Origin: a virus
Strand: one strand, 5' to 3'
Length of the DNA: 64,000 nt
IMG/VR virus record: IMGVR_UViG_3300003154_000789
Span: 61,331 to 125,330 of that record
Shown here: piece after piece, positions 1 through 64,000 of the stretch
How positions within the stretch are numbered: position 1 is the first letter of the stretch
Layout: each line of letters starts with the position of its first letter
Program-made: the position numbers and the translations under genes
The notes under the pieces: model-generated
Databases searched by the model: none
The model's input: the letters and a program-made list of their open reading frames with translations, nothing else
Told to the model about the DNA's origin: nothing

Positions 1-394
1 ATTGAAGCGTAGCCTCAGGATCGAAATTCAAAGCCTCATCGATAGCTTTTTCCATGGCGGCAGCTGGAGTCATATTTCTCCACTCGTAGTCGTCTACGGC
101 ATTCAATAACCCACGCAGATACTTACGCTGAGTATCGTTCAGAATGCTGTTACTTTCTCCAGCATGAAATCTTCCAACACGACCACGTTTATTCCTTTTC
201 AATTCCGGTTCTTCGCCCTTATAATACATAGGCTCCCCGAAAAAAGATGAAGCTGACATACATATCAATCTCAAGAGCGGAGACTTGATATCGTAAGCTG
301 GTCCACCCATAAAGTTCATGTGGGTATCTTTAGGAATTTCCAAAACATCACTCGGTGTTGCTCTAAGCACTGTTTTCTTTTTGTTTATGCTCAT
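1..394 (-). CDS. Ro60/TROVE-domain RNA-binding protein, N-terminal part (runs off left edge)
   Basis: Manual translation from ATG at 394 (RBS GGAGG): MSINKKKTVLRATPSDVLEIPKDTHMNFMGGPAYDIKSPLLRLICMSASSFFGEPMYY..., open to position 2. The N-x-x-GG-x-AY...S-F-x-GE-x-x-YY pattern matches the TROVE N-terminus. Not in the ORF track. Confidence 0.75.
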   Translation of the reverse strand, partial: MSINKKKTVLRATPSDVLEIPKDTHMNFMGGPAYDIKSPLLRLICMSASSFFGEPMYYKGEEPELKRNKRGRVGRFHAGESNSILNDTQRKYLRGLLNAVDDYEWRNMTPAAAMEKAIDEALNFDPEATLQ

Positions 395-443
395 TGTTCA
401 CTCCTCCTTATTTAGAGAGATTACTAATTATGTACAAGATTAT

Positions 444-686
444 TTACCAAATAGATCTACATCTTCCTTCACAGGCTGAGGAAAGTTCAAAATCCTTATA
501 TGAATTATGACAACCATTGTCCCACGAAACTTCAGCAGAATTGGAACCAAAATCTTGTACTGTTCCAACACATTCCCATTTTGTTCCGACCTTAGGATTA
601 GAATCACCTATACTATACCCTCTATCTGGTTTTGTCAAGAGGACTCGCATTCCTATATCCAAATCTCTACATCTTAATGCTTCCAT
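444..686 (-). CDS. small SH3-like protein (MIB-HERC2-like motif)
   Basis: GMRV...VGTV...VSWDNGCHNSY resembles the MIB-HERC2 pattern. Confidence 0.45.
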   Translation of the reverse strand: MEALRCRDLDIGMRVLLTKPDRGYSIGDSNPKVGTKWECVGTVQDFGSNSAEVSWDNGCHNSYKDFELSSACEGRCRSIW

Positions 687-708
687 AAATCTTGCTTCCT
701 CTTTTTTG

Positions 709-783
709 AGTCCCTAGCAGGATTCGAACCTGCGACACAGAGGGTAGAAACCTCTTGCTCTTATTCCACTGAGCTATAGGGAC
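709..783 (-). tRNA. tRNA-Arg(UCU), no encoded CCA
   Basis: Acceptor GTCCCTA/TAGGGAC, D arm GCTC/GAGC, anticodon arm AGAGG-TTTCTAC-CCTCT, T arm GCAGG-TTCGAAT-CCTGC. Confidence 0.93.
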
Positions 784-794
784 TTGATTTTATA

Positions 795-1685
795 TTACGG
801 AGTTGATAAAGATCTACCGAATTCTCCAGATTTTAATATTGATTCCAGACGTTTGTTTTTCAAATTATTTCTGGATACATTATAATTGTTTGGTTTATTT
901 TTGTCCCAATAGCTTGTCATTTTTTCATGTAATGCAAAGCGAGGAAGATCGGCATCAAATTCTTTGATTTTCTTACCTTTATCACCACCATGAACAAAAC
1001 TATACAATCTAGCGGCATAAATCATATTGAAACTGTTACCGAATCCCCCACTCTTAGGCTCATTTAAAGTTTTAGGCATTTGGGAAACCATATAATTTCT
1101 GGAAAATGGTAATATATGATGCCCAGAATTTGTAGCCTGATAATAAGAGGCTAAACAGAAAGAAGTAAAGAATCCCATTTTGTGGCTATCCATCAGATAT
1201 AGCACACCCTTCACAAAGAATGGCTCTTCTTGGACATATCTGCCCGCACAAAGATAGACATAAAGCATTTCCATGGAGATGTCATCAAAGCAGATGTCAT
1301 ATATACCATTTTCTATGAAGTTCTTTCCAATGTTTTCTGGCATCAAATTATTTTTCTTACACACTTTTACCCATTCCTCGATTTCCTCTTTGTTTAAATG
1401 GGTTTCCTTTTTAGTGTGCTTATTTGCCTCACAAAATAATCGTATTCTGTTCGGTTTTACTTTTGCTGACTTAAGATAATCAAGACAACTTTCTCTGAAA
1501 TTTGCAAAGCACGCTTGACCCGTTTTGGATATAACTTTTCCACACGATTTACGAACCGCTTCTGTACTCATTTCTGAAGTATCTTTGTCGGATCTGAACA
1601 CATCATATGCTAAGCTATAATAAGAATGCTCATTACCAATCATAAATTTCTTTTCATCAAATAGCAACATCTTTGCTGCCTTCAT
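795..1685 (-). CDS. hypothetical protein
   Basis: Long ORF; likely start MKAAKM at 1685 overlaps the upstream stop (ATGA). Confidence 0.75.
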   Translation of the reverse strand: MKAAKMLLFDEKKFMIGNEHSYYSLAYDVFRSDKDTSEMSTEAVRKSCGKVISKTGQACFANFRESCLDYLKSAKVKPNRIRLFCEANKHTKKETHLNKEEIEEWVKVCKKNNLMPENIGKNFIENGIYDICFDDISMEMLYVYLCAGRYVQEEPFFVKGVLYLMDSHKMGFFTSFCLASYYQATNSGHHILPFSRNYMVSQMPKTLNEPKSGGFGNSFNMIYAARLYSFVHGGDKGKKIKEFDADLPRFALHEKMTSYWDKNKPNNYNVSRNNLKNKRLESILKSGEFGRSLSTP

Positions 1686-1954
1686 CCTGCATTCTCCTTT
1701 CCCAGAATATCCTGTTTGATTTTTGCTATTTTCTTTTCGAGTTCTTTTTGTTGAATCCTTTTTGAAATTTCCATAAGAATTGAACAAGACAACATAGTAA
1801 TAGCATTTCCCATCACATGTTCTATCTCGTGAGGAGGATATCTAAGTTTAACATATTTTTCGAAGACCGGTCTAAGTAACTTATTGACTTCTATGTCCAG
1901 CTCTCTAGCGGGATCCAGATATGAATCGTATTTCTTATGGAAGAAGCTTTTCAT
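1682..1954 (-). CDS. hypothetical protein, paralog of 1964..2167
   Basis: Shares YL-x-x-A-x-EL...P-x-F-x-x-YVKL-x-Y...I-x-HVM with its neighbour. Confidence 0.7.
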   Translation of the reverse strand: MKSFFHKKYDSYLDPARELDIEVNKLLRPVFEKYVKLRYPPHEIEHVMGNAITMLSCSILMEISKRIQQKELEKKIAKIKQDILGKENAG

Positions 1955-1963
1955 TTCACTCCT

Positions 1964-2167
1964 TTATTCTTTTCTTAAAAACATATGTGTAAGTTCACAT
2001 TGCCATACAGCAGACGCCATAACATGCGAAATTTGGCGGATGGAATAACCGAGCTTTACGTACTCATCAAAGATGGGTTGTATGGCTTCGGTTGTTTTCA
2101 TTTCCAATTCGTTAGCAGCTTCCAGATAGGTTTCATCCTTTTCACGATACAAATTTTTCATAAACAT
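1964..2167 (-). CDS. hypothetical protein, paralog of 1682..1954
   Basis: YLEAANEL...PIFDEYVKLGY...ISHVM. Confidence 0.7.
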   Translation of the reverse strand: MFMKNLYREKDETYLEAANELEMKTTEAIQPIFDEYVKLGYSIRQISHVMASAVWQCELTHMFLRKE

Positions 2168-2588
2168 ATCCTTTTTGAATTAAATAATCCATAAGAATTC
2201 GATTATGATCAAAAACCATGTCGAGCATATTACGAAAGAGCTTTACATCCAGTTCAGCAACATCTATAGACTTTACTTCTTTAGCATCATCCCCAGCAAG
2301 CAGTTCTCCGTGTCCTTCACCTGAGTAAACTACCGAAACCACATGCTGTCTTGGATCACGCTTGGGATTACTATAGACACCAACCAATCCATCGATATTG
2401 AATTTAAGCCCTGTTTCTTCCATGACTTCTCTTTTTACAGCATCCTCACAGCTTTCGCCATATTCTACAAAGCCACCAGGTAATGCTAGCCCCAATGGTT
2501 CAAATTTTCTTTCGATCAGAACTATTTTGTTATCCCTGGTTTTGATTATAGCATCAACCGCCAAGTATGGTGTTTTCAATTCCAGCAT
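2142..2588 (-). CDS. Nudix hydrolase (ADP-ribose pyrophosphatase-like)
   Basis: Nudix box GGFVEYGESCEDAVKREVMEETGL; RDPR and AGDDA motifs; RBS before ATG 2588. Confidence 0.92.
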   Translation of the reverse strand: MLELKTPYLAVDAIIKTRDNKIVLIERKFEPLGLALPGGFVEYGESCEDAVKREVMEETGLKFNIDGLVGVYSNPKRDPRQHVVSVVYSGEGHGELLAGDDAKEVKSIDVAELDVKLFRNMLDMVFDHNRILMDYLIQKGYVYEKFVS

Positions 2589-2615
2589 TTTTATTCTCCT
2601 GTTTGTGCTCAAGTA

Positions 2616-2855
2616 TTAATATAAATCCTCACTGAACAGTAATGTTGGATGCAGTTTTCCATGGAACGAAATTTGCTTGTTCTCAATGAAGTGTGCCCTT
2701 GCTGATTTTCTATCCAAGAACTCTCCCTTATCAGTAACAAATCCTTGTATTCCATCTCTTAATTTTCCATAATTGCCAGGAGCACACAGTATATCCGGAT
2801 GTCTTTTACCTGTATAAACTATACCATCTTTTAAGATAGCTGATGTAACAATCAT
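2616..2855 (-). CDS. hypothetical phage-type protein
   Basis: ORF with RH and QGF-x-T-x-x-G-x-FL-x-R pattern. Confidence 0.65.
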   Translation of the reverse strand: MIVTSAILKDGIVYTGKRHPDILCAPGNYGKLRDGIQGFVTDKGEFLDRKSARAHFIENKQISFHGKLHPTLLFSEDLY

Positions 2856-2892
2856 TTCTTTCTTTTTCCTTTTTGAATTAAATAAACTCTTG

Positions 2893-2977
2893 TAGCACGG
2901 GAGGGGGTCGAACCCTCAATCCCTTACGGGCGTCAAATTTTAAGTCTGATGCATATACCAAATTCTGCCACCGTGCC
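2893..2977 (-). tRNA. tRNA-Leu(UAA), long variable arm, no encoded CCA
   Basis: GGCACGG/CCGTGCT acceptor; TCAGA-CTTAAAA-TTTGA anticodon arm; GAGGG-TTCGACC-CCCTC T arm. Confidence 0.92.
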
Positions 2978-3071
2978 ATGTTTAAACTAACCTCTATAAT
3001 ATAGATACTTAAAATACTTTTGTAGTACTAACTTTGCCTTTACTATACTACAAAATAATTATGGAGGTTTT

Positions 3072-3554
3072 ATGAAATTACGAAAATATACACAAGAACA
3101 ATTAACGGAAGCTGTAAGAGTGTCTTTTAGCTACCGTCAAACTCTTAGCAAATTAAATGTTGTACCGGCGGGCGGCAACTATGAAATATTGAAAAGAGCT
3201 ATAAAGTACTTTAATTTAGACTCATCCCATTTTAAAGGATGCGGTTGGAATAAAGGTAATAAATTTCCTCCTAAAAGACCAATAGAGGATTACTTTACTA
3301 ACAAACAGTCAATTCTTTCCCATAAATTAAAGAATAGGATGCTTAAAGATGGAATAGTGGAGCCAGTGTGCACTATGTGTGGCTTAAGTGAATGGCTTGG
3401 ACAGCCTATTCCTTTAGAACTCCATCATATAGACGGTAGTAGTCATAACAATAATCGTGAGAATTTAAGACTACTATGTCCTAACTGTCATTCCTTTACT
3501 TCAACTTATAGGAAATCAAAAATTAGCATTATGAATAAATCAAAAGCCCTGTAA
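3072..3554 (+). CDS. HNH endonuclease (freestanding homing-type)
   Basis: CxxC...LELHHIDG...NN...NL-x-x-LCPNCH; good RBS (GGAGG); only convincing plus-strand gene in the window. Confidence 0.9.
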   Translation: MKLRKYTQEQLTEAVRVSFSYRQTLSKLNVVPAGGNYEILKRAIKYFNLDSSHFKGCGWNKGNKFPPKRPIEDYFTNKQSILSHKLKNRMLKDGIVEPVCTMCGLSEWLGQPIPLELHHIDGSSHNNNRENLRLLCPNCHSFTSTYRKSKISIMNKSKAL

Positions 3555-3565
3555 TCATTGAACCA

Positions 3566-4700
3566 TTAATTCAATGTTTGAACCTCTGGAACTGGTCGAG
3601 AATAAAATTTATAATAATGATATAGCCATGGTTCTTGCATACAGATTATACTCCCATGACCTTTCAGATTGATAGCAAAAGAATCAACATGTTGTAGCTC
3701 TTTATTCATTATCACCCAAAATAATTCGTCAACTTCCTGCATTCCACCGCAAGGTATCATATGCTCGGTAAAATATGCATCCTCCACATACACGTGAGAA
3801 TGTATCATATAATTTATATTAGGAAGCATGTTGTAGAGTGACAACTGTATTGGAGTATCAACACTTGGTTTATGCTCCCCACGATACCATACTTTTCCAT
3901 CATTCATACCGACATGAACAAAAGAATCCAAACTTATACTCGTCTTATCTACATTCCTTTTTGAAATATATATCATGCCTTCTGGAGTACGAAAGCTTGG
4001 AAAACCAGATTCACAACGAAAGGAAGCATTTCCAAGAAACCTGGTGACTTCATTCGCTGGGCGAATCAACTCACTGAATTTATTTCCTGCATCCCTTACA
4101 TTGTCAATGAACGCTTTGATCTCAACGAAAGACTCAAGCTTATCATAACTTTTCCATACATAAGGTGCTTCAGGAGATTGTGTAGTATTCATTCGTATAA
4201 TGGTAAGAAGTTGCTTTGTTCGCTTTGCTATAGCAATCCCAAGCTCTACCATATTTGAACCAGCAAACCACTGGTTTCCTAGCGGATCAAGAAGCTTCGC
4301 TTCGATCTCTTTTGTGCTACTGCTACGATTGAATTCAATTATCAGATTGCTCTTCTTTGACAAAGCATGTGCCATTATATCTTGAAAAGCATACTCATTA
4401 TCGGTATTTCTTTTGGAAGATACCACTATGGATTTCGGATACAATTCTTTTATGTTCTTAAGCTTTGGTAAATGATTCGGAACATTTGGCATCCAAATAA
4501 TTACCTGATCTTTCCTTCCTAGAAGGACAATTTCATCGGGTGTAAGAAGACTTAATTGCCCATAAGATCCTCCGTTCTCGAAATACGTTTCCCCAAATAT
4601 GCCAGATTTTACTATACCGGTATAAATAAGATCAGCAATTTTTGAAGGCTTTCCTCCTTCCATGTCCCATGTACCAGCGATTAGTGTGATAGCTTCCATG
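3566..4700 (-). CDS. class II aldolase/adducin-like domain protein
   Basis: C-terminal KPSVDT...LY...MIHSH and LKGHG motifs; start MEAITL at 4700 with RBS AGGAG. Confidence 0.6.
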
Positions 4701-4716
4701 AATTTCTCCTTTCTAG

Positions 4717-4795
4717 TACCCGCAGGGGGATTTGAACCCAAACCGACCTCCCGCTTATAAGGCAGGTGCTGCTAACCAAGCTGAGCTATGCGGGT
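4717..4795 (-). tRNA. tRNA-Ile(UAU), no encoded CCA
   Basis: ACCCGCA/TGCGGGT acceptor; CCTGC-CTTATAA-GCGGG anticodon arm; T loop TTCAAAT with about 3 extra nt in the T stem/variable region. Confidence 0.85.
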
Positions 4796-4800
4796 TTATC

Positions 4801-5046
4801 TTACTTTCGTCTCCTTTTCTTCTCTTCCTTTGCTTTTCTTTTCTTTGACTCATCTCTGAACTTGGCCGGACAAGAACCACAGTAACACTTGAAAGCATGT
4901 CGTCCTACTCCAGTCCAGTAGCTACAGTAAGCACATTCTTTCTGGAATTCTGGTTCCTTCGGCTTCTTTATCTTTTTTGACATCCGGCTGGGCATTTTAT
5001 ACATCTCACCTAATTTACTGTCCGTTATTAGTGGTGCTATTCCCAT
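4801..5046 (-). CDS. small basic Cys-containing hypothetical protein
   Basis: CAYC...CYCGSC, Lys/Arg-rich tail. Confidence 0.55.
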   Translation of the reverse strand: MGIAPLITDSKLGEMYKMPSRMSKKIKKPKEPEFQKECAYCSYWTGVGRHAFKCYCGSCPAKFRDESKKRKAKEEKKRRRK

Positions 5047-5468
5047 TATTCATCCTCCCAGCCCCTCAGCCACATTTTCCGTACATCTCTACGAGTTTCT
5101 CGGAGCATAGTAGCGTTAGTATGCTGATACCATTTCATATGCAATTCTTTTGATAATTTGTTATGTTTTTCAAGGGTTCGAAAAGCTGTTATCACATCTT
5201 TTGGTAGGATGAACTCATCAGATGTTTGATATTCAAGTTCATTCTGGAAATCATTTCGATTTCCTATAATCCAACATCCGAATCTTGTTTCTGCCCAGAA
5301 GATGTTTTTCTTGCGATCAAGATATGAACCTAATCGATTGAAAATTGGCTCTATCTTTTCTTTGTTGTTAAGCCATTCCTCATTGAAGAAATTAAAATCT
5401 TCCTTATCTTTTGTGTCCAAAATAGTAAGTAGCGAAAGGACTTTATATCTACTCATAATCGTCTCCAA
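5046..5468 (-). CDS. hypothetical protein
   Basis: ORF in co-directional gene run. Confidence 0.65.
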   Translation of the reverse strand: METIMSRYKVLSLLTILDTKDKEDFNFFNEEWLNNKEKIEPIFNRLGSYLDRKKNIFWAETRFGCWIIGNRNDFQNELEYQTSDEFILPKDVITAFRTLEKHNKLSKELHMKWYQHTNATMLRETRRDVRKMWLRGWEDE

Positions 5469-5474
5469 TGAAGA

Positions 5475-5657
5475 CTAGTATTCGATTCTGAAGTTTCCAA
5501 TAAGTTTCAGCTTATCTTCGTCTATATTGCCCATAAAATTTCCTGGCGAAAGTGCCCAACATCTTCCTGTCTCATCACGGATAACTACTGTGTTGTTGAA
5601 CTCAAACACCTCTTCCAGTTCCGAAACATCGGCATCATTATTATTTTTTGTGTCCAT
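5475..5657 (-). CDS. hypothetical protein
   Basis: ORF with RBS AGGA. Confidence 0.55.
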   Translation of the reverse strand: MDTKNNNDADVSELEEVFEFNNTVVIRDETGRCWALSPGNFMGNIDEDKLKLIGNFRIEY

Positions 5658-5669
5658 ATGTTATTTCCT

Positions 5670-5984
5670 TTAACCAGTCCAAGTTACCAGATACCCCTTG
5701 TTATTAATGTCAAATAATCGACTGATTTGATAAGTCATTTTGTACTCATCCAGGACGTTCATTACTATGCCTTGCATCCTCTGACTATTACCAGTGATGA
5801 TTTCGAGCTCTGCTTCTTCGTTCCAATGCTCTTCTATGAATCTGATTACTTCTTGCTGGACATCTTCGTGCTTTAATCTATGCAGATCTTTTTTATATAT
5901 CTTCATAAGTTCCTCCCCTGCATCTCGTTCGTCGCTCGGAATTGGACCGAGACCAGCCAGGTCTTCACTTACCGATATATTCAC
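5670..5984 (-). CDS. small Smr-like domain protein
   Basis: DLH...IITGNS pattern resembles the Smr DLHG...IIHG motifs. Confidence 0.5.
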   Translation of the reverse strand: MNISVSEDLAGLGPIPSDERDAGEELMKIYKKDLHRLKHEDVQQEVIRFIEEHWNEEAELEIITGNSQRMQGIVMNVLDEYKMTYQISRLFDINNKGYLVTWTG

Positions 5985-6049
5985 GGAGTTGAACCGTCAG
6001 GACCCGGCGTGTTCCTGACCACTGCACCAGCTGTGGGTCAAACGAATCT

Positions 6050-6358
6050 TTATTTGACAAGCATTAAAGCACCCTCACCAGCCCATCCAACACCACTTTC
6101 ACATTGCACAAGACAGTCTGTGTGTTTGATTTTACCGAGTCCAATGTCTTCGTCCGGCCATGAATCGTAGTCAATGGTTATGGTTTTGCGGTACAGAACT
6201 GTACCTACACCACTGAAGATACAAGGAATATGATAGTTCTCTTTGTATTTTCCAGTAGTAGCTTTGTGTCGCAAGCATACTCCGGCAGGAGTAACTGGTG
6301 TAACTTTACTACCAACTTTAATTCCCTCTCTCCTCAAATTCTTTTTTGAATTACACAT
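6050..6358 (-). CDS. hypothetical protein
   Basis: ORF; likely start MCNSKK with RBS GAGG. Confidence 0.55.
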   Translation of the reverse strand: MCNSKKNLRREGIKVGSKVTPVTPAGVCLRHKATTGKYKENYHIPCIFSGVGTVLYRKTITIDYDSWPDEDIGLGKIKHTDCLVQCESGVGWAGEGALMLVK

Positions 6359-6362
6359 ATTG

Positions 6363-6617
6363 TTATCCTCTTTCACAAATTTTAAGCAAAGGACAAAAGG
6401 AAAAGCTGCAATGCACTGCAAAGCCACCTCTGAAAATATGTTTGTTATTTGTGCAAGAATTCCAATCTTCACAGTCCAGTTCTTCTTCGATGATTAGTTT
6501 TCTGTATTCGCACTTTTTTGCAAATCTTTCAAACCTTTCCCTGTTACTCCTTTCTGTCAGATAAACGCGTCTTCTAGCCCTGATTAATCCTTTTAACTCT
6601 TTGTCATCTTTACACAT
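6363..6617 (-). CDS. hypothetical Cys-containing protein
   Basis: ORF with RBS AGGAG. Confidence 0.55.
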   Translation of the reverse strand: MCKDDKELKGLIRARRRVYLTERSNRERFERFAKKCEYRKLIIEEELDCEDWNSCTNNKHIFRGGFAVHCSFSFCPLLKICERG

Positions 6618-6645
6618 CTGATAACTCCTTTATTTAATTGACTTG

Positions 6646-6720
6646 TCTGGTCGGCAAGATTTGAACTTGCGATCTGATGCGTCCAAGGCACCCGCGGTAA
6701 CCAGGCTCCGCTACGACCAG
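6646..6720 (-). tRNA. tRNA-Pro(UGG), no encoded CCA
   Basis: CTGGTCG/CGACCAG acceptor; GGTGC-CTTGGAC-GCATC anticodon arm; GCAAG-TTCAAAT-CTTGC T arm. Confidence 0.92.
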
Positions 6721-6727
6721 TTTGTGC

Positions 6728-6868
6728 GTGGAGAGAATTTTTTAACAACAGTATTGTCTTATGACTCTTGCTCTACCAGCTGAGCTACATTCCTATTTAA
6801 GGAATGATGAGATTCGAACTCATGACACAGAATTTTGAATGAAGTAACTGTTATCTTCACTGCTCCAC
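6728..6868 (-). ncRNA. Y-RNA-like ncRNA 1 (YrlA-like) with circularly permuted tRNA-like module
   Basis: Terminal stem GUGGAG/CUCCAC; CAGUGAAG...GUUACUUCA motif; T arm (6807-6823) precedes a hairpin-closed acceptor-like stem (6788-6806), then a D arm (6770-6785). Confidence 0.8.
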
Positions 6869-6870
6869 TT

Positions 6871-6942
6871 TTGCGGGGGTGGGAATCGAACCCACGTATC
6901 CAGATTTATGAGACCTAGTTGGCGACCAACAGCCTCCCCGCG
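6871..6942 (-). tRNA. tRNA-Met(CAU), initiator-like but atypical
   Basis: CGCGGGG/CCCCGCA acceptor with C1:A72 mismatch as in fMet; loop CTCATAA; T arm GTGGG-TTCGATT-CCCAC; short D arm. Confidence 0.75.
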
Positions 6943-6948
6943 ATAAAA

Positions 6949-7719
6949 TTATTCTTTTTTCTCTTTTCTAAAGGAGAATTTGTCAAAGCCATGTTTGGCT
7001 ATCCGATCTTTATCTGTCACCTCAATCATAATTGGGGACTTGCCACCCATCACTCCGCCGATAAACATAGACAACTCCTGAAAAGCATTGAATGGATTCA
7101 CGATCTTATAAAAGTCTATGTCCTTTAAACATTTATTCTTGAACACTCTGCCTTTTTCTGCATAGGTATAGATAGGGTTATAAGCAATCACTATCACAGG
7201 CGAGTCGAGTTCAAAGTGAAGAGCAGCAACATCTTCTGATATAGAACCTTGTTTATCAAACAATGACTTAAATCTTTTTCTTATGGTCATGACTTTGACC
7301 TTTGCTCCACTGAATATACCACTTCTTAAATTGTTTTCGAGATTTATCTTCGAGTGTTTGGTAATTACTTTTTCAAATGCATCGAATGTGTAAATAAATT
7401 CGGTTATTGCTTTGCCAACAATGCGTTTATAGTAATCATCATATGTTTTTATAGTATACATAACCTCTATGCAGAAGTATATCTTTCCGCAGAACAGTAT
7501 GATGTGTTTTGAAACTACTTTTAAATCATCACTGTCTATTTTCTTTACTCGAAAATCAAAGATCTCGTCATTGATTTTTAACAACTTATCACGTAATTCT
7601 GGCTGCTTTTCCAATGACTCTGTTATTTCTTCTTCTTTTCTTTCATAGATTACGTTTGGATCTATACCGTAACCCAGTGCTTTGTCATAGTAATCGTGAT
7701 ACTTGCTGAAAATTCTCAC
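6949..7719 (-). CDS. hypothetical phage-type protein
   Basis: 256-aa ORF, MRIFSKYHDYYD...HGFDKFSFRK. Confidence 0.75.
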   Translation of the reverse strand: MRIFSKYHDYYDKALGYGIDPNVIYERKEEEITESLEKQPELRDKLLKINDEIFDFRVKKIDSDDLKVVSKHIILFCGKIYFCIEVMYTIKTYDDYYKRIVGKAITEFIYTFDAFEKVITKHSKINLENNLRSGIFSGAKVKVMTIRKRFKSLFDKQGSISEDVAALHFELDSPVIVIAYNPIYTYAEKGRVFKNKCLKDIDFYKIVNPFNAFQELSMFIGGVMGGKSPIMIEVTDKDRIAKHGFDKFSFRKEKKE

Positions 7720-7728
7720 GTCAACCTC

Positions 7729-7944
7729 CTATGCAAGAGGAAATTCGCTGTCAAATATGTCAAACGCATCGATTTGTTTAACAATTTCTGTTTTTTGGCT
7801 ATTCATAAAGTTGATAATATCTGTATCTGCTCCCAAGTTTACCAACTCATTGAAGCATTCATAACAAATGTAACCATGTACTGATGAAAGTCTATCACAT
7901 AAAATGTTATCACAACCTTTTCGAAAGCAAGCTTTTACACCCAT
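7729..7944 (-). CDS. small Cys-containing hypothetical protein
   Basis: C-x4-C...C...CYEC; likely start MGVKAC. Confidence 0.55.
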   Translation of the reverse strand: MGVKACFRKGCDNILCDRLSSVHGYICYECFNELVNLGADTDIINFMNSQKTEIVKQIDAFDIFDSEFPLA

Positions 7945-8210
7945 TGTTTTTTCCTCTATGAAACAAAAAACCCCCGTCAATTTTCGTTGGCGAGGGTTCA
8001 AAGAAATCAATGAATATTCAGACGCTAATCTCTTCTATTACCCCCGATGTGTATTGGGTATAAATATCCTGTTAACCTTGTGGGTATTAAGTAATATCTA
8101 TTTTCGATTTGATTAATCCGTCTTTTCATCTTTTCCTTTTAAGTTAATAAAACCAACGTGGAACGATGGTTCAACTCTTTGATCCCTTGGATCATGAGAT
8201 AAAAAAGTAA

Positions 8211-8347
8211 GTGGAGAGAACATTTGGAACAGGGTTTTTGTTTTAGCTTCCCAGGCAAGATTTTTTGGGGCCGGGGATAGGATTTGCACCTATAATCTAT
8301 TCATTATGATTGAATTGCTGAAGTATCTGTACCTTTCACTACTCCAC
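8211..8347 (-). ncRNA. Y-RNA-like ncRNA 2
   Basis: GUGGAG/CUCCAC terminal stem; UAGUGAAA...AUACUUCA motif; GGUACAG/CUGUUCC inner stem; T-arm-like AUAGG-UGCAAAU-CCUAU at 8277-8293. Confidence 0.7.
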
Positions 8348-8589
8348 TACTTGTTGGTCACTGTCGCTACGCCTTCCTCATTGCTGAGGGCATTGGGTCT
8401 CTCCCAACCACCTTTGACCTGAACTATTGAACAGGTTGTGATCAAGTTTTCCGGGTACTCCAGAGCTAACCGGGTTTATAACACTTCTGGATAGTGTCGA
8501 AGTGAGTATTCTGTCTAAGTTTTATTCCTCACATAACCTACTTACGTCAGAGCCACACTGTGGATGCTTTACACAGGTTCTAATCTTCA

Positions 8590-8790
8590 TTAAGCCTTTA
8601 CAACATTGACTGCTGCAGGACCTTTGTCGCCCTGTTCAATGTCAAAAGAAACTTTGTCGCCTTCAGCCAAGGATTTAAACCCATCAGCTTTGATAGCGGA
8701 AAAATGTACGAATACATCTTTACCATTAGCTTGTTCGATGAAGCCAAAACCCTTGCTGTCATTGAACCATTTAACGATACCGTTTGCCAT
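8590..8790 (-). CDS. cspA: cold-shock protein
   Basis: [13 protein letters not shown]...DVFVHFSAI (RNP1/RNP2); strong RBS AAGGAGG. Confidence 0.96.
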
Positions 8791-8909
8791 TTACGTATAA
8801 CACCTCCTTTTAGTTTATTTTTTGTTTCACTGCCAAGGGTGTTACATAGCGAACGGTATTGCTAGCGAACGGAACTGTATTGCCTTGTACTTATGATGAA
8901 ACTTAAAGA

Positions 8910-8979
8910 GCGGAGAGACACTTCGAATACGGTGTTGTTTTCATTTCCATTGAAGTAACCGTGTTCTTCACTGCTCCAC
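8910..8979 (-). ncRNA. Y-RNA-like ncRNA 3 (minimal copy)
   Basis: GUGGAG/CUCCGC stem; CAGUGAAG...GUUACUUCA motif; GAACACGGU/ACCGUAUUC inner stem. Confidence 0.7.
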
Positions 8980-8986
8980 TACTTAT

Positions 8987-9167
8987 GACAGAGAGATTAT
9001 TTGAAGTTCGGAGATAAACAAGTCGCGGCTTTCATGGAGAAGCCCGCAGCAACCCACGACACATATGTTTTATGTCGCAAAATTAACAGGAACAAACTCT
9101 ATTATACACCAATATACAATTTACAATTGTAGTTATATGAAGTATCCGAATATCTCACTACTCTGTC
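8987..9167 (-). ncRNA. Y-RNA-like ncRNA 4 (multi-hairpin insert)
   Basis: GACAGAG/CUCUGUC stem; UAGUGAG...AUACUUCA motif; UUCGGA/UCCGAA inner stem; internal hairpins. Confidence 0.65.
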
Positions 9168-9214
9168 TATGAATAACGTCTCTTGAAGAGACGATAATTC
9201 CTTTCATATTTTAA

Positions 9215-9242
9215 AGATAATCATTCTCTTGTATTTGTCAAG
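9215..9242 (-). promoter_or_regulatory. putative sigma70-type promoter upstream of the ncRNA/csp cluster
   Basis: TTGACA (9242-9237), 16-nt spacer, TATCTT (9220-9215) on the minus strand in AT-rich intergenic DNA. Confidence 0.45.
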
Positions 9243-9454
9243 AGGAAAAAATAATTATCCTGTATTTATTATGAGGTTAGTTTATTATCCAAGATATCCA
9301 ACATTGGATAGAAGATTTTCCACGCTTTCCGGTTGCTTGACTAGCATGCCTCGTGTAGAACGAAAAGTTTCAGAATTAATAAATCCACTTTCCCTTGCAT
9401 CAGATAAAAAATAATATAGACACGATGCGTAACTACAGTTAAATACATGTTTTA

Positions 9455-9679
9455 TTACTGTTGTTTTTCGGGCAACACGTTTCTGCATAATATTTTCCTA
9501 ATGAATTTCTCAACCATCGATGGAGTGACACCACCATCAAACAAAGTAGAAGAATACAGACCATCGATTTGTACCACTAATTTGCTTCCATTATCCAAAG
9601 AGTTGGAAGATTTCACAACATATCTGTATTCTTTTCCATCGACTATTATCTTACGTGAACCCTTCTTCGGTAATGCCAT
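9455..9679 (-). CDS. hypothetical protein
   Basis: MALPKKGSRKIIVDGKEYRY..., RBS AGGAGA. Confidence 0.65.
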   Translation of the reverse strand: MALPKKGSRKIIVDGKEYRYVVKSSNSLDNGSKLVVQIDGLYSSTLFDGGVTPSMVEKFIRKILCRNVLPEKQQ

Positions 9680-9690
9680 ACTGTCTCTCC

Positions 9691-11133
9691 TTATTCAAAC
9701 TTCCGGCAATCTTCCTCATCGCTCTCATAGCTTTGAATATTGCCGTGTAGATACTCAGTTGTGAGCTTTAATAAATCAAGCTCATTGTTCAGTTTCGGAT
9801 CATCAAGAACTCTATTAAGGAGAAATTTCAAGATATTTCCTATTTGAATTCCTGGCTTCAAATTGAAGATTTCCATGAGTTTATTCCCATTTATCTTCAA
9901 GTCTCTTATTTCGAAGCCATTGCTTTCACGATAGATCTCCAATATTTTATGCTCAAAATCTTTCTGTCTTTCTGTGACAGCGACCCCTTTAAGCCCATTA
10001 CCGAGTCTTTCAGCAGCACGTAGTTTGAACAGTGGAAAGTTACCTATCTTTCCCTCTGTCATATATTCTTTTCCTATTTCAACTCTTCGGATGAATTTAC
10101 GTATAGCTGAATCTGTCCACTCGCGTGTGAAATGAAACATGTGAAACTTAACAAGCATAAGAACCTGCTTTGTAGTTTCTGCATCATATTTTAGACGTCT
10201 AAGAAAATCTCGTGCTAACTTGGCACTAACCATCTCGTGTTTGTGAAACGTGGTTCTCTTTTCGTGATCATCTTTGGTTACTCTCCGAGTTTCTGGCTTC
10301 CCAATATCGTGTAGCAAGCCAGCCAATCTTATTACCAAATTACTTTCACAATGATCAACAGTGTAAATGAGATGGTTAAACACGTCATATTTATGATATT
10401 TGTTGTCCTGTTTGACTCCTACACAGGCATCCAATTCCGGAGATATGTATTCAAGTAACCCGACTCGTCTTAAAAATCGAAGGTATTTACTTGGTCTTTT
10501 AGACATCAGGATTTTATTGAACTCTGCTCTGATAACTTCTACCGGGCATTTGCTAATTAAAGCTGCGTTGCTTTTTATAGCGTCGATCAATTCATTGTTG
10601 ATTGTGTATTCTGTACGAGCAGAAAGTGATATTGCACGAAGCATACGAATTGGAGATTCTTTAATACGCTCATTTGGACTACCATTAGAAGACAATCTTC
10701 TATTTACAATGTCTTTTCTACCGCCAACAAGATCGATTATATCCTTTTTGGACGAAAAATTAATCGGTAAATAAAGAGCATTTATTTTAAAATCTCTGAA
10801 TCTTACATCTTGTTGCAAAGTGTTGCTTGGATCTGAGAGTTGTTTCTTACCTTTTCTTGGTAAAGTAATTTGTGCCTCTATTGGATCATCAAAAGCTTTA
10901 AACAGTATGATGTTGATTTCAAATAGATCACTGGTTCTAGCCAAACTAACCTCTTTTATGCTCCCATATTGCCGCAAGAATGTCTTTATACTCTTTAAGG
11001 ACAGATTTCTTACAACAATATCCAAATCTGAATTACTTTTGTTTCTCAAAAAATCCCGCACAAAACCACCAACAATGAATACCTCTGCTTTTGTCTCTCT
11101 ATCGAGACGCTGCAATACTTCGATGGTTTTCAT
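9691..11133 (-). CDS. CCA-adding/poly(A) polymerase-family nucleotidyltransferase with HD domain
   Basis: GGFVRD...DLDI (motif A), RDFKINAL, RMLRAI, HKYDVFNH...LLHDIGKP (HD); likely start MKTIEV at 11133. Confidence 0.9.
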   Translation of the reverse strand: MKTIEVLQRLDRETKAEVFIVGGFVRDFLRNKSNSDLDIVVRNLSLKSIKTFLRQYGSIKEVSLARTSDLFEINIILFKAFDDPIEAQITLPRKGKKQLSDPSNTLQQDVRFRDFKINALYLPINFSSKKDIIDLVGGRKDIVNRRLSSNGSPNERIKESPIRMLRAISLSARTEYTINNELIDAIKSNAALISKCPVEVIRAEFNKILMSKRPSKYLRFLRRVGLLEYISPELDACVGVKQDNKYHKYDVFNHLIYTVDHCESNLVIRLAGLLHDIGKPETRRVTKDDHEKRTTFHKHEMVSAKLARDFLRRLKYDAETTKQVLMLVKFHMFHFTREWTDSAIRKFIRRVEIGKEYMTEGKIGNFPLFKLRAAERLGNGLKGVAVTERQKDFEHKILEIYRESNGFEIRDLKINGNKLMEIFNLKPGIQIGNILKFLLNRVLDDPKLNNELDLLKLTTEYLHGNIQSYESDEEDCRKFE

Positions 11134-11161
11134 TTTATTTTTTATCTCCTTTACAGATTTA

Positions 11162-11486
11162 CGATTTCCTATTTTATTTTTTTGATGATTTTTTATCTTT
11201 CGACCACGATGATGGTCTATCCAGTGGGCATACTTCGGGATCACACGCTACGGGAAACTTGCATTTTATGAGCTTATGTTCACAAGTATCGTCTTCTTCC
11301 CCCAAAAATTCACAGTCATTTCTTAATACATCCCACAGTTTTTCGGCCTCATCGGACCTCTGGTTGAATATTTTGGATTGTTTTGTCAATATTTTCACTT
11401 CTTTCTTGAGATATTTTAGCCTTTCTATATCCATAGCGAATTCCCGTTTTATTTTTTTTGAAGATTTTTTATCCTACGACCATGAT
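11162..11486. repeat. imperfect ~50-bp direct repeat pair (about 11162-11213 and 11438-11486)
   Basis: cgatttcctattttatttttttgatgattttttatctttcgaccacgat vs cgaattcccgttttattttttttgaagattttttatcctacgaccatgat. Confidence 0.6.
11174..11434 (-). CDS. hypothetical protein
   Basis: ORF with Cys cluster CEHKLIKCKFPVACDPEVC. Confidence 0.55.
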   Translation of the reverse strand: MDIERLKYLKKEVKILTKQSKIFNQRSDEAEKLWDVLRNDCEFLGEEDDTCEHKLIKCKFPVACDPEVCPLDRPSSWSKDKKSSKK

Positions 11487-11491
11487 AACCA

Positions 11492-12385
11492 TCATAGCGT
11501 ACCCTCTTCCATCATGGAAAGAATCCTTTTCTTGAGAGCAGTTAGTTTTCCGGATACCCAACTTTTAGATTTTCCGAAAGTTGCACCAATTTCATCAAAG
11601 GATTTATCAAGCATAATCCCTTCACAAATTAAAAGTTCTTGTTCTGTCATGTATTCTTTCAGTTTTTCAACTATACAAGCAGCTTCAAGAGTTTCGGAAT
11701 TTCTTTTATGAATCTCATTTGGAACTTGTTCTACATATTCGGTATCGGTTGGTATTACCTCTATTCTTTCCACAAACTTTTCATAAGCGACCCCAGCTCT
11801 TTTCGCCGCCAAAGAAATATTCTTCGCTAAATCCAAGCACTTTTCAATGTCGCTTGAAAATATACCGCAACTTGAATACACTTCCTCAGATGTGGTTTTC
11901 TCAACGATGACGATTTTCCAATCGATATTGAGTTTCTCGCAAATCATTTTTATCTTTTTTAAATTAGAATTTGCCTTTTTGATGTAAACGGGCACAGAAA
12001 TTATTGCCGAATTGCTTCTAACGAACTCATTCAAAGTGTCGCGTATTACAAATTTAGCATATGCTTCAAAATTATCACTTCGAGTTGGATCCCAATCTCG
12101 ATATGCACGTGCTAAACCTATAAGTGATTCACCAAAAAGATCAGATTTACTCATACCGGTGGATATCGAATACGAGTATGATAGATTATTGAGTATTTTT
12201 TCAAAACGGTTATAGATGTTTTCTGCTTCTACCGGAGTGTCAGCAAGGAAATATGCTGGCATCTCTTCAGTTTTCTTTAATACTGTTTGAGTTATAACAT
12301 CAAATTTATATCCACCTTTGTTTTTGTAGCGTCCATCATCATCATTTCCATCCCAATTTATTGGTTTGTCTTTAAATGGTGTCAT
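11492..12385 (-). CDS. sigma-70-family RNA polymerase sigma factor
   Basis: Region 2 DLFGESLIGLARAYRDWDPTR..NFEAYAKFVIRDTLNEFVR; region 4 HTH SFDEIGATFGKSKSWVS; start uncertain (12385-12445). Confidence 0.85.
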   Translation of the reverse strand: MTPFKDKPINWDGNDDDGRYKNKGGYKFDVITQTVLKKTEEMPAYFLADTPVEAENIYNRFEKILNNLSYSYSISTGMSKSDLFGESLIGLARAYRDWDPTRSDNFEAYAKFVIRDTLNEFVRSNSAIISVPVYIKKANSNLKKIKMICEKLNIDWKIVIVEKTTSEEVYSSCGIFSSDIEKCLDLAKNISLAAKRAGVAYEKFVERIEVIPTDTEYVEQVPNEIHKRNSETLEAACIVEKLKEYMTEQELLICEGIMLDKSFDEIGATFGKSKSWVSGKLTALKKRILSMMEEGTL

Positions 12386-12386
12386 A

Positions 12387-13367
12387 TCATGCTCTCTCGT
12401 AATTAAAGTCAATTTCCTTTTTGATAAAACGAGTGGTTTTGCCATTGACTTTCAAGTATTGAACTCCTTTATCCGTTATAATGCGACCCTTACCACTAAT
12501 AACAATCAATCCTTTTCTGATTAGGTAAGGTTCAGCAAAATCTCGAATACTTTTACTGTCTTCCTGTAATATAATGGATAGATTATCTAATCCAACAGGA
12601 ATTCCAGTTTCGAACAGCGTCTTTAATATTCTCAATTCTAGCGTGGTAAAACCTTCTTCATCAACACCAAGTTCTTCAAAAGCCTCTTGGATTATTGGAG
12701 CAGTGGCTATTATCGCTTTTATTGAAAGCATTTTGTCACGTATTCTTTCTACAAAACCGACGGCTATTCTGGGTGTTCCCCTGCTACGTTTCGCTATTTC
12801 AAGCACTCCGGCTGGAGTGATTTTAATTTTTAATCGTGCAGCATGATAACTTACAATGTTCTCCATTTCTGGTAATTCATAAGGCTGAAAATTAAATACC
12901 AATTTGAATCTATCCCTGAATGGTTTCGATAACTTTCCAGCTAAAGTAGTTGCTCCTACCAAAGTAAAGAAAGGTACCCAGAAATATTTATTGGGTTTAT
13001 TGGCTTCAATCATGAAACGTTCCATAACTAAACCCAAGGGCTCCTGTCCTTTTATATTCAGATTATGAATTTCATCGATGAATAGAATGGTTGGTCTTAT
13101 TTTTCCGATACGATTTCCCATGTCATCATAGTTTTCATGATTAAGTTGATCTAGAACATTGAGTACATGTTCATGATCTTTAAGCTCATCTGGTACAACC
13201 GATAGAAATGGGGCTTTTGTTATTTCGGCTATATAGCGAGCCATCGTTGTTTTTCCACAACCGGCAGCACCAGAGAAAAGCATATGAGGTATTGCCATAT
13301 TACGTATGTTAGCCGCTTTGATGGATACCTCTAACTGTTTTTTAGTATTCTCATGCCCAATTACCAT
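12387..13367 (-). CDS. ruvB: Holliday junction branch migration ATPase RuvB
   Basis: GAAGCGKTT Walker A, LFIDEIH Walker B, LVGATT, PFRDRF, RGTPRIA, EPYLIRKGLI. Confidence 0.92.
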   Translation of the reverse strand: MVIGHENTKKQLEVSIKAANIRNMAIPHMLFSGAAGCGKTTMARYIAEITKAPFLSVVPDELKDHEHVLNVLDQLNHENYDDMGNRIGKIRPTILFIDEIHNLNIKGQEPLGLVMERFMIEANKPNKYFWVPFFTLVGATTLAGKLSKPFRDRFKLVFNFQPYELPEMENIVSYHAARLKIKITPAGVLEIAKRSRGTPRIAVGFVERIRDKMLSIKAIIATAPIIQEAFEELGVDEEGFTTLELRILKTLFETGIPVGLDNLSIILQEDSKSIRDFAEPYLIRKGLIVISGKGRIITDKGVQYLKVNGKTTRFIKKEIDFNYERA

Positions 13368-13376
13368 TATTATCTC

Positions 13377-14129
13377 CTAGCAGCAGAACCCCATACCATT
13401 GCGATAATAATTCTCATCGTCGATTTCATCTGCAACACCAGTACCGTCGGCGTCTTCACCCATGGTTTCTGGAAGTACGGGATTAAAAGTTCCTTCCATG
13501 ATCTGATTTATCTTCTCTTCCATTAAATCAAGAGCTGCTTTAAGGGGCTTCTTGTTTTGTGTACGACCTAATACTGCAGGCTCAGGCTCAGCCTTAACCG
13601 CTGTTTTGGTATATGTACCTGCAAAATTGTTATAACGTGTAGTCGTGTTAACGAAAGATCCAACACCAGTGGAAGTAGCACCAGTTGTACTGGTAGATTT
13701 TTCGATTGGTTTCCCCTCAGTATATTCCTTCGGGACATTGGTAAATTTTTTGATATCCAATATTCTTGGGTCGTTTTCAAGACCATAGTTATTGGTTATC
13801 ATATCTGAATAAATCTTTTCCACCATTTCTGTCGCCAGAGATTGATCGATGTCCTCGGCGGTGAGATATGTCATGTTCTTATAGTCGTCCTCAAGTTCCT
13901 CAATCGTCATAATATTGTAGAATTTAAGATTGAGAACGTTTGTAGATTCCTTAAGACCATGTAAAAGTATGAATTTTTCATCATTTTTCTCAATGATACC
14001 CTTGAACAATCCGGCAACAACATCATACTTCGAATCTTTGTTCAATATCATTTCGAGATACACATAATTTGTCTTACAGGCTGCTTGCGTAGTATTCTGG
14101 TCTACCACCATGATTCTTTCTCCTTCCAT
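13377..14129 (-). CDS. hypothetical protein
   Basis: 250-aa ORF with Thr-rich linker. Confidence 0.7.
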   Translation of the reverse strand: MEGERIMVVDQNTTQAACKTNYVYLEMILNKDSKYDVVAGLFKGIIEKNDEKFILLHGLKESTNVLNLKFYNIMTIEELEDDYKNMTYLTAEDIDQSLATEMVEKIYSDMITNNYGLENDPRILDIKKFTNVPKEYTEGKPIEKSTSTTGATSTGVGSFVNTTTRYNNFAGTYTKTAVKAEPEPAVLGRTQNKKPLKAALDLMEEKINQIMEGTFNPVLPETMGEDADGTGVADEIDDENYYRNGMGFCC

Positions 14130-14538
14130 AAGTTAATGTCCAATGGTCTCGAAACCAGTGTCTGGTTATATACTTGAATCCCAAAGACGTAGCAAGTCTT
14201 AAACTTGCTATATTATCCTCACGAATCGTCATATATACAAATTCCGTTTCAGAGTAATTTATTGCCAAGGTTGTCAGTCGTTTCGCTATACCCATTCGTT
14301 GATGCGAAGGAAGAACACAAATATGCTGAATTTTAGTCAACGTATCATATTCTTCGAAATGCGATGCACAGCCCACCACAGTCGTATTTTCCAACTCTAC
14401 GAAGTAGCGGGCTGGAGTCATTAAAAGTGACTGAGCAGAAAACTTTGTAGCCCACTTGTTATACTGATTGAGCATATTAGCTATTTGTATAGCCATACTC
14501 TGTTCTGATACAGATACGTAGAATTCTGCCATAACCAC
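14074..14538 (-). CDS. GNAT-family acetyltransferase
   Basis: ICVLPSHQRMGIAKRL (acetyl-CoA motif A); N-x-x-S-x-x-L...LGF. Confidence 0.85.
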   Translation of the reverse strand: MVMAEFYVSVSEQSMAIQIANMLNQYNKWATKFSAQSLLMTPARYFVELENTTVVGCASHFEEYDTLTKIQHICVLPSHQRMGIAKRLTTLAINYSETEFVYMTIREDNIASLRLATSLGFKYITRHWFRDHWTLTYGRRKNHGGRPEYYASSL

Positions 14539-14541
14539 CTC

Positions 14542-15648
14542 TTAACCAAACATCTTCTTGAAAATATTACCCAATACTGACGCCTCTTCCTCATCAGCGG
14601 CAGCGACCATATCGCTCATCAACTTGACTTTCTCAGCCAGGGATTTCTTCTTATCACCGGCAACCGTTTTTGCATTATCCTTTGGAATTCCAATTACGGC
14701 TTCTTTTGGGACTTCTGCCGATTTTGGCTGAAGAATGTTTGTAATATTTGTACGAAATGCTTCCACCCACGCATCAAACGTGGTTTCTTCGAGACCAGGA
14801 CCTGAATTCACCTCAATGACCCAGGGCTTTCCGGCTGCATCAATACAGCAATCCACAGCTCCAAAGTCCAGACCGATTGCTTTCAGAGCCTTGACAGCTT
14901 CTGCTTCGAGGGCTTTGTCGATGGTTTTCACACGAACGAATTTCCAACCGAGACGGTTGGACCGAATGAGCATGTTTGCACCATCCTGGGCGAACTTCTT
15001 GGCCTGCCGACGAAGAAAAACATCCATAGTTTTCTCATCCAAAGCATCTCCATTCTTGGCAGCCAGGGAAACTTGTCGATCTTTCTCATGTTTGATGTAT
15101 GCTTCTTCCATTTCTTCGGTGGTACGTTTGGTTTTCTTTACGGCGTAGATCACCTTATCACCGACTGTATGAAGACGGAATTCGTCTTTGATTTCGATAA
15201 GATTTTGAAAATACCCGGCTCCCTCATCAATTGCCGCCAGAACATGAGACATAGTAGGGCAGTTCCAGAAACCTTTTCCGCCCTGATGGAAATTTGTACG
15301 TCCTATGACCGGTAGAATAACCGCCGATTTGGGCTGGTTTATGGTCTTTGCATGTGCTGTGTCGATAAATGGTGCTACATTCACACCGGCAGCTTGCATC
15401 AGCTTCAAAGATTCCATTTTGTTCCGGTTCAACGCGATTTTATCCGGATGATTCAATACGGGAATGCCGCCTATGGCTGTTGCTTCTTTGGTTTTCACTC
15501 CCCAACCGACGATCATACACACGTCTTTTACTGCCGGTTTCTTATCACCGTGTTTCATTCCAAGAGCTTCTGCGAGCTTTTTACCCGTAACATCTGTTGC
15601 TCCGCTGTACCAAAGATAGGCATTGTTTATGTTTTTGTCAACTGGCAT
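14542..15648 (-). CDS. ATP-grasp amide ligase (RimK-like)
   Basis: NKMESL..M, EFRLH, FGAVD...PWVIEVNSGPGL. Confidence 0.88.
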   Translation of the reverse strand: MPVDKNINNAYLWYSGATDVTGKKLAEALGMKHGDKKPAVKDVCMIVGWGVKTKEATAIGGIPVLNHPDKIALNRNKMESLKLMQAAGVNVAPFIDTAHAKTINQPKSAVILPVIGRTNFHQGGKGFWNCPTMSHVLAAIDEGAGYFQNLIEIKDEFRLHTVGDKVIYAVKKTKRTTEEMEEAYIKHEKDRQVSLAAKNGDALDEKTMDVFLRRQAKKFAQDGANMLIRSNRLGWKFVRVKTIDKALEAEAVKALKAIGLDFGAVDCCIDAAGKPWVIEVNSGPGLEETTFDAWVEAFRTNITNILQPKSAEVPKEAVIGIPKDNAKTVAGDKKKSLAEKVKLMSDMVAAADEEEASVLGNIFKKMFG

Positions 15649-15672
15649 TTTAAATATTTCTCCTTTAAGGGT

Positions 15673-16968
15673 TTAGTTCAGAAATTTAGCTCCTTCAAGC
15701 CAATTTTTCTGGAGGGTTTTGTCATAGTCTTGGAATGTTTTAGTACTGTTTTTCAACACTTCATAAAGACCATCAATGTACGTCGAATACATATTGTAGG
15801 TGGTTAGCTTTTTCATACGTCCCCACCAGGCTTTGAGAAACTTTGTAGAAATTCTGTTAACGTCTGATTTGTGAAGAAGTTCTATCATACTCTTTGACGA
15901 TAGGTTGCATCCTATATCGTTTACCAGGGGAATTTCTCCCCAATGATTGAAGTCCTCTTCCCATATATGGGCATTTCGCAATTTAGTTGGGTACATATAT
16001 TCGAGATCGAAGTTCTTATCCGCAACATGTCGATAGACCTCGTCAATAATCGCTTTGGCAGTGCCCAGGACAAGCGTAGAAAGGACTGGATGCATCAACC
16101 ACATACCACTCAACGTCCTGTGCTCCAATCTTCCATTGCACAACCTGAACTCACCAAAGTAACCATATTTACCCATAGTACATTCTGTGCGTCTTGCCCT
16201 ACCAGAAGCTGTACCATCAATTTTAATCATGGGAACAGACAGCAATTCATCCAGAATCTTGTTGAAGCTTCTGAAGAAATCTTCTCTTCTTCCGCCCTCA
16301 ATTCTGGCAACTTGAATTGGGTTTCCGATATGAATATGACCGCCGATTGGATAATCCCGATTTACATCCTTGTAATAGCAGCCAGCCACCCAACGATAAG
16401 GCTTTATGCTATTTACATGTTTGTTATCAGCCAAAAGAACCCTGATATTTTCAACGAGTTCTTCTGGTGAGATCGCCGGTTTTGGTCTTATCTCCGCCAT
16501 GGCTCCATCGCAGCCTATAGGACCATTAAAGCTGAGAACATTATTGGCTCTTACGATATTGTTGTCATTGTCAAACAAAATGAACTCGGGATCAGCTCCG
16601 ATAACCGTATCGTTTACATCTTTGGTTATCCAGATGCTTTTATATGGATTCTTATCTCCACTCCCCGTTATCTTTTGGAAAGTTTTGGTAGTGACGAAGC
16701 CTGCTCTGCTCAATTCTTCTTCGCTAATTCCATTGGCACGAGCTTTCTTTATATCTTCCGAAAATGCTTGGAAAATATTCAAAAGCATAGCCCCTCCCAG
16801 CCTTTTTTCTGTACTTTTGGTATCTGGGTATATCTCTACATTTTCATCGAAACCCAGAGTTTCACGAGCGGTCTTACTCATACGAACAAGACCGTGCTCA
16901 TTCCTACCCTCTTTCTTATTTTGATCCATTTTTTCGGATGGAATGAGCGTTAGTCTTTCACGAGCCAT
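15673..16968 (-). CDS. phiEco32-like COOH-NH2 ligase #1 with N-terminal accessory domain
   Basis: IGADPEF, GCDG..AEIRP, GGHIHIG, GYFGEFR, LEHRTLSG-x-W. Confidence 0.85.
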   Translation of the reverse strand: MARERLTLIPSEKMDQNKKEGRNEHGLVRMSKTARETLGFDENVEIYPDTKSTEKRLGGAMLLNIFQAFSEDIKKARANGISEEELSRAGFVTTKTFQKITGSGDKNPYKSIWITKDVNDTVIGADPEFILFDNDNNIVRANNVLSFNGPIGCDGAMAEIRPKPAISPEELVENIRVLLADNKHVNSIKPYRWVAGCYYKDVNRDYPIGGHIHIGNPIQVARIEGGRREDFFRSFNKILDELLSVPMIKIDGTASGRARRTECTMGKYGYFGEFRLCNGRLEHRTLSGMWLMHPVLSTLVLGTAKAIIDEVYRHVADKNFDLEYMYPTKLRNAHIWEEDFNHWGEIPLVNDIGCNLSSKSMIELLHKSDVNRISTKFLKAWWGRMKKLTTYNMYSTYIDGLYEVLKNSTKTFQDYDKTLQKNWLEGAKFLN

Positions 16969-16979
16969 TTATGTACCTC

Positions 16980-19049
16980 CTACTTGTTTTCTTTGTTTGC
17001 AACAGAAGCCACAATCTTACTCAATATGGGCATTTCCTGAAAATCACCAGGTCTAAACGCTTTTCCTAAAATTTCAGATTTAAGATCTTCTCCTTTCTCG
17101 AAAGTTTCATTTACGGCTCTATCTACAGCAGCATCATGTGTTGATTCCTCTGTTCCATTTTTCAAGATGTTCCAGAGTACACGTGTCATTGATTTCATGT
17201 TACGAATGGTGGCTTGGGCAGACCGCTGTTTATTCTGTGTCCTGATCAGAAGGCTTCTTGCATTTTTGTTTTCGTCAAAACTGCCTTCTTCATTCAATCT
17301 TGCAATATAACCGGAGTACCAAGCACGTTTGAAGAAAAAGCCTTTAATACGATTTGCCAACGAATACAATTCCATGTTTTTCATGGCGTCGATATTGGAG
17401 ATTTCCAGAGCATTCGCCAATTCTGAATTTGAACTGAAGTTTGGATGTTCACGCGTGATTTTTACAGCAGTTTCCAATACATCTGGATGAGTTCCCAAAT
17501 CGACTTCAATTTTTACAGTCTTCTCTGCAATTTCTGACTCATCTGTTTTCAGATGTTCTAAGAACTCATCGCACGGATCAGCGGTTTTATTGCGTTTATA
17601 AATAGCGATGACAGGATCTTCAGTCTTACTGCGGTCACTATTGGGATTTGACACTTCGATTTCGCTAATTCTCGCTGGATCAGAAATGAGATCGTCAACT
17701 GGTTTGTCAGATTCTTCAAGGATAAAATTCGGTTTTGTTTCGACATCATCGGTGTTAGTAATCGTAGAACTTTTTTTGACCTCTTTTTCTTCACCAACAA
17801 CGATGATATCTTGCGTTTTAATATCTATGACTCTTCCACTATCACAATCGATTTCAATGTTGCCATGTTTTTTTGTCTCCTCAACACCTACCATAGACTC
17901 ATACTGGGAAGAGGATCTGTTCCAAACCATGCAACTTCTTTGATCTACCTTACCACTCTCTGTGGAGGTAGTTGTCGGGATCGTGGGGGTTGTGGACTGG
18001 GGGCCAACTGCTTTTGACACAACCGTTGAAGGCATATTGGTCGCTGTTACTTCCGTTTTTTTTACCCCATTGTGATAATGGCAACCATGTGTAGCATTCC
18101 AATTCGGATTTGTGGTATGCGTGGTCACACCGGATCCAACTTTTGTACTTACCCAAATCTTACCGGTTCTCGGAATCTTTTCCGTCACATACAGATCTTT
18201 TATTTTAGTATCTGCAGTTATCTCTTTTCTTACATCAAAAAGAAATACGGAATCATCCGCGAGAGTTTCCACATCCACATCGCTTTTCTTCAATGGAATG
18301 AATCTCATTGGACCGGTTTGATACAAATTCGCCATCTTGTTGTAGCGAAATATCGCCATTTTGAGAAAATCCTTTTCACTTGCCACCAGAAGCAGTTTCA
18401 TTGGGCGGATAATAGCAATCTCAAGGGGTCTGCTGTCCCTGAAAGCAGCCATCTGAAATGGATTGTTACCACTGAATGCCATAACAGCGTAAGATCCGGA
18501 AATTCTCTTACAGGTCTCCTGAATGGCTTGTGTGGTGAAAGGTTCGGTACCATTGTTGGTATAGTGATGAAGTAATCGAAAAATTGCTTCACTGTCCACG
18601 TTACCATCCCTCTTGCAGCCGAGGTTGGTAAAAATCTTTTCATGGTTTGTCAGCGTGCCATTATGTACGCCAACAATGTCCCCAATTTTGATTGGGTGAT
18701 TGTTTTTGTTGTTTTCGGGTCCTGAGGCACCACCGGTAGACGGTTTGCGACAATGTCCGATCGATATCTTTGCAGGACGAACTTTCTTTCTCCAGATTTT
18801 GAGGTAGCCCTCATAATCTTCTTCCGTATCTCCAAATCTTGCGATAAACTCCTGGGCTGAGATACCCATTTTCAATCCCATATAATCGCAATCAGCGAAC
18901 ATTGTAGCGACACCGGTGGCGTCCTTTCCACGAGTCTGTGTGAGTGTGAGTAGTTCTGTTGTCAGAAAAATCATAGATTCCTGCCGAATTCTTTCCAACC
19001 TTTTCTCTTGAAATTCGCCACAGGCGAGAGCTCCGACCAGTCCGCACAT
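16980..19049 (-). CDS. class II (Ntn) glutamine amidotransferase #1 with long C-terminal extension
   Basis: MCGLVG, RGKDATG, GHCR, NNHP, HNG, DSE. Confidence 0.88.
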   Translation of the reverse strand: MCGLVGALACGEFQEKRLERIRQESMIFLTTELLTLTQTRGKDATGVATMFADCDYMGLKMGISAQEFIARFGDTEEDYEGYLKIWRKKVRPAKISIGHCRKPSTGGASGPENNKNNHPIKIGDIVGVHNGTLTNHEKIFTNLGCKRDGNVDSEAIFRLLHHYTNNGTEPFTTQAIQETCKRISGSYAVMAFSGNNPFQMAAFRDSRPLEIAIIRPMKLLLVASEKDFLKMAIFRYNKMANLYQTGPMRFIPLKKSDVDVETLADDSVFLFDVRKEITADTKIKDLYVTEKIPRTGKIWVSTKVGSGVTTHTTNPNWNATHGCHYHNGVKKTEVTATNMPSTVVSKAVGPQSTTPTIPTTTSTESGKVDQRSCMVWNRSSSQYESMVGVEETKKHGNIEIDCDSGRVIDIKTQDIIVVGEEKEVKKSSTITNTDDVETKPNFILEESDKPVDDLISDPARISEIEVSNPNSDRSKTEDPVIAIYKRNKTADPCDEFLEHLKTDESEIAEKTVKIEVDLGTHPDVLETAVKITREHPNFSSNSELANALEISNIDAMKNMELYSLANRIKGFFFKRAWYSGYIARLNEEGSFDENKNARSLLIRTQNKQRSAQATIRNMKSMTRVLWNILKNGTEESTHDAAVDRAVNETFEKGEDLKSEILGKAFRPGDFQEMPILSKIVASVANKENK

Positions 19050-19082
19050 ATTTCCTCCTAGTTTTAAAAGATTATATGAAAT

Positions 19083-19865
19083 TTAACTCTTATTTGTTTT
19101 TAACTTCAATGACTCTATTTTGCGTCGTTCTATTTCATTGTTCATCCTATCTATACAGTGAGATATATACATACTCCCTATAAAAGATTTTTCACGAACA
19201 TTGACTCCGTCAACGAATAGTATATTATCAGGATAGGAATTTACAATAAAATGCATCTCATTGAGAAATGACATTCTACGAAGTTTTTCGCTACTTTTTT
19301 GCCACATCAATGTTACATCTATCGCCATCCCATCAGCTTTTTTCTTGTTGTATATAGGGATAGCATACTGAAGATCATACATTGTTACAACAAGAGATAA
19401 TATATCCCCATTAACCGAGGGGCCTTTATTACTTCCGGAGTTATTATTACCACAGAACGAAGTACAAGGAAACTCCTTTTTGAAATAACCTAAACCTTTG
19501 ATGAACTCTATCGCCGCCAGAGGCTCTTCTATTACGAAAGTTATAGCCCCATCAGCACGAATAAACTCCTGAATTTTTCTTACTTTCTTATATTCAAATT
19601 CATCTATGGTTTTTACACGCCTGTTTTTGATAATTTTCTTTGGTTGCAAAGGCAGGATAGACTTCTCACTTATGTGTATGTAACTTCTGCAATGATGACC
19701 TATCGAGGACGGGAAATATATGGTGCCTCTGACAACATATGGATCAACTCTTTCAGCGATTATTGGCGTGAGTAAGGGAACACCTTGTCCCTCATCATAT
19801 GCTACTATGGCAGTATAAGCGGATTCCTTATCCGCTATACCTAGTAAGATTTCAACTAATTCCAT
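19083..19865 (-). CDS. hypothetical protein
   Basis: 260-aa ORF within the amidoligase cluster. Confidence 0.7.
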   Translation of the reverse strand: MELVEILLGIADKESAYTAIVAYDEGQGVPLLTPIIAERVDPYVVRGTIYFPSSIGHHCRSYIHISEKSILPLQPKKIIKNRRVKTIDEFEYKKVRKIQEFIRADGAITFVIEEPLAAIEFIKGLGYFKKEFPCTSFCGNNNSGSNKGPSVNGDILSLVVTMYDLQYAIPIYNKKKADGMAIDVTLMWQKSSEKLRRMSFLNEMHFIVNSYPDNILFVDGVNVREKSFIGSMYISHCIDRMNNEIERRKIESLKLKTNKS

Positions 19866-19886
19866 ACGATTCCTCCCAGAATCAAG

Positions 19887-20675
19887 TTAATACATTGTGT
19901 AATGTTTAGGCTCTTCAAGGGTAAATCGATGTATTTTATTTCTGTAAAGATCTATACCGATTCCAGAATTCTGCTCAAGTTTAATTATTTTGCCTTCTTC
20001 AAGAAAGCCGCTTACTGAAGTTTTGATATAGCTTTTTTCAGATGCCCAGGAAAGTAGACCAACATCTTCGAATAGCACCACATCGCACGGATTGTAACGA
20101 CGAAAGAGCCATATAACATGAGGCTGTAACCTGTGTACCATTGCACAGGCAAAACTTCCATGGGTTATAACTGACATTTTTTGAATGGCTTCGTGGATTT
20201 TGCATTCTTTTGCGAAATAACTTATTAAAGAAAAGATTATCTCACTATCCACTTCACCATTTCGTTTGAAAGAACGAGAGTACATACCAAATAACTCGTC
20301 ATCATTGGATATACAACCATTATGCACACCCACAACATCATTACATATGATTGGGTGGTTATTGATGTTATTTGTTTCAGTACCCTTTGTTTTTAGACGA
20401 CAATGCCCTATAACAGATAGTGGACGGCTTTTTGAAGTATCAAAAGTCATACAATCAGTTTCAGCTTTGTCATATTCTGGTAGATTTATAAAGGTTTGAG
20501 CGGGCACATTTTTCTTGATAACCTTAATGCCGTCGTAAGAAACATAGGCGAGACCGGAAGCTGTCCGACCTCGCACCATATTCTGTATGAATAACGCCCT
20601 TATTAAGTTTTGAATCAAGCTCCCATTACGCATTGTATGCCCGTGCAAAAATCCTAACCCGAAAATTGCACACAT
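19887..20675 (-). CDS. class II (Ntn) glutamine amidotransferase #2
   Basis: MCAIFG, RGRTASG, GHCR, NNHP, GVHNG, VDSE. Confidence 0.88.
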   Translation of the reverse strand: MCAIFGLGFLHGHTMRNGSLIQNLIRALFIQNMVRGRTASGLAYVSYDGIKVIKKNVPAQTFINLPEYDKAETDCMTFDTSKSRPLSVIGHCRLKTKGTETNNINNHPIICNDVVGVHNGCISNDDELFGMYSRSFKRNGEVDSEIIFSLISYFAKECKIHEAIQKMSVITHGSFACAMVHRLQPHVIWLFRRYNPCDVVLFEDVGLLSWASEKSYIKTSVSGFLEEGKIIKLEQNSGIGIDLYRNKIHRFTLEEPKHYTMY

Positions 20676-20688
20676 CCGTGAGACCTCC

Positions 20689-22377
20689 TTATATCATAAT
20701 GGGTGATCCAATTCTGTTAGACCACACCAGTTTTCCGTCTTCACGATTCTTGTCTACAAATACTCGAATCGTATCTTCTATTACAGCGTTATCAACATCT
20801 ATTTCAAGATTAGGATCTTTACGCAAAATTTGACCGGTTACTTGAATCCATTCATCGAGGTCTTTGCATTCAGACACCTGGTTGAGTGTGACAATTTCAG
20901 ACAACGCAACATCCAATCGCCCCTCTTCGTTCATAATCACTTCGAGCGACGCTTCAATGTCTTCCCAACTTTGACCCTCACATCTTCGAAGGGCACAAGG
21001 ACGTTCGGCAAGTTTCTCCAGAACCTCATATGCCGGACCGATGTTTATCAATATGGATTTTAATTGCCGTACCAAATCAAGAGATTCCCCAATGAGAACA
21101 TCATAGTACTTGTGAAGTTCCCTGGTATCCGAAAATCTGTCACCATCTTGATAACCCTTCATATTGTTGAGAAGAGCACCTTTTATTTCCATGGTCTGTT
21201 CGAGCCACGCCTGATCTCCAATTTCGACAACGCCATAGCGGCTGATTTCGACGGCTTTGATTACAAGAGCATAATACATACAGGCAATTGCAGCAATAGC
21301 ACTTGGGCTCATAATTCCGTCAGCGGCTCTGAATTCAACGTGAAATCTTCGTATATCGCCGGAACTTGCGAACTCTATCTGATTATAGTTGATCCAGCCA
21401 TATTTATTGCCGCCAGAATTGGCAGAAACTTTTTCCTGTACTTCACGCATTTGATGCATGACTGCACTGACGGGAAGCACGCTCACTCTGAACTTTTCCC
21501 ACCGAGTCATCTGTTTTGGATTATCCAAACCCATCACCATCCAGGTCATAGCATTCTGATAACGCCTAACCAACTGATGAAGATTGGCAAGAATTATTTC
21601 TGGCATATCTCTTTCCATCTCATTGACTTTGTTGGGAATACCCATTTTCTCCTGACCTGGTACAACTTTTCCGTAATAACTCGCCAGAGCATGCATATGG
21701 GTACTACATCTTTCATTCAGATATGCTCCACGGTTACTTGCCAGAGTGATGATGTTCTTAGCCATCTTATAAAATTCCCAATAGTCCACACGTCTTCCAA
21801 CGGTGATGATCTCTGCACCCTTCTTACCAAGTAAAGAGCCATCAGTTGTGATGCTATGGACGCCGGTAGAACTCACCTGACCATAGGAATTATTCGGTTT
21901 CAGCTCGTTTTGCAACTGCAATCTGATGCTGTCAGGATTTTTATCCGGATCATATCTATATTTGCAGTTCTTACAGTCGGTCTGGAAATCACTGCATACA
22001 TAACAAAAGCTGATGAAATTGGGGCAATAGATGCCAGTACATTTTGGGGTAAAGAATTTGCAGGCTGCACAATCTGCATCCTCGCACGTATTTGTGGATT
22101 TTTCGCAGAATTCAACTGCACGAACGATGGCTTTACAACCACTTTTATTTATACACTGTTGCCAGCACGCATTGGCGGCAGACAAATTTATACAGGGACA
22201 AGTGCTACTGTCTCCTTTACAAGAACCATTCTTCTTTTCCGGAAGATTATATTCAAACTCCATCCCTATTTTCATAATCTTCTTAAGCGTGTTTTTCCAA
22301 TACGCAACGTCTTCTGCCGACAAGTCGGGCCTGGAAGGAAGGTTATAAAACGACCATTTGTGCTTGCTGTTTTTCAT
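20689..22377 (-). CDS. putative amidoligase (COOH-NH2 ligase fold) with Cys-rich insert
   Basis: IGMEFE, DGSL...AEI, CSTHMH, KY..IN, VEFR; 16 Cys inserted after the first Glu motif. Confidence 0.78.
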   Translation of the reverse strand: MKNSKHKWSFYNLPSRPDLSAEDVAYWKNTLKKIMKIGMEFEYNLPEKKNGSCKGDSSTCPCINLSAANACWQQCINKSGCKAIVRAVEFCEKSTNTCEDADCAACKFFTPKCTGIYCPNFISFCYVCSDFQTDCKNCKYRYDPDKNPDSIRLQLQNELKPNNSYGQVSSTGVHSITTDGSLLGKKGAEIITVGRRVDYWEFYKMAKNIITLASNRGAYLNERCSTHMHALASYYGKVVPGQEKMGIPNKVNEMERDMPEIILANLHQLVRRYQNAMTWMVMGLDNPKQMTRWEKFRVSVLPVSAVMHQMREVQEKVSANSGGNKYGWINYNQIEFASSGDIRRFHVEFRAADGIMSPSAIAAIACMYYALVIKAVEISRYGVVEIGDQAWLEQTMEIKGALLNNMKGYQDGDRFSDTRELHKYYDVLIGESLDLVRQLKSILINIGPAYEVLEKLAERPCALRRCEGQSWEDIEASLEVIMNEEGRLDVALSEIVTLNQVSECKDLDEWIQVTGQILRKDPNLEIDVDNAVIEDTIRVFVDKNREDGKLVWSNRIGSPIMI

Positions 22378-23530
22378 TGTAAAAATCTCCCCAGTTTTGT
22401 TCTATATTGTTTCCGAATTGAACATCTTTTTCAATGCATTCAAAATATGATTCGACGGCTTCAGCCCTCTGTGCGTAACCGACCATTTGTCGCACATCAC
22501 TTTTTATTGTTCGAAAATGATTTCTTGCTGCAGTTATATCAGGATTACATATAATCCCATAAAATGTATGGATATCAGGTAGATTTGGATATAGTGCTCT
22601 TAGATCCATCTCGGATAATATCCCATTTAAGTCCATGAAATTATCTGTGCATGTATTTATTCTGCTGGCTACATCTTCTGCAACAACAGCTCCGAGTGCT
22701 AATAGCCCTCTTGTAAGCAATGGATGCTTGAGATTGATTCCGCCTGGCATTCTGAATTCGAAAGTTCGATTATCCAAACGATATCCACCAGGTTTTCCAT
22801 ATTCCACAAATTTGGTGGTACGTCTAGCTATATCGGTATTTCCTTCTGGAATTATAGAGGGAACACCAACATAGTAATCAAAAGCAGTGGTCATAAGTTT
22901 TGCTACAGTGTTTACGTTGGGTCGCTGACCAAGAAGTCCTTTTGGCATGCCATAATGTAAATGGAATCCGGCGGTAAGTCCATTCCAAGAAGAACCAGCA
23001 ACCATAGCAATCCTATTTCCCTCGGAGAAGGCATTTAACATATGTCTAGCTTTCTTAACAAGATACCATAGGTTATTGCATACTTCTTCTGCGTACAGAC
23101 TAGGATTTGGTCTGAATTCTAAAAGCATCCCGTCATGCCCTACATCACCATATTTTTTCATAAATCTGTGGGCAGCTACCACATTCCCAGTCATCTTATC
23201 AATTATAAATAATTCAGGGTCGCACCCCAAAGTAATGTTTGTGACTCTTGAAACCTCACCAAGTGAGCGGTCCTTTATGCATAGCTCATGATCTACTTCC
23301 GTGGTAACATAAGCACAGTACTGGTCTCTGTTAACATCCTCTTTGAAAGCTTCTGCAATCTGAAACATTTTTAGACCGTTGGTCTTTGTTCGAAGGTATA
23401 GAAAATCTCCAATGTTTAAATTGTTCTTTTCTCGATAAGCCTGAGGAATTCTGACTATTCGATGCTCATACTTATCATTCCAGTCGGTTTCCTTATCCAT
23501 AGTGGGTGATATGTTTATATTTAATTCCAT
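22343..23530 (-). CDS. phiEco32-like COOH-NH2 ligase #2 with N-terminal accessory domain
   Basis: LGCDPELF, GHDG..LEFRP, AGFHLHYG, YGKPGGYR, FEFR; start MELNIN with RBS AAGGAG. Confidence 0.85.
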   Translation of the reverse strand: MELNINISPTMDKETDWNDKYEHRIVRIPQAYREKNNLNIGDFLYLRTKTNGLKMFQIAEAFKEDVNRDQYCAYVTTEVDHELCIKDRSLGEVSRVTNITLGCDPELFIIDKMTGNVVAAHRFMKKYGDVGHDGMLLEFRPNPSLYAEEVCNNLWYLVKKARHMLNAFSEGNRIAMVAGSSWNGLTAGFHLHYGMPKGLLGQRPNVNTVAKLMTTAFDYYVGVPSIIPEGNTDIARRTTKFVEYGKPGGYRLDNRTFEFRMPGGINLKHPLLTRGLLALGAVVAEDVASRINTCTDNFMDLNGILSEMDLRALYPNLPDIHTFYGIICNPDITAARNHFRTIKSDVRQMVGYAQRAEAVESYFECIEKDVQFGNNIEQNWGDFYNEKQQAQMVVL

Positions 23531-23543
23531 ATTTCTCCTTAAA

Positions 23544-24944
23544 TTAGTGTGCTTCGACAACTACTCCAAGTCTCATGTAGGTACGATATCTACAAGATTT
23601 ACTCTTGTTATAGTATTGATTTTTTACAACGCCGATATCTTCATCAACATAATCATATACTATAGCATCCTTTTTACCTGGAAAGGAACGCTGTATCCTT
23701 CCTATCAACTGCTCTGCCTTAGCCTCTGCTCTAAATGGCATGGATATGAATGCACGATCGAGAAATGGTACATCGAAACCTTCACCAAGTAAGGAAAAAG
23801 TAGCTATGAGAACAGTTATCCTGCCATCATTAAATGCTGCCACCTGTTCTTGAACATATTTTTTACTGTATTTTCCGGTTGCAATCCCTGTTTTTTCCCA
23901 TCCGATAGATATTTGTTTATAAAGCATTTCACAATGCTCTCGTCTGTCACTTATTACTATACAAAAATGACCAGCTTTAGCTTCATGAAGTACATCTTCC
24001 ACAATTATAGATGTCCGTTTAGGATTGTGCACAATGCATTTGTCAAGAATTGCTTGAATATCGTTTCCTTCCACAGCTTTGGAACGAATAGTCCTTTGCC
24101 ATACTACTGGCATTATAATTCCACCATATTTTTCCACATTTTTTATGGGAATAGTGGTTGTTGTTACACCAATTGTCTGAAACATCAGTTGTTCTAGATT
24201 GTCCCTCCTATATGGTGTAGCTGTGAGTCCGTACATATAGTAAGGATTTAAATGACAAAGAACATCTAAAAAAGTTCGGGCTGGACAATGGTGAGCTTCG
24301 TCTAAAACAACGAGTCCGAATGTCTCCCGTAGTTTTATCAACTCATCAGCATTTCGAACCAAAGTTTGTATCATCCCTATGGTAAGAACTTTACCGATAT
24401 TCCATTTTCCAGCCCCGATTGCTCCTATTTCTCCAATATCCGGTAAGAAAACTTTAGCCCTTTCTACCACCTGATCTGCAAGAGGTCCTGTGTGGGTAAG
24501 CCATAGAGTTGGCTGTCCTAATAATGGAATTATACTCAATCCCATGATTGTTTTCCCACTGCCAGCTGGAGCCACCAATACTCCTTCTGGAGCATCGGAT
24601 ATCATTTTTAGAACAGCATCAAATTGATATGGACGATACTTTATCATGGAGGAATCGATTTCGATATGATCAAATTTAGTACGTTTATCCGTCAATACAA
24701 AATCTATGCCAAATTCTTTTATTTTAAGCATTAGCCAGGATCTCAATCCTCTTGGTATTAGTAAACTATCATCCGGTAATACCATAAAGTTGACTATGAA
24801 AGGATCTACTCCCCACGTACTACGCCCAGAAGCTTGGGCTTCAGCATATTTAGGATTTGGTATACGAAGTTGTTCAACCAGAAGATGTTTTAGAATATCT
24901 GGTGGATTCTTAATCCTTATCCTGTTCTCGATAATTATCTCCAT
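23544..24944 (-). CDS. superfamily 2 DNA/RNA helicase
   Basis: APAGSGKT, DEAH, GLTATP, LGEGFDVP, QLIGRIQR. Confidence 0.92.
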   Translation of the reverse strand: MEIIIENRIRIKNPPDILKHLLVEQLRIPNPKYAEAQASGRSTWGVDPFIVNFMVLPDDSLLIPRGLRSWLMLKIKEFGIDFVLTDKRTKFDHIEIDSSMIKYRPYQFDAVLKMISDAPEGVLVAPAGSGKTIMGLSIIPLLGQPTLWLTHTGPLADQVVERAKVFLPDIGEIGAIGAGKWNIGKVLTIGMIQTLVRNADELIKLRETFGLVVLDEAHHCPARTFLDVLCHLNPYYMYGLTATPYRRDNLEQLMFQTIGVTTTTIPIKNVEKYGGIIMPVVWQRTIRSKAVEGNDIQAILDKCIVHNPKRTSIIVEDVLHEAKAGHFCIVISDRREHCEMLYKQISIGWEKTGIATGKYSKKYVQEQVAAFNDGRITVLIATFSLLGEGFDVPFLDRAFISMPFRAEAKAEQLIGRIQRSFPGKKDAIVYDYVDEDIGVVKNQYYNKSKSCRYRTYMRLGVVVEAH

Positions 24945-25515
24945 CCAGAATTTCTCCTATCTCCTTTTTAAAACTTTCATTGCAGAAGAAAGTAGGTGTT
25001 CGTGGTTGTTGAACAACGTACTTATATTTCTGCTTCTGTTTTTTCTTATTTTTGAAGTCTTGATAATTGATAATATTATTGTTAGGTACAAAGATATTGC
25101 CGAGAATATTATTACAAGTACCATCGAATATAGCCAGGTTTTTATCAAGCCCTTTTATTTGTCTCCGAAAAGTATGAAGACATCCAGCAATGGCTTTACA
25201 CGACTGACCTTCTTCTGGTAATTTTCCACAAAAATCAGAGCTACAGAACACTGTCTGAAGCAGATATTGAATCCAATCATCTGGACATGTTGTTATACTT
25301 GTATGACCAGCGTTTGTCAACCAATGTCTTACATTGAGAAGTTGTTCTAAGATCATTTTAGTGAACTTTTTAGGGTTGTCCTTATATACACCCTCGTAAC
25401 AAAATTCTGGAGTTATCGGAGATTTGCACAAACCACACTTTTCACAAATAGCTTGAATAAATTCGTGTTTCGTGTATTGGTACTTTTTTCGCTTGAGCTT
25501 ACTCTTCTTACTCAT
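24910..25515 (-). CDS. Cys-rich hypothetical protein
   Basis: CEKCGLC...C...C...FC...C...C. Confidence 0.65.
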   Translation of the reverse strand: MSKKSKLKRKKYQYTKHEFIQAICEKCGLCKSPITPEFCYEGVYKDNPKKFTKMILEQLLNVRHWLTNAGHTSITTCPDDWIQYLLQTVFCSSDFCGKLPEEGQSCKAIAGCLHTFRRQIKGLDKNLAIFDGTCNNILGNIFVPNNNIINYQDFKNKKKQKQKYKYVVQQPRTPTFFCNESFKKEIGEILDGDNYREQDKD

Positions 25516-25521
25516 TGTATT

Positions 25522-25947
25522 TTACCTTTTTCCGAAAACCTCTTTTATTGTCCGACCATCAGGCAGCTTCCAGTATGTCCAACCACTTCTTCTAACACCG
25601 CTAACAGTTTCGGCGGCGGCAGACAAAGAATCATACTTTGTTATACCTATGTAATAACCATCTGCATTAACAGTCAGTACATGAATTCCACCCTTTACAG
25701 ATGTCCCCATTAAGCTCAAGCCGATTGGTACGCCGTCTTTATTAGCGTTAGCAAAACAAGGATTATCATATACTTCCTGTTGTCTTTTATCTTTCACTCG
25801 GATGCTACTTATAACATGAAAGGCTTTTATCAAGTCCTCCACTTGCTTCTGTAGAGCCTCGACTCTTTCTTCAATAGTTGTAGGCTCACTTACAATTGCG
25901 ACGCCACTACCTGCCATCGCTGTACCTAATGCAATCTTTTCTCCCAT
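25522..25947 (-). CDS. RAMA/DUF4357-like DNA-binding domain protein
   Basis: C-terminal SLSAAA...SGWTYWK motif. Confidence 0.6.
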   Translation of the reverse strand: MGEKIALGTAMAGSGVAIVSEPTTIEERVEALQKQVEDLIKAFHVISSIRVKDKRQQEVYDNPCFANANKDGVPIGLSLMGTSVKGGIHVLTVNADGYYIGITKYDSLSAAAETVSGVRRSGWTYWKLPDGRTIKEVFGKR

Positions 25948-26022
25948 GAGTTTCCTCCTAAGCATGTTGTTTCCAGTTGAAAGGTTTGTTATACTGAAGG
26001 CCGGGCTAGCCGACCTTCAATA

Positions 26023-26403
26023 TCAACTGGGTAAAGGAGGCGTATTTCCGGTTGCCGGACCATCGTATGGTTTGTCACCTAGATCAAATTTGCGAACCAC
26101 AAAGGCATGTTGCAAAGAACCCTGGGCTTGCCAACTTTTGTAATGACACACAGCATGAAGTTTTCTACCAGCTTTTATATGGCTTTTGACCACATTTACT
26201 GGTCCTCCAGGCTCAACCATCAGAGGTATATCTTGATCAAGTTCCGTGATCTGGCCATTTGGGTCACGCTGAACTACAACTGTTCGTAATGTGAGAAATG
26301 CATAATCACCATTAAATACGGGATCTGCTATAATCTCTCCTTGAAATGTTGCGGCGTTTATCTGAATTCCACGCCAGGTTTTCTTTTCTGCCATTTGTAA
26401 CAT
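26023..26403 (-). CDS. single-stranded DNA-binding protein (OB fold)
   Basis: N..TFQGEIIADP...IKAGRKL..V...SW pattern; acidic/Pro tail; next to helicase. Confidence 0.6.
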   Translation of the reverse strand: MLQMAEKKTWRGIQINAATFQGEIIADPVFNGDYAFLTLRTVVVQRDPNGQITELDQDIPLMVEPGGPVNVVKSHIKAGRKLHAVCHYKSWQAQGSLQHAFVVRKFDLGDKPYDGPATGNTPPLPS

Positions 26404-26414
26404 CTCCTTATATT

Positions 26415-27371
26415 TTAAGATTCATCATAAAAATCTGGTTCTTCTCCAAAATCAATGTAACCGCTAGGAACTATTTCAGAACCTTCTTCCCCAACAGTCT
26501 CTATGGATTCAAAGGTTTTGCTTCTTTGTGGTGCTGGGACCAGATGTTCCTTTTTCCATTCACTGCTGGAAACATAGTATTTTTCTGCTGGGTGCCCTAT
26601 TTCATCCACTCTCCATAAGTCTTTAGCAGCTCTTTCCCAATCGACACTAGCAGCGTCAGAAAGTACAGGTTGATCTAACCATCTTCCAGCTTTAGGTTCA
26701 GCATTCTTTGGGGGTTTGGCTACCACATCCGGTTTATCAATCACCTTCTTTTTTGCCTTAGCTTTTTTTTCTTCGAACTCTTCCATATTTTCCAACAATA
26801 TAGAAGGAAGGACTACACAATGTCCTGATTTTCCAAGACCGTCAGCACTCCCTCCTCCCACATTTTCATTAAATTCCACGAAACATTGTCCCTGTCGATG
26901 ATTCTGGTACAACACTTTGCATTTCATCCCTTTGAGACTTCTCTTTTTGAAATAATAATCGGTGGTAACAATCTTATCACGATAAATCAAATCAAAGAAG
27001 TTGAAAAGTCCTTCAGCATCCTGCCATACTCCATGATATGAGTTAACAGCACCATCCAGACTTCCCCAGGATCTGTGTTTATTTTCACTGTAGAGGCCAA
27101 CATAAGAACGATCCTCTGTTTTTATTGCTTTGACCTCTACAATTTCATCACAAGGACAGATGCCACGTACTTCTGCATTTTTGTTAGCCCGCAGTTTGTT
27201 CCCGAGGTGTATCGTTGTCTCCCCTATAGTAATGGATTTTTGCAAAGCCGTAACCTCCTTCCGAAGAATGCGTAGGTGTTGGTGAAATATTTTCCGCACC
27301 ATCGCACGATTTATCGAACATTTTATCAATAAGCTCGCATAAGGAACCACAAGCTCCACGAAGTTTTTCAT
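26415..27371 (-). CDS. hypothetical protein (true start probably further downstream)
   Basis: Long ORF overlapping the RNAP C-terminus; GGAGG followed by TTG near 27243 is a plausible start. Confidence 0.6.
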   Translation of the reverse strand: MKNFVELVVPYASLLIKCSINRAMVRKIFHQHLRILRKEVTALQKSITIGETTIHLGNKLRANKNAEVRGICPCDEIVEVKAIKTEDRSYVGLYSENKHRSWGSLDGAVNSYHGVWQDAEGLFNFFDLIYRDKIVTTDYYFKKRSLKGMKCKVLYQNHRQGQCFVEFNENVGGGSADGLGKSGHCVVLPSILLENMEEFEEKKAKAKKKVIDKPDVVAKPPKNAEPKAGRWLDQPVLSDAASVDWERAAKDLWRVDEIGHPAEKYYVSSSEWKKEHLVPAPQRSKTFESIETVGEEGSEIVPSGYIDFGEEPDFYDES

Positions 27372-30300
27372 TTCTGATCAGTTGCATCTGCTCTCCTTCC
27401 GACATCTTTTCAAGGACCGTGTGAGAACGCTCTGCTTTACCAGACATAACCCATTTATACATACGACTGGGGATATCGGTAGCTGGGGCTTCAAGGGCTT
27501 TCAACAGAGCTATACCCTCAAGTTGTGAACGGCTTGCAAAATAAATACGATTTTGAGCACGAACAATGGTGCTTATCAGGTTACTTCCACCAGCTTCTTT
27601 CATTTTCTCATGGTATACCACCAGGTCGAAAATTCCAAGACCATTGGCACGATTGATGATCAGTGCACACAGCTTTTCTGTGGTACCACGCTTAAAGCCT
27701 ACTTCCACCAGCATTTCTACATTTGCAGTACAGACGCCTTCAATCACTATTTCGTATAGAGACTTTCCGCCATGTTTCTGTTCAAACACTGACTGAGCAG
27801 CCTTTTCAAGAAACATTTCTATTGCCACCTTCATTTTCTGGTCTTTGGCAAGTTCGGAATTCTCTACAATTCTCATGATATTGTACGTCAAAGCAATTAC
27901 TGGTCCAGTCTGAGCTTTTACCCCAGTGTTCTTTTCCACGATGGAGGCGTGCTCTTTGCAGGTCAAGATGTTAAATGGCTTTATGTTGAAGTCTGACAAA
28001 CCAAATTCCTTTATATGGGGAGCTCCTTTTCGCTCATTGAGTTTCTGGATTTCCGAATAACAGGTTGTGTTTGGATTCGTCCATTCTTTAAGAAGAGCCA
28101 TTCTAGCTTCTGGAGTATGGAAAGCTGCCAGGTACAAAACATCGCCATCAAAATCGAGGTTTTGAGATACCAAGCTATTCCCACTTGCACGGATAACATA
28201 CTTACACATCGGATCGTCAGTAACCCTAACTTTCTGTGGACGAACAGACATGAATCCAAGACAGGGAAATCTCTCAGCCAAAACCACATCTCCATCATTG
28301 ACTTTGATAGAACGTGCCATATCCCGGTGTATTTCCACAGTATTCTTGGGAATGGTGGTACTTAAACAGGCAACAGCCTTAACTGAGAATGGATATCTAA
28401 CTGACATTGCATATGTAGCTATTTCTCCATTCTTAGTACCCATCATCTTCGACAGTCTATCAAAATACGAATAGATAGAATTGTAATACAATCTATGATT
28501 AATGGGGTTATTTGGATCTGCAACCAATCTGTGGGACATAACCACCACGTTGTTTACCAATACACCGATTTCACTCAAGCCATATTTACCAGCATCGTGT
28601 CTCCAACACTTACGCAGTATACCATCTGGGAAATACAGATAATCGGTAGCATATGCTTCCTTTACTTTAGCCTTTTGCTCTGGCGAAAGTTGTTCATATA
28701 CAATCGGAGAACCCTCATGGAGAATCTCACCATCTTCATCGACCAGACTCTGATATTGTATGGGAAGCCTGAACAAAAATCCATCAGGATAGAAATACTC
28801 ATCTACCACTGTTCCACCGATGTACTGTCCAGAAACTATCGTTCCAGCAGCTTGATCAATCGGTCTTACCTGTTCCACTCCCAATACAGGACGTTTGGGA
28901 TACTCACCTATCTTGGAACGCAGCATTTCGAGCATTTGATGAATGTTTTCGGATCCCTGTGCATAGCTCATTATCTCGTCCAATATCGGATTGTCAACAC
29001 CAAAACGAGTTTCTATGGCACGGAACTCCACATGAGAGAATTTCAAGCCTGCTGTACGTACTTCTTTGCCATTTCTAGCAGTGGTAACTCCTGATTTCCA
29101 GATCTGATCTTCAGGAGTTTTTATACATCCCCAGAAGACTTTTCCACAGACAGCCTTGACTTTTCCAACGTAGGTATCACAGTCCCATGTACCATCTCTT
29201 CTGAACCCACGCTTTTCAAGCCCTGCTTCAACCTGGTCCATCGGCTGTGTCCAATCATCACTGATAATCAGGGGGGCATCTTGACTCGGATCGAAAACAC
29301 AGCTCGCAAGAGCTTCCATTATCTGCCCATAGTTACCTCTTTTTCCGGTAGTTTTTGCCCCCACAATAATATCTATTTTGCGTTTCTCTCCGGTACGCGG
29401 ATCAAAAGCATAACCAAGATCCATCATGCGAACAATACCTTTGTTTCCGTGAAGATTGGTAACCTTGAAACCATCACGAAAGAGTCTCCGATACGTGATT
29501 ATAACATTAAACACCTTGGTAGCAACGCCACCAATAGACATAACCGCTTCGGAGATTTTGCTTACCTTAGCTGAATCACAATAAGCCTCGAATATGATAG
29601 CTTCTTGATCTGGAGCTATTCCGATGACGTCGCCGGTTTTGATAGACTTACCTTCATCTACACGCAAGGATCCAAAGATTTGATAACGTCGGTCATATTC
29701 TACGAATTTGTTTGCATGAGATTTGTCGATCATTATCTGATCTTCAAATACATCCGGGATATCCACAAATGCTGTAAACAAATTCCAACCCTTACGAACG
29801 ATTCCAGTATCAGCCAAATCCTGCATGGATTGACTACGAATTGCGGGAAGTTCATCACCTTTCATTCCCAAAGTTGAATACAAATTACGTTGGGGATTGT
29901 GGTAACAAGATGCAAATGGAGATATCTTTCGCAGATCAATTTTCAGGATGTAATTCTTATCTGCTAATCCTCCATCGGCAAGCCCTATCGAAGTCCAACC
30001 CTTATCAAAATATTTCACCGATTTTGCCACCTGATAAGCAAGACGAGATTCAGGGGAACGCAGTTCATTGAAATCAGGATCGATTATTATCAACCGATTG
30101 TTCATTACGAAACTGTTCATAACGGTTTCATGCAGCGGCATTTTGTTTATAACCTCATTAATAGCTCGCTGAAGGCGATAAATTATAATAGAGGCATTGC
30201 CATTCTTGAAACCGTAAATTATTTGCTGAAGATAAGGGGTCGCTTTTATGAGTTCTTCAGAGACAAAACCACTCGGTACATCCATAATAATATAATACAT

Positions 30301-30603
30301 GGCTGACAAGTAGTCAAGTTCTCTTTGGTCTTTTTCCATCCAAAAAGAGCACACTGCTCGTGTCACTTCTTTCTGTTCAATCAAGGTGACACCATCCATG
30401 TCGAACGGTAATGGAATGGTGACGTTGTGTCTTTCAGTATCTTTGGCAAAGGATAACCAGAGTACATTGCTTTTGTCGATTGTAACATCTAAGGAGATTC
30501 CGTAATCAACTCCATGTTTACGACCTTCGGTTTCTGTTCTTGCTTTAAATTGAGTAACAATAGTATTTACCAGATGCTGGGCTCTTGCTAAATCAACTTT
30601 CAT
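27184..30603 (-). CDS. single-chain two-barrel (beta/beta-prime-like) DNA-directed RNA polymerase
   Basis: Beta-like KVTNLHGNKGIV, DIIV...KRGNYGQIME, GLKFSHVE; beta-prime-like GTKNG...MSVRYPFS, ERFPCL, NLDFDGD. Confidence 0.88.
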   Translation of the reverse strand: MKVDLARAQHLVNTIVTQFKARTETEGRKHGVDYGISLDVTIDKSNVLWLSFAKDTERHNVTIPLPFDMDGVTLIEQKEVTRAVCSFWMEKDQRELDYLSAMYYIIMDVPSGFVSEELIKATPYLQQIIYGFKNGNASIIIYRLQRAINEVINKMPLHETVMNSFVMNNRLIIIDPDFNELRSPESRLAYQVAKSVKYFDKGWTSIGLADGGLADKNYILKIDLRKISPFASCYHNPQRNLYSTLGMKGDELPAIRSQSMQDLADTGIVRKGWNLFTAFVDIPDVFEDQIMIDKSHANKFVEYDRRYQIFGSLRVDEGKSIKTGDVIGIAPDQEAIIFEAYCDSAKVSKISEAVMSIGGVATKVFNVIITYRRLFRDGFKVTNLHGNKGIVRMMDLGYAFDPRTGEKRKIDIIVGAKTTGKRGNYGQIMEALASCVFDPSQDAPLIISDDWTQPMDQVEAGLEKRGFRRDGTWDCDTYVGKVKAVCGKVFWGCIKTPEDQIWKSGVTTARNGKEVRTAGLKFSHVEFRAIETRFGVDNPILDEIMSYAQGSENIHQMLEMLRSKIGEYPKRPVLGVEQVRPIDQAAGTIVSGQYIGGTVVDEYFYPDGFLFRLPIQYQSLVDEDGEILHEGSPIVYEQLSPEQKAKVKEAYATDYLYFPDGILRKCWRHDAGKYGLSEIGVLVNNVVVMSHRLVADPNNPINHRLYYNSIYSYFDRLSKMMGTKNGEIATYAMSVRYPFSVKAVACLSTTIPKNTVEIHRDMARSIKVNDGDVVLAERFPCLGFMSVRPQKVRVTDDPMCKYVIRASGNSLVSQNLDFDGDVLYLAAFHTPEARMALLKEWTNPNTTCYSEIQKLNERKGAPHIKEFGLSDFNIKPFNILTCKEHASIVEKNTGVKAQTGPVIALTYNIMRIVENSELAKDQKMKVAIEMFLEKAAQSVFEQKHGGKSLYEIVIEGVCTANVEMLVEVGFKRGTTEKLCALIINRANGLGIFDLVVYHEKMKEAGGSNLISTIVRAQNRIYFASRSQLEGIALLKALEAPATDIPSRMYKWVMSGKAERSHTVLEKMSEGEQMQLIRNEKLRGACGSLCELIDKMFDKSCDGAENISPTPTHSSEGGYGFAKIHYYRGDNDTPREQTAG

Positions 30604-30616
30604 GCAACATGCTCCT

Positions 30617-31603
30617 TTATTTAGAAATCAGTGACGTGTAGCCAAAACCATTGTTGGTCTTCAACATACTATCGGAGAGTGCTGTACATTCCGATATTAT
30701 TGCTTCGATTTCTCTAATCGTAGCGGTTATCTCCGGCACATTAAAATTGTAGCAGAGTTTTGTAAATATAGACATTACCAACTTGTTATGCATGTATGGA
30801 CAGATTGTGTTGTAGATGATAGATACATAGTCATGCATATCTATATTGTGTATATTGTTAATATCCTCCATTGCCTTTTTCATAAAAGAGCGTGATTGAA
30901 CTGCCACAATCTTCCTGATGAGAGAGATGCTTTTTGCTCGGGTTTCTGCACTAGAAGCCCATCTATCTACACAATCTCTCCTGTATGATCTATCATCTAT
31001 TAAAAGTTGCAGTTCGTCCCAGGTTTCTTTTGAACTAAGCTCGTTATCATTGCTTTTGGAAAAATGACCTGATTGCCTTGTTCCTCTGATCAATTTTGAC
31101 ATGATGGCATTGGTCATATATGAGAGAATCCAGGCTCTGAATTCGATGTCATCACACATTGTTAAATCAGTGTTGTCATAATTTAATGGAGAAGCTACCA
31201 CGATTGGTACGTTCGGTGAAGTTTCATAATTTGCCTTTATGTTCTCCCATAAATATGAATCCTTTTGGGAGGTTATCAATTGGCAAAGATTTGCCATAGG
31301 TCTCGTAATGCTTGGCTCATTTTCTTTATTCTTCGCCTTTTTAATGTCTCCGTTTCTAAACATTGGAAATAAAGCTATGATTGTTTTCCTCTCCATTCTT
31401 CCACGCTCTTCGAATCCAAAACGTATGAATAATACTTCACAGAGAGAAGCAATCACGCTCACATAATCAAATCCTTCCTTAATGAGGTTAAAAGTACGAG
31501 TATCATAGCAGTTGGAAATGTATCCTATGCTGCCTTTTCTAGGTCCCACTGTTTTGTGGAGTGAACTTTCGACCAAGATGATCTTTGTTCCAGGGTCAAA
31601 CAT
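30617..31603 (-). CDS. hypothetical protein, paralog of 31636..32427
   Basis: FDPGTK...GP..GSIGYIS; DDIEFRAW. Confidence 0.7.
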   Translation of the reverse strand: MFDPGTKIILVESSLHKTVGPRKGSIGYISNCYDTRTFNLIKEGFDYVSVIASLCEVLFIRFGFEERGRMERKTIIALFPMFRNGDIKKAKNKENEPSITRPMANLCQLITSQKDSYLWENIKANYETSPNVPIVVASPLNYDNTDLTMCDDIEFRAWILSYMTNAIMSKLIRGTRQSGHFSKSNDNELSSKETWDELQLLIDDRSYRRDCVDRWASSAETRAKSISLIRKIVAVQSRSFMKKAMEDINNIHNIDMHDYVSIIYNTICPYMHNKLVMSIFTKLCYNFNVPEITATIREIEAIISECTALSDSMLKTNNGFGYTSLISK

Positions 31604-31635
31604 ACTACCTCCAAGTTTGGTTTTCGATTAGAGAG

Positions 31636-32427
31636 CTACAACCAGGCCATACCATTTGTAGCTTCTTTAACAGCGTTAGCCATCTCTTTTTTGCCATGGC
31701 CCAATGCCAGGGTCTGTAAAGCATTTAGCTTTTTCGTGAATGTTAACAAAGTTTCCTGCATCACGTCAGGATTACCTATATTCAATCCTTCTGAACATAG
31801 ATCTGAAATCGCTCTTCTTTCTATGTCAGCTACCTTGATCATGTATGACAGAGCACACTTTACCAACGTTGATTCCAACATCCGAATACTTTTTGCGAAT
31901 TTCTCTCTAAATGCAGGATTGAACAATTCGTCTCCCAAATCTTCACTGTAATATTCATTGATGGTAAGTATTCGATTTAAAAAGTGATCCAGATCTCCTG
32001 GCCAAGAGCTTATGTGCTTTGCTCTTGTACTTAGCTTGTGAATATACATGGTCTGAGAATGTGCCCATCCTAGAAAGTCTATATCTGACATATTCTGTAT
32101 CGTGTCTTCACAAGGCAATATTGGTTCGATGTGCACGTAATACCTTCGTTTCTCTTCGGGCATAACTTTATGGATATTTTCATCTTTGAGATCGAATATT
32201 GGAGTTGATAGCTCGCTGTTATCTAATCTCCTTTTACCAGTTTTACCTCTTTTCAAAACGACAGCATGCAGATAAATAACATTTGAATAGTCTTGATCAT
32301 GTCCTTTCACATACGATACAAAACCTGTTGTTCCTGGACCAAATGTGCTATCTTTTGTATCATCGGTCACCACAAATTTCGTACCAGTGTTGAAAATTTG
32401 ACTGGTTATGGGTATAATTTTTGACAT
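31636..32427 (-). CDS. hypothetical protein, paralog of 30617..31603
   Basis: FNTGTK...GPGTTGFVSYV; SDIDFLGW. Confidence 0.7.
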   Translation of the reverse strand: MSKIIPITSQIFNTGTKFVVTDDTKDSTFGPGTTGFVSYVKGHDQDYSNVIYLHAVVLKRGKTGKRRLDNSELSTPIFDLKDENIHKVMPEEKRRYYVHIEPILPCEDTIQNMSDIDFLGWAHSQTMYIHKLSTRAKHISSWPGDLDHFLNRILTINEYYSEDLGDELFNPAFREKFAKSIRMLESTLVKCALSYMIKVADIERRAISDLCSEGLNIGNPDVMQETLLTFTKKLNALQTLALGHGKKEMANAVKEATNGMAWL

Positions 32428-32796
32428 TTACGCATCTACCTCCGCAGCAATGAAATACGACTTTGCACTAACGAATGACACTTCGGACGATGAAACATAT
32501 GAACTCACATGTTCCAATGGCTCAGATATGAAAACGAGTTTACCGGGGATAACCTCGTCATTGCGTTTTTTGACAGTCATAGCAATACGAAAGCCATCAA
32601 CTTTCTCCATCTCGCCAATAACATTTAGAGGTGTTGTTTCTACAGTGGTAATTTTGTTTTTAAGTTCAGGTTTTACGAAGAGTGCATCATATTCTTTCGG
32701 AGACAATAATCCAAGCAACCGTCCAATATACGTAGTTTCGGTACCTTCTCCAAAGACTTGTAACTCGATGTTCTTTTTCTTTAACGTGTCTGCCAT
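32428..32796 (-). CDS. hypothetical protein
   Basis: ORF with RBS GGAGG. Confidence 0.65.
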   Translation of the reverse strand: MADTLKKKNIELQVFGEGTETTYIGRLLGLLSPKEYDALFVKPELKNKITTVETTPLNVIGEMEKVDGFRIAMTVKKRNDEVIPGKLVFISEPLEHVSSYVSSSEVSFVSAKSYFIAAEVDA

Positions 32797-32804
32797 ACCA
32801 CCTC

Positions 32805-33341
32805 CTATGTATTTTCAACCATTATTTTAATTATTTCAAGTTCGTCAGCGATATCTTTACACGTTGCTATGACCTCATCATCCAAATCCTCGTCATTTAC
32901 AGATAAACATGTTTCGAGCTGATATCCGTATAGAACATAAATATCGTCGATATCTGTCTTCATATCGGATAGTGGTCCTCCAAGCCTCATAACTTCACTT
33001 ATTTCCTCAGCCAAACCTTCTGGACATTCACTGCTAGATTCAGCTATGCTACCCTTTGAAGTTTCATACGGATCAAGACACACAACGTAGGCGGATTTTC
33101 CATGAAATGAGCTCGGTAAGATTTCTCCAGTTGCAAGAACCCCATGAAATATTCTTGTTTCTGGATCGGCTGTCGGGGTCAATGTTTTGAGATGCTCTAT
33201 CAAATCTCCCCAGGTTTCAAAAATATTTATATCGTTTGCGTCTTCATCATCTTCGCTCCCGACTACCAGGAATACCTCTTTTCCAACATATTGTTCCGCT
33301 GTTTGATTCTTTTCAACATATCGCTTTAGTGGATGGTTCAT
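32805..33341 (-). CDS. acidic hypothetical protein
   Basis: 178-aa ORF. Confidence 0.7.
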   Translation of the reverse strand: MNHPLKRYVEKNQTAEQYVGKEVFLVVGSEDDEDANDINIFETWGDLIEHLKTLTPTADPETRIFHGVLATGEILPSSFHGKSAYVVCLDPYETSKGSIAESSSECPEGLAEEISEVMRLGGPLSDMKTDIDDIYVLYGYQLETCLSVNDEDLDDEVIATCKDIADELEIIKIMVENT

Positions 33342-33344
33342 TTA

Positions 33345-33794
33345 TCAAAATACCTCCTTGATGTGTAACTCACGCGAAATTGTGACAGCATTTGGGGTGT
33401 GCTTTGGAAGACAATTATATTCAGCGTAGACAGAATTGGTCATAATGTCTTTCAGAAGAGTACTCCAAGGCATCGCCATAAATTGATCGTTTGGTTTGGC
33501 TTGAAATGCTATCGCAGACTTCAATTTTGCGATGTATATGATGATGTTCTTATCTTCTATCCCCTTTGTTGGTGGATACCTTTTTATTTCGGCAAAATCA
33601 TCATTGTAGTTGAATGGATTTATTCCGAATAAGTTTAGAAGAATATCATTCACACAATCTAGAGGTGCTTCTGTAGCCTTGATGTAACGCTCAATGGTAA
33701 TGCACCACTGAGCGTTATTTGTCAGCTTATGAAGTAAGATTCGTTTATCCGGCAGCTGTACTGCCATATTCACACATCGCAAGCCGTTCATCAT
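33345..33794 (-). CDS. hypothetical protein (possible Nudix-like fold, no Nudix box)
   Basis: ILL.K...W.I.......EAPLDCV layout; catalytic REUxEE absent. Confidence 0.45.
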   Translation of the reverse strand: MMNGLRCVNMAVQLPDKRILLHKLTNNAQWCITIERYIKATEAPLDCVNDILLNLFGINPFNYNDDFAEIKRYPPTKGIEDKNIIIYIAKLKSAIAFQAKPNDQFMAMPWSTLLKDIMTNSVYAEYNCLPKHTPNAVTISRELHIKEVF

Positions 33795-34470
33795 TGTCTG
33801 TTCCCCTGGTATAAGCTGCAATGAATTCTTCCCATGGAAGTTCCAAAGCATCAATAATCATGTTTCTGTAATAATTAAAGCCTGCTGTGGTCTCAGCCAT
33901 AGCTTCAGGATGATATTGAACACCGAAAGCTTTTATTTTTGGGAAAATAACAGCTTCATTTTCTTTTCCGCGATAATCAACTTTCAGATCTGCATTGCCG
34001 ATGTACGATATCGAAAGGCTCTTTGCCGCCCAACCGATAACCTTTGCTCCTACGGGAGGAAGAATCATTTGATGATGATAACTGTTCACTATGAGTCTGT
34101 TACCAGCAGCCGTTTCCATAAGATGATCACGTCCAGCATGTCCGGTTACGTCATGCATCATACGTCCACCAGCCATAACGTTAAGGAACTGAACCCCTCT
34201 GCAGATGCCGGTCATCTTTATCCCATGTTCGAGGGCTTTCTCATAAATGGCAATTTCAAATTTATCTCTTTCCATAGAGTAGTGACAAATACCTTTTGGA
34301 CTTGTATCACCATAAAGCATCGGAGTAATATCTTCCCCACCAGTGAACAACACCAGTTTGAATTCACGTGGGTTTTCCAGAAATTCTCTTGATCTAACAG
34401 TCACATCCCCTAAACCTTCGACAGGACTTCTGTAACTGCTACCATTTAATACCAAAATCTTGTTGGGCAT
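33745..34470 (-). CDS. class I glutamine amidotransferase / peptidase C26 #1
   Basis: FTGGEDI, GICRG, NSYHHQ, GVQYHPE. Confidence 0.9.
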   Translation of the reverse strand: MPNKILVLNGSSYRSPVEGLGDVTVRSREFLENPREFKLVLFTGGEDITPMLYGDTSPKGICHYSMERDKFEIAIYEKALEHGIKMTGICRGVQFLNVMAGGRMMHDVTGHAGRDHLMETAAGNRLIVNSYHHQMILPPVGAKVIGWAAKSLSISYIGNADLKVDYRGKENEAVIFPKIKAFGVQYHPEAMAETTAGFNYYRNMIIDALELPWEEFIAAYTRGTDNDERLAMCEYGSTAAG

Positions 34471-34481
34471 TACTTTCTCCT

Positions 34482-34784
34482 TTATGCGGGCAGGTCGATA
34501 TTTGCTTCTGATTTGGCGGCGTCATCTTTCTTGCCTTTGGTAGGTTCATCTGGTAATATAGCCATGTCAAAGACTTCCGTCTCCGGGATCACTCGTACTT
34601 CAGGCGTGTCGATGAATTTGATGACATATGATGGACGTCTTCCTTTGGCTCCGGAACTGTAGCCATCACGACAATATAGAATTTCGGAAACAGTATGTCC
34701 GCCTTCAACTACGGGATCACCAACGCGGAAGATGATAGGAAGTGCCAGATTTCTTGCATCACGAACGATCTCTACGATTTTCAT
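34482..34784 (-). CDS. hypothetical protein
   Basis: ORF with RBS AGGAG. Confidence 0.6.
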   Translation of the reverse strand: MKIVEIVRDARNLALPIIFRVGDPVVEGGHTVSEILYCRDGYSSGAKGRRPSYVIKFIDTPEVRVIPETEVFDMAILPDEPTKGKKDDAAKSEANIDLPA

Positions 34785-34811
34785 GTATCTTATCTCCTTG
34801 ATAAATGTTTG

Positions 34812-35201
34812 TTATTTTGGCAAAGGCCAGCAGCCAGATTCAATCTTTTTTGCATGCTTTGGAACCTTGAAATTGAATACGTAGATATTTGCTTCCTTTA
34901 TTTCCCCGGCTTCGGTTTTGACTTGGACGCGTCTTCTCAAATACATACCATCCCTCAATTCGGGCTGATATCCTTCAATCATATCCATCGAGTGTGTAAC
35001 TTTCTCGGGATCTTTGTATTCATGAAGCTCACCCACAACTTTACCGGTTCCCGGTTTTATTCCAGGAAAAGAACCAAGATCAAATAGGTCGAATTTCTCG
35101 ACTTCAGCCTTTACGGAATTCAACCTGGCGGAATCAAATTGCTTTGCAAATCGTCCACCTACCTTAAGTGTACCATACACAAAGAACAAATCAGTTTTCA
35201 T
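34812..35201 (-). CDS. gamma-glutamylcyclotransferase (AIG2-like)
   Basis: FVYGTLK, FPG, V.GEL, D.IEG...Y.R. Confidence 0.92.
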   Translation of the reverse strand: MKTDLFFVYGTLKVGGRFAKQFDSARLNSVKAEVEKFDLFDLGSFPGIKPGTGKVVGELHEYKDPEKVTHSMDMIEGYQPELRDGMYLRRRVQVKTEAGEIKEANIYVFNFKVPKHAKKIESGCWPLPK

Positions 35202-35219
35202 TAGGTATTTCCTTTCATG

Positions 35220-36479
35220 TTAATATCGATATGCGGAACTCGATGTTGTTGAGATAGTATACATAGTGGTGCCCGTTGTGGTTCCCCAAGACGATGATAA
35301 ATTGCCCGCCGATCCATGTGTTGAGGTATCAACTGGAATAGCCATAGTTGCGTTACTGAAGGGATTTTCCAGCTTGGCTTCTAACTTTTTAAATGTTGGC
35401 TCAAAACGCTTGGGTTTGTTTCCTAAAGATTTTTTTTCATAATACTGTCGTAGTTTTCTTTCGATATCATGAGCCTGCCCGCTGTTGGCTGTTTCATAAT
35501 AGATATTACCAATTGGGGTCTGTTTTACTCTTAAATTTATACCTGATTTCGAAGCAAATAATTCAAGTAGACTAAGACATTCATTGATGTTTCCAGAAAA
35601 GAATGTTTCTATCTGATGTTTGGAGATCTCCTGCATATATCCGCCGGAAAATAAACTTTCCTTAGGGCCACCATGCATGAAATTATACTCTTTCAATTCT
35701 TCACTACGTGGAATGCCACTTTTTTTGTTTCTCAATTCTCTTAACCGTAGTTCTTTTTTCTTAGCCCTCTCCCTGGAGTCCTCAATTTCTTTTATCACTT
35801 TGTTTACGTTTATTGTGTTCTTCCAACCACGGGAAACCAATTTTTCAACGCGGGCTCCCAGAGCATCAAGGTATATAGTATCGGAACTTTTGTTTATACG
35901 AAGAACACCCTCCATACAATCCTGATATGCTCCTGGGACAGCTTCAAAGATACGCCCATCACAAAGCATTATCATGCCGCAACAGACAATGTCCACCATG
36001 CGTGCAACGTAGATAGCACTTTGCAAGGGGTCTCTGTCTTGATATTTGGATGTTATGAGTTGTACTACTTTTCCGCCCATAGTTACGAATGAGGAAATGG
36101 ATGACATCGGAGCAAACTTTTTAGCCATGTCACCAGAGTTTTTTATTTTCAATACTGGAGCTTTGGCTACCGGCTGTGCTACTTCATCTTCATCGTCTGA
36201 ATTTATGGAAAAGATTTCCATGGCGGAGGAATTAAATGGAATCCATTTTGGATTAGTCTGAAAAGCTTCAGAGATTTTATGGAAATCATCCTGAGGAACC
36301 GCAAAATCAAGATCGCCAACCAATTCCTTATTGGCTATGCAATCTCTAACGGCACCCCCATATATGATTGAATGCGGTGTCATAAATTCCAGAGCATTAT
36401 CAAACCGCTCCATGATGATTTCCTGTACCCATCCGACATCTTCTATCTCTTTCAAATATCCCGATATTTCAGGTTTCAT
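35220..36479 (-). CDS. second polymerase-beta-superfamily nucleotidyltransferase
   Basis: IYGGAVRD...DLDFAV motif A; divergent remainder. Confidence 0.65.
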   Translation of the reverse strand: MKPEISGYLKEIEDVGWVQEIIMERFDNALEFMTPHSIIYGGAVRDCIANKELVGDLDFAVPQDDFHKISEAFQTNPKWIPFNSSAMEIFSINSDDEDEVAQPVAKAPVLKIKNSGDMAKKFAPMSSISSFVTMGGKVVQLITSKYQDRDPLQSAIYVARMVDIVCCGMIMLCDGRIFEAVPGAYQDCMEGVLRINKSSDTIYLDALGARVEKLVSRGWKNTINVNKVIKEIEDSRERAKKKELRLRELRNKKSGIPRSEELKEYNFMHGGPKESLFSGGYMQEISKHQIETFFSGNINECLSLLELFASKSGINLRVKQTPIGNIYYETANSGQAHDIERKLRQYYEKKSLGNKPKRFEPTFKKLEAKLENPFSNATMAIPVDTSTHGSAGNLSSSWGTTTGTTMYTISTTSSSAYRY

Positions 36480-36712
36480 GCTATCGTTTTCTCCTGTATC
36501 TCAATGCATTTTATAGAGACAGTACTTGTGTCTGAAACAGCGTCTTCGAAAGCCATAGCTAACAACCAAGGGGTTATAGGCATCGACTTGATGTACGTTA
36601 TCGTAGAATCTCTTTCCTTCATTCTACGAAAATGTCGCACAATGTGCCGAAGCCTATAAACCACTTCAAGTATCGTGTCGTCCTCATATGTTATTTTTAC
36701 ATTAAATGCCAT
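36476..36712 (-). CDS. hypothetical protein
   Basis: Likely start MAFNVK at 36712. Confidence 0.5.
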   Translation of the reverse strand: MAFNVKITYEDDTILEVVYRLRHIVRHFRRMKERDSTITYIKSMPITPWLLAMAFEDAVSDTSTVSIKCIEIQEKTIA

Positions 36713-36720
36713 TACTTCTC

Positions 36721-37503
36721 CTACACAGCTTCGAAATGTTGTTGAAGCCCTGTTTCCTGATTGAGAAAGAAATTGCGAAGAAGATTGATATCTCGCAATT
36801 CTTCTGGATGCCACTGAACAGCAAGAATGGGACTGCCCCATTTCAATATTCGGAAGGCTTCACAAACAACTTCGGTACTTACTTTGTTTTTAGCCAATTT
36901 CAATCCACGCTGCGTCCATGCAGCCATACGGAAAGCTCTAGCTCCGAGAACATTCTTTTGCTTAAAATCGGCAACCAAGCATTGATGGTGCATACTGTTT
37001 ACCGGCATATGATGTGGCAGAGCCGAATCAGGTTTGATACCATACAGCGTATTTGGGGCATACTCAACATAATGTTGACAAATGTTTCTGGATAGTTGTT
37101 GATTATCAACCTGATTGTGCTCGCTGATGTGTTCACAGAAATATAGGAATTCATCCATCTTGTTGTCGGCAAGCATGTATTCTCTTGCAATCAACTGAAA
37201 ACCGCGGCAGATGCCAAATATTGGGAGGCCACGTTCTCTGGACATATGAAAAAGATTTCGTTCGAATGTATCTTTTTCCGGGTCAACGGCAAAAGATGAA
37301 CTGTTGTCTTCTCCGTAATAAATGGGATCCAAATCAATTCCTCCTGGAAGTACCAAACCTTCGATCATGCCGAGTACCATTTCGGTTGGCATTTCAGGTG
37401 TGATAAGAATTGGAGTCAGCCCAGCTTCTGCTACGTATTGGACATAAGCTTGGTTGATGAAGTATTGTGTCTTGCTTGAGGATGCTACTATTCCGATTTT
37501 CAT
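36721..37503 (-). CDS. class I glutamine amidotransferase / peptidase C26 #2
   Basis: LPGGIDLDP, GICRGFQ, VNSMHHQ, AVQWHPE. Confidence 0.9.
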   Translation of the reverse strand: MKIGIVASSSKTQYFINQAYVQYVAEAGLTPILITPEMPTEMVLGMIEGLVLPGGIDLDPIYYGEDNSSSFAVDPEKDTFERNLFHMSRERGLPIFGICRGFQLIAREYMLADNKMDEFLYFCEHISEHNQVDNQQLSRNICQHYVEYAPNTLYGIKPDSALPHHMPVNSMHHQCLVADFKQKNVLGARAFRMAAWTQRGLKLAKNKVSTEVVCEAFRILKWGSPILAVQWHPEELRDINLLRNFFLNQETGLQQHFEAV

Positions 37504-38420
37504 GCAGCCTTCTCCTTTCCGTAGAGATTCCATTCAGCATGGAAGTTCATATCATTGGCTTTCACTTTTGCCAATGCTTCGTTGAAATAAAATATGGAGT
37601 CATTGCTCAGTCGCGGAATCAACGAGACCTCAATCATTTTCATGGCGACTGCAGCATCACCATTGGAAATGGTATTCCGCACCTGATTCTCATCCATTTC
37701 TTCAATGAGTTCATCTGCCTTGCCATTACGAACAATGGACAGGGCATCCTGAGTTAAGGAATACATCATCATCACTGTGATCGGGCTTTTGAGCCAGTAG
37801 TTGGAAAGCACCCGGTATTCTACACCATATTCTTTGGGTCGGTGGGCACCAGGTTTGCCATAAAGCTGCCGCCGATCAATGGCTTCTTTGTTGGAGTCAA
37901 GTACCGAAGAGATGATGCCATGAATACAGTCCATAATCTTCACCATCTGCAGCTTTCCCTCAAAGTCGAGCAAGAAGACATTTTCATCTTTTCCGTCGGT
38001 TCCCACATGGATATGAGCCCCGCAAGAGCGGAAAGTGTTGTCCACTGCACAAGGTTTGTCATTTTCTTTTACTTCCCAGGCATCGAAATCCGGGTTACAG
38101 CCAAATGCTTGTGCTTCAGGATGGGTAAGCTGATCAGGATCGAAGCTTGCAGAAGGTGCCGCCACTATTTCGGTATCGCTGGGCAAGGTCTTGATGGCTT
38201 CCGTTAGTGTGTTTCGAATGTTACTTACAAAACTTTCCACACTGTCTGCAGGATCTGTGGCTATTTCCATCGCCACGTTATCTCTCTGGATATTTCCACC
38301 GAGTGGAAGCCTGAAAGGCATGTCTTTTGTTCCGGTAATGAATGGGATTGCAGAAATCAACTTTCCACTTTTACGCTCTTTCAAAAAGAATTCGGGATCA
38401 CACCCAATAGTCATTGTCAT
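37500..38420 (-). CDS. phiEco32-like COOH-NH2 ligase #3
   Basis: IGCDPEFF, DNVAMEI, GCNPDF, GAHIHVG, RRQLYGKPG..R.KEYGVEYRVLSNYW. Confidence 0.92.
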   Translation of the reverse strand: MTMTIGCDPEFFLKERKSGKLISAIPFITGTKDMPFRLPLGGNIQRDNVAMEIATDPADSVESFVSNIRNTLTEAIKTLPSDTEIVAAPSASFDPDQLTHPEAQAFGCNPDFDAWEVKENDKPCAVDNTFRSCGAHIHVGTDGKDENVFLLDFEGKLQMVKIMDCIHGIISSVLDSNKEAIDRRQLYGKPGAHRPKEYGVEYRVLSNYWLKSPITVMMMYSLTQDALSIVRNGKADELIEEMDENQVRNTISNGDAAVAMKMIEVSLIPRLSNDSIFYFNEALAKVKANDMNFHAEWNLYGKEKAA

Positions 38421-38422
38421 TC

Positions 38423-39247
38423 TTACTTTCCTCCTTTAATGAGTTCATTTTTTCGCGGGAGATATTTCCCACACAGTTCACGGAACCTTTTTTGAGCCGA
38501 AGCAACATAATTGGTATAGTCTACGGTTTCATCCACAAATGAAAGCATTCCGCCATTAATGTGAACGTATTCGTGTTTTCCAGGCTCGGGCCAGGCAGTT
38601 TTGATATCGACATTTTTGAAAATTTCCTGATAATATTTCAGAATGATGTACATTTTATCCCAGAAACTCTGTAGATATGAAAGATTATCAGTAGTTACAC
38701 CATCATTACTTCTGCGTACCTTTTCCTTGATGTTATACAAACTGGCTTCCAGAGCATCATAACTGTCAGTGTTTAGTGGACCACTGATAGCAGCTAATCT
38801 CAAAATCCATGTAGCCAGGGAAAGCAGTTGTGGTTGTGATAACCATTCAGCCGGACCAGTAAGCAGCCATGCATTATCATAACATGGGTGTTTTACTGTG
38901 GTAATACTGCTCGGTTCCCAATTGTTGATCTTTTCCAAAATATTTAGAGCGGCTTTTCCACTGAATAGCTTACGACGGAAGTCCGCAAAATCTGCGGGGT
39001 CGTGGATAATCAAAAGTCTCAATTTTGAAAAATCAAAAGGAGGTAGGGAATCGTTTTGGTCATAATCATTTGCTGCATGCCAGACCTTCTTCAGAGCATT
39101 TTCTCGGCAGGTCATAGTACTGGTTAGCTGGGTCCTACCTGTTGCCGGGCTTGAAATGTAGGCAAAGTTGATAGACCCCATTCTGTAATGTACCTTTTCC
39201 GAACCAGGCAAGCCTTTGACTTGAATTAACTGCTTTTTTGCTGTCAT
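38423..39247 (-). CDS. CR[DE]-family unknown protein, paralog 1
   Basis: TCRE, KLRLLI, NILE, W..QPQLLSL..WILRL, GGMLSF. Confidence 0.7.
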   Translation of the reverse strand: MTAKKQLIQVKGLPGSEKVHYRMGSINFAYISSPATGRTQLTSTMTCRENALKKVWHAANDYDQNDSLPPFDFSKLRLLIIHDPADFADFRRKLFSGKAALNILEKINNWEPSSITTVKHPCYDNAWLLTGPAEWLSQPQLLSLATWILRLAAISGPLNTDSYDALEASLYNIKEKVRRSNDGVTTDNLSYLQSFWDKMYIILKYYQEIFKNVDIKTAWPEPGKHEYVHINGGMLSFVDETVDYTNYVASAQKRFRELCGKYLPRKNELIKGGK

Positions 39248-40044
39248 TATTTTGTAAGCTCCATTATGCGGTTATTGAGATCACTATCTGGTGTTTGACA
39301 TGAAGACAGACTCCATATTCCTCCACCGTTGTGAAAACTGTTGATGTTGTATGGACCATGAAATATGTCATGTACTCCAGCTTTTTTAGGAAAAAGTTTT
39401 GTTCTGTTCTTAATGATAAGATGCATTTTATCCCAACTTTTTCCAAGATAATTTGCATCGTTGTCTTGTATCTTCCCTCCTTTATGTTCATCGTTCAAGC
39501 CCTTGAACTTTTGTACCAATTCGTCGCCATCTTTGAACACAATCTCTTTGTCTCCAAGACGGATCAAGAAGGTATACATAGAAATCAAGAACGGAGATGT
39601 CATCCACATTTGTGGACCAACAAATGAGTAGACTGCTTTCTTATTGGAGCCTTTTGGGTCTACCTCCTCCAACTTTGACAAGGATACTTTTGCATGCGAT
39701 TCGAAATGATTTACCAGAGCAAGCCCGGCTTCCATCTTTTTCTTGAAACCAGCAACATTATCTTCTTTGAGACCATCCTTCGATATAAGCATTCTCATCT
39801 TTTTCAAATCAATGTTTGGGTTCGTAGAGGAATTAAAGGTAAACCCATAGATAGCACAAGGTGTATTTGTGATCTGGGCACGCACAGCATCATGGAGAAA
39901 ATCTCTGCATTTGACCCATTCGTGACACACTTTGGATCCTTTCTCTGGAGATGATACAAATGCAAAGAGCATTCCTGTTTGCTGATAAATTTCGTTTAAA
40001 CTTTTTGGGGCTTTAAACCACTCTACGGTAGTCTGTTTAGGCAT
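39247..40044 (-). CDS. CR[DE]-family unknown protein, paralog 2
   Basis: KCRD, KMRMLI, NHFE, W..SPFLISMY..LIRL, GGIWSL. Confidence 0.7.
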   Translation of the reverse strand: MPKQTTVEWFKAPKSLNEIYQQTGMLFAFVSSPEKGSKVCHEWVKCRDFLHDAVRAQITNTPCAIYGFTFNSSTNPNIDLKKMRMLISKDGLKEDNVAGFKKKMEAGLALVNHFESHAKVSLSKLEEVDPKGSNKKAVYSFVGPQMWMTSPFLISMYTFLIRLGDKEIVFKDGDELVQKFKGLNDEHKGGKIQDNDANYLGKSWDKMHLIIKNRTKLFPKKAGVHDIFHGPYNINSFHNGGGIWSLSSCQTPDSDLNNRIMELTK

Positions 40045-40059
40045 TAACGTTGTTTCCTC

Positions 40060-40572
40060 CTATAAATGTTTATTTGTATCGGTAATAAGAATACCTTTGT
40101 TGTGATCAATTTCATGTTGAATTGTGCTACCACCCTCTGCTATGGTGAAGCGTGTTTGAACGTGCTTTCCCTCGATATTGTAATAGGATACTTCAACCCA
40201 CTCTCGACGTGTAACTGAAACTTTTTCAGTAAGACATAACGAGCCACAATTCGATTGCACTATACGAGTTTGTTTGGACATTCTAACTATGGTTGGGTTG
40301 AGCATATGAGTCACGATATCATTCTTTAATATAGTGATTATGTTGAAAGGAATTCCTACATTGGCTCCAGACAGACCGGAAAGTTTTGGATAGTCTTCAT
40401 ACTTTTGAACAAATACCCACTCCATATACTCACAGATGTTCAGGATTACTGCTCGATATTCCTTATTACCCGTGAACAATCTTATGTTTATGTTGAACAA
40501 TGGGCGACGAAGGCAGTCGTTTTCGCTTTCCGAGTTTTGGACTAGATTGCTTTTTATCTTTATTTGGTCCAT
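40060..40572 (-). CDS. divergent peptide deformylase-like protein
   Basis: GLSGANVG, NCGSL (in place of EGCLS), QHEIDH. Confidence 0.7.
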   Translation of the reverse strand: MDQIKIKSNLVQNSESENDCLRRPLFNINIRLFTGNKEYRAVILNICEYMEWVFVQKYEDYPKLSGLSGANVGIPFNIITILKNDIVTHMLNPTIVRMSKQTRIVQSNCGSLCLTEKVSVTRREWVEVSYYNIEGKHVQTRFTIAEGGSTIQHEIDHNKGILITDTNKHL

Positions 40573-41290
40573 TGATTTTTGCCTTTGCAGTATTGGGTTT
40601 TGTCATTTCTTGCGTGCATACATTCTTTTCATTTACACTGCTATTTTCATAAGCATGACGAAACGAATTGAATTTTTTAACTGCTTGGTGTACTTTATTT
40701 GGAAACTCTTTACCACAAGTGCCATTATAGTTCTGAAGAGCCTTTGTTATATTTCCTTCGTTCTGATCAATATAATATTTCAGTATTCCAATTCCAAGAT
40801 TGAGGTTTACCTTTATTCTATATAGATCCTTTCTTTGTTTTATGCCTAGCTTAGATCCCCACACTTTATATCTTATTTGCATAAGACCATGAGAGTCTTT
40901 GCTACTTTTGGCAAATTTATTATAAGAAGACTCGACATCAATCAATCCGGCAATTAATGAGAATGCTATCCCATGTTTAAGGCATTGTTTGCTTATTTCA
41001 GTAGCTATGATATCAATATCTCTTTCCAAGACTTTTGGAAATTGAGTTGTTATATAATCCCGTAAATCTTCTGTGTCTTTAGCTTCTTTTGTTGGTGGGT
41101 TTATGGGCTTATTTATACTTACAACTATTTCCTTTTCGATCACTGAGGTTTTTTCCATTATTTTAGCCATGTTGGCTTCGTAATTTTTACTCAAAACATA
41201 AAAGCACCACATGTTGCTTAAAATAATTAATGCAAGTATCACATTGATATTGTTGGAAACCCTTGATAAACTTTCGTAATGATCCTCCAT
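40466..41290 (-). CDS. lytic transglycosylase (SLT-like) with N-terminal membrane anchor
   Basis: LIDVES, GLMQI, N...G..IL, AL..YNG. Confidence 0.85.
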   Translation of the reverse strand: MEDHYESLSRVSNNINVILALIILSNMWCFYVLSKNYEANMAKIMEKTSVIEKEIVVSINKPINPPTKEAKDTEDLRDYITTQFPKVLERDIDIIATEISKQCLKHGIAFSLIAGLIDVESSYNKFAKSSKDSHGLMQIRYKVWGSKLGIKQRKDLYRIKVNLNLGIGILKYYIDQNEGNITKALQNYNGTCGKEFPNKVHQAVKKFNSFRHAYENSSVNEKNVCTQEMTKPNTAKAKINGPNKDKKQSSPKLGKRKRLPSSPIVQHKHKIVHG

Positions 41291-41323
41291 TGTTTGTTTT
41301 CTCTCTTTTTTAGTTGAAAATTT

Positions 41324-41689
41324 TTACCGGTTGTAGTAGCAATTAAAATGCCTGCAATATTGCCTGTCCTTTGGCCACTTGAATTCCGGTATCATTTGAC
41401 ATGTTAAAGTGCCATAATATCTAAGAGTTATGAATTCCTTAAATACTGGGCTTATAATGTTATTGGTGAAAATCCTATGGGTGAAGACCTTAAAGCCGCA
41501 ACCTTCAAAGAATTTAAGATCCCTATCTATATATGTCCTCTTATTTGGATCAAACAAGCTGTTATTTGTCCAGTGCTTGGTAAGAAGAAGTGTTGGTGGT
41601 TTTATTTTGATATAACAATTTTCACAAAATCTTTTTCTGCCTTGCAATATTGCATAGGGTATGACAAAACCACAAGAATCACAAACCAT
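41324..41689 (-). CDS. hypothetical Zn-finger protein
   Basis: CDSC...CENC. Confidence 0.5.
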   Translation of the reverse strand: MVCDSCGFVIPYAILQGRKRFCENCYIKIKPPTLLLTKHWTNNSLFDPNKRTYIDRDLKFFEGCGFKVFTHRIFTNNIISPVFKEFITLRYYGTLTCQMIPEFKWPKDRQYCRHFNCYYNR

Positions 41690-41794
41690 AATATCTCCAT
41701 TTCAACAAGATTATTGTTATGATTATATTGAACCATTCAATAATAATTTAAATGCTAAAACTACTATTGAATGGTATGTTGGCAGGGTGAGATG

Positions 41795-42340
41795 TTACTT
41801 TATTTTTAATCCGGTAACGGGTGTCACAGCAGGAATTGTTTCAAACGTGGCTTTTATCGTGTGGCTTGTACTAACATTTGTAAATGCATAAGTTGTTACT
41901 TTTCCTACAGATATTCCATCTACTGCAACATCTTTTATTTGATTTCCAGCATTTGGAGTAATGGTAAACGTAAGAGGTGTTACCGAACTGACCACTTTAG
42001 TCATTGCCGGAGTAATAGTACCAGAACCAACAACGGATGGAATTAAGGTCCAACAAGGCAGCTCGATAGAAAAATCGCTCTCCAAATTATCTGTCCCATC
42101 GACTGCAGTCACGGCAAAAAATACATTTTTGCCTTCAGCAATACCGGTAAGAGTGAATTGTGTTACTTTTCCAGTGTCCACACCCGGTCCATACACTCTA
42201 GAAGCTGTACCATAATACAACTTATAACTGGTAACTCTTGGGTCTGTATTTGCATCCCACGCAAGAGTAACCTCCGCAGCATGAATAGATGAGATGCTCA
42301 TCAAAAATAATACAGTAATCGCTAATAATTTTCTGATCAT
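41795..42340 (-). CDS. secreted fibronectin type III plus beta-repeat protein
   Basis: Signal peptide; VTLAWD...YKLYYG...FAVTA (FN3); V.VDG..VG...Y.F.NV...HTI.ATF repeat. Confidence 0.8.
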   Translation of the reverse strand: MIRKLLAITVLFLMSISSIHAAEVTLAWDANTDPRVTSYKLYYGTASRVYGPGVDTGKVTQFTLTGIAEGKNVFFAVTAVDGTDNLESDFSIELPCWTLIPSVVGSGTITPAMTKVVSSVTPLTFTITPNAGNQIKDVAVDGISVGKVTTYAFTNVSTSHTIKATFETIPAVTPVTGLKIK

Positions 42341-42364
42341 ATATTTTCTTTATTTATCTCCTTT

Positions 42365-43204
42365 TCATTTTGGAATTTCTGCCGCTACTTTTTTCCAGTT
42401 GGCTCTAAGATCATTATCACCATAACCATCGATTAGGTATTTAATACCACTAGAGCCGGAATTTGCTCTGAAGTTTTCTTCAAGGCTTTTATTAAAGAAT
42501 AAAACATTGTGATTGTTGAGAATAGGCATCCAATACTTCCAGGTTTGTTTCAGCCATGAAATATCGGTCACATTTGATTCACTTTTGGTTTTTAATACTG
42601 CTTTGGTTACTGTCTCAAGATCTTCAGTTTTCTTAAACTTCGAGAAATCTCTCCAGAAACGACCCAGTCTTACGATGAGTAGATACAATGAAAGAAGCTG
42701 TGGTGCTTGCATCCATTTGACAGAGCCTACAAAAACGAATACGTTAAAACAATTCTTATGTAAGTTCGCATCTTCACACATAGAAACACGTGTCAAAGCC
42801 CAGCCCTGGGTTTTTTCGAAGATATTTAACAGACGAGCTGCACATCTCATCCATTTTAGATCATCTTTAGTATTCTCTTCAAACAGACTCTTACTGTGCT
42901 TACGAACGACAGCTATTCTTGTCTTTTTGAAATCCAATTGTCTTTCATACACCCATCTTGGTGGTTTTGTGGTGCTAACGAATTTGCATATTTCTCCAGC
43001 AAAAGTTTCCCTGCAGCCATGCCAATTTGTTACCTGAGAAAACATTCCTTTTTCGGGACCAGGAGCCATCCATGAGAATTTCACTCCAGTATTTTCATAT
43101 ATGGTGTTTATCGGGCTAAGTTTACCAGACCAATCTATTTTTACTTTTTTCATACTGTAAAATCTCCAGATATCATAAATTTTATGTAGCATATTAAATT
43201 CCAA
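42365..43204 (-). CDS. CR[DE]-family unknown protein, paralog 3
   Basis: GCRE, KTRIAV, NIFE, W..APQLLSLY..IVRL, SGIKYL. Confidence 0.7.
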   Translation of the reverse strand: MEFNMLHKIYDIWRFYSMKKVKIDWSGKLSPINTIYENTGVKFSWMAPGPEKGMFSQVTNWHGCRETFAGEICKFVSTTKPPRWVYERQLDFKKTRIAVVRKHSKSLFEENTKDDLKWMRCAARLLNIFEKTQGWALTRVSMCEDANLHKNCFNVFVFVGSVKWMQAPQLLSLYLLIVRLGRFWRDFSKFKKTEDLETVTKAVLKTKSESNVTDISWLKQTWKYWMPILNNHNVLFFNKSLEENFRANSGSSGIKYLIDGYGDNDLRANWKKVAAEIPK

Positions 43205-43640
43205 AAATTTTCAATCCACTATAACCATTCTTGCCCCCATCACCCAACGGTCTTATATCGTAATCATGTTCTATGAACCATTCAGTACAATGGGGAAGTT
43301 TGGTTTGGATAAGCACATGCTTCTTTCCTAAGCTTCTTGCCCATTTTGGAGCATCCTCTATTACCCACCCCAGAAACAAATGAAGAGATTGTTCACTTAA
43401 TGGAGAAACTCCTCTAGTTCTTAGGGTCAAATCTTCAAGCATCAAGCATTTAAGCATCCGTGTAACTAAGCAACGAAAAATGGAACTGGGGTAGCAATCC
43501 AATTGGCTGTTACGATAAACAATGACATGTTCCATCTTATCTGTTTCTCTTTCAAAGTCTATAAATGGATTCACTTGAAGATTTAGTTGTCCTGTTTGTT
43601 TAATCACCTCTTCTTCATCTATTGTCATTTGTGAAAACAT
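43194..43640 (-). CDS. hypothetical protein
   Basis: 148-aa ORF. Confidence 0.6.
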   Translation of the reverse strand: MFSQMTIDEEEVIKQTGQLNLQVNPFIDFERETDKMEHVIVYRNSQLDCYPSSIFRCLVTRMLKCLMLEDLTLRTRGVSPLSEQSLHLFLGWVIEDAPKWARSLGKKHVLIQTKLPHCTEWFIEHDYDIRPLGDGGKNGYSGLKIFGI

Positions 43641-43655
43641 ATCAATTACCTCGCA

Positions 43656-43862
43656 TTACATCTTTGTTACTTGCAGCTTGAAAGATGTACCGTCCGACAT
43701 TTCGACAAGCACGCAATTTCCTTCTATACTTGTCAATACAGGAAATACTCTTTCGAACAGATCATTGTTAAAAGGCAGTTGAAAAAGCTCTTCATGTAAG
43801 GAATTGATAACATTTTGTCGTGTTAACTCCACATTTATCTCTTGCTGTACTACACGTGCCAT
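43656..43862 (-). CDS. hypothetical protein
   Basis: ORF in gene run. Confidence 0.55.
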   Translation of the reverse strand: MARVVQQEINVELTRQNVINSLHEELFQLPFNNDLFERVFPVLTSIEGNCVLVEMSDGTSFKLQVTKM

Positions 43863-43866
43863 GATT

Positions 43867-44373
43867 TTATCTCCTTGACGCCCAGTGCGTCTCTAAGCAG
43901 TTAATGATATACTCCTTATCTACATTTGGAGCATACTCTTCTCTAATCATTTTTGCAATCCAATCAAAATCTTTTGGTGATTTAGCCATCAGTATGTAAG
44001 CTTCAGCTTCAACATCAGCTAAATATTTTTGTGAGAAAAGAGATGCCCAACAACTAAACGAAAGAGTGCGATAATATCTTTTTACATGGATAAGTTCGTG
44101 TTGGATTATTTCTTCATCATCGAATTGTGAAGGGGATATAAATATAAACACCCCTCGTTGCATGGCTGCAGAACCACCTGTAAGGATGCTTGAATTTGAG
44201 CCAATAAAAACAGGTAAAATGTTATAAACATGCCTTACTTCCATTCTCGAAGATAGCATAGTGATCATGGAAAAAACAAACGGTAGAATCAGGATAGCCA
44301 GAATAAATCTGTATCTTATTCCTATAATCTTCATACTGTTTCCTTTATATCCTATCAGAATTGAGTAGTTCAA
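43867..44373 (-). CDS. membrane-anchored putative zinc metallopeptidase
   Basis: N-terminal TM segment; HELIH (HExxH) and downstream EAEAY. Confidence 0.55.
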   Translation of the reverse strand: MNYSILIGYKGNSMKIIGIRYRFILAILILPFVFSMITMLSSRMEVRHVYNILPVFIGSNSSILTGGSAAMQRGVFIFISPSQFDDEEIIQHELIHVKRYYRTLSFSCWASLFSQKYLADVEAEAYILMAKSPKDFDWIAKMIREEYAPNVDKEYIINCLETHWASRR

Positions 44374-44596
44374 ATCTGTTTACCTCATTTAGTACAACGG
44401 GTTTTATCACCATACGTCCAACATCTTCTTTTCTTGAATCTTCGAAAACTTTTTCGATAACCCCTGAAAGATTGAGAGCAGTCATGCTTGTACCGATATA
44501 CTTTCCACCTTTAACGATGTACTCGACGTTAAATTTTGTCGGTTGTTGATTTCCAGGAATGCCAAGCTTGTTTACCAGCCATGTAGCACAGTCCAA
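44345..44596 (-). CDS. hypothetical protein
   Basis: ORF in gene run. Confidence 0.5.
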   Translation of the reverse strand: MDCATWLVNKLGIPGNQQPTKFNVEYIVKGGKYIGTSMTALNLSGVIEKVFEDSRKEDVGRMVIKPVVLNEVNRFELLNSDRI

Positions 44597-44693
44597 TTTA
44601 AAATCCTCCTTATGAAGAAATGCTCACCCATGCAAATAGAACCCCTAGCCAGGATATGGATCATGGTTCTATACGCAATGGGTGAACAAGGCA

Positions 44694-45005
44694 CTACTTC
44701 TTTTTCTTCTGTTTCTGCTGACCGACACGTGCTTTCTTCGCGTCTTTCGTAGCCAGATCAGGTCGATAATGTTCCCCAAGAGGACATCGAAAATCTGGTC
44801 GCCACCAATTTGAAGGATTGACATATGCTGTACAACGACAGGCAGCGTCTGTGAAAGACTTACCTCCTTCAATATCAATCGGCTCGATGCGTTTGCAACG
44901 CTCGGATACAATAAATTTTTGCTCAATTTCGGAAAAGCCTTCGCCACGACACTTTGGATGTACTGGCAATCGCTCTTTCATAAGTTGTTCCGTAATTTTG
45001 TCCAT
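44694..45005 (-). CDS. hypothetical Cys-containing basic protein
   Basis: ORF with RBS AGGAG. Confidence 0.6.
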   Translation of the reverse strand: MDKITEQLMKERLPVHPKCRGEGFSEIEQKFIVSERCKRIEPIDIEGGKSFTDAACRCTAYVNPSNWWRPDFRCPLGEHYRPDLATKDAKKARVGQQKQKKKK

Positions 45006-45025
45006 GAATACTCCTTTATGATAAA

Positions 45026-45214
45026 TTAATCTGGTTGTAAGATATATCTTGGTTTAAGAACAAACATCTCAATTTTACCTGCTCCCCAGGGTTTGAAATA
45101 TTCTATCGCTGCGTCAATGGCATCACTGAGTCTGTGCTTATTGAGCTGCTGATTATGAATTTGATTAGGAAGATGAGCTTCCAATCCAAATCCATCTATA
45201 TAAACATTGGTCAT
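45026..45214 (-). CDS. hypothetical protein
   Basis: ORF in gene run. Confidence 0.5.
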   Translation of the reverse strand: MTNVYIDGFGLEAHLPNQIHNQQLNKHRLSDAIDAAIEYFKPWGAGKIEMFVLKPRYILQPD

Positions 45215-45405
45215 ATTGACTTACTCTCCTTATATTCAATGTTGATGCTCTTCACAAGACCCTTTTTGCATTGGATTATATAGTCTATCACCTTTGACAG
45301 TTGCCTGTTTCCAGGAAATTCATCTCTGTACATGACATATCCTCTACAAAACTCATTTGCCATTGTTGTTTCGGTTACTATAGTTTGTTGCGATATCATG
45401 ATCAA
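45211..45405 (-). CDS. hypothetical protein
   Basis: ORF in gene run. Confidence 0.5.
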   Translation of the reverse strand: MIMISQQTIVTETTMANEFCRGYVMYRDEFPGNRQLSKVIDYIIQCKKGLVKSINIEYKESKSI

Positions 45406-45662
45406 TGAAGCACCTCAGTTATTATTTTCTTTAAAACATCTCCAAACAACATGATCAGACTGAAAAAGATGCCTAACAAGAAACCCCCAACAAGCCTCAA
45501 CGCGAGATCTGCACTACGACTTTCTTTTTTATCCGAAAGTTTCTTTTCCAGATAATTATAGGCGGCATCTATACCCATGAGTCTATTGGTATGAAATGAT
45601 TTTTCAATCTTCTCTGACCAACCAGCTGTAATCTCTGATAATCCTTCTACTTGTTTTTCCAT
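45402..45662 (-). CDS. hypothetical membrane protein
   Basis: C-terminal hydrophobic helix. Confidence 0.55.
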   Translation of the reverse strand: MEKQVEGLSEITAGWSEKIEKSFHTNRLMGIDAAYNYLEKKLSDKKESRSADLALRLVGGFLLGIFFSLIMLFGDVLKKIITEVLH

Positions 45663-45726
45663 TCAAATCTCCTTCTTCCATCGCAAAGCGGGCCAGAGAG
45701 CTCCAGAAACCAGAAAACCAAAACAA

Positions 45727-46530
45727 TTATTGTTTCTGCCATTTCTCCCATGCTTTTCTCATAAGATCATCAATGTCTTTAACATCAGTTTCGTACCGAC
45801 ACAGACTGACTATTCCTCCGCAACTGTGCCAACTTGTTACTTTTCGAAGAGGATACCAGAAAGCATTCGTTTTTGAACCAAACAAATCATCATAATATTC
45901 CATCAACATACGAAATCTTTCCCATGAGTTTGTCAGGTAATGACCACAGTCATTGTATCTCCCACTATTCTTTTCACACAATTCCTTGAATCTTTGTTCG
46001 ACTTCCTTTACGTTTCTAAGCTGCTCAAAGCCGCCTGATTCAACAACGATCCTGAAAATCAAGGTAATCATAGACACGAGGTGAGATGATTTTAGCCATT
46101 CAGGAGGGCTTATTACTACCCAGCAGAACTTTATATTCGGGTTTGAATGCTCTACACGTTTAATGACACTTCTCTTCTTAAAACCAGCGATGTTCTCATA
46201 CATGTTTATAATGTTTTTGGCCGCCCGAAGTTTCCTGTGAAGATCTTCCCTTGTTTCACCCATCGAAAGATCTTTTGCAATGAGAAGTCTAAGGCGAGCT
46301 GTATCAACCGGTACCATGCCTTTTTTCCAGTGACTTGATCCAACATTTCCAGCTGTCACATTGAAAAAGGAGATAAGGCAATCGTTAATGTAATCACGGC
46401 AGGTATCAAAGCAAAGAATCTGCTTACGTCCATCTTTTAGAGAGGAGAGAAGGGAAAATGATATTCTAGAGCCAATACCGTAGCAAGCCTTGCCATTTCC
46501 ACCAACCTTGATTACGTTAGTATTCTTCAT
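45727..46530 (-). CDS. CR[DE]-family unknown protein, paralog 4
   Basis: TCRD, RLRLLI, NMYE, W..SSHLVSM..LIFRI, GGIVSL. Confidence 0.7.
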   Translation of the reverse strand: MKNTNVIKVGGNGKACYGIGSRISFSLLSSLKDGRKQILCFDTCRDYINDCLISFFNVTAGNVGSSHWKKGMVPVDTARLRLLIAKDLSMGETREDLHRKLRAAKNIINMYENIAGFKKRSVIKRVEHSNPNIKFCWVVISPPEWLKSSHLVSMITLIFRIVVESGGFEQLRNVKEVEQRFKELCEKNSGRYNDCGHYLTNSWERFRMLMEYYDDLFGSKTNAFWYPLRKVTSWHSCGGIVSLCRYETDVKDIDDLMRKAWEKWQKQ

Positions 46531-46546
46531 TTAAAATTCCTTTCTA

Positions 46547-47101
46547 TTATATGGTTTTGAATTGATGAATTCCATATTCCTTCAACAGCAGTAGTATTTC
46601 ATTAAAAGAAACTGGTTTTTCCCATACATCTACACCGACGTTTACGATGCGTTTTTCAGGAAGTAGATGTTTGAATAAGTTATGAATGTGACCGCATAAC
46701 ATGATGGCTTTAGGATCATTTTGAATGATTGTGTATTTTGCGGGGTCATGTATCAAATAGAAGGTAAATCCTTCATGTTGAAACCAATAGGCAGTATGTA
46801 CTGTCCAGAAACCAGCACTTTCATAAGAGTGGGCACGCCATTCATCGTGGTTTCCCAATACTAAATGCTTTATACCATTGAACTTTGATATTTCCTTTGA
46901 AACTTTTCTGGCATATTCAGACGAAAGCATTGTAACATCACCAATATTCCAGACCTCATTTTTGACAGAAACCACTTGATTATGTTTGAATTGCAACATC
47001 TTATGCATCTGGTTGATGTCTTTATACGGTCTGCTACAATATTCTCGTATGTTATCATGAAATAAATGCCAATCTGCTACAAAGTAGGTGTTTAGAAGCA
47101 T
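46547..47101 (-). CDS. calcineurin-like metallophosphoesterase
   Basis: DWH, GD, GNHD, H, GHIH motifs. Confidence 0.9.
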   Translation of the reverse strand: MLLNTYFVADWHLFHDNIREYCSRPYKDINQMHKMLQFKHNQVVSVKNEVWNIGDVTMLSSEYARKVSKEISKFNGIKHLVLGNHDEWRAHSYESAGFWTVHTAYWFQHEGFTFYLIHDPAKYTIIQNDPKAIMLCGHIHNLFKHLLPEKRIVNVGVDVWEKPVSFNEILLLLKEYGIHQFKTI

Positions 47102-47263
47102 GCTTACTCCTGCGTGGCAAAGATATGGCACCTTTCATTTGCCGCGACGAAAATATTTGATTGCTGCCATATGCCATTTTCTTTTATCAATGTGGATATC
47201 GGTGAGCATTCTCCAACAATACGAGCTATTGTTGACATGTCATCGCTGTTTAATTTTTCTTTC

Positions 47264-47488
47264 TTACTTTCTGATTTCAATTATTTCTCCCTTTTTGTGA
47301 TATTCTTTTCTGATATTTATATCGTCCATTAATGCTGTTACATTTCCCCAGTGGAATCCACATCCTGTACAGGTTCTAAGAAGAAAATTATAAAACCAAT
47401 CTTTCTTGAGACATTGTGGACATATCATAAAGTTCTTGGGTGTACCACAAAAGGACGAAGCTCTTATTTCCGAAATGATTTGTATCAT
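47264..47488 (-). CDS. small Zn-ribbon protein
   Basis: CPQC...CTGC. Confidence 0.55.
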   Translation of the reverse strand: MIQIISEIRASSFCGTPKNFMICPQCLKKDWFYNFLLRTCTGCGFHWGNVTALMDDINIRKEYHKKGEIIEIRK

Positions 47489-47721
47489 AACTTCCCTTCA
47501 GCATAAAATTTTACTCTGGAATCCTGATGCTTATCACCATATAGTTTATCAATGTCTGGAACTTCTTCATTACATTCCGTATTCTGACATCTAACTGGTG
47601 AGCAGTACTCAAATTTTTGGACATGTCCACACTTTGGATTCACAAAGATGGTTTCGTTTTTATACTCAGTGATAGGTTTTACCTTACATTGAATCATTTT
47701 TGTTTCCTTATAGAGTGACAT
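47485..47721 (-). CDS. Zn-ribbon array member 1
   Basis: PKC...CQNTEC...SRVKFY. Confidence 0.6.
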   Translation of the reverse strand: MSLYKETKMIQCKVKPITEYKNETIFVNPKCGHVQKFEYCSPVRCQNTECNEEVPDIDKLYGDKHQDSRVKFYAEGKL

Positions 47722-47964
47722 TCAGTATATTCCTGAAACAACTGAACGTGTTATAGTTGGAAAATGGTATTGTATTCTGTCAAATCGGTGATGAACAAGA
47801 TCTAACAAAGCCGGTTGTTTTTTCGAACAGAACCAGCATGTTTTTTCATGTAGTTCTCTTGTTATACTAACACCAAAACAGCGTACATTTATTCTACCAC
47901 ATTGCTCACATGCGTATTCGATTGTTCTAGCTCCGCTGTGACTTGTAATTTTGCATCGGATCAT
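47722..47964 (-). CDS. Zn-ribbon array member 2
   Basis: CEQC...CWFC...DRIQYH. Confidence 0.6.
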   Translation of the reverse strand: MIRCKITSHSGARTIEYACEQCGRINVRCFGVSITRELHEKTCWFCSKKQPALLDLVHHRFDRIQYHFPTITRSVVSGIY

Positions 47965-47967
47965 GAT

Positions 47968-48180
47968 CTATCCTTCACAGATTATTCTTGTTTTTATTTT
48001 AAAATGGTAGTACTTTCTTTCAGAGATAAGCTCTACCAGCCTCGTTATGAAAAAATCGTATTTAAACCCACATCTGTAGCAACTTTGGGGCATTTTGATA
48101 TAAGCAACATCTTCCTGTTTACATCCAGGACATAAAAACGTTACCACATCATCGTTCTTCTTTATTTTTGCTTTAATCAT
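47968..48180 (-). CDS. Zn-ribbon array member 3
   Basis: CPGC...CYRC...ERKYYH. Confidence 0.6.
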   Translation of the reverse strand: MIKAKIKKNDDVVTFLCPGCKQEDVAYIKMPQSCYRCGFKYDFFITRLVELISERKYYHFKIKTRIICEG

Positions 48181-48682
48181 TGATTTTATCTGCCTTCTTC
48201 TGATTACATTTATAGCACATAGGTTGATAATTTGAAAGTTTGTTCTCCCCACCTTTGGATCTTGGTAGGATATGATCTTTTGTTATCATGATTTCATTTC
48301 CATTCTCATCTTTTCCATAAAGATTTAAATGAAACTTTGTTGGATTATCATTGACACCCCTCTCAAGAGCGAAGTATGTGCCCTCAGTGCCACAATGTAC
48401 ACACTTGATGCCTTTTGTAGCAAAGAGTTGATATCTATGTGAGCCCATAGGCACTGTGATGGCTCTTGGCACACCATTGATCTTTACAAAGTATGTACGT
48501 AGTGCTGCATTTTTCCATTCTGCACTGTTATACGAGAATCCCTTTGAGCTAAGCTTGTGCCTTACATCCCTTGTGAAGATAAAAGGTAGAACTGCTTCTA
48601 CAGGAATCTTTGCTACTCTTACATATCTTACTCTTTTCTCAGTCCTCCGCCTCGTTGTCATTAAGATGCTCCTTTCTATCAA
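48173..48682 (-). CDS. HNH endonuclease
   Basis: CVHC...TKDHILPRSKGG...NYQPMCYKCN. Confidence 0.85.
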   Translation of the reverse strand: MIERSILMTTRRRTEKRVRYVRVAKIPVEAVLPFIFTRDVRHKLSSKGFSYNSAEWKNAALRTYFVKINGVPRAITVPMGSHRYQLFATKGIKCVHCGTEGTYFALERGVNDNPTKFHLNLYGKDENGNEIMITKDHILPRSKGGENKLSNYQPMCYKCNQKKADKIND

Positions 48683-48872
48683 CCATAAAGTGATAACCTA
48701 TACGATATAATCGATTGTGAAAAATATGAAAAGGGCTTGGCTTTAATACCTTGTGGCATTTGAGACAATGAATTATTGGTAGTATGTCAGTATAGCATGT
48801 TTGCTCCTCACCGCAAGCTGCACATTTAAATAATAATTCATCTATAACACTATCTTGAACCACTTTAAACAT
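48639..48872 (-). CDS. Zn-ribbon array member 4
   Basis: CAAC...CLKC...YRIGYH. Confidence 0.6.
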   Translation of the reverse strand: MFKVVQDSVIDELLFKCAACGEEQTCYTDILPIIHCLKCHKVLKPSPFHIFHNRLYRIGYHFMVDRKEHLNDNEAED

Positions 48873-48882
48873 TTTTGTTCTC

Positions 48883-49095
48883 CTATTGTTCTGCCCCCAA
48901 TTCCCAGGTGTCACCCAATATGTAATACACTTTCCTCTCATCAATATCATCCATAAGCCTGGAGTAATTTGACAATTCTTCACCACATTTGGTGCAATAT
49001 ACTGGTGAACTTAGACTAAAAATAATTAAGTTGAAACAGAAGGGGCAAGATACAAACCATCTATCGGCTGATCTGCTTTTATGTAGTTTGAGCAT
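48883..49095 (-). CDS. Zn-ribbon array member 5
   Basis: CPFC...CTKC...ERKVYY. Confidence 0.6.
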   Translation of the reverse strand: MLKLHKSRSADRWFVSCPFCFNLIIFSLSSPVYCTKCGEELSNYSRLMDDIDERKVYYILGDTWELGAEQ

Positions 49096-49294
49096 TTAAC
49101 GTATCCTTATGCCAAATGGCTCTATACTTTACCCTTAATTTTAATGCCCGAATGTCTGGAAAAGAGAGGGTGCAATGTGAGCACATCTTTGGTGATATTG
49201 AATAAAATGTTGTTCTTCCACCACAATGGGGACAAAATACATACGTCTCCCCCATATACCCATCCTTTGGTTGAGCTATTTTTATGTTGATCAT
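49079..49294 (-). CDS. Zn-ribbon array member 6
   Basis: CPHC...CSHC...YRAIWH. Confidence 0.6.
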   Translation of the reverse strand: MINIKIAQPKDGYMGETYVFCPHCGGRTTFYSISPKMCSHCTLSFPDIRALKLRVKYRAIWHKDTLNAQTT

Positions 49295-49310
49295 TGTTAT
49301 ACCTTTTTAT

Positions 49311-49721
49311 CTATCTAAATTTCTTTTTAGGCAGGGCTATGGGTTTTAATGAAGATAATGGTAGCTGTTCCCAGATTGTTTTACATCTTCCCTTCTCTGG
49401 ATCTAGTGCTCTTATTGTCAAGTGTTCCTTCCCCACTTTGCAATTTGGACATTCCTGAATTGCATTGTCCGATTTCATCCACTTTAATCCACGATGTTCA
49501 CATTCCCCACAAAACCAGCTGTATCTATTGTGAGTATCTGACGATGCATCAGGTGAATCATCGATATAGTGCTGTACTCTTGTACCAAATCTATGACCAC
49601 ACAGTCTACATCTTTTAGTTGTTGGGTCTTCACCTCGTTTACATAATAAATCCTTGCCGCAGATTTTACAGGTCACATGAATCGAATCAGTAATTGGATC
49701 ATGTAGGTAATAATTTGACAT
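49311..49721 (-). CDS. double Zn-ribbon protein
   Basis: CKIC, CRLC, CGEC, CPNC. Confidence 0.6.
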   Translation of the reverse strand: MSNYYLHDPITDSIHVTCKICGKDLLCKRGEDPTTKRCRLCGHRFGTRVQHYIDDSPDASSDTHNRYSWFCGECEHRGLKWMKSDNAIQECPNCKVGKEHLTIRALDPEKGRCKTIWEQLPLSSLKPIALPKKKFR

Positions 49722-49747
49722 TTCTTCTCCTAGGCAACAAAGCCTCA

Positions 49748-50209
49748 TTATTTCTTTTCGTAGCGAACTATTATTGCATCAGGTACTGCATCCCGAATTA
49801 TTCCTTCGACAATTGTCCAATCTCCTCCAGCAAGTCCACAACCAATACCATGAGGAAGATATATGGGGAAGTCGTCAGCCTTGAACATTGTTTTCCAACG
49901 CTGTAGATTTCGTAGAGCCATGCCGAGAGCATTGTAATCAGTGTTGACAACATTCCTGGGACGATAATCGAATTGACCAAAGAGATTGGCGAAGTACAAT
50001 TTTCTTGAAATCTCTACTATCTGGCATCGTCCTAGTCTTGCGTTTATTGGAGCTCTACCCATCATTGTTATGTATTCCTCATACACTTTTGGGTATTTAC
50101 TTCTGATTTGTTTTGCCAAACCAGCACCCATCACCATTTGACAATTTACTTGATGCCCAATTATTCCTTCTGTGGCATCCAGAATGTCACCTTTAACAAA
50201 TTTCAACAT
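49748..50209 (-). CDS. macro domain protein (ADP-ribose processing)
   Basis: GDI..., HQVNC, MGAGLAKQI, PHGIGCGLAGGDW. Confidence 0.92.
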   Translation of the reverse strand: MLKFVKGDILDATEGIIGHQVNCQMVMGAGLAKQIRSKYPKVYEEYITMMGRAPINARLGRCQIVEISRKLYFANLFGQFDYRPRNVVNTDYNALGMALRNLQRWKTMFKADDFPIYLPHGIGCGLAGGDWTIVEGIIRDAVPDAIIVRYEKK

Positions 50210-50635
50210 TTAGAACCTCCAGACGTCACTTGGACGGTTGACTGCACGTCTTTCACGTTTCACAGGATCTACATAGTAACGCAACTTGTTTATATGGACT
50301 ATTGGAAGTGTCTTTAAATACTCTAAATCTACTTCCTCTTCGACGTGATCCAAAACGGCAAGCTTTTTCTTCGGCGGCTTCAAAATTCTTTCTCGTATCT
50401 TATCCAGTTCTTCCCATGGTATAGTTACTCCATCACGAAGTACAGAATATTTAAAATCTCCTTGAAACCCTGTATAATAAGCATTGAGTACCATACCATC
50501 TTCAGTTACATCAACAAACATTCCACTTGTTGGGCTGCCAGCTATTAAACGTTCACACTTTTTAGTACTTTGTGGGGTATCTTCAAGTGTGAACATTGGA
50601 CGAGCTGGACCAATATAATCTCCATCGCTGCTCAT
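50210..50635 (-). CDS. hypothetical protein
   Basis: 141-aa ORF. Confidence 0.65.
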   Translation of the reverse strand: MSSDGDYIGPARPMFTLEDTPQSTKKCERLIAGSPTSGMFVDVTEDGMVLNAYYTGFQGDFKYSVLRDGVTIPWEELDKIRERILKPPKKKLAVLDHVEEEVDLEYLKTLPIVHINKLRYYVDPVKRERRAVNRPSDVWRF

Positions 50636-51996
50636 GTGTCTCTCCTAGATTTATTTTGGGCTGATTTGCCAGTATCGTTGCTATCAAGTCCAAAAGAACG
50701 CAACACACCCTTCAATTTTTCCTCATAACGCTGTTCTTCCGCCTCCAAATTTCCAATGAGATTGAGTGTTGCTTGTTTGGGATTCCACCATTTTATGAAA
50801 TCAGAAACTCCTGGCATTACAACACGCACAACAGGGAAATTAAACACCGGATGAGTATGGTTGACAAAAATAAGATCGGTATTGAGTTTCTTGGCTATCT
50901 CTATACACTGATCGATCTCTATTTTGGTCCCATCTACAGATTTAGGAATAAATTTTACGGTATCAGTTCGTGTGTATACTCTAAGATCTAATGGACAAAT
51001 CCCTTTAAAAAATATTGGTATATATTTATCAGGATTTGGATCTTGAGGAATCATGCCTTGTCCAGCTTCGTAATCAAAGTGTGTTCCCTGCATTCTTTCA
51101 GTAAAGCACCTTGTTACCGCTTCAATAGAATTAAATGAGCTCCCTGCTTTAACTATATTGTATCCAACATGATTTGTCGTGAGGGATTTGTTGAATGTCA
51201 TTATAGCGTGTACAGGATATACACCTTGACCAATGTCTTTTATCACAACTTCTATATTGTTATCTTCGAAATACCTGAGAATGTCTTGAATAGTTTCATC
51301 CTCTATAGAGGCGATATCAATATTTGGACAAGGTTGTTTGTTAAGGAAACGTAGATTTTTTATTAGAGCGTCACGTTCAAATATTTCACAGGCTCCTTGA
51401 ACTATTGCCTCTTCTAAAGTGTTTCCGGCAGCAAGACCATTAGTCGATGATATCCATTTAACAAAAAGTATCGGTACATATACCTCTTTATCCTGTACGA
51501 GTGAATATCCAGGTACCCAATGCCTTAACAACTCGCTTGAGAACTTAAGATGTTCGTATTGAGCTGGAACGAATCTGTAATCTTTTAAAAAGCTTTCTGC
51601 TCGAACGGCATCTTGAATGCTATCTTGATGCGACCATCTGTATCCTTTCATATATTTGTATAGAGAAACCTCAGAAAGTAGGTTCCCTAGCTCGCCATGA
51701 AGTTGTCTGAACTCCCCTATTCTTATTCCTGTCTCCATCCCAGCAGACAATCTTTCTACAATTTCGGCATAAGCTGAAGCAAGAGCAGTAGTTTCTGAAG
51801 TTCCCTTTCCATTTGCCATGGCTCTTATTTCTGGTATCTCGATGTTGACAGACCACAAATTATCACAACTCTTTAGGGTCTTGATTGTTTCCTGAAGATC
51901 CAGTTTTTTAAGCCCCCTTCTTAGAAATGAAATGGTTTCTGAAGGAGTACATATTGTTTTTCCAAATTCATTCCTTTTATAATCATTTATTACCAT
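50632..51996 (-). CDS. YcaO-family ATP-dependent amide-activating enzyme
   Basis: NGKG...ALASAYAEIVER, STNGLAAGN..EEA...G..EIFERD, R..TE..Q, PVVRVVMPG; no C-terminal PxP. Confidence 0.88.
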   Translation of the reverse strand: MVINDYKRNEFGKTICTPSETISFLRRGLKKLDLQETIKTLKSCDNLWSVNIEIPEIRAMANGKGTSETTALASAYAEIVERLSAGMETGIRIGEFRQLHGELGNLLSEVSLYKYMKGYRWSHQDSIQDAVRAESFLKDYRFVPAQYEHLKFSSELLRHWVPGYSLVQDKEVYVPILFVKWISSTNGLAAGNTLEEAIVQGACEIFERDALIKNLRFLNKQPCPNIDIASIEDETIQDILRYFEDNNIEVVIKDIGQGVYPVHAIMTFNKSLTTNHVGYNIVKAGSSFNSIEAVTRCFTERMQGTHFDYEAGQGMIPQDPNPDKYIPIFFKGICPLDLRVYTRTDTVKFIPKSVDGTKIEIDQCIEIAKKLNTDLIFVNHTHPVFNFPVVRVVMPGVSDFIKWWNPKQATLNLIGNLEAEEQRYEEKLKGVLRSFGLDSNDTGKSAQNKSRRDT

Positions 51997-52019
51997 GTTT
52001 ATACCACCTTTAAATCGAA

Positions 52020-52481
52020 TTACTTCCTTGGTCTTCCGCTATCGCAAATCAATTTCCCATGAAGATGGTCGATCTCATGCTGAATGGCGATGTTTACCAG
52101 TTTCTTTCTCTGTTTCAGTGTTTGTAGCTTCCCATCACGATCAAAGTATTTCACCGTAACTTCACGCATACGTTTAACATCATAGCGTTCTCCGCTGTCT
52201 ATAGACAAACAGCCTTCTGCATAAGAGGTTATTTTCCCGCTACTTCCAACAATAGTAGGATTAATACAGACTGTTCCATCATCAAGAACAAATATCTGTT
52301 TGTTGACCCCAACTTGTGGTGCCGCTAGACCGATGGCTCCAAGAGAAGATACTGTTTCGAGCATATAGTTAATGAAGTCCTGGAGCTTAGGGATCTCCTC
52401 TAAATCGACTCGTTCAGAAATCTTTCGAAGAACTCCTACTTCATCATTATTTAATGTTACAATACCACCAAATTCGTTCAT
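52020..52481 (-). CDS. def: peptide deformylase
   Basis: GLAAPQVG, EGCLS, QHEIDHLHG. Confidence 0.95.
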   Translation of the reverse strand: MNEFGGIVTLNNDEVGVLRKISERVDLEEIPKLQDFINYMLETVSSLGAIGLAAPQVGVNKQIFVLDDGTVCINPTIVGSSGKITSYAEGCLSIDSGERYDVKRMREVTVKYFDRDGKLQTLKQRKKLVNIAIQHEIDHLHGKLICDSGRPRK

Positions 52482-52483
52482 AG

Positions 52484-52699
52484 TTACTCCTTTGATTCTA
52501 AATCATCTATTAGTTTATGTAGAACATCCACAAGTGTAGGTATTATTAACACTACTAAAGTTGTACATATTACTACAATAGCTATAGTGATTAAATTCTC
52601 ATTGTTGTTTCTAACAATCAAGGAAGAGCTGGAAATTATGATTATAATCAAAATCCATGCTAATACATGTAGTTTGTAAAATCTTTTGTTTCTCGACAT
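52484..52699 (-). CDS. small membrane protein
   Basis: Two hydrophobic helices. Confidence 0.55.
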   Translation of the reverse strand: MSRNKRFYKLHVLAWILIIIIISSSSLIVRNNNENLITIAIVVICTTLVVLIIPTLVDVLHKLIDDLESKE

Positions 52700-52758
52700 T
52701 TTCTACCTCGTTTATAACCTTATGAAGGGCTACCACCTTCAAGTGATAGCCCTCCAGT

Positions 52759-53157
52759 TTACTGTATCAAACAATCTTTGCAATTTAACAATAGTACGGT
52801 ACTTCCTGGAATATAGACAAGCTGATAGTTACCATAGAAGAAGTTCCCAAGACCAACAATTTTAATGAGATCCCCGCTACTGTTAAAATCATATGTGTCT
52901 ATAAAGACTCCAGACTGAGTCAAGTCAGCCTCACCCATTGGTCCGGGGCCAAAAGGTCCCTGTCTAAAAGATAAATCATAAATTGCCTCATCGATAACCA
53001 CCGTATAGGTATGTCCAGTAATATCTGTCTTGATGTCACTGGCTAATGATGGATTGACGAAAATACCTACTGATAACATTGCAAACAAAGTAAAACAAAG
53101 TCCGAAAATTTTTAATGGTTTCATAATAATGTGTCTCCTCTTGTCAATTTTAAACAA
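52759..53157 (-). CDS. putative secreted protein
   Basis: Signal-peptide-like N-terminus. Confidence 0.6.
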   Translation of the reverse strand: MFKIDKRRHIIMKPLKIFGLCFTLFAMLSVGIFVNPSLASDIKTDITGHTYTVVIDEAIYDLSFRQGPFGPGPMGEADLTQSGVFIDTYDFNSSGDLIKIVGLGNFFYGNYQLVYIPGSTVLLLNCKDCLIQ

Positions 53158-53310
53158 TTTTCCCTACTTTCTTTAATTTATCTTTTCCGCCTCACCCCCT
53201 TGTCGAATTTGTCTTTTCTACGCTCCAAATCTCGTTGACGTTTCTCACGTCTACGAAGTTTGTCGTTGTCAAAATCAACAGTTTTAATTTTTTCTTTTTC
53301 TTGTGCCATG

Positions 53311-54027
53311 TTACACCCCTTTTTCTTTCGATATGGTTTTTATTTTATCGATGGCAGATTTGACTGCAGTTTCAACTTCTTCGTTACTTAAAGGGGTCAT
53401 TGTTTTGACCTCCTCTGCATATTCTACGGTAGGCGGAACGAAGTTATTGATGTATTTTTCCATTATACTTGCAGCGGCATTAAGAGACATGCTCTTTTCT
53501 CCAAAAGAAATAGTGACGTAATCACGGAGCATTGCGTCTTGGCTGTTAATTCTCCCTGTCGTGGTACCAGATATTTTGGATTCAACATCTGCACGGAATC
53601 CCATAGTAAAGTCGCCAGCACCGAAAGCAAAAATCCTATCTTCTGATCGTTTAAGTCCAAGAGGTGGTGCTTTAAATGACCTGACAGGTAATGTCCCACC
53701 ACTTCTCTTTCTGAAAGTACGTTTTGGCTGAGACTCCTCTTCCCATAGATCAATACATTTTCCTACTGATTCCACCTTTAAACCTTCATATTCATCAGAT
53801 TCAGGATATGGTATTGGTAGCACATTCTCGATGGTTACTTCCGGAATTCCCATGCTGTTTAAAACCTTATTACCAGCAACCACTATACGCAGGGCGTCTT
53901 TTTCGTATAGATTTTCAAAATTGCCTGGATATGTTTTTAAAACCTCTCGCATAAGATCTTCTTCTGTTTCCCACGCTCCTCTCATCATCATTTCATGTAA
54001 AGCATCTAATATTCCTCTATGTAACAT
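53311..54027 (-). CDS. hypothetical protein
   Basis: 238-aa ORF. Confidence 0.7.
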   Translation of the reverse strand: MLHRGILDALHEMMMRGAWETEEDLMREVLKTYPGNFENLYEKDALRIVVAGNKVLNSMGIPEVTIENVLPIPYPESDEYEGLKVESVGKCIDLWEEESQPKRTFRKRSGGTLPVRSFKAPPLGLKRSEDRIFAFGAGDFTMGFRADVESKISGTTTGRINSQDAMLRDYVTISFGEKSMSLNAAASIMEKYINNFVPPTVEYAEEVKTMTPLSNEEVETAVKSAIDKIKTISKEKGV

Positions 54028-54029
54028 TA

Positions 54030-54329
54030 TTACCAGTCTCCATCTCTCCAGAAGTCATAACATGCTCCTGGAGAAGTCTCATTTTGAGTATTTTCCTTTT
54101 TATCGAATAGCTCCTTCATGCCCTTTGTCGATATGAATTCGTCGATCCATTTCTGAGTTGTAGGGCTAAGAGGAACACTACGCAACTCAATTCTGTCATG
54201 AACTTCTGACATTGGCACTTCATCACAAGGATTTTGAATGTTGACTCCAATACCTTGTAGCTGAACTTCAACCATTTTTTGTATTTTAGAAGGTGCCTTC
54301 TTCTTTTTGCCGTTTAACATTCTTCCCAT
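54030..54329 (-). CDS. hypothetical protein
   Basis: ORF in gene run. Confidence 0.6.
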   Translation of the reverse strand: MGRMLNGKKKKAPSKIQKMVEVQLQGIGVNIQNPCDEVPMSEVHDRIELRSVPLSPTTQKWIDEFISTKGMKELFDKKENTQNETSPGACYDFWRDGDW

Positions 54330-54702
54330 AATCTTCCTCTCTTACATCTCTTAATATCGGATAAATATTACCTGACCAACCCTTTCTTAAGGAAGGTAAC
54401 ACACAATTTCGACCAAGTTCCTCTTCTGGTAGAGGTTCTTCCTTCCCTAGAAGACCGATAGTTTTGAGATACACAAAAATGCTGCGAATAACTGCAGGAT
54501 GCACACATAATTCACAGCTAACATTCTCCAGAGCCACTTCCTTACCACACCGCTGTGTAATACGTTCAATTACCTCAACTACTTCTGGTAGAACATAAAC
54601 GAATTTCCTTTTCTTTAATGCTACCATCATGTTGTCTTCTCTGGCAATAAATGAAATTTTACATCCATGTGAGTCAAAGTAATGTAATGATTTGTTATCC
54701 AT
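54286..54702 (-). CDS. hypothetical protein
   Basis: ORF in gene run. Confidence 0.6.
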   Translation of the reverse strand: MDNKSLHYFDSHGCKISFIAREDNMMVALKKRKFVYVLPEVVEVIERITQRCGKEVALENVSCELCVHPAVIRSIFVYLKTIGLLGKEEPLPEEELGRNCVLPSLRKGWSGNIYPILRDVREEDYGKNVKRQKEEGTF

Positions 54703-54713
54703 AGCCTTATCCT

Positions 54714-55121
54714 TTATCTTAAACTTGAATCAGTTTCCATGGCAGCTACCAGGGATAGTGTTGGATGACTCAGCCCAGGTTGTTCTTTAAGAGTATCCAC
54801 ATGCATCCATTTTCCTTTGCTATATCTATCTTTGCAACTCTCTGGACATCCAGGATGCACCTTACCACGATATTTTATATCGTATACGATACTGTGCCTG
54901 ACGTCACCACTTTCTGCCTGGTCCACATAGTCTACCATACTGATGGCTGATACAAGTTCGAATTCTCCATCAACCTGTTTCAATAGATCGTCTATATGGT
55001 GCATAGGATCATCACCATTTGGTATGATCTTCATAGGCAATGTCCATACCCCGTTTTCAAATTGTCGCATCATGATGCAGGATCGCGTAGAATTGTGTAC
55101 GCATATTGCGAGCATTGTCAT
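54714..55121 (-). CDS. hypothetical protein (possible Nudix-like fold, no Nudix box)
   Basis: ORF; G.W.LP followed by a degenerate box. Confidence 0.45.
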   Translation of the reverse strand: MTMLAICVHNSTRSCIMMRQFENGVWTLPMKIIPNGDDPMHHIDDLLKQVDGEFELVSAISMVDYVDQAESGDVRHSIVYDIKYRGKVHPGCPESCKDRYSKGKWMHVDTLKEQPGLSHPTLSLVAAMETDSSLR

Positions 55122-55288
55122 TTTTCCTCTCCATTTCGGTAATAGATGTGGCTATCATAAAAATGCCTACCGCCATCATAACAATAAAAAACAAAAGACA
55201 CAAGAAGTATCTACAGTTATGTGTTGGTATAGTAGATAACAACCAATCTGAGTGATTAATTTCTTTCATTTGACTTTATCCTTTCAGA

Positions 55289-55759
55289 TTATAATAGAAG
55301 ATATTGTCTCATACGTTCAAGCTGTTCAGGTAAACCAAGGTTTATAACCTCAATATTATGGTTACGTGCAAGAACAATAGCAGTACGAGTGCCTCCAACA
55401 TCTGCTCCATTCAATGTCCAGCACACAAGAAACGACGATGGAGTATCCAGATTAATACCCAGAACTTGAAAGCAGTTCCTAGCATGCAGCTGTTTAGCAA
55501 AATGGGAACATCTATGCCATGCTGGATGAATTGCTGCCGCCATATCCAAAGCTCTCTTATTTACATGACTAGGACGGTATATCTCTTTTGTGCCTCCAAC
55601 CAGGGAAGCACCATATTCAAAAGCTGAATCAGCACCTGCTGCACCCCCAGAACGTAGTGTCCAACCATCAAGAGCCAATTTCTTTGCCAAAGTTGTCATT
55701 ATTTCCAGAATGTGTGCTGGAGTAGATCGTGAACCAACACCAGTATAGAATTTACTCAT
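55289..55759 (-). CDS. SLOG-superfamily (DprA/Smf-like) protein
   Basis: YTGVGSRSTP, LRSGGAAGADSAFE, GGT..A. Confidence 0.8.
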   Translation of the reverse strand: MSKFYTGVGSRSTPAHILEIMTTLAKKLALDGWTLRSGGAAGADSAFEYGASLVGGTKEIYRPSHVNKRALDMAAAIHPAWHRCSHFAKQLHARNCFQVLGINLDTPSSFLVCWTLNGADVGGTRTAIVLARNHNIEVINLGLPEQLERMRQYLLL

Positions 55760-55771
55760 AAAAGTTTTCTC

Positions 55772-55957
55772 CTATTGGTCTTTACAGTATTGACTACAGC
55801 GTAAAAGATCATCCTCAACTTTGATAAGTGTTATCTCTTCTTTCAAAGGATATATACACTTGTTATCGATGTTCATCTGACAATCAGTTAATTGGCAAAG
55901 CAAATTTCTGGAAATATCTCCATAATGTACTCGTGAGAAATTAGGAAAATTATTCAT
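55772..55957 (-). CDS. hypothetical protein
   Basis: ORF with RBS GGAGAG. Confidence 0.45.
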   Translation of the reverse strand: MNNFPNFSRVHYGDISRNLLCQLTDCQMNIDNKCIYPLKEEITLIKVEDDLLRCSQYCKDQ

Positions 55958-55967
55958 TTAATCTCTC

Positions 55968-56171
55968 CTATTCTTCTTGATAAATTCTCACCCATTCAGC
56001 GTCATTGTCCTTCGACATTGGCAGAGAAAATATCTGCTTTTCTTTTCTTGTAAATCTTGTGGCAGAGGTATAGTCGCTCCAACCATCTTCATTATCCCAA
56101 TACATTACCCCACCAGGAATTTCCGATTCACTACGTGAAAAAATAACATAACGTTCTTTTCGTCCTTTCAT
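55968..56171 (-). CDS. hypothetical protein
   Basis: ORF with RBS GGAGG. Confidence 0.55.
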   Translation of the reverse strand: MKGRKERYVIFSRSESEIPGGVMYWDNEDGWSDYTSATRFTRKEKQIFSLPMSKDNDAEWVRIYQEE

Positions 56172-56299
56172 ATTACCTCCTATCCCCAGAATAAATATTT
56201 TATTGCTGCAGCAGGGATTGAGATGATAAGGGCTCCCACTATAATATATCCAATTATTAATAAGACTGCTTTCATCCCGTTACTCATGTTTGAATTCCT

Positions 56300-56566
56300 T
56301 TATGATTTTGTTGCCCCCATGATCGCTTGAACGATAGGAAATTTTTCATCATGACTTATATCACGTTTCGTTTCCTTATCCTTCATCAGCATGAAAAGAT
56401 GTTTTTCCTCTTGCATTGGATATTCTATGACCATATCTTTTCTTCCACCATTACCATCTGAAACATCCAAGCTGACTATGGCTTTGCATTGGTTGTAATA
56501 AGCACCAGAGATGGTCTCTATCCTTTTGACAAATGGATCCATATTTTTGTCTTTGTATAACGTCAT
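56300..56566 (-). CDS. hypothetical protein
   Basis: ORF with RBS GGAGG. Confidence 0.55.
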   Translation of the reverse strand: MTLYKDKNMDPFVKRIETISGAYYNQCKAIVSLDVSDGNGGRKDMVIEYPMQEEKHLFMLMKDKETKRDISHDEKFPIVQAIMGATKS

Positions 56567-56581
56567 ATTTTCCTCCCCATG

Positions 56582-56836
56582 CTAAAAGAATAAGTACTTA
56601 ACTGCCCAAATTATAGCTGGAACAGACATACCAGCTATTACGAGCATGATATCACGAACATAATTTGTTGTGCGTTGTCCTTTTGTTTGTGAATCGACGG
56701 TTATCTGCATTTTATTTTCGTTACTCTTTTTCAAGGGCTGACCTGGAATATACTTCTCTAATGGTTCCCCAGCTATATAGTCATTGGTTTTTGGTCTAAG
56801 ACCAGGTACTTTAGGCTTTTTGATACTATTTATCAT
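56582..56836 (-). CDS. hypothetical membrane protein
   Basis: C-terminal TM helix. Confidence 0.55.
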   Translation of the reverse strand: MINSIKKPKVPGLRPKTNDYIAGEPLEKYIPGQPLKKSNENKMQITVDSQTKGQRTTNYVRDIMLVIAGMSVPAIIWAVKYLFF

Positions 56837-56857
56837 CTTACATCTCCTTTAATAAAT

Positions 56858-57424
56858 CTATGTGAAAAATATTTCATGTTCAAGAGCCGGAAATTTAGGA
56901 TTCAATTCCCTGATAGATTTCAAAGAATAATAACCTTTTCCAGTTTCTTCGGATCTCTTTTTTATTACGCTGATGAATGTGATGGGAGCTTTACATCTTG
57001 GAGAAATTGATCCGGTGATGTTAGCTGCAAGAGGTGTTGGTCGATGTTTCTTAGGCACATGGTCATAGCATGCATGATAAGCTTTCATAATTTCAGGGAA
57101 AACATTGTGAAAACCATCAGATCTCCAACATGAATCATGATTAGATGTGTTATCCCATTCTTTAAGAGGAATATTTCTCCAATCAGACATATTGGAAATA
57201 GCAACAAAGACCGAATGTTCTTTTACGACAATATAGTGCAAATACTTCAGATAGCGTGCTCTCCAACTCTTGTGAAAAGTGTTGCCATCTCTTTCGTAGC
57301 CGTGATTTTCAGCACATATTTCGAGCGTCATAAGAATACCAGCGTTTGGAATAATATTTTTGTTATGGACAACGAATTGAGAAGCAAGAGCTTGCATAAT
57401 ACTTTCTGGGCGAATGATATCCAT
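56858..57424 (-). CDS. hypothetical protein
   Basis: 188-aa ORF. Confidence 0.65.
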   Translation of the reverse strand: MDIIRPESIMQALASQFVVHNKNIIPNAGILMTLEICAENHGYERDGNTFHKSWRARYLKYLHYIVVKEHSVFVAISNMSDWRNIPLKEWDNTSNHDSCWRSDGFHNVFPEIMKAYHACYDHVPKKHRPTPLAANITGSISPRCKAPITFISVIKKRSEETGKGYYSLKSIRELNPKFPALEHEIFFT

Positions 57425-57622
57425 AATTTTATTTCCTTTCTATTTATAGAATAGATACTTTATTCCGGACCTGACCTGAGGAATAGATAAAATGACGAAA
57501 ATGATGAAGGCATAAAAACCCAATTTAAGAACAAACGCTAATACATAAAGTGCTGCTACAACTCCTACACAGATCAGTAATGGCACGATGAGGTTCATTT
57601 ACACGACTCCTTGTTAAATATT

Positions 57623-58084
57623 TTAATGCAATTGTCCGGAGGATGTGGTATAGCACACATTGACGGGCTCATCTGGATACTCATGACCCCTACGTACTAA
57701 AAGTGAGACAGTTTTTATTGGATCATTTTCACTTTTAATAGCGTCTTTGACGCTAAGAAGGACATCTTCTCCAAGATCCAGCTCCCCAACCCATTCCATG
57801 CCCTCGTGTTTTATCTTTACTTCGATGACTACAGACTCCTCTGGAAGCTGGGCTATCAATGGCTCAATTCCATACCAATAACCCTCGAAAAATGTGTCAA
57901 CATCCTTTTCAGACATGCGACCAGCCTCAGCTTCGGCTATAAGTAAGTTCTGGACGGCTCGATTATTATCTCCTAGTACTATCCTGGTATTTCTACCCCA
58001 GGCGTAATAATCGGTGTCTTTGTTAGAAATTGGCACCACTTTAGACGTTAAAAGTTCTCTCTGTCTTTCCGTAATACGCAACAT
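57623..58084 (-). CDS. hypothetical protein
   Basis: 153-aa ORF with RBS AGGAG. Confidence 0.65.
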   Translation of the reverse strand: MLRITERQRELLTSKVVPISNKDTDYYAWGRNTRIVLGDNNRAVQNLLIAEAEAGRMSEKDVDTFFEGYWYGIEPLIAQLPEESVVIEVKIKHEGMEWVGELDLGEDVLLSVKDAIKSENDPIKTVSLLVRRGHEYPDEPVNVCYTTSSGQLH

Positions 58085-58106
58085 AATTTGCTCCTTATTT
58101 TATGAG

Positions 58107-58421
58107 TTATAGATTCTCTTTTGCTTCTTCTGTCAGATGCTCAAGAACATTGCCCCAATAAAATGGGTAAGGAACTATTCTGTCCGTAGCCTCTCCAACA
58201 ATGTTTTTATAATGCACGTAAGCTATGTCCCCATTGTTTGAACGGCTAGAGTCTTTGATAATTGTTGCGATACTTTCACTAAAGGAGGGATTTTTAATTG
58301 TACCTGTTCTCCACAATTCAAACGGCTCAGATTTAAAAACCACCCTTACTCCTTTTTTCAACCACTTGAAATCTCTCATTGGCATCCCTCCTTTAGAGCA
58401 ATTTTGATTTATTTCAATCAC
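58107..58421 (-). CDS. hypothetical protein
   Basis: ORF in gene run. Confidence 0.55.
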   Translation of the reverse strand: MIEINQNCSKGGMPMRDFKWLKKGVRVVFKSEPFELWRTGTIKNPSFSESIATIIKDSSRSNNGDIAYVHYKNIVGEATDRIVPYPFYWGNVLEHLTEEAKENL

Positions 58422-58687
58422 AATCCCTTGACATCTTCGTATGCAATAATATCTTTGCCTCGATTTCTGATTGATAACATACGATAGCGTGCGTAATCGA
58501 TTCTGTATTCTATTGCTTCCAGCTCTTCTCGAAGTGTTTTGTCCTTAACTTCTTCTTTAAGTGCTTCACACTTACTTAAAGCGTCTTCAAGCTTACATTC
58601 TAAAGAGCTGACCTGGCAAAAGAAATTCGAAATCTTTACTATCTTCATCAACCATTTGAACGCACGTTTAATATAGTTAGTCATCAC
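58418..58687 (-). CDS. hypothetical coiled-coil protein
   Basis: ORF with RBS GGAGG. Confidence 0.55.
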   Translation of the reverse strand: MMTNYIKRAFKWLMKIVKISNFFCQVSSLECKLEDALSKCEALKEEVKDKTLREELEAIEYRIDYARYRMLSIRNRGKDIIAYEDVKGL

Positions 58688-58693
58688 CCCTCC

Positions 58694-59164
58694 TTATGTT
58701 GTGGTCTGCCAAATATCGTTTGGACCTTTCTTTTTCTTATGACGTTTAGCTTTCTTCTTGGATGTTGAGTCGTTGATGACATTTGTGGTGGCAACCACTT
58801 TTGGGATAAGAGACGTATCTTCTTCCGGAAGTTCCCAATAGAAAAAATCTTTACTTTTGTTTGTGCCAGCATGGAAAGCTTTCGCAATGGCAACAAATTT
58901 TTCATACTCATTATTCGGTAGCGATTTGAACACTTCCTGTCCCGGCCATGGAAAGATGCGTAGCACATTTTTACTTACCTGTACCTGAAATTTGGATTCT
59001 TCTGCAGGATTTGGTTGGAGCCCATATAAAACAGATCTTTTTACCCTTGCGGTACAATCCCCATTTTCATCATTTACTTTCCAATCAAATTCATACCTGA
59101 TACTTGGCATAATTTTCTCCTTATAATCCAAAACGATGTTTAGTTGGGCGATGGAAGTTTTCAT
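58694..59164 (-). CDS. hypothetical protein
   Basis: 156-aa ORF. Confidence 0.6.
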   Translation of the reverse strand: MKTSIAQLNIVLDYKEKIMPSIRYEFDWKVNDENGDCTARVKRSVLYGLQPNPAEESKFQVQVSKNVLRIFPWPGQEVFKSLPNNEYEKFVAIAKAFHAGTNKSKDFFYWELPEEDTSLIPKVVATTNVINDSTSKKKAKRHKKKKGPNDIWQTTT

Positions 59165-59465
59165 TTTCGGCTATATCAAGAATATGATCCAGAAAATTAA
59201 TCAGTCCATCATATAACTCTTTATCATCTTTGCCATGATCATCATCACTCCACCTGTCCAACTCATCAATAAGCATATTTCTTTGCTTCTTGAGTAGTAC
59301 TATATCAACAGGTTTGTTTATTGATAAACTTTCAACGATCTGATGATTGGTCTTCTTCTTTACATTTTTTGACATTTTCCTCCTTTTGTTCCCATAGTCT
59401 GCCTCTTCTTCCACACTCTCCAAACCACCTTTTACTTCTTTCAATGTCACAAGAGACCCCTTCAT
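59121..59465 (-). CDS. hypothetical protein
   Basis: ORF in gene run. Confidence 0.5.
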   Translation of the reverse strand: MKGSLVTLKEVKGGLESVEEEADYGNKRRKMSKNVKKKTNHQIVESLSINKPVDIVLLKKQRNMLIDELDRWSDDDHGKDDKELYDGLINFLDHILDIAENENFHRPTKHRFGL

Positions 59466-59601
59466 AGACTCTAGTGGTAGTTCCTAATGCGAAGCCATCA
59501 ACATTGCATACCAATGGGTGTTTACACTCTAGAAGAATCGTTCCTGGTTTTTGTACAGACCATTTACAATCGTCGCAGAAACAAGGATATGGTTTTTCCA
59601 T
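59332..59601 (-). CDS. small Cys-rich protein, paralog of 59638..59856
   Basis: MEKPYPCFCDDCKWS...C..P...SC..ER...CG.RG.LWE. Confidence 0.65.
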   Translation of the reverse strand: MEKPYPCFCDDCKWSVQKPGTILLECKHPLVCNVDGFALGTTTRVYEGVSCDIERSKRWFGECGRRGRLWEQKEENVKKCKEEDQSSDR

Positions 59602-59637
59602 AGTATTTTCCTTTGTTTATGATGTGATAAATTCATT

Positions 59638-59856
59638 TTATTTTGTTTCCCAAAGCTTTCCTCTCATTCCACATAGACCAAGAAATATCTTTTCTCTTTC
59701 ATCCTTACAACTGATTCCGGGGGTTATACTTGATAGTGAATCAGAATCTGCAGCGTTCAGAGTCGGTTGCTGGCATGAAAGACTTTTGCTGCGTGCGTTG
59801 GAAATTTCTTTAGACCATTTACAATCTTTGCAGTAGAGCGGATATGGTTTTTCCAT
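59638..59856 (-). CDS. small Cys-rich protein, paralog of 59332..59601
   Basis: MEKPYPLYCKDCKWS...C..P...SC..ER...CG.RG.LWE. Confidence 0.65.
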   Translation of the reverse strand: MEKPYPLYCKDCKWSKEISNARSKSLSCQQPTLNAADSDSLSSITPGISCKDEREKIFLGLCGMRGKLWETK

Positions 59857-59874
59857 GTTTTTATTTCTCCTGTT

Positions 59875-61454
59875 TTAATCTTCCGAATCGCCCGCTTTTA
59901 AGTTCATTATTGGTTTGACTCGATGAAGGATCTTTGCCGTTGGTGAAATAGCTGCCTCAATGATCTCAGCTGGCTTGTACGCCCCTTTAAGTTCATCGGT
60001 TGGCAATACACTTGTGTAGATACCCTTGGCTGCCATAGAGGCTCTGGCTTCCTCTAAGTTCAACTTTTCCTTGGCAATAGTTCTTGAATACAGACGACCC
60101 GCACCATGAGGAGCAGAAAAGTTCCACTCGGAGTTTCCCTTACCCTCACAGACCAGAATACCATCTTCCATATTGAAGGGAAGGATAAATTTTTCTCCGG
60201 CGTAAGCAGAGACAGCACCTTTGCGGATGATGAAATCTTTGTAATTGATACAGTTATGAACTGTAGTTATCCTTTCGAAGATGTGATCCTCTCGTACACG
60301 CAGTTCTTCAAGGATAGCCTTCATCATAACTTGATGACTCATGTACGCATACCAATTAGCGAAGATAGTATCAATGAGGTACCCATACATGTGCTCACCG
60401 TGTAGAGGTTCAAGACCCTTAGGTGTCTTTGGTACCATATCACGGACACCTTGAAACATTTCCTGCCACTTTTCCTTGGGCTGTTTCTCTTTGATTAAAT
60501 CAAACATCTCGGTCATTGCAACGGACTTCTTGTTTTTCAGGTCTTTTACTGCAATGTCTTGCCAGTATGTGGCGATACGCAGACCTAGATTACGAGAGCC
60601 GGAATGGGTGGTTATACAAGGATAGCTTCTCTCGTCTATGCCGATTTCAATGAAATGATTCAGTTGTTTGTTACTACTATTCGATTCGAATAGCGGATAG
60701 GTCATTTCTGCCTATCTCTCCGGCTTCATTTTATTATCCCGGAGGTCGGACTGTCGCTTATCTTTCGATCTTCTTCACTCAGTCTCTCACGGCACATGCA
60801 TGCATGTTTCCGCCCTGTCGTCCATTTTTATAGGACTTCCAAGTCAATCAGAAGAAGTTTCGGTATTAAACACAAACACTTTGGACCCGGAGGCAATCAT
60901 TTACCACCACCCAAGGTGCCGATAGAATTGATAACATACTGAGCGAAGTCCTTCTTCTTCTTTCTGATGGATACCCTTTCACAGAGTGAAAGAAACCAAT
61001 CAAGATCGATTTTTGGACAACGGTGCTTGCTGCCATATCGTTTGTTGAACGCCAACGTAAACTCGACAGCTTCTTTCTGTACTGTTGCCCAGGGAAAATC
61101 GTTCTTCATGTCGAGCTGTGGTTTGGGATGTACTTCTCCACCCATTGGTATCCTGGCACGTATTCTCTGGTCAAGTTTGTCAAAATCAATACCGCTTAAG
61201 ACGATTGGATCCAATCGCACCATATGCATTTGGCAATAAAGATCAACGCCAACAACATTTGGAATTACATTATCCCCCATAGGCATAGTAAAACCGATGA
61301 CAGCACCTTTGCCAGCATGAGTATCAGGCATGATTTTGATAGGATTGATAAATGAATAGTTGTTTATAAACGCATAAATCTGGCTGGTTGTTGTCTCATC
61401 TATATTATCAATCATTACATCTGCTGTTGTGTACTTTCCTTTGAAGGTGAGCAT
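59875..61454 (-). CDS. rtcB: RtcB 3'-phosphate RNA ligase, two exons (61454-60903 and 60660-59875; 445 aa spliced)
   Basis: MPDTHAGKG, VGVDLYC, GTLGGG|NHFIE, THSGSR, HN, RKGA, SAPHGAGR, DE...AYK. Confidence 0.93.
60661..60902 (-). ncRNA. group I self-splicing intron (242 nt, no ORF) in rtcB
   Basis: Exon ends in U, intron ends in G; P1 with U.G wobble; 6-bp P10 (AUGAUU/AAUCAU); P3 CUUCUUC/GAAGAAG; P7 GACUG/CAGUC; P8 and P9 hairpins; removal restores the frame and GGGNH. Confidence 0.92.
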
Positions 61455-61606
61455 TTACATATTCTCCTATGTTGTAGAGCTTCTGTTATAAGCATCCTTA
61501 CCATATTTGACAGTGGTCTTTGGTCTTTTTCTGAAAGAGTATACAACTCTTGGAACATTTCATCGGTTACACGTGTTGAAATTCCTTTTGAAAAATCTTG
61601 TTTCAT
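61415..61606 (-). CDS. ribbon-helix-helix-like DNA-binding protein
   Basis: ISTRVTDEMFQELYTLSEKDQRPLSNMVRMLITEAL. Confidence 0.6.
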   Translation of the reverse strand: MKQDFSKGISTRVTDEMFQELYTLSEKDQRPLSNMVRMLITEALQHRRICKCSPSKESTQQQM

Positions 61607-61609
61607 GAA

Positions 61610-61876
61610 CTACTTCTCCTTGAATCTTTGTTCATCATTTAATTTATGCTTTATCTTACGCGAATATTCCTTGGGGCTTTTATGCACGTTTCCAGGTCTA
61701 GGAATAGGAATTCTTCCGAGCCTTGGCTTCCTGGTTTTCGCTTTTACAGATGACAGTAATACTGCCCTACTTAAACATACTTCACAACCAATCCATGGAT
61801 GGACAAATTCTTCCTTGTTAAAAGCATGTTTAGTTATATGATTGCACGCTGAGCACTTATATTTATAGATAGCCAT
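61610..61876 (-). CDS. FmdB-like Zn-ribbon protein
   Basis: MAIYKYKCSAC...CEVC. Confidence 0.65.
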   Translation of the reverse strand: MAIYKYKCSACNHITKHAFNKEEFVHPWIGCEVCLSRAVLLSSVKAKTRKPRLGRIPIPRPGNVHKSPKEYSRKIKHKLNDEQRFKEK

Positions 61877-61930
61877 TTTATCTCCAACTTGTGCCCGGCC
61901 ATATTTCAGACCGGGCTGTCTATCTTTTTG

Positions 61931-62923
61931 TTATTCGGTAATGATTGCAAGCTGCCCGCAGGCCGCTCCGGCTTCCACTTCAGCCTTGGTGGCAATGGCG
62001 ACTGCATAATCGAATCCGGAATTGTCAAGCTGTTTCTTAATGGTCTCTTCTACATTGTTTTCCATATCTTTTCTCCTTATTATACTGCCGTTAAAGTTGG
62101 TTCTCAAATTTTGTCCGTCAAATACCAGATTGCTTTTTGAATCAGTGGTGGGTTTACATCTAAATCTGGTATACAACTTGACTACCTTTTTTCCCCTTTT
62201 AGGAAGGAATAAATAGTTAGCACACCGACAAATGTCGTCATTGCTCCACACTTTGTTTTTGACAAGCCTTTCGTTGAATAGCTTGTCGTCTGGAAACTCA
62301 ACAAAATGTTTCAGGCAAAAATCGTTTGTGGGCATCAGAGAAACGAAACCAACATCATGTATGCCTACAGCACTAGCCCACTCCAGATAATTGGTAATAG
62401 ACTTGTAGTCATGGACTTTCCCTTTTATCATGGTGCACGACAAATGCATTTTATCATTAGCCATAGACCACAAATAGTTAGCCATAGGTACAAGTTTAGT
62501 TCCAAATATCTTCTGATTTTCAATGTCATTGAAATGGTGTCTGGATATGGCTATATTATCCAAATCTTTTATTGCAGCTATTTCTAGCAAACCGTAACCA
62601 TTTGTGTTGACAACTGTAAATGTGTCTTTATTAAATGATTTCACAATTTGCACACATTCTCTTACCAAACCTGGGGCAAATGATGGCTCGCCGACGGTAA
62701 AAGATACTTTAGTAACTGTTACGTGTTTACTCAATAAGGATAAAACTTTTTCAAACTTTTTGATATCGAATTGAAAACCATTATTCTTATTGGCAAAAGT
62801 GCAGAAAGGGCATTTTGCTTGACAAATATCAGTTACTTTTACGTATAGAGATGTATATGGACCATCTACTGGTTGTGGTGCATTTCCATTTAGGGCACAA
62901 TAAACATCACGAAATAGTTCCAT
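61931..62923 (-). CDS. radical SAM protein; the last 44 aa are an RlmN-like C-terminal peptide with its own RBS/ATG (61931..62065)
   Basis: CQAKCPFC (CxxxCxxC); tail MENNVEE...GAACGQL preceded by AAGGAG. Confidence 0.8.
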   Translation of the reverse strand: MELFRDVYCALNGNAPQPVDGPYTSLYVKVTDICQAKCPFCTFANKNNGFQFDIKKFEKVLSLLSKHVTVTKVSFTVGEPSFAPGLVRECVQIVKSFNKDTFTVVNTNGYGLLEIAAIKDLDNIAISRHHFNDIENQKIFGTKLVPMANYLWSMANDKMHLSCTMIKGKVHDYKSITNYLEWASAVGIHDVGFVSLMPTNDFCLKHFVEFPDDKLFNERLVKNKVWSNDDICRCANYLFLPKRGKKVVKLYTRFRCKPTTDSKSNLVFDGQNLRTNFNGSIIRRKDMENNVEETIKKQLDNSGFDYAVAIATKAEVEAGAACGQLAIITE

Positions 62924-62944
62924 ATTATTGTTCCTTTCAGAATA

Positions 62945-63250
62945 TCAACAAGGATTTCCTCTATATCCTCCACCATGACCACATGGATCCGGCGTGCTTT
63001 CTTTTGGAGGTTTCGGCATTTTACTTACCTTTGTCTTTACTAACCTGCGTCCAGCACACGTATCTTCCAGAATTTCAGCAACTGTCTTTACTCGACCCGA
63101 AAAAGGTTTCATCACTTCTTCATAAGCCAGCTCAGTGATTAAACCTTCTTTACGCATATCGTTGATAGCGTCCTTATAATCGGTAACGCTTCTAAATCTT
63201 CTCTGAAGAAGTTTAAGAAATGTTACCTCTTTTGCTATTTTTGGCTGCAT
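62945..63250 (-). CDS. hypothetical protein
   Basis: ORF with RBS GGAGG. Confidence 0.6.
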   Translation of the reverse strand: MQPKIAKEVTFLKLLQRRFRSVTDYKDAINDMRKEGLITELAYEEVMKPFSGRVKTVAEILEDTCAGRRLVKTKVSKMPKPPKESTPDPCGHGGGYRGNPC

Positions 63251-63260
63251 TTATTACCTC

Positions 63261-64000
63261 CTATGCAATGTTGGCTTGGTGTATTATACCTTCGCCAAGA
63301 TCATTTGATTTTGATACGACATTCTCATTGATTGGGCTGATTTTGATGAAAAACTTATCTTTGTCAAACAATGCGGATAGTTTCTCCATTGAAAAATCTT
63401 CAGCCCTTGCCATAGTCAAATTCAGAGTAGTCTTGAGGCGGCTAGCCGTTCTGATCTTGCCCATCTCCTCAAGAGTAATTTTGTGTTTGTATGGGATAAG
63501 CCAATTGCGATAGTTCTCATCAAATGAATGGACACTGAACTGGAGTGTCATATTTGGTCTGATCCAGGAGTAGTCAGCCCCTTGGATGCCAATAGTTGAG
63601 ATGTAATGGTGGATACTTGGATTGTAATGATACAATATGTTGATGGCTTCTTTGACATTTTTAAAATTAAGAAATGGTTCTCCCATCCTGGTATAGTTTA
63701 TCTTGAATTCTTTTGCCCCATCTACCCAGGTACCAATATTCTTATCCATAACAAATTGAACTTGTTGCACGATTTCATCGACTGTAAGATTCCGGAAACG
63801 TTTCATATTTCCTGTAGCACAGAACTTGCATCCTACAGGACAACCGGACATTACAGAAACTCCGACCATCCATCGTTCCAAGCGGGATCCAAGATCACCA
63901 CTTTTGAGGACGTTCTGTTTTGGGCCAATAGCATCCTTTGTATAATAGGGCAAAAAGGTGTCGGTAACTTCGATTGGATAACCATCTTCAGTATGTAATA
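63261..64000 (-). CDS. RlmN/Cfr-like radical SAM protein lacking the C-terminal AACGQL (5' end off the window)
   Basis: Frame open to the edge (..LHTEDGYPIEVTDTFLPYY..); VSVMSGCPVGCKFCATG, RNLTVDEIVQQV, MGEPFLN, QFSVHS. Confidence 0.8.
   Translation of the reverse strand, partial: LHTEDGYPIEVTDTFLPYYTKDAIGPKQNVLKSGDLGSRLERWMVGVSVMSGCPVGCKFCATGNMKRFRNLTVDEIVQQVQFVMDKNIGTWVDGAKEFKINYTRMGEPFLNFKNVKEAINILYHYNPSIHHYISTIGIQGADYSWIRPNMTLQFSVHSFDENYRNWLIPYKHKITLEEMGKIRTASRLKTTLNLTMARAEDFSMEKLSALFDKDKFFIKISPINENVVSKSNDLGEGIIHQANIA

Follow-up and report, generated by a model that had tools for sequence, protein, structure and literature searches.

Group I introns are found in protein-coding genes of phages, among them td, nrdB and nrdD/sunY of T4, the DNA polymerase gene of SPO1, and orf142 and nrdE of Twort. 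Introns of these phages lie at highly conserved active-site motifs of enzyme genes, endonuclease genes are accommodated in a peripheral loop, and intron-free alleles coexist with the interrupted ones. The T4 and Twort introns belong to subgroup IA, which is characterized by an extension between P3' and P8 made up of P7.1 and P7.2. The IC1 intron of the Tetrahymena thermophila large subunit rRNA is a second point of reference. Its P7 consists of an outer pair, a bulged nucleotide and the helix G-A-C-U-R/Y-A-G-U-C, with P9 directly after it, its J8/7 is purine-rich and its J4/5 A-rich.

Selfish elements of another kind are already known from the RNA-repair ligase RtcB, in which 27 bacterial and 10 archaeal cases of inteins have been described (PMC4760082). 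In the huge gut 'Jug' phages, short (about 206 nt on average) and mostly ORF-less group I introns occupy many essential genes; they were detected with published subtype models (PMC12880540), and covariance models for the group I subtypes, derived from GISSD, are available (PMC11835236).

The DNA considered here, referred to as the window, is a stretch of 64,000 nt (positions 61,331 to 125,330 of IMG/VR virus record IMGVR_UViG_3300003154_000789), in which an rtcB gene is split by 242 nt. Judged from its sequence, this insert (60661–60902, minus strand) is very probably, at about 0.9, a group I intron, intact and ORF-less, that a large environmental phage carries in its rtcB. Like the introns of T4, SPO1 and Twort, it lies in a phage protein-coding gene and at a highly conserved active-site motif of an enzyme, it has relatives with endonuclease genes in a peripheral loop, and intron-free alleles exist beside it. 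A further point of agreement is that its wider family is found mainly in ribonucleotide reductase genes. It differs from these in its host gene, in possessing P9, P9.1 and P9.2, in a nearly invariant 7-nt J3/4, in having no match to the Rfam model RF00028, and in lacking the P7.1/P7.2 extension. With the Tetrahymena intron it appears to share the form of P7, the purine-rich J8/7, the position of P9 and the A-rich J4/5, whereas it lacks P5abc and P2.1, is shorter (about 240 nt against 413 nt) and has a protein-coding gene as its host. It resembles the RtcB inteins in being a selfish splicing element at a catalytic motif of RtcB; unlike them, it breaks the reading frame, has internal stop codons and would act as an RNA ribozyme, where the inteins are in frame and spliced at the protein level. 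The rtcB intron is thus a familiar kind of selfish element, RtcB inteins and ORF-less phage introns being already known. Nevertheless, no report of a group I intron in rtcB was found in the literature searched, and rtcB is absent among the intron hosts in the main text of the 'Jug' phage study (PMC12880540).

The rtcB gene and its interruption

The minus strand of the window encodes RtcB in two pieces, separated by the insert:

60903–61454, minus strand: rtcB exon 1, 184 codons, C-terminal end SIGTLGGG; Pfam PF01139 positions 12–153 (E = 1.8e-14)
60661–60902, minus strand: predicted group I intron, ORF-less, 242 nt, recognized from splice-site bases, helices, a covariance model and covariation
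59875–60660, minus strand: rtcB exon 2, 261 codons plus stop, N-terminal NHFIE; PF01139 positions 154–425 (E = 1.5e-28)

The exon 1 reading frame starts at 61454 and ends in ATC GGC ACC TTG GGT GGT GGT, followed by AAA TGA, a stop two codons inside the insert, and the exon 2 frame runs from AAT CAT TTC ATT GAA at 60660 to a stop at 59875–59877. The length of the insert (60902–60661) leaves a remainder of 2 on division by three. Joining the exons without it produces an open frame of 445 amino acids containing GTLGGGNHFIE, in which the RtcB motifs GVDxxC, NH, HSGSR and PHGAGR are retained; exon 1 supplies the metal-motif residues D71 and C74 (GVDLYC). Together the halves cover PF01139 from 12 to 425 without gap or overlap and, as they meet at the adjacent positions 153|154, nothing is missing or duplicated at the break. 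An earlier note on this DNA had placed the exon ends at GGT (60903) and AAT (60660), with U as the last exon base and G as the last intron base, such that excision of 242 nt restores GTLGGGNHFIE. The sequence, the Pfam contiguity and base-by-base inspection all agree with this, and no junction other than 60903/60660 keeps the RtcB frame while also satisfying the group I requirements of a U at −1 and a terminal G.

The histidine of the NH motif is presumably a Mn2+ ligand, equivalent to His203 of Pyrococcus horikoshii RtcB; the metal ligands of RtcB were reportedly described by Englert in 2012 and Desai in 2013. HSGSR and PHGAGR of exon 2 align to the P. horikoshii protein around HTGSR and HGAGR. 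Among PDB sequences, phmmer returned no match for exon 1 and only weak C-terminal matches for exon 2, so the P. horikoshii residue numbering is provisional.

Gene callers render the locus as two 'partial' rtcB genes of 185 and 276 amino acids. An AUG at 60705, in the P9.1 loop CAGAAAUGA of the predicted intron, by chance shares the frame of exon 2 (59875–60705, minus strand), so that ORF finders predict a 276-residue 'C-terminal RtcB' beginning within the intron (MTYPLFESNSSNKQL-NHFIE...). Its counterpart in relatives, for example on contig L208, is not in the exon 2 frame.

Immediately downstream of rtcB come two short Cys-rich ORFs, paralogues of each other (59332–59601 and 59638–59856, minus strand), both beginning MEKPYP..C.DCKWS.... 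Upstream, ORFs at 61931–62923 and 63261–63998 (minus strand) correspond in position to two radical-SAM (PF04055) genes at 1–1532 of the closest relative contig, L205; by this positional match, the arrangement is a conserved gene neighbourhood. Elsewhere in the window there are four tRNA genes on the minus strand (709–783, 2893–2977, 4717–4795 and 6646–6720), which, along with rtcB, fit a phage toolkit for tRNA supply and repair. The Rfam cspA thermoregulator matches narrowly at 8545–8914, minus strand (79.9 bits; gathering score 78), which points to a cold-shock protein gene of the phage preceded by a cspA-like leader.

Structure of the predicted ribozyme

Intron positions are numbered 1–242, the window coordinate being 60903 minus the intron position, and all pairings were examined base by base. 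All elements lie on the minus strand:

60889–60908, minus strand: P1, exon GGUGGU (60908–60903) with guide GCCUCC (60894–60889, intron 9–14), U.G at the splice site
60895–60900, minus strand: P10 guide AUGAUU (intron 3–8), 6 of 6 bp with exon 2 AAUCAU (60660–60655)
60863–60879, minus strand: P2 hairpin GUGUU/AAUAC (intron 24–28/36–40), from base-by-base inspection
60851–60857, minus strand: P3 5' strand CUUCUUC (intron 46–52), 7 of 7 bp with 60770–60776
60789–60843, minus strand: P4-P5-P6-P6a domain, from pairing, with covariation in P5, P6 and P6a
Intron 60–63/86–89: P4 CUUG/CAGG, with A-rich J4/5 (GAA) and J5/4 (GA)
Intron 67–70/80–83: P5 GUCC/GGAC
Intron 90–114: P6 GCGG/CCGU and P6a ACAUG/CAUGU
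60780–60786, minus strand: P7 5' strand G[A]GACUG (G117[A118]GACUG123), pairing with 60748–60753
J7/3: AGU
60770–60776, minus strand: P3 3' strand GAAGAAG (intron 127–133), from pairing and covariation
60760–60769, minus strand: P8 hairpin AUC-GAAA-GAU (intron 134–143), 3 bp in this copy
60748–60759, minus strand: J8/7 AAGCGA and P7 3' strand CAGUCC (intron 150–155), from alignment and pairing
60718–60744, minus strand: P9 hairpin CUCCGG/CCGGAG (intron 159–185), from pairing, kept in relatives
60696–60716, minus strand: P9.1 hairpin GAUAGG/CCUAUC (intron 187–207), conserved loop CAGAAAUGA
60676–60694, minus strand: P9.2 hairpin (intron 209–227), position of the endonuclease ORF in sister introns
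60661, minus strand: omega-G (G242), terminal intron base at the 3' splice site

All of the helices from P1 to P10 are found with a single mismatch overall, a central U.U in P1, which also has the U(60903).G(60894) wobble at the 5' splice site. P3 and P7 cross in the canonical pseudoknot, and the core elements follow in the order P3-P4-P5-P5'-P4'-P6-P6'-P7-P3'-P8-P8'-P7'. The P7 helix GACUG/CAGUC gains a sixth pair across the bulged A118 (G117-C155), and from the sequence the G-C pair beside the bulge would be the expected guanosine-binding pair. The thermodynamic fold of the intron is stabler than that of shuffled sequences (z = −3.3). Three oddities of structure count against an intact group I intron, namely the U.U in P1, the P8 of 3 bp and the J3/4 of 7 nt.

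The elements proposed in the earlier note were recovered on inspection: a P1 with a U.G wobble (GGU/GCC in the note, here GGUGGU/GCCUCC with the U.U mismatch), P10 with 6 of 6 bp, P3 with CUUCUUC/GAAGAAG fully paired (7 of 7), P7 with GACUG/CAGUC, and P9-type hairpins, here P9, P9.1 and P9.2. The same is true of its statement that there is no homing ORF, as the ORF list has none of plausible size inside the 242 nt.

J3/4, usually 3 nt long, is a nearly invariant heptamer, UGAUUGA (60844–60850), across the family, and a conserved GUAACAA (60667–60673) is found 3–9 nt ahead of the terminal G. By eye, no convincing helix was found that would give either the heptamer or the GUAACAA tail a pairing partner.

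Covariation and model searches

A search pattern built from the shared J3/4-P4 and P4'-P6 strands matches in more than 119 IMG/VR contigs. From these a core set of 78 distinct relatives was aligned with MAFFT under a hand-drawn structure, with the 3' partners slid by 1–3 columns as a control. In the core set 98.8% of cells are paired, against 38–49% in the slid controls, both sides change in 19 of 30 pairs (P4 and part of P6 being invariable here because the search pattern fixes them), and covariation scores 0.475 (slid controls about 0.08). The second set, chosen independently, comprises 13 ORF-less introns of full length from the rtcB site. P4 and P6 pairs do vary in this set, the proportion of paired cells is 95.3% (41–47% in slid controls), and changes on both sides are seen in 31 of 64 pairs.

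Double changes occur in P2, P3, P5, P6, P6a, P8, P9, P9.1 and P9.2 of the 13 same-site introns, with two P2 pairs changed on both sides. Among the 78 cores, six of the seven P3 pairs covary, as do all P8 pairs across the family; in P7 the outer pair across the bulge varies as AU/GC/UA and the inner one as AU/GC, the bulge itself being C or A. Five of six pairs covary in P9.1, and P10 has one compensatory change among relatives, from A-U to G-C. The change in P4 is one-sided only (U.G to U-A). P1 cannot covary, since its exon side encodes glycine codons; its guide, the U.G and the U.U are invariant in all 13 same-site introns, which indicates that the mismatch is tolerated. Family members in other genes likewise retain P9 and P9.1, including the loop CAGAAAUGA. 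The group I assignment made in the earlier note therefore stands, the helices named there all being found and all but P1 showing compensatory changes in relatives.

A covariance model built from the 78 cores matches the intron at 60747–60863 with 94.6 bits (E = 1e-21). This is the score of a full-length match, with the family-invariant core positions all kept, and it is the single match in the 141.5-kb record, with no second copy. Searches with Rfam release 15 gave no group I match in the window at gathering thresholds, nor in 60500–61100 at E values up to 10, and RF00028 had no match at the intron copies of six relatives (E up to 1). Matching RF00028 serves as a practical criterion and does not define group I introns. 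On contig L014 a sub-threshold RF00028 match (2748–2958; 26.9 bits, E = 0.005) precedes a copy of the family by about 300 nt and may represent another intron, of a different type, within that gene region.

Distribution of the intron and its family

A protein search with exon 1, restricted by design to proteins of similar length, gave 64 clusters of short RtcB N-terminal proteins, 30 of which end at GGG plus a read-through tail (K, KMIASRP, RMIASGPRQ and similar, each closed by a stop). The 'IAS' in these tails is the translated guide AUUGCCUCC. A pattern combining the junction with the intron core matched 34 metagenome contigs, one of which (L217, AMWB02066165.1) was already known as L205. In 185,579 species genomes the junction pattern had no true match; the only hit, L244, has neither rtcB nor the intron core and is due to chance.

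The examined set contains 27 complete same-site introns, all of which start after GGU and end in G before AAYCAY. Seventeen are 201–397 nt long and ten are 963–1098 nt. The long introns, such as those of L206 and L207, carry LAGLIDADG genes in P9.2, and another lineage, L167, encodes a zinc-finger/NUMOD3 (I-TevI-type) protein with a DUF559-like C-terminus, of which L149 has a remnant. In L206 the UGA stop of the LAGLIDADG ORF (3981–3983) takes its U and G from the end of the intron and its A from the start of exon 2, so that the ORF ends exactly on the 3' splice site.

Intron-less alleles, which the earlier note had suggested should be sought, are common: of 80 rtcB loci in IMG/VR, about 74 are uninterrupted at GGGNH and three (L149, L167 and L201) are interrupted there. 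Its view of rtcB as an unusual intron host holds for the literature searched, but not for nature, where dozens of environmental phage rtcB genes contain a related intron at the same site. In a FastTree tree of 105 rtcB N-terminal regions, for which intron-bearing and intron-free sequences were drawn from differently sampled sources, intron presence needs at least 15 changes, against 26–29 with shuffled labels in the ten runs listed; the intron is accordingly clustered, yet has been repeatedly gained or lost. The closest relative, on L205, has an RtcB of 64% protein identity and the same radical-SAM neighbours. The first 72 bases of the two introns are 95.8% identical, compared with 69% for the DNA of exon 1, a contrast explicable by recent transfer or by strong constraint acting on the ribozyme.

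Outside rtcB the family is widespread. Samples containing relatives come from ponds, groundwater or wastewater. The upstream exons of 64 family members encode mostly ribonucleotide reductases, followed by P22-type coat proteins, with two in rtcB, and the ribonucleotide reductase exons often end at ...TNP of the active-site motif TNPCGE. Among GenBank phages, blastn returned a core of 72% identity that interrupts the P22-like coat gene of an uncultured podovirus; set against this core, compensatory changes in P3, P5, P6 and P7 are visible by eye. The only GenBank phage records with the family are MW202674 (coat gene) and Roseobacter phage CRP-118 (ribonucleotide reductase).

Some contigs have two copies of the family 0.3–1.5 kb apart, as in L084 (2857–2977 and 4310–4436), L119 (4032–4142 and 4503–4612), L025 and L068, and a single gene may therefore contain several introns. 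Several phage rtcB genes have a long in-frame insert at the other metal-binding motif, GVDIxC|G, namely those of L001 (1399–3792; the same as L186), L199, L202 and L201/L117. The boundaries in L001 are ...GVDIGC|FIGE...VHN|CGM..., and one exon sample, probably L117, has a Pfam Intein_splicing match. The rtcB of L201/L117 combines the intein-like GVDIxC|G insert with the GGG|NH intron.

Proposed splicing pathway and alternative explanations

It is proposed that rtcB is transcribed as one RNA, within which the intron folds into a group I core. Free guanosine, bound at the bulged P7, would attack the phosphate that follows the exon base of the P1 U.G (60903|60902). P10 would then align exon 2, and the freed end of exon 1 would attack after the terminal G (60661|60660). 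The joined GGU|AAU would create the GGG-NH codons, part of the RtcB metal site, and the full-length protein of 445 amino acids would be translatable from spliced RNA only. As the histidine of NH is presumably a Mn2+ ligand, active ligase would likewise be encoded by spliced RNA only. We infer catalysis, splicing in vivo and the dependence of RtcB on self-splicing by analogy with known group I introns. The element probably descends from a mobile family with LAGLIDADG or zinc-finger/NUMOD3 endonuclease genes in P9.2 at the same site, and the 242-nt copy would have either lost its endonuclease gene or never had one.

Absence of a homing endonuclease gene is also what a late stage of the intron/endonuclease life cycle would look like, and together with the short P8 and the mismatch in P1 it could mark a decayed, splicing-dead relic, in which case this phage would have rtcB only as a pseudogene. 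Scattered contigs, among them one unspliced relative and none with a spliced joint, were obtained from three RNA-labelled sequencing runs and one DNA run (at most 0.23 of sampled words shared); the missing joint fits a relic, but from contigs so fragmentary it carries no weight in either direction. Such decay is nonetheless unlikely, because the family-invariant core positions are all kept, with a score of 94.6 bits for a full-length match, and neither exon has lost its open frame or its catalytic motifs. The supposed defect in P1 is present in 13 of 13 same-site introns, and intron bases about 96% identical to those of the closest relative, where the exon has fallen to 69%, are not what decay would leave.

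The 276-residue ORF that starts in frame at AUG 60705 could suggest that RtcB is made as two assembling polypeptides without RNA splicing, the other being the 185-residue product ending in GGGK. This AUG, however, belongs to the conserved ribozyme loop CAGAAAUGA, which is found also in family members in other genes, and it is out of frame in relatives such as L208, which makes a two-piece protein very improbable; moreover, the break would fall inside the metal-binding motif, and selection clearly maintains the ribozyme fold that separates the halves. Because the record was assembled from a metagenome and its virus is uncultured, the insert might also be a chimera of assembly. The same exon-intron-exon layout is seen, however, in independent assemblies from many studies, and a wastewater contig from a related strain spans it at 93–96% identity across both junctions, which argues against an artefact; this explanation hardly deserves credence. 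An intact group I intron thus remains the preferred reading of the insert.

Implications

Taken together, these observations might place the intron in a large, perhaps uncatalogued group I lineage of environmental phages that has colonized rtcB many times, although this joint reading is tentative and rather doubtful as it stands. The traits cited for a distinct lineage are the lack of an RF00028 match, the UGAUUGA J3/4, the L9.1 loop CAGAAAUGA and the 3' GUAACAA tail, and at the rtcB site the lineage is associated with at least two unrelated endonuclease types. Such a lineage may merit description in its own right. If the reading is true then, with the intein-like inserts at GVDIxC|G, rtcB would be a previously unrecognized hot spot for phage splicing parasites.

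Recognition of the intron restores a complete RNA-repair ligase to this phage, and the same split-gene error affects dozens of public protein clusters. It also reveals a widespread phage intron family that escapes the standard Rfam model. The 27 naturally occurring introns at this one site, some with endonuclease genes and some lacking them, provide material on the cycle of intron and endonuclease gain and loss, and a ribozyme of about 240 nt, ORF-less and with rich comparative data, could serve as a compact scaffold for splicing or circularization. With an RNA intron and protein-level inserts both present, rtcB is one more enzyme gene in which homing elements target active-site motifs.

Follow-up and report, generated by a model that had tools for sequence, protein, structure and literature searches.

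To our knowledge, no class A radical-SAM methylases other than RlmN and Cfr have been characterised. The ping-pong mechanism of these two enzymes, which relies on two cysteines, is a textbook example, and the N-terminal domain of RlmN has an RNA-binding role. RlmN acts as the C2-methyltransferase of 23S rRNA A2503 and tRNA A37 (PDB 3RFA, 5HR7 and 6FZ6), and Cfr as the C8-methyltransferase of 23S rRNA A2503 (PDB 9P0P), with both cysteines in one chain and C105 as the resolving residue. In E. coli RlmN the methyl group is carried by C355, within a C-terminal AACGQL loop, and the covalent adduct with RNA is resolved by C118 (PMC9692996, where the N-terminal helical domain is shown in gold in Figure 2A). 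The resolving cysteine of RlmN and Cfr has been reported as indispensable for release of the cross-link, and a C118A mutant of RlmN traps the protein-tRNA adduct (PMC9692996; PDB 5HR7).

At the giant-phage locus described here one of these cysteines is replaced and the other lies on a separate peptide. The window that we analysed is a stretch of 64,000 nucleotides (positions 61,331 to 125,330 of viral record IMGVR_UViG_3300003154_000789), and an RlmN/Cfr-like enzyme, referred to below as the body, is encoded across its end:

63261 to beyond 64000, minus strand: RlmN/Cfr-like radical-SAM body of 262 aa (ORF lists)
63819..63842, minus strand: CxxxCxxC motif (C70, C74, C77), predicted to bind the radical-SAM 4Fe-4S cluster (sequence; invariant in the family alignment)
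63861..63863, minus strand: codon of Gly63, at the position of the RlmN resolving cysteine C118 (direct reading; hhalign)

The start codon of the body falls 49 nt past the window end (L001:2550) and its stop codon occupies 63261-63263. A first-pass annotation, made from the letters of the window alone, had reported an RlmN-like ORF with CPVGCKFC and MGEP motifs that ends ...HQANIA without AACGQL, the replacement of the resolving cysteine by glycine, and an AAGGAG-ATG at 62065 that opens a 44-aa AACGQL peptide in frame with a second radical-SAM ORF. All of these observations were confirmed, the body being read on the minus strand and the glycine being established both by direct reading and by profile alignment (hhalign) to unsplit relatives, which placed Gly63, seven residues ahead of the first cluster cysteine, onto their cysteine.

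The body shares with RlmN the CxxxCxxC core, MGEP, an S-x-H motif and the glutamate of I-E-x-V, and has the class A methylase core in common with Cfr, although unlike Cfr it does not hold both cysteines in one chain; nothing in the phage system suggests an antibiotic-resistance role such as that of Cfr. Pfam Radical_SAM (PF04055) matched the body at 39 bits against a cut-off of 29.5, and the curated NCBIfam models all scored far below their cut-offs (72 bits against 290 for RlmN, TIGR00048; 58 against 530 and 55 against 550 for Cfr, NF000424 and TIGR04432). The best match among PDB sequences was Cfr 9P0P (E 2e-10), with RlmN also matched. The body profile covers columns 12-244 of 306 in the unsplit relatives (hhalign, probability 100%), and the protein terminates just behind core strand beta6, without the C-terminal helix, strand and Cys loop. 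It also differs from RlmN in lacking the N-terminal helical domain of about 60 residues, with 62 residues ahead of the resolving position compared with 117 in E. coli RlmN and with the RlmN model match starting at RlmN position 103 of 355, and in having about 20 extra residues, specific to the family, inserted ahead of the cluster strand, as judged by profile alignment. Its three cysteines all belong to the cluster motif and alone are invariant in the family alignment. Glycine at the resolving position together with the absence of a Cys loop in cis was found in 119 of 119 close homologues and 25 of 25 representatives, which form essentially one clade in the tree. In contrast, the unsplit RlmN-like homologues of Stenotrophomonas phage BUCTxx99 and Salmonella phage Arash (about 34% identity, same core) carry both the resolving cysteine and a GGCGQL loop on a single chain of 309-319 aa, and are placed in the canonical clade.

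The RlmN segment missing from the body, containing AACGQL, sits 1.2 kb downstream of it, as the tail of a second radical-SAM enzyme (rSAM2):

62078..62923, minus strand: rSAM2 core, residues 1-282, with a predicted MoaA/BlsE/viperin/EpeE-like fold (Pfam, NCBIfam, alignments, AlphaFold, Foldseek)
62079..62107, minus strand: sigma-70-like promoter match (TTGAGA, 17 nt, TATAAT; 11 of 12 positions) just upstream of the peptide ribosome-binding site; weak evidence
62066..62077, minus strand: linker RRKD, four codons that replace the stop and spacer of other phages (rSAM2 homologues; junction DNA compared with L060 and L090)
61931..62065, minus strand: Cys-loop peptide, 44 codons and stop, with helix, beta strand and AACGQL loop (alignment, hhalign, docking)

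The peptide forms the C-terminal tail of a 330-aa radical-SAM ORF (61931-62923) and is also readable from its own ATG at 62065, in the same frame, with AAGGAG (62073-62078) 7 nt ahead. AACGQL was observed once in the six frames of the window, where 0.0008 occurrences are expected by chance. Unlike the arrangement in RlmN, whose C-terminal helix, strand and G/A-A-C-G-Q-L loop have their counterpart here, the phage Cys loop is thus on a separate peptide of about 40 aa. The peptide profile matched the C-terminal Cys-loop segment of unsplit RlmN-like proteins (hhalign 90%, E 1.6e-6) at columns 258-295, which follow directly behind the columns covered by the body; a search of PDB sequences with the peptide alone gave no match. 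Across 14 aligned peptides 21 columns are invariant and include a single invariant cysteine (Cys36, codon 61958-61960), and no residue is otherwise invariant solely in the split family.

Free-standing peptides of about 40 residues were identified in cultured Bacteroides, Moorella, Vibrio, Yersinia and Pectobacterium phages and at viral-contig loci, with the peptide ORF just behind the body in the first three and one gene further downstream in the last two. The cultured carriers include Kehishuvirus 'tikkala' (host B. cellulosilyticus), Moorella phage MTATph1, Vibrio phage D479, Yersinia phage P778 and Pectobacterium phage Arno18. Several of these small ORFs are annotated merely as hypothetical proteins. 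Two overlapping searches gave, in sum, about 160 locus hits: starting from the body, the peptide was adjacent at 40 of 83 loci, separated by a nest of genes at 41 and deleted at 2, and starting from the peptide (79 loci), a body was present upstream within the locus in 74. About half of the loci hold only body and peptide. The nest consists of a 255-aa radical-SAM enzyme and a class I methyltransferase fragment at 40 of the 83 loci, and of rSAM2 with its small protein in at least 8 records; the nested 255-aa enzyme of crAss-like loci is only generically related to rSAM2 (hhalign 76%, cluster region). The 44 distinct adjacent body/peptide junctions use all three relative frames (10, 30 and 4 cases) with gaps of -18 to +58 nt, from which we infer that the peptide is initiated independently and not by recoding. 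Recoding or frameshifting that would join the two products was rejected on these grounds and on account of the nests of up to about 5 kb.

No re-fusion of body and peptide was found among the 119 close homologues or the roughly 160 locus hits. The peptide has been lost at three loci (L024, L072 and L089), in two of which the body ORF is still intact, and Vibrio phage D479 carries two tandem peptide units in one ORF. Among viral-contig relatives, the peptide is about 65-74% identical compared with 60-63% for the body. Phages of Bacteroidota, Firmicutes and Proteobacteria all keep the split, and the split branch comprises thousands of database proteins; literature searches turned up no published account of either the split or the rSAM2 cassette. 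Separate, conserved and co-located genes that jointly cover a single-chain homologue satisfy the genetic criterion for a two-component system, and these comparisons show that many phages conserve the layout in two pieces and that the gene is not broken.

The fusion of the peptide to rSAM2 was seen in two genomes only, the window and one relative (L090, body 87% identical) that has the same 330-aa ORF in an independent assembly. Other rSAM2 homologues end ...GF.G.II(Y) with their own stop codon. Sequencing error or a pseudogene as the source of the fusion was rejected, as the independent and diverged assembly has the same open frame. The RRKD linker overlaps the AAGGAG ribosome-binding site, and AAGGAG-ATG is kept inside the fused ORF in both genomes; a free peptide is probably also made from the internal ATG at 62065, an inference that rests on a ribosome-binding site kept in only two genomes. 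The two fusion genomes differ by 14 synonymous and 2 non-synonymous substitutions in the peptide, which by this count is under strong purifying selection, compared with 83 synonymous and 86 non-synonymous in the rSAM2 core. In the AlphaFold model of rSAM2 the core has a pLDDT of 80-95 and the tail one of 33, and the peptide tail is predicted to lie outside the rSAM2 fold. The peptide is otherwise free, and its in-frame fusion, within a recurrent four-gene operon, is specific to this lineage. The -10 hexamer of the promoter match is not conserved in L090, and the sigma-70 consensus scan returned 10 sites against 8.3 expected in shuffles; a terminator scan around the operon yielded nothing convincing, and an Rfam scan of 59500-64000 gave no match.

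rSAM2 itself carries CxxxCxxC and four extra invariant cysteines (C9, C163, C232 and C234). Its top Foldseek matches were MoaA, BlsE, viperin, EpeE and SuiB (E 1e-9 to 1e-6, TM about 0.45-0.6), so that the fold resembles both nucleotide-acting enzymes (MoaA, viperin, BlsE) and peptide-acting ones (EpeE, SuiB, SkfB); identity to MoaA, BlsE, viperin and EpeE (YydG) is merely 12-18%. Pfam recognised only Radical_SAM and Fer4_12 in rSAM2, and no RiPP recognition (RRE) or SPASM domain. Immediately upstream lies a further small gene:

62945..63250, minus strand: 101-aa small protein with a helical N-terminal part and C-terminal C-G-x-G-G-Y-x(4)-C (homologues at rSAM2 loci)

The 101-aa protein has no match in Pfam, NCBIfam or PHROG. 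Its homologues precede rSAM2 in 12 aligned loci and are adjacent to it in most loci; the last residue is a cysteine that is invariant in the 12 aligned homologues, and a second cysteine about 10 residues before it is nearly invariant in the family. By sequence it looks like a RiPP precursor, and a radical-SAM enzyme beside a small ORF with a variable leader and conserved C-terminal core satisfies the gene-arrangement criterion for a RiPP maturase-precursor pair. As in RiPP maturase-precursor pairs, rSAM2 has extra conserved cysteines suited to an auxiliary cluster and an adjacent small ORF; unlike MoaA, viperin or the RiPP maturases, the enzyme in the window bears an RlmN-type Cys-loop peptide as its C-terminal tail. 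Single-sequence pattern searches found almost no rSAM2 in viral contigs, and an alignment query was needed. All 11 records with both rSAM2 and a body have them within about 3.5 kb, in several gene orders, and for five of these records (the contigs of L099, L102, L104, L109 and L116) a whole-record search found no second body elsewhere. Ten records have rSAM2 without any body, and the cassette of small protein and rSAM2 stands alone in huge phages lacking an RlmN-like gene; the linkage of rSAM2 to the body could come from shared accessory-gene islands instead of shared function.

It had been inferred in the first-pass annotation that the methyl-carrier cysteine might be supplied in trans, as a free peptide or fused to the second radical-SAM enzyme, with stand-alone homologues and complex modelling of the body with the 44-mer proposed as checks. 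The inference gained support from both, the peptide being kept as a stand-alone gene at homologous loci, and from the purifying selection described above. The modelled complex of body and peptide reached an ipSAE of 0.72 (median of 3 runs), against 0.11 for the best of 3 controls; of 80 solved complexes, 58 attained the mark applied to this score, as did 2 of 110 mismatched pairs. At least 71% of contacts were common to the runs, and the partner pLDDT was at least 64. In the model, peptide residues 18-23 pair with body residues 233-239 (beta6), and the interface includes Cys36 and Gly37 of the peptide and residue 78 and the MGEP region (120-122) of the body. The peptide is therefore predicted to dock onto beta6, where RlmN's own C-terminal strand sits, with its cysteine near the SAM site. 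Peptide residues 1-4 are outside the predicted interface, making an N-terminal fusion compatible with docking. One caveat is that the score may partly reflect model memory of intact RlmN structures; another is that author-supplied alignments were used.

According to the tree, the resolving cysteine had already been lost when the split arose, in a broader and uncharacterised clade, sister to RlmN/Cfr, that includes cellular enzymes with the Cys loop in cis and Ile, Asn or Thr at the resolving position. Since these sister families lack the resolving cysteine yet keep the loop in cis, its loss and the split are not coupled, and the co-evolutionary argument that the enzyme was split because it is a suicide enzyme is weakened. 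A cellular 'RKIGVSL' subgroup has Gly at -7 and no Cys-loop peptide nearby, and Gly at -7 alone therefore does not predict a trans peptide. Because the loss predates the split, a stable cross-link is just one possible chemistry, for which there are no chemical data, and the step from cysteine loss to a cross-link or modified peptide is weakened by the tree.

We consider it reasonably probable, in the absence of biochemical data for any member, that the locus encodes a two-component member of this uncharacterised sister clade in which the peptide supplies the Cys loop in trans. The 262-aa body would hold the 4Fe-4S/SAM site and end after beta6; what it lacks, namely a helix, the beta strand that follows and the loop bearing the one essential cysteine, would come from the peptide of about 40 aa, whose docking on beta6 would bring this cysteine beside the SAM site. 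By analogy with RlmN, the cysteine would be methylated by one SAM, and a second SAM would generate on the S-methyl group a radical that adds to the substrate at an sp2 carbon. Most likely this substrate would be an adenine in RNA, as the genome has a large tRNA and RNA-repair suite; with the N-terminal domain missing and the insertion of about 20 residues present, this assignment has only analogy and genome context behind it. Neither body nor peptide has a resolving cysteine, so that the adduct would either persist or leave by a route invisible in the sequence. A free, exchangeable peptide would serve as a replaceable Cys carrier. The recurrent operon runs in the order body, small Cys-terminated protein, MoaA/viperin-like radical-SAM enzyme and peptide, and in the window phage the stop codon that normally separates the last two has been lost, the peptide thereby being made as a flexible C-terminal tail of rSAM2.

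What the separation of the peptide means for the reaction can be read in several ways. The split and the fusion may be functionally meaningless, with body and peptide joined in a stable heterodimer, in effect an ordinary methyltransferase whose product is released in some other way: the predicted docking rebuilds the RlmN fold, relatives exist with a cis Cys loop and no resolving cysteine, and gene fission is common in phages. This is possible, if rather unlikely in our view, given a split kept across phages of Bacteroidota, Firmicutes and Proteobacteria without re-fusion and a peptide more conserved than the body, and it does not account for the doubled peptide unit of D479 or for the recurrence of other enzymes in the space between body and peptide. 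A consumable peptide is a reading that we regard as unlikely without dismissing it; the reaction would halt at the covalent stage and leave a single-use peptide methylene-bridged to the target base in RNA or DNA, while the body turns over. It draws on the indispensability of the resolving cysteine in RlmN and Cfr and the adduct trapped by C118A (PMC9692996), on the lack of any cysteine beyond three in the body and one invariant in the peptide, with nothing else invariant solely in the split family, and on the tandem copies in D479, as would be expected if the unit were consumed or acted as a carrier; encoding the Cys segment in a gene of its own would also let the body be reused. Every split-family member naturally resembles C118A (5HR7) in having no resolving cysteine, but C118A was engineered and is a dead end within a single polypeptide, whereas the Cys segment of the split family is a small separate gene product. 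The resolving cysteine is, however, missing from the whole sister clade, cellular cis-loop enzymes included, and its loss was not coupled to the split; single turnover seems unlikely for all of these enzymes, and another release route therefore probably exists. The fused 286-aa enzyme would also be consumed, unless the internal start is used. Carried further, the peptide would be a reagent for natural peptide-to-nucleic-acid conjugation, placing a methylene-bridged tag on an adenine of host or phage RNA (or DNA) that persists because no resolving residue exists, with the body recharged and companions such as rSAM2 processing the adduct; we offer this as a speculation with slender prospects.

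The enzymes nested between body and peptide (at 40 of 83 loci, and rSAM2 in at least 8 records), the fusion to rSAM2 as a 'Rosetta stone' hint of interaction, and the tandem units in D479 would suit a peptide that is itself a product or shuttle, its cysteine being modified by the body, rSAM2, the nested radical-SAM enzyme and the methyltransferase, or the peptide carrying a group between them. We think this very doubtful, since about half of the loci carry only body and peptide, the homology of the peptide is to a segment that forms an integral part of the RlmN structure and not to a known precursor peptide, and rSAM2 has its own conserved small partner and occurs in 10 records without the RlmN-like module. 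An RlmN-like gene interrupted by a two-gene cassette, with a decaying tail, might be suggested by the occurrence of the small protein and rSAM2 alone in huge phages without an RlmN-like gene and by peptide deletions at some loci. Such decay is scarcely credible: the peptide has a gene of its own also at loci without any insertion, the tail shows 14 synonymous against 2 non-synonymous differences between the window and L090, 21 columns are invariant across 14 peptides, and docking is predicted, so that this reading is, as far as comparative data can speak, already contradicted.

A widespread phage branch has thus had one RlmN/Cfr cysteine removed and the other moved to a tiny separate gene product, and either outcome, a new means of adduct release or a deliberate covalent peptide adduct, would alter the view of this enzyme class. 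The small ORFs of these phages thereby acquire a concrete, testable function, and the RlmN-like module is linked to a second radical-SAM system that comes with a Cys-terminated small protein of its own. Also uncharacterised is the wider sister clade that lacks a resolving cysteine, cellular members included. One of its cellular members adjoins genes for an isochorismatase and an FAD-dependent oxidoreductase.

The region is a tight operon with every gene on the minus strand; in it, an RlmN/Cfr-like radical-SAM enzyme (the body) is followed by a 101-aa ORF and by a second, MoaA/viperin-like radical-SAM enzyme (rSAM2) that carries an AACGQL-containing peptide as its C-terminal tail. The ORF list for the window gave the following features:

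Stop at 63261, start at 2550 of L001 (the same virus record), 49 nt past the window end, minus strand: RlmN/Cfr-like body, 262 aa
62945-63250, minus strand: 101-aa ORF, starting 10 nt after the body stop, behind GGAGG
61931-62923, minus strand: 330-aa radical-SAM ORF (rSAM2 with peptide tail)
From ATG 62065, minus strand: peptide reading of 44 codons with AAGGAG upstream, the last codons of the 330-aa ORF

Pfam assigned only the generic Radical_SAM domain to the body, and its scores against the NCBIfam models for RlmN (72 bits, cut-off 290) and Cfr (58 bits, cut-off 530) were far too low; the match to the NCBIfam model ended at position 244 of 355. The closest solved relatives by sequence were Cfr (9P0P) and RlmN (6FZ6, 5HR7 and 3RFA). 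The body contains exactly three cysteines, all cluster ligands, and a Gly (codon 63861-63863), seven residues ahead of the first cluster Cys, occupies the position of the resolving Cys (C118) of RlmN. The first-pass annotation had described an RlmN-like ORF without an AACGQL end and with Gly for the resolving Cys, and an AAGGAG-ATG at 62065 opening a 44-codon AACGQL reading in frame with the other radical-SAM ORF; both descriptions were borne out. The 44-codon tail encodes a helix, a strand and the AACGQL loop, a motif observed once in the six frames of the window against an expectation of 0.0008. Directly after the operon, an 88-aa ORF (61610-61876, minus strand) gave a weak zinc-ribbon match (PF09723) below threshold.

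When aligned using hhalign with unsplit two-cysteine relatives, the body-family profile matched columns 12-244 of 306 with a probability of 100%, stopping at the LSPIN strand (beta6) and placing the body Gly on the relatives' resolving Cys. The peptide-family profile aligned with columns 258-295 of the unsplit profile (probability 90%, E 1.6e-6), which correspond to a helix, a strand and a GGCGQL segment. Since the two matches adjoin, body and peptide together make a single complete enzyme, divided after beta6 and before the helix that follows. On this sequence evidence, the tail in the window is the end that the RlmN-like enzyme lacks. The N-terminal domain of RlmN is absent from the body, and approximately 20 residues specific to the family are inserted ahead of the cluster strand.

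The same peptide is present as an annotated small ORF 3-20 nt after the body in the cultured phages Kehishuvirus 'tikkala' (Bacteroides), Moorella phage MTATph1 and Vibrio phage D479, and a single 90-aa gene separates body from peptide in Yersinia phage P778 and Pectobacterium phage Arno18. A search starting from the body yielded 83 loci, with the peptide adjacent in 40 and separated from the body by one or two nested genes in 41; the other 2 had deletions. Starting from the peptide, the body was found upstream within the locus in 74 of 79 loci; the remainder included one body 2.6 kb away and three loci at contig ends. The peptide is better conserved than the body, with 21 invariant columns in an alignment of 14 diverse sequences. 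A protein search with the body returned 2191 homologues, and among the best 120 of these all 119 scorable proteins had Gly in place of the resolving Cys and lacked a cis Cys loop. Gene damage as the cause of the split was ruled out by this conservation of a separate peptide gene across phages. Recoding as the source of the peptide was likewise ruled out: counted from the body stop at 44 distinct adjacent junctions, the peptide ATG was in frame 0 in 10 cases, +1 in 30 and +2 in 4, with gaps of -18 to +58 nt, and the peptide is therefore initiated independently.

The peptide gene has been deleted, along with parts of nested genes or the body end, in three loci (L024, L072 and L089), and the body ORF is intact in L024 and L089. 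Two genes upstream of the body, two distant carriers (tikkala, L002 1407-2624; and L090 2707-3564) encode an SPFH/Band 7 protein. The label 'prohibitin family protein' given to unsplit homologues from Stenotrophomonas and Xanthomonas phages is probably wrong.

Homologues of the 330-aa ORF stop at ...GF.G.II(Y), at about residue 282, with their own stop codon, and five loci (L060, L099, L161, L184 and L176) encode, in this order, the body, the small protein, rSAM2 and, a few nt on, a free peptide. In the window the rSAM2 stop is absent, and four codons (RRKD), overlapping the ribosome-binding site, link rSAM2 to the peptide. The same 330-aa fusion, with AAGGAG-ATG retained, was found in L090, a separate assembly whose body is 87% identical; synonymous/non-synonymous differences between the two were 14/2 in the peptide, 83/86 in the rSAM2 core and 99/36 in the body. 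The fusion is thus real and persistent, and its tail is under strong constraint. An AlphaFold model of rSAM2 gave pLDDT 80-95 for the core and only 33 for residues 300-330, which argues that the tail is not part of the rSAM2 fold. In L176 (2071-2995; IMGVR_UViG_3300011008_000034) rSAM2 itself is split into 113-aa and 167-aa ORFs, with body and peptide intact.

A complex of body and peptide, modelled using our own alignments, reached a median ipSAE of 0.72 in three runs, compared with 0.11 for the best of three controls; the mark applied was attained in 58 of 80 solved complexes, against 2 of 110 mismatched pairs. The runs had at least 71% of contacts in common, with partner pLDDT of at least 64. 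In the model, beta6 of the body (residues 233-239) pairs with residues 18-23 of the peptide, the peptide C-terminal AIIT packs against the body N-terminal sheet, and further interface positions are Cys36/Gly37 of the peptide and, on the body, residue 78 beside the third cluster Cys and residues 120-122 in the MGEP SAM-binding stretch. This predicted geometry matches a restoration of the RlmN fold by the peptide, with the caveat that it is a model only and that the predictor may remember intact RlmN structures. Peptide residues 1-4 take no part in the interface, which leaves docking compatible with a fusion partner at the N-terminus. The feature itself is genuine, and the proposal of the first-pass annotation that the methyl-carrier Cys (RlmN C355) is supplied in trans is supported by the profile alignments, by the strong constraint on the peptide, by this predicted docking, and by the stand-alone peptide genes that both locus searches and cultured phages provided. 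Literature searches turned up no account of either the split enzyme or the rSAM2 cassette. The split module represents a variant of a known enzyme class whose chemistry is still open.

Phylogenetic analysis placed the canonical two-cysteine enzymes, including unsplit Stenotrophomonas and Salmonella phage forms, in one clade and all sequences without the resolving Cys in the other (support 100/98 for each). The latter comprised four groups: the split phage family; cellular proteins in which Ile or Asn fills the position and a Cys loop (IGSNCGQ) is retained in cis; two proteins carrying Thr, with AACGQ in cis; and cellular proteins with Gly, which have no Cys loop in the protein, nor in nearby DNA at the single locus examined (L095). 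None of the four has its own NCBIfam model. From this topology, loss of the resolving Cys predates the split and was effectively one evolutionary event. The Ile/Asn family consists of proteins of ~300-325 aa (P0220, P0205, P0223 and relatives; loci L096 and L097), and the P0220 gene adjoins genes for an isochorismatase and an FAD-dependent oxidoreductase. The Gly family (P0178 and 12 similar representatives) consists of proteins of ~260-285 aa, encoded in L095 between pyruvate kinase and greA.

In RlmN, C355 is methylated first, a radical forms on the methyl group and adds to adenine, and C118 is needed to free the cross-link; a C118A mutant traps a protein-tRNA adduct (PMC9692996). Body and peptide alignments of the split family showed neither a Cys at the resolving position nor another conserved one, from which a persistent peptide adduct can reasonably be predicted; as the actual outcome we consider it rather unlikely. 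Since enzymes with a cis loop do without the resolving Cys, another route of release is no less probable than a deliberate dead-end adduct. Vibrio phage D479 (OZ195776; L004 3309-3530) encodes two complete tandem peptide units in one 74-aa ORF, each with its own GF...AACGQM motif, and this duplication argues that the peptide has a role beyond that of a structural strand, apparently as a carrier or consumable. The substrate is unknown; genome context, including rtcB two genes downstream in the window and also present in L090, lends weak support to RNA as the target. The window rtcB (59875-61454, minus strand) is divided between an N-part ORF (60897-61454), which ends ...GTLGGG, and a C-part ORF (59875-60705), which resumes at NHFIE; the spacer of ~240 nt between them is structured (fold z = -2.7) and gave no Rfam match. 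L090 has the same 185-aa N part.

The rSAM2 core resembles MoaA, BlsE, viperin, EpeE and SuiB (Foldseek), and its extra invariant cysteines would be suited to an auxiliary cluster. The 101-aa ORF had no family match in Pfam, NCBIfam or PHROG; it belongs to a small-protein family that precedes rSAM2 in most loci and terminates in C-G-x-G-G-Y-x(4)-C, the last residue being an invariant Cys, and is a putative precursor-like partner of rSAM2. Body and rSAM2 were both present in 11 records with genomes of 100-425 kb (the window and the contigs of L090, L060, L099, L102, L104, L109, L114, L116, L161 and L184), always within ~3.5 kb of each other and in varying gene orders. Whole-record searches of five of these contigs (L099, L102, L104, L109 and L116) found no second body elsewhere. 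A different nest, located between body and peptide in 40 crAss-like loci (L009 4780-5968 and 39 similar), encodes a 255-aa radical-SAM enzyme and a 148-aa class I methyltransferase fragment, and a homologous methyltransferase adjoins rSAM2 and two Cys-terminated small ORFs in L102 (2394-2840). The co-location, the second nest type and the fusion suggest a functional link of rSAM2 to the RlmN-like module, which we regard as on balance probable and which has not been shown; the co-location could also stem from common residence in accessory-gene islands, and ten rSAM2-bearing records have no body. The small protein and rSAM2 look like an independent phage RiPP-like cassette. The pair alone, without an RlmN-like gene, was observed in huge phages of up to 735 kb (L092-L094, accessions LR756501, LR756502 and LR745206; and L101-L115).
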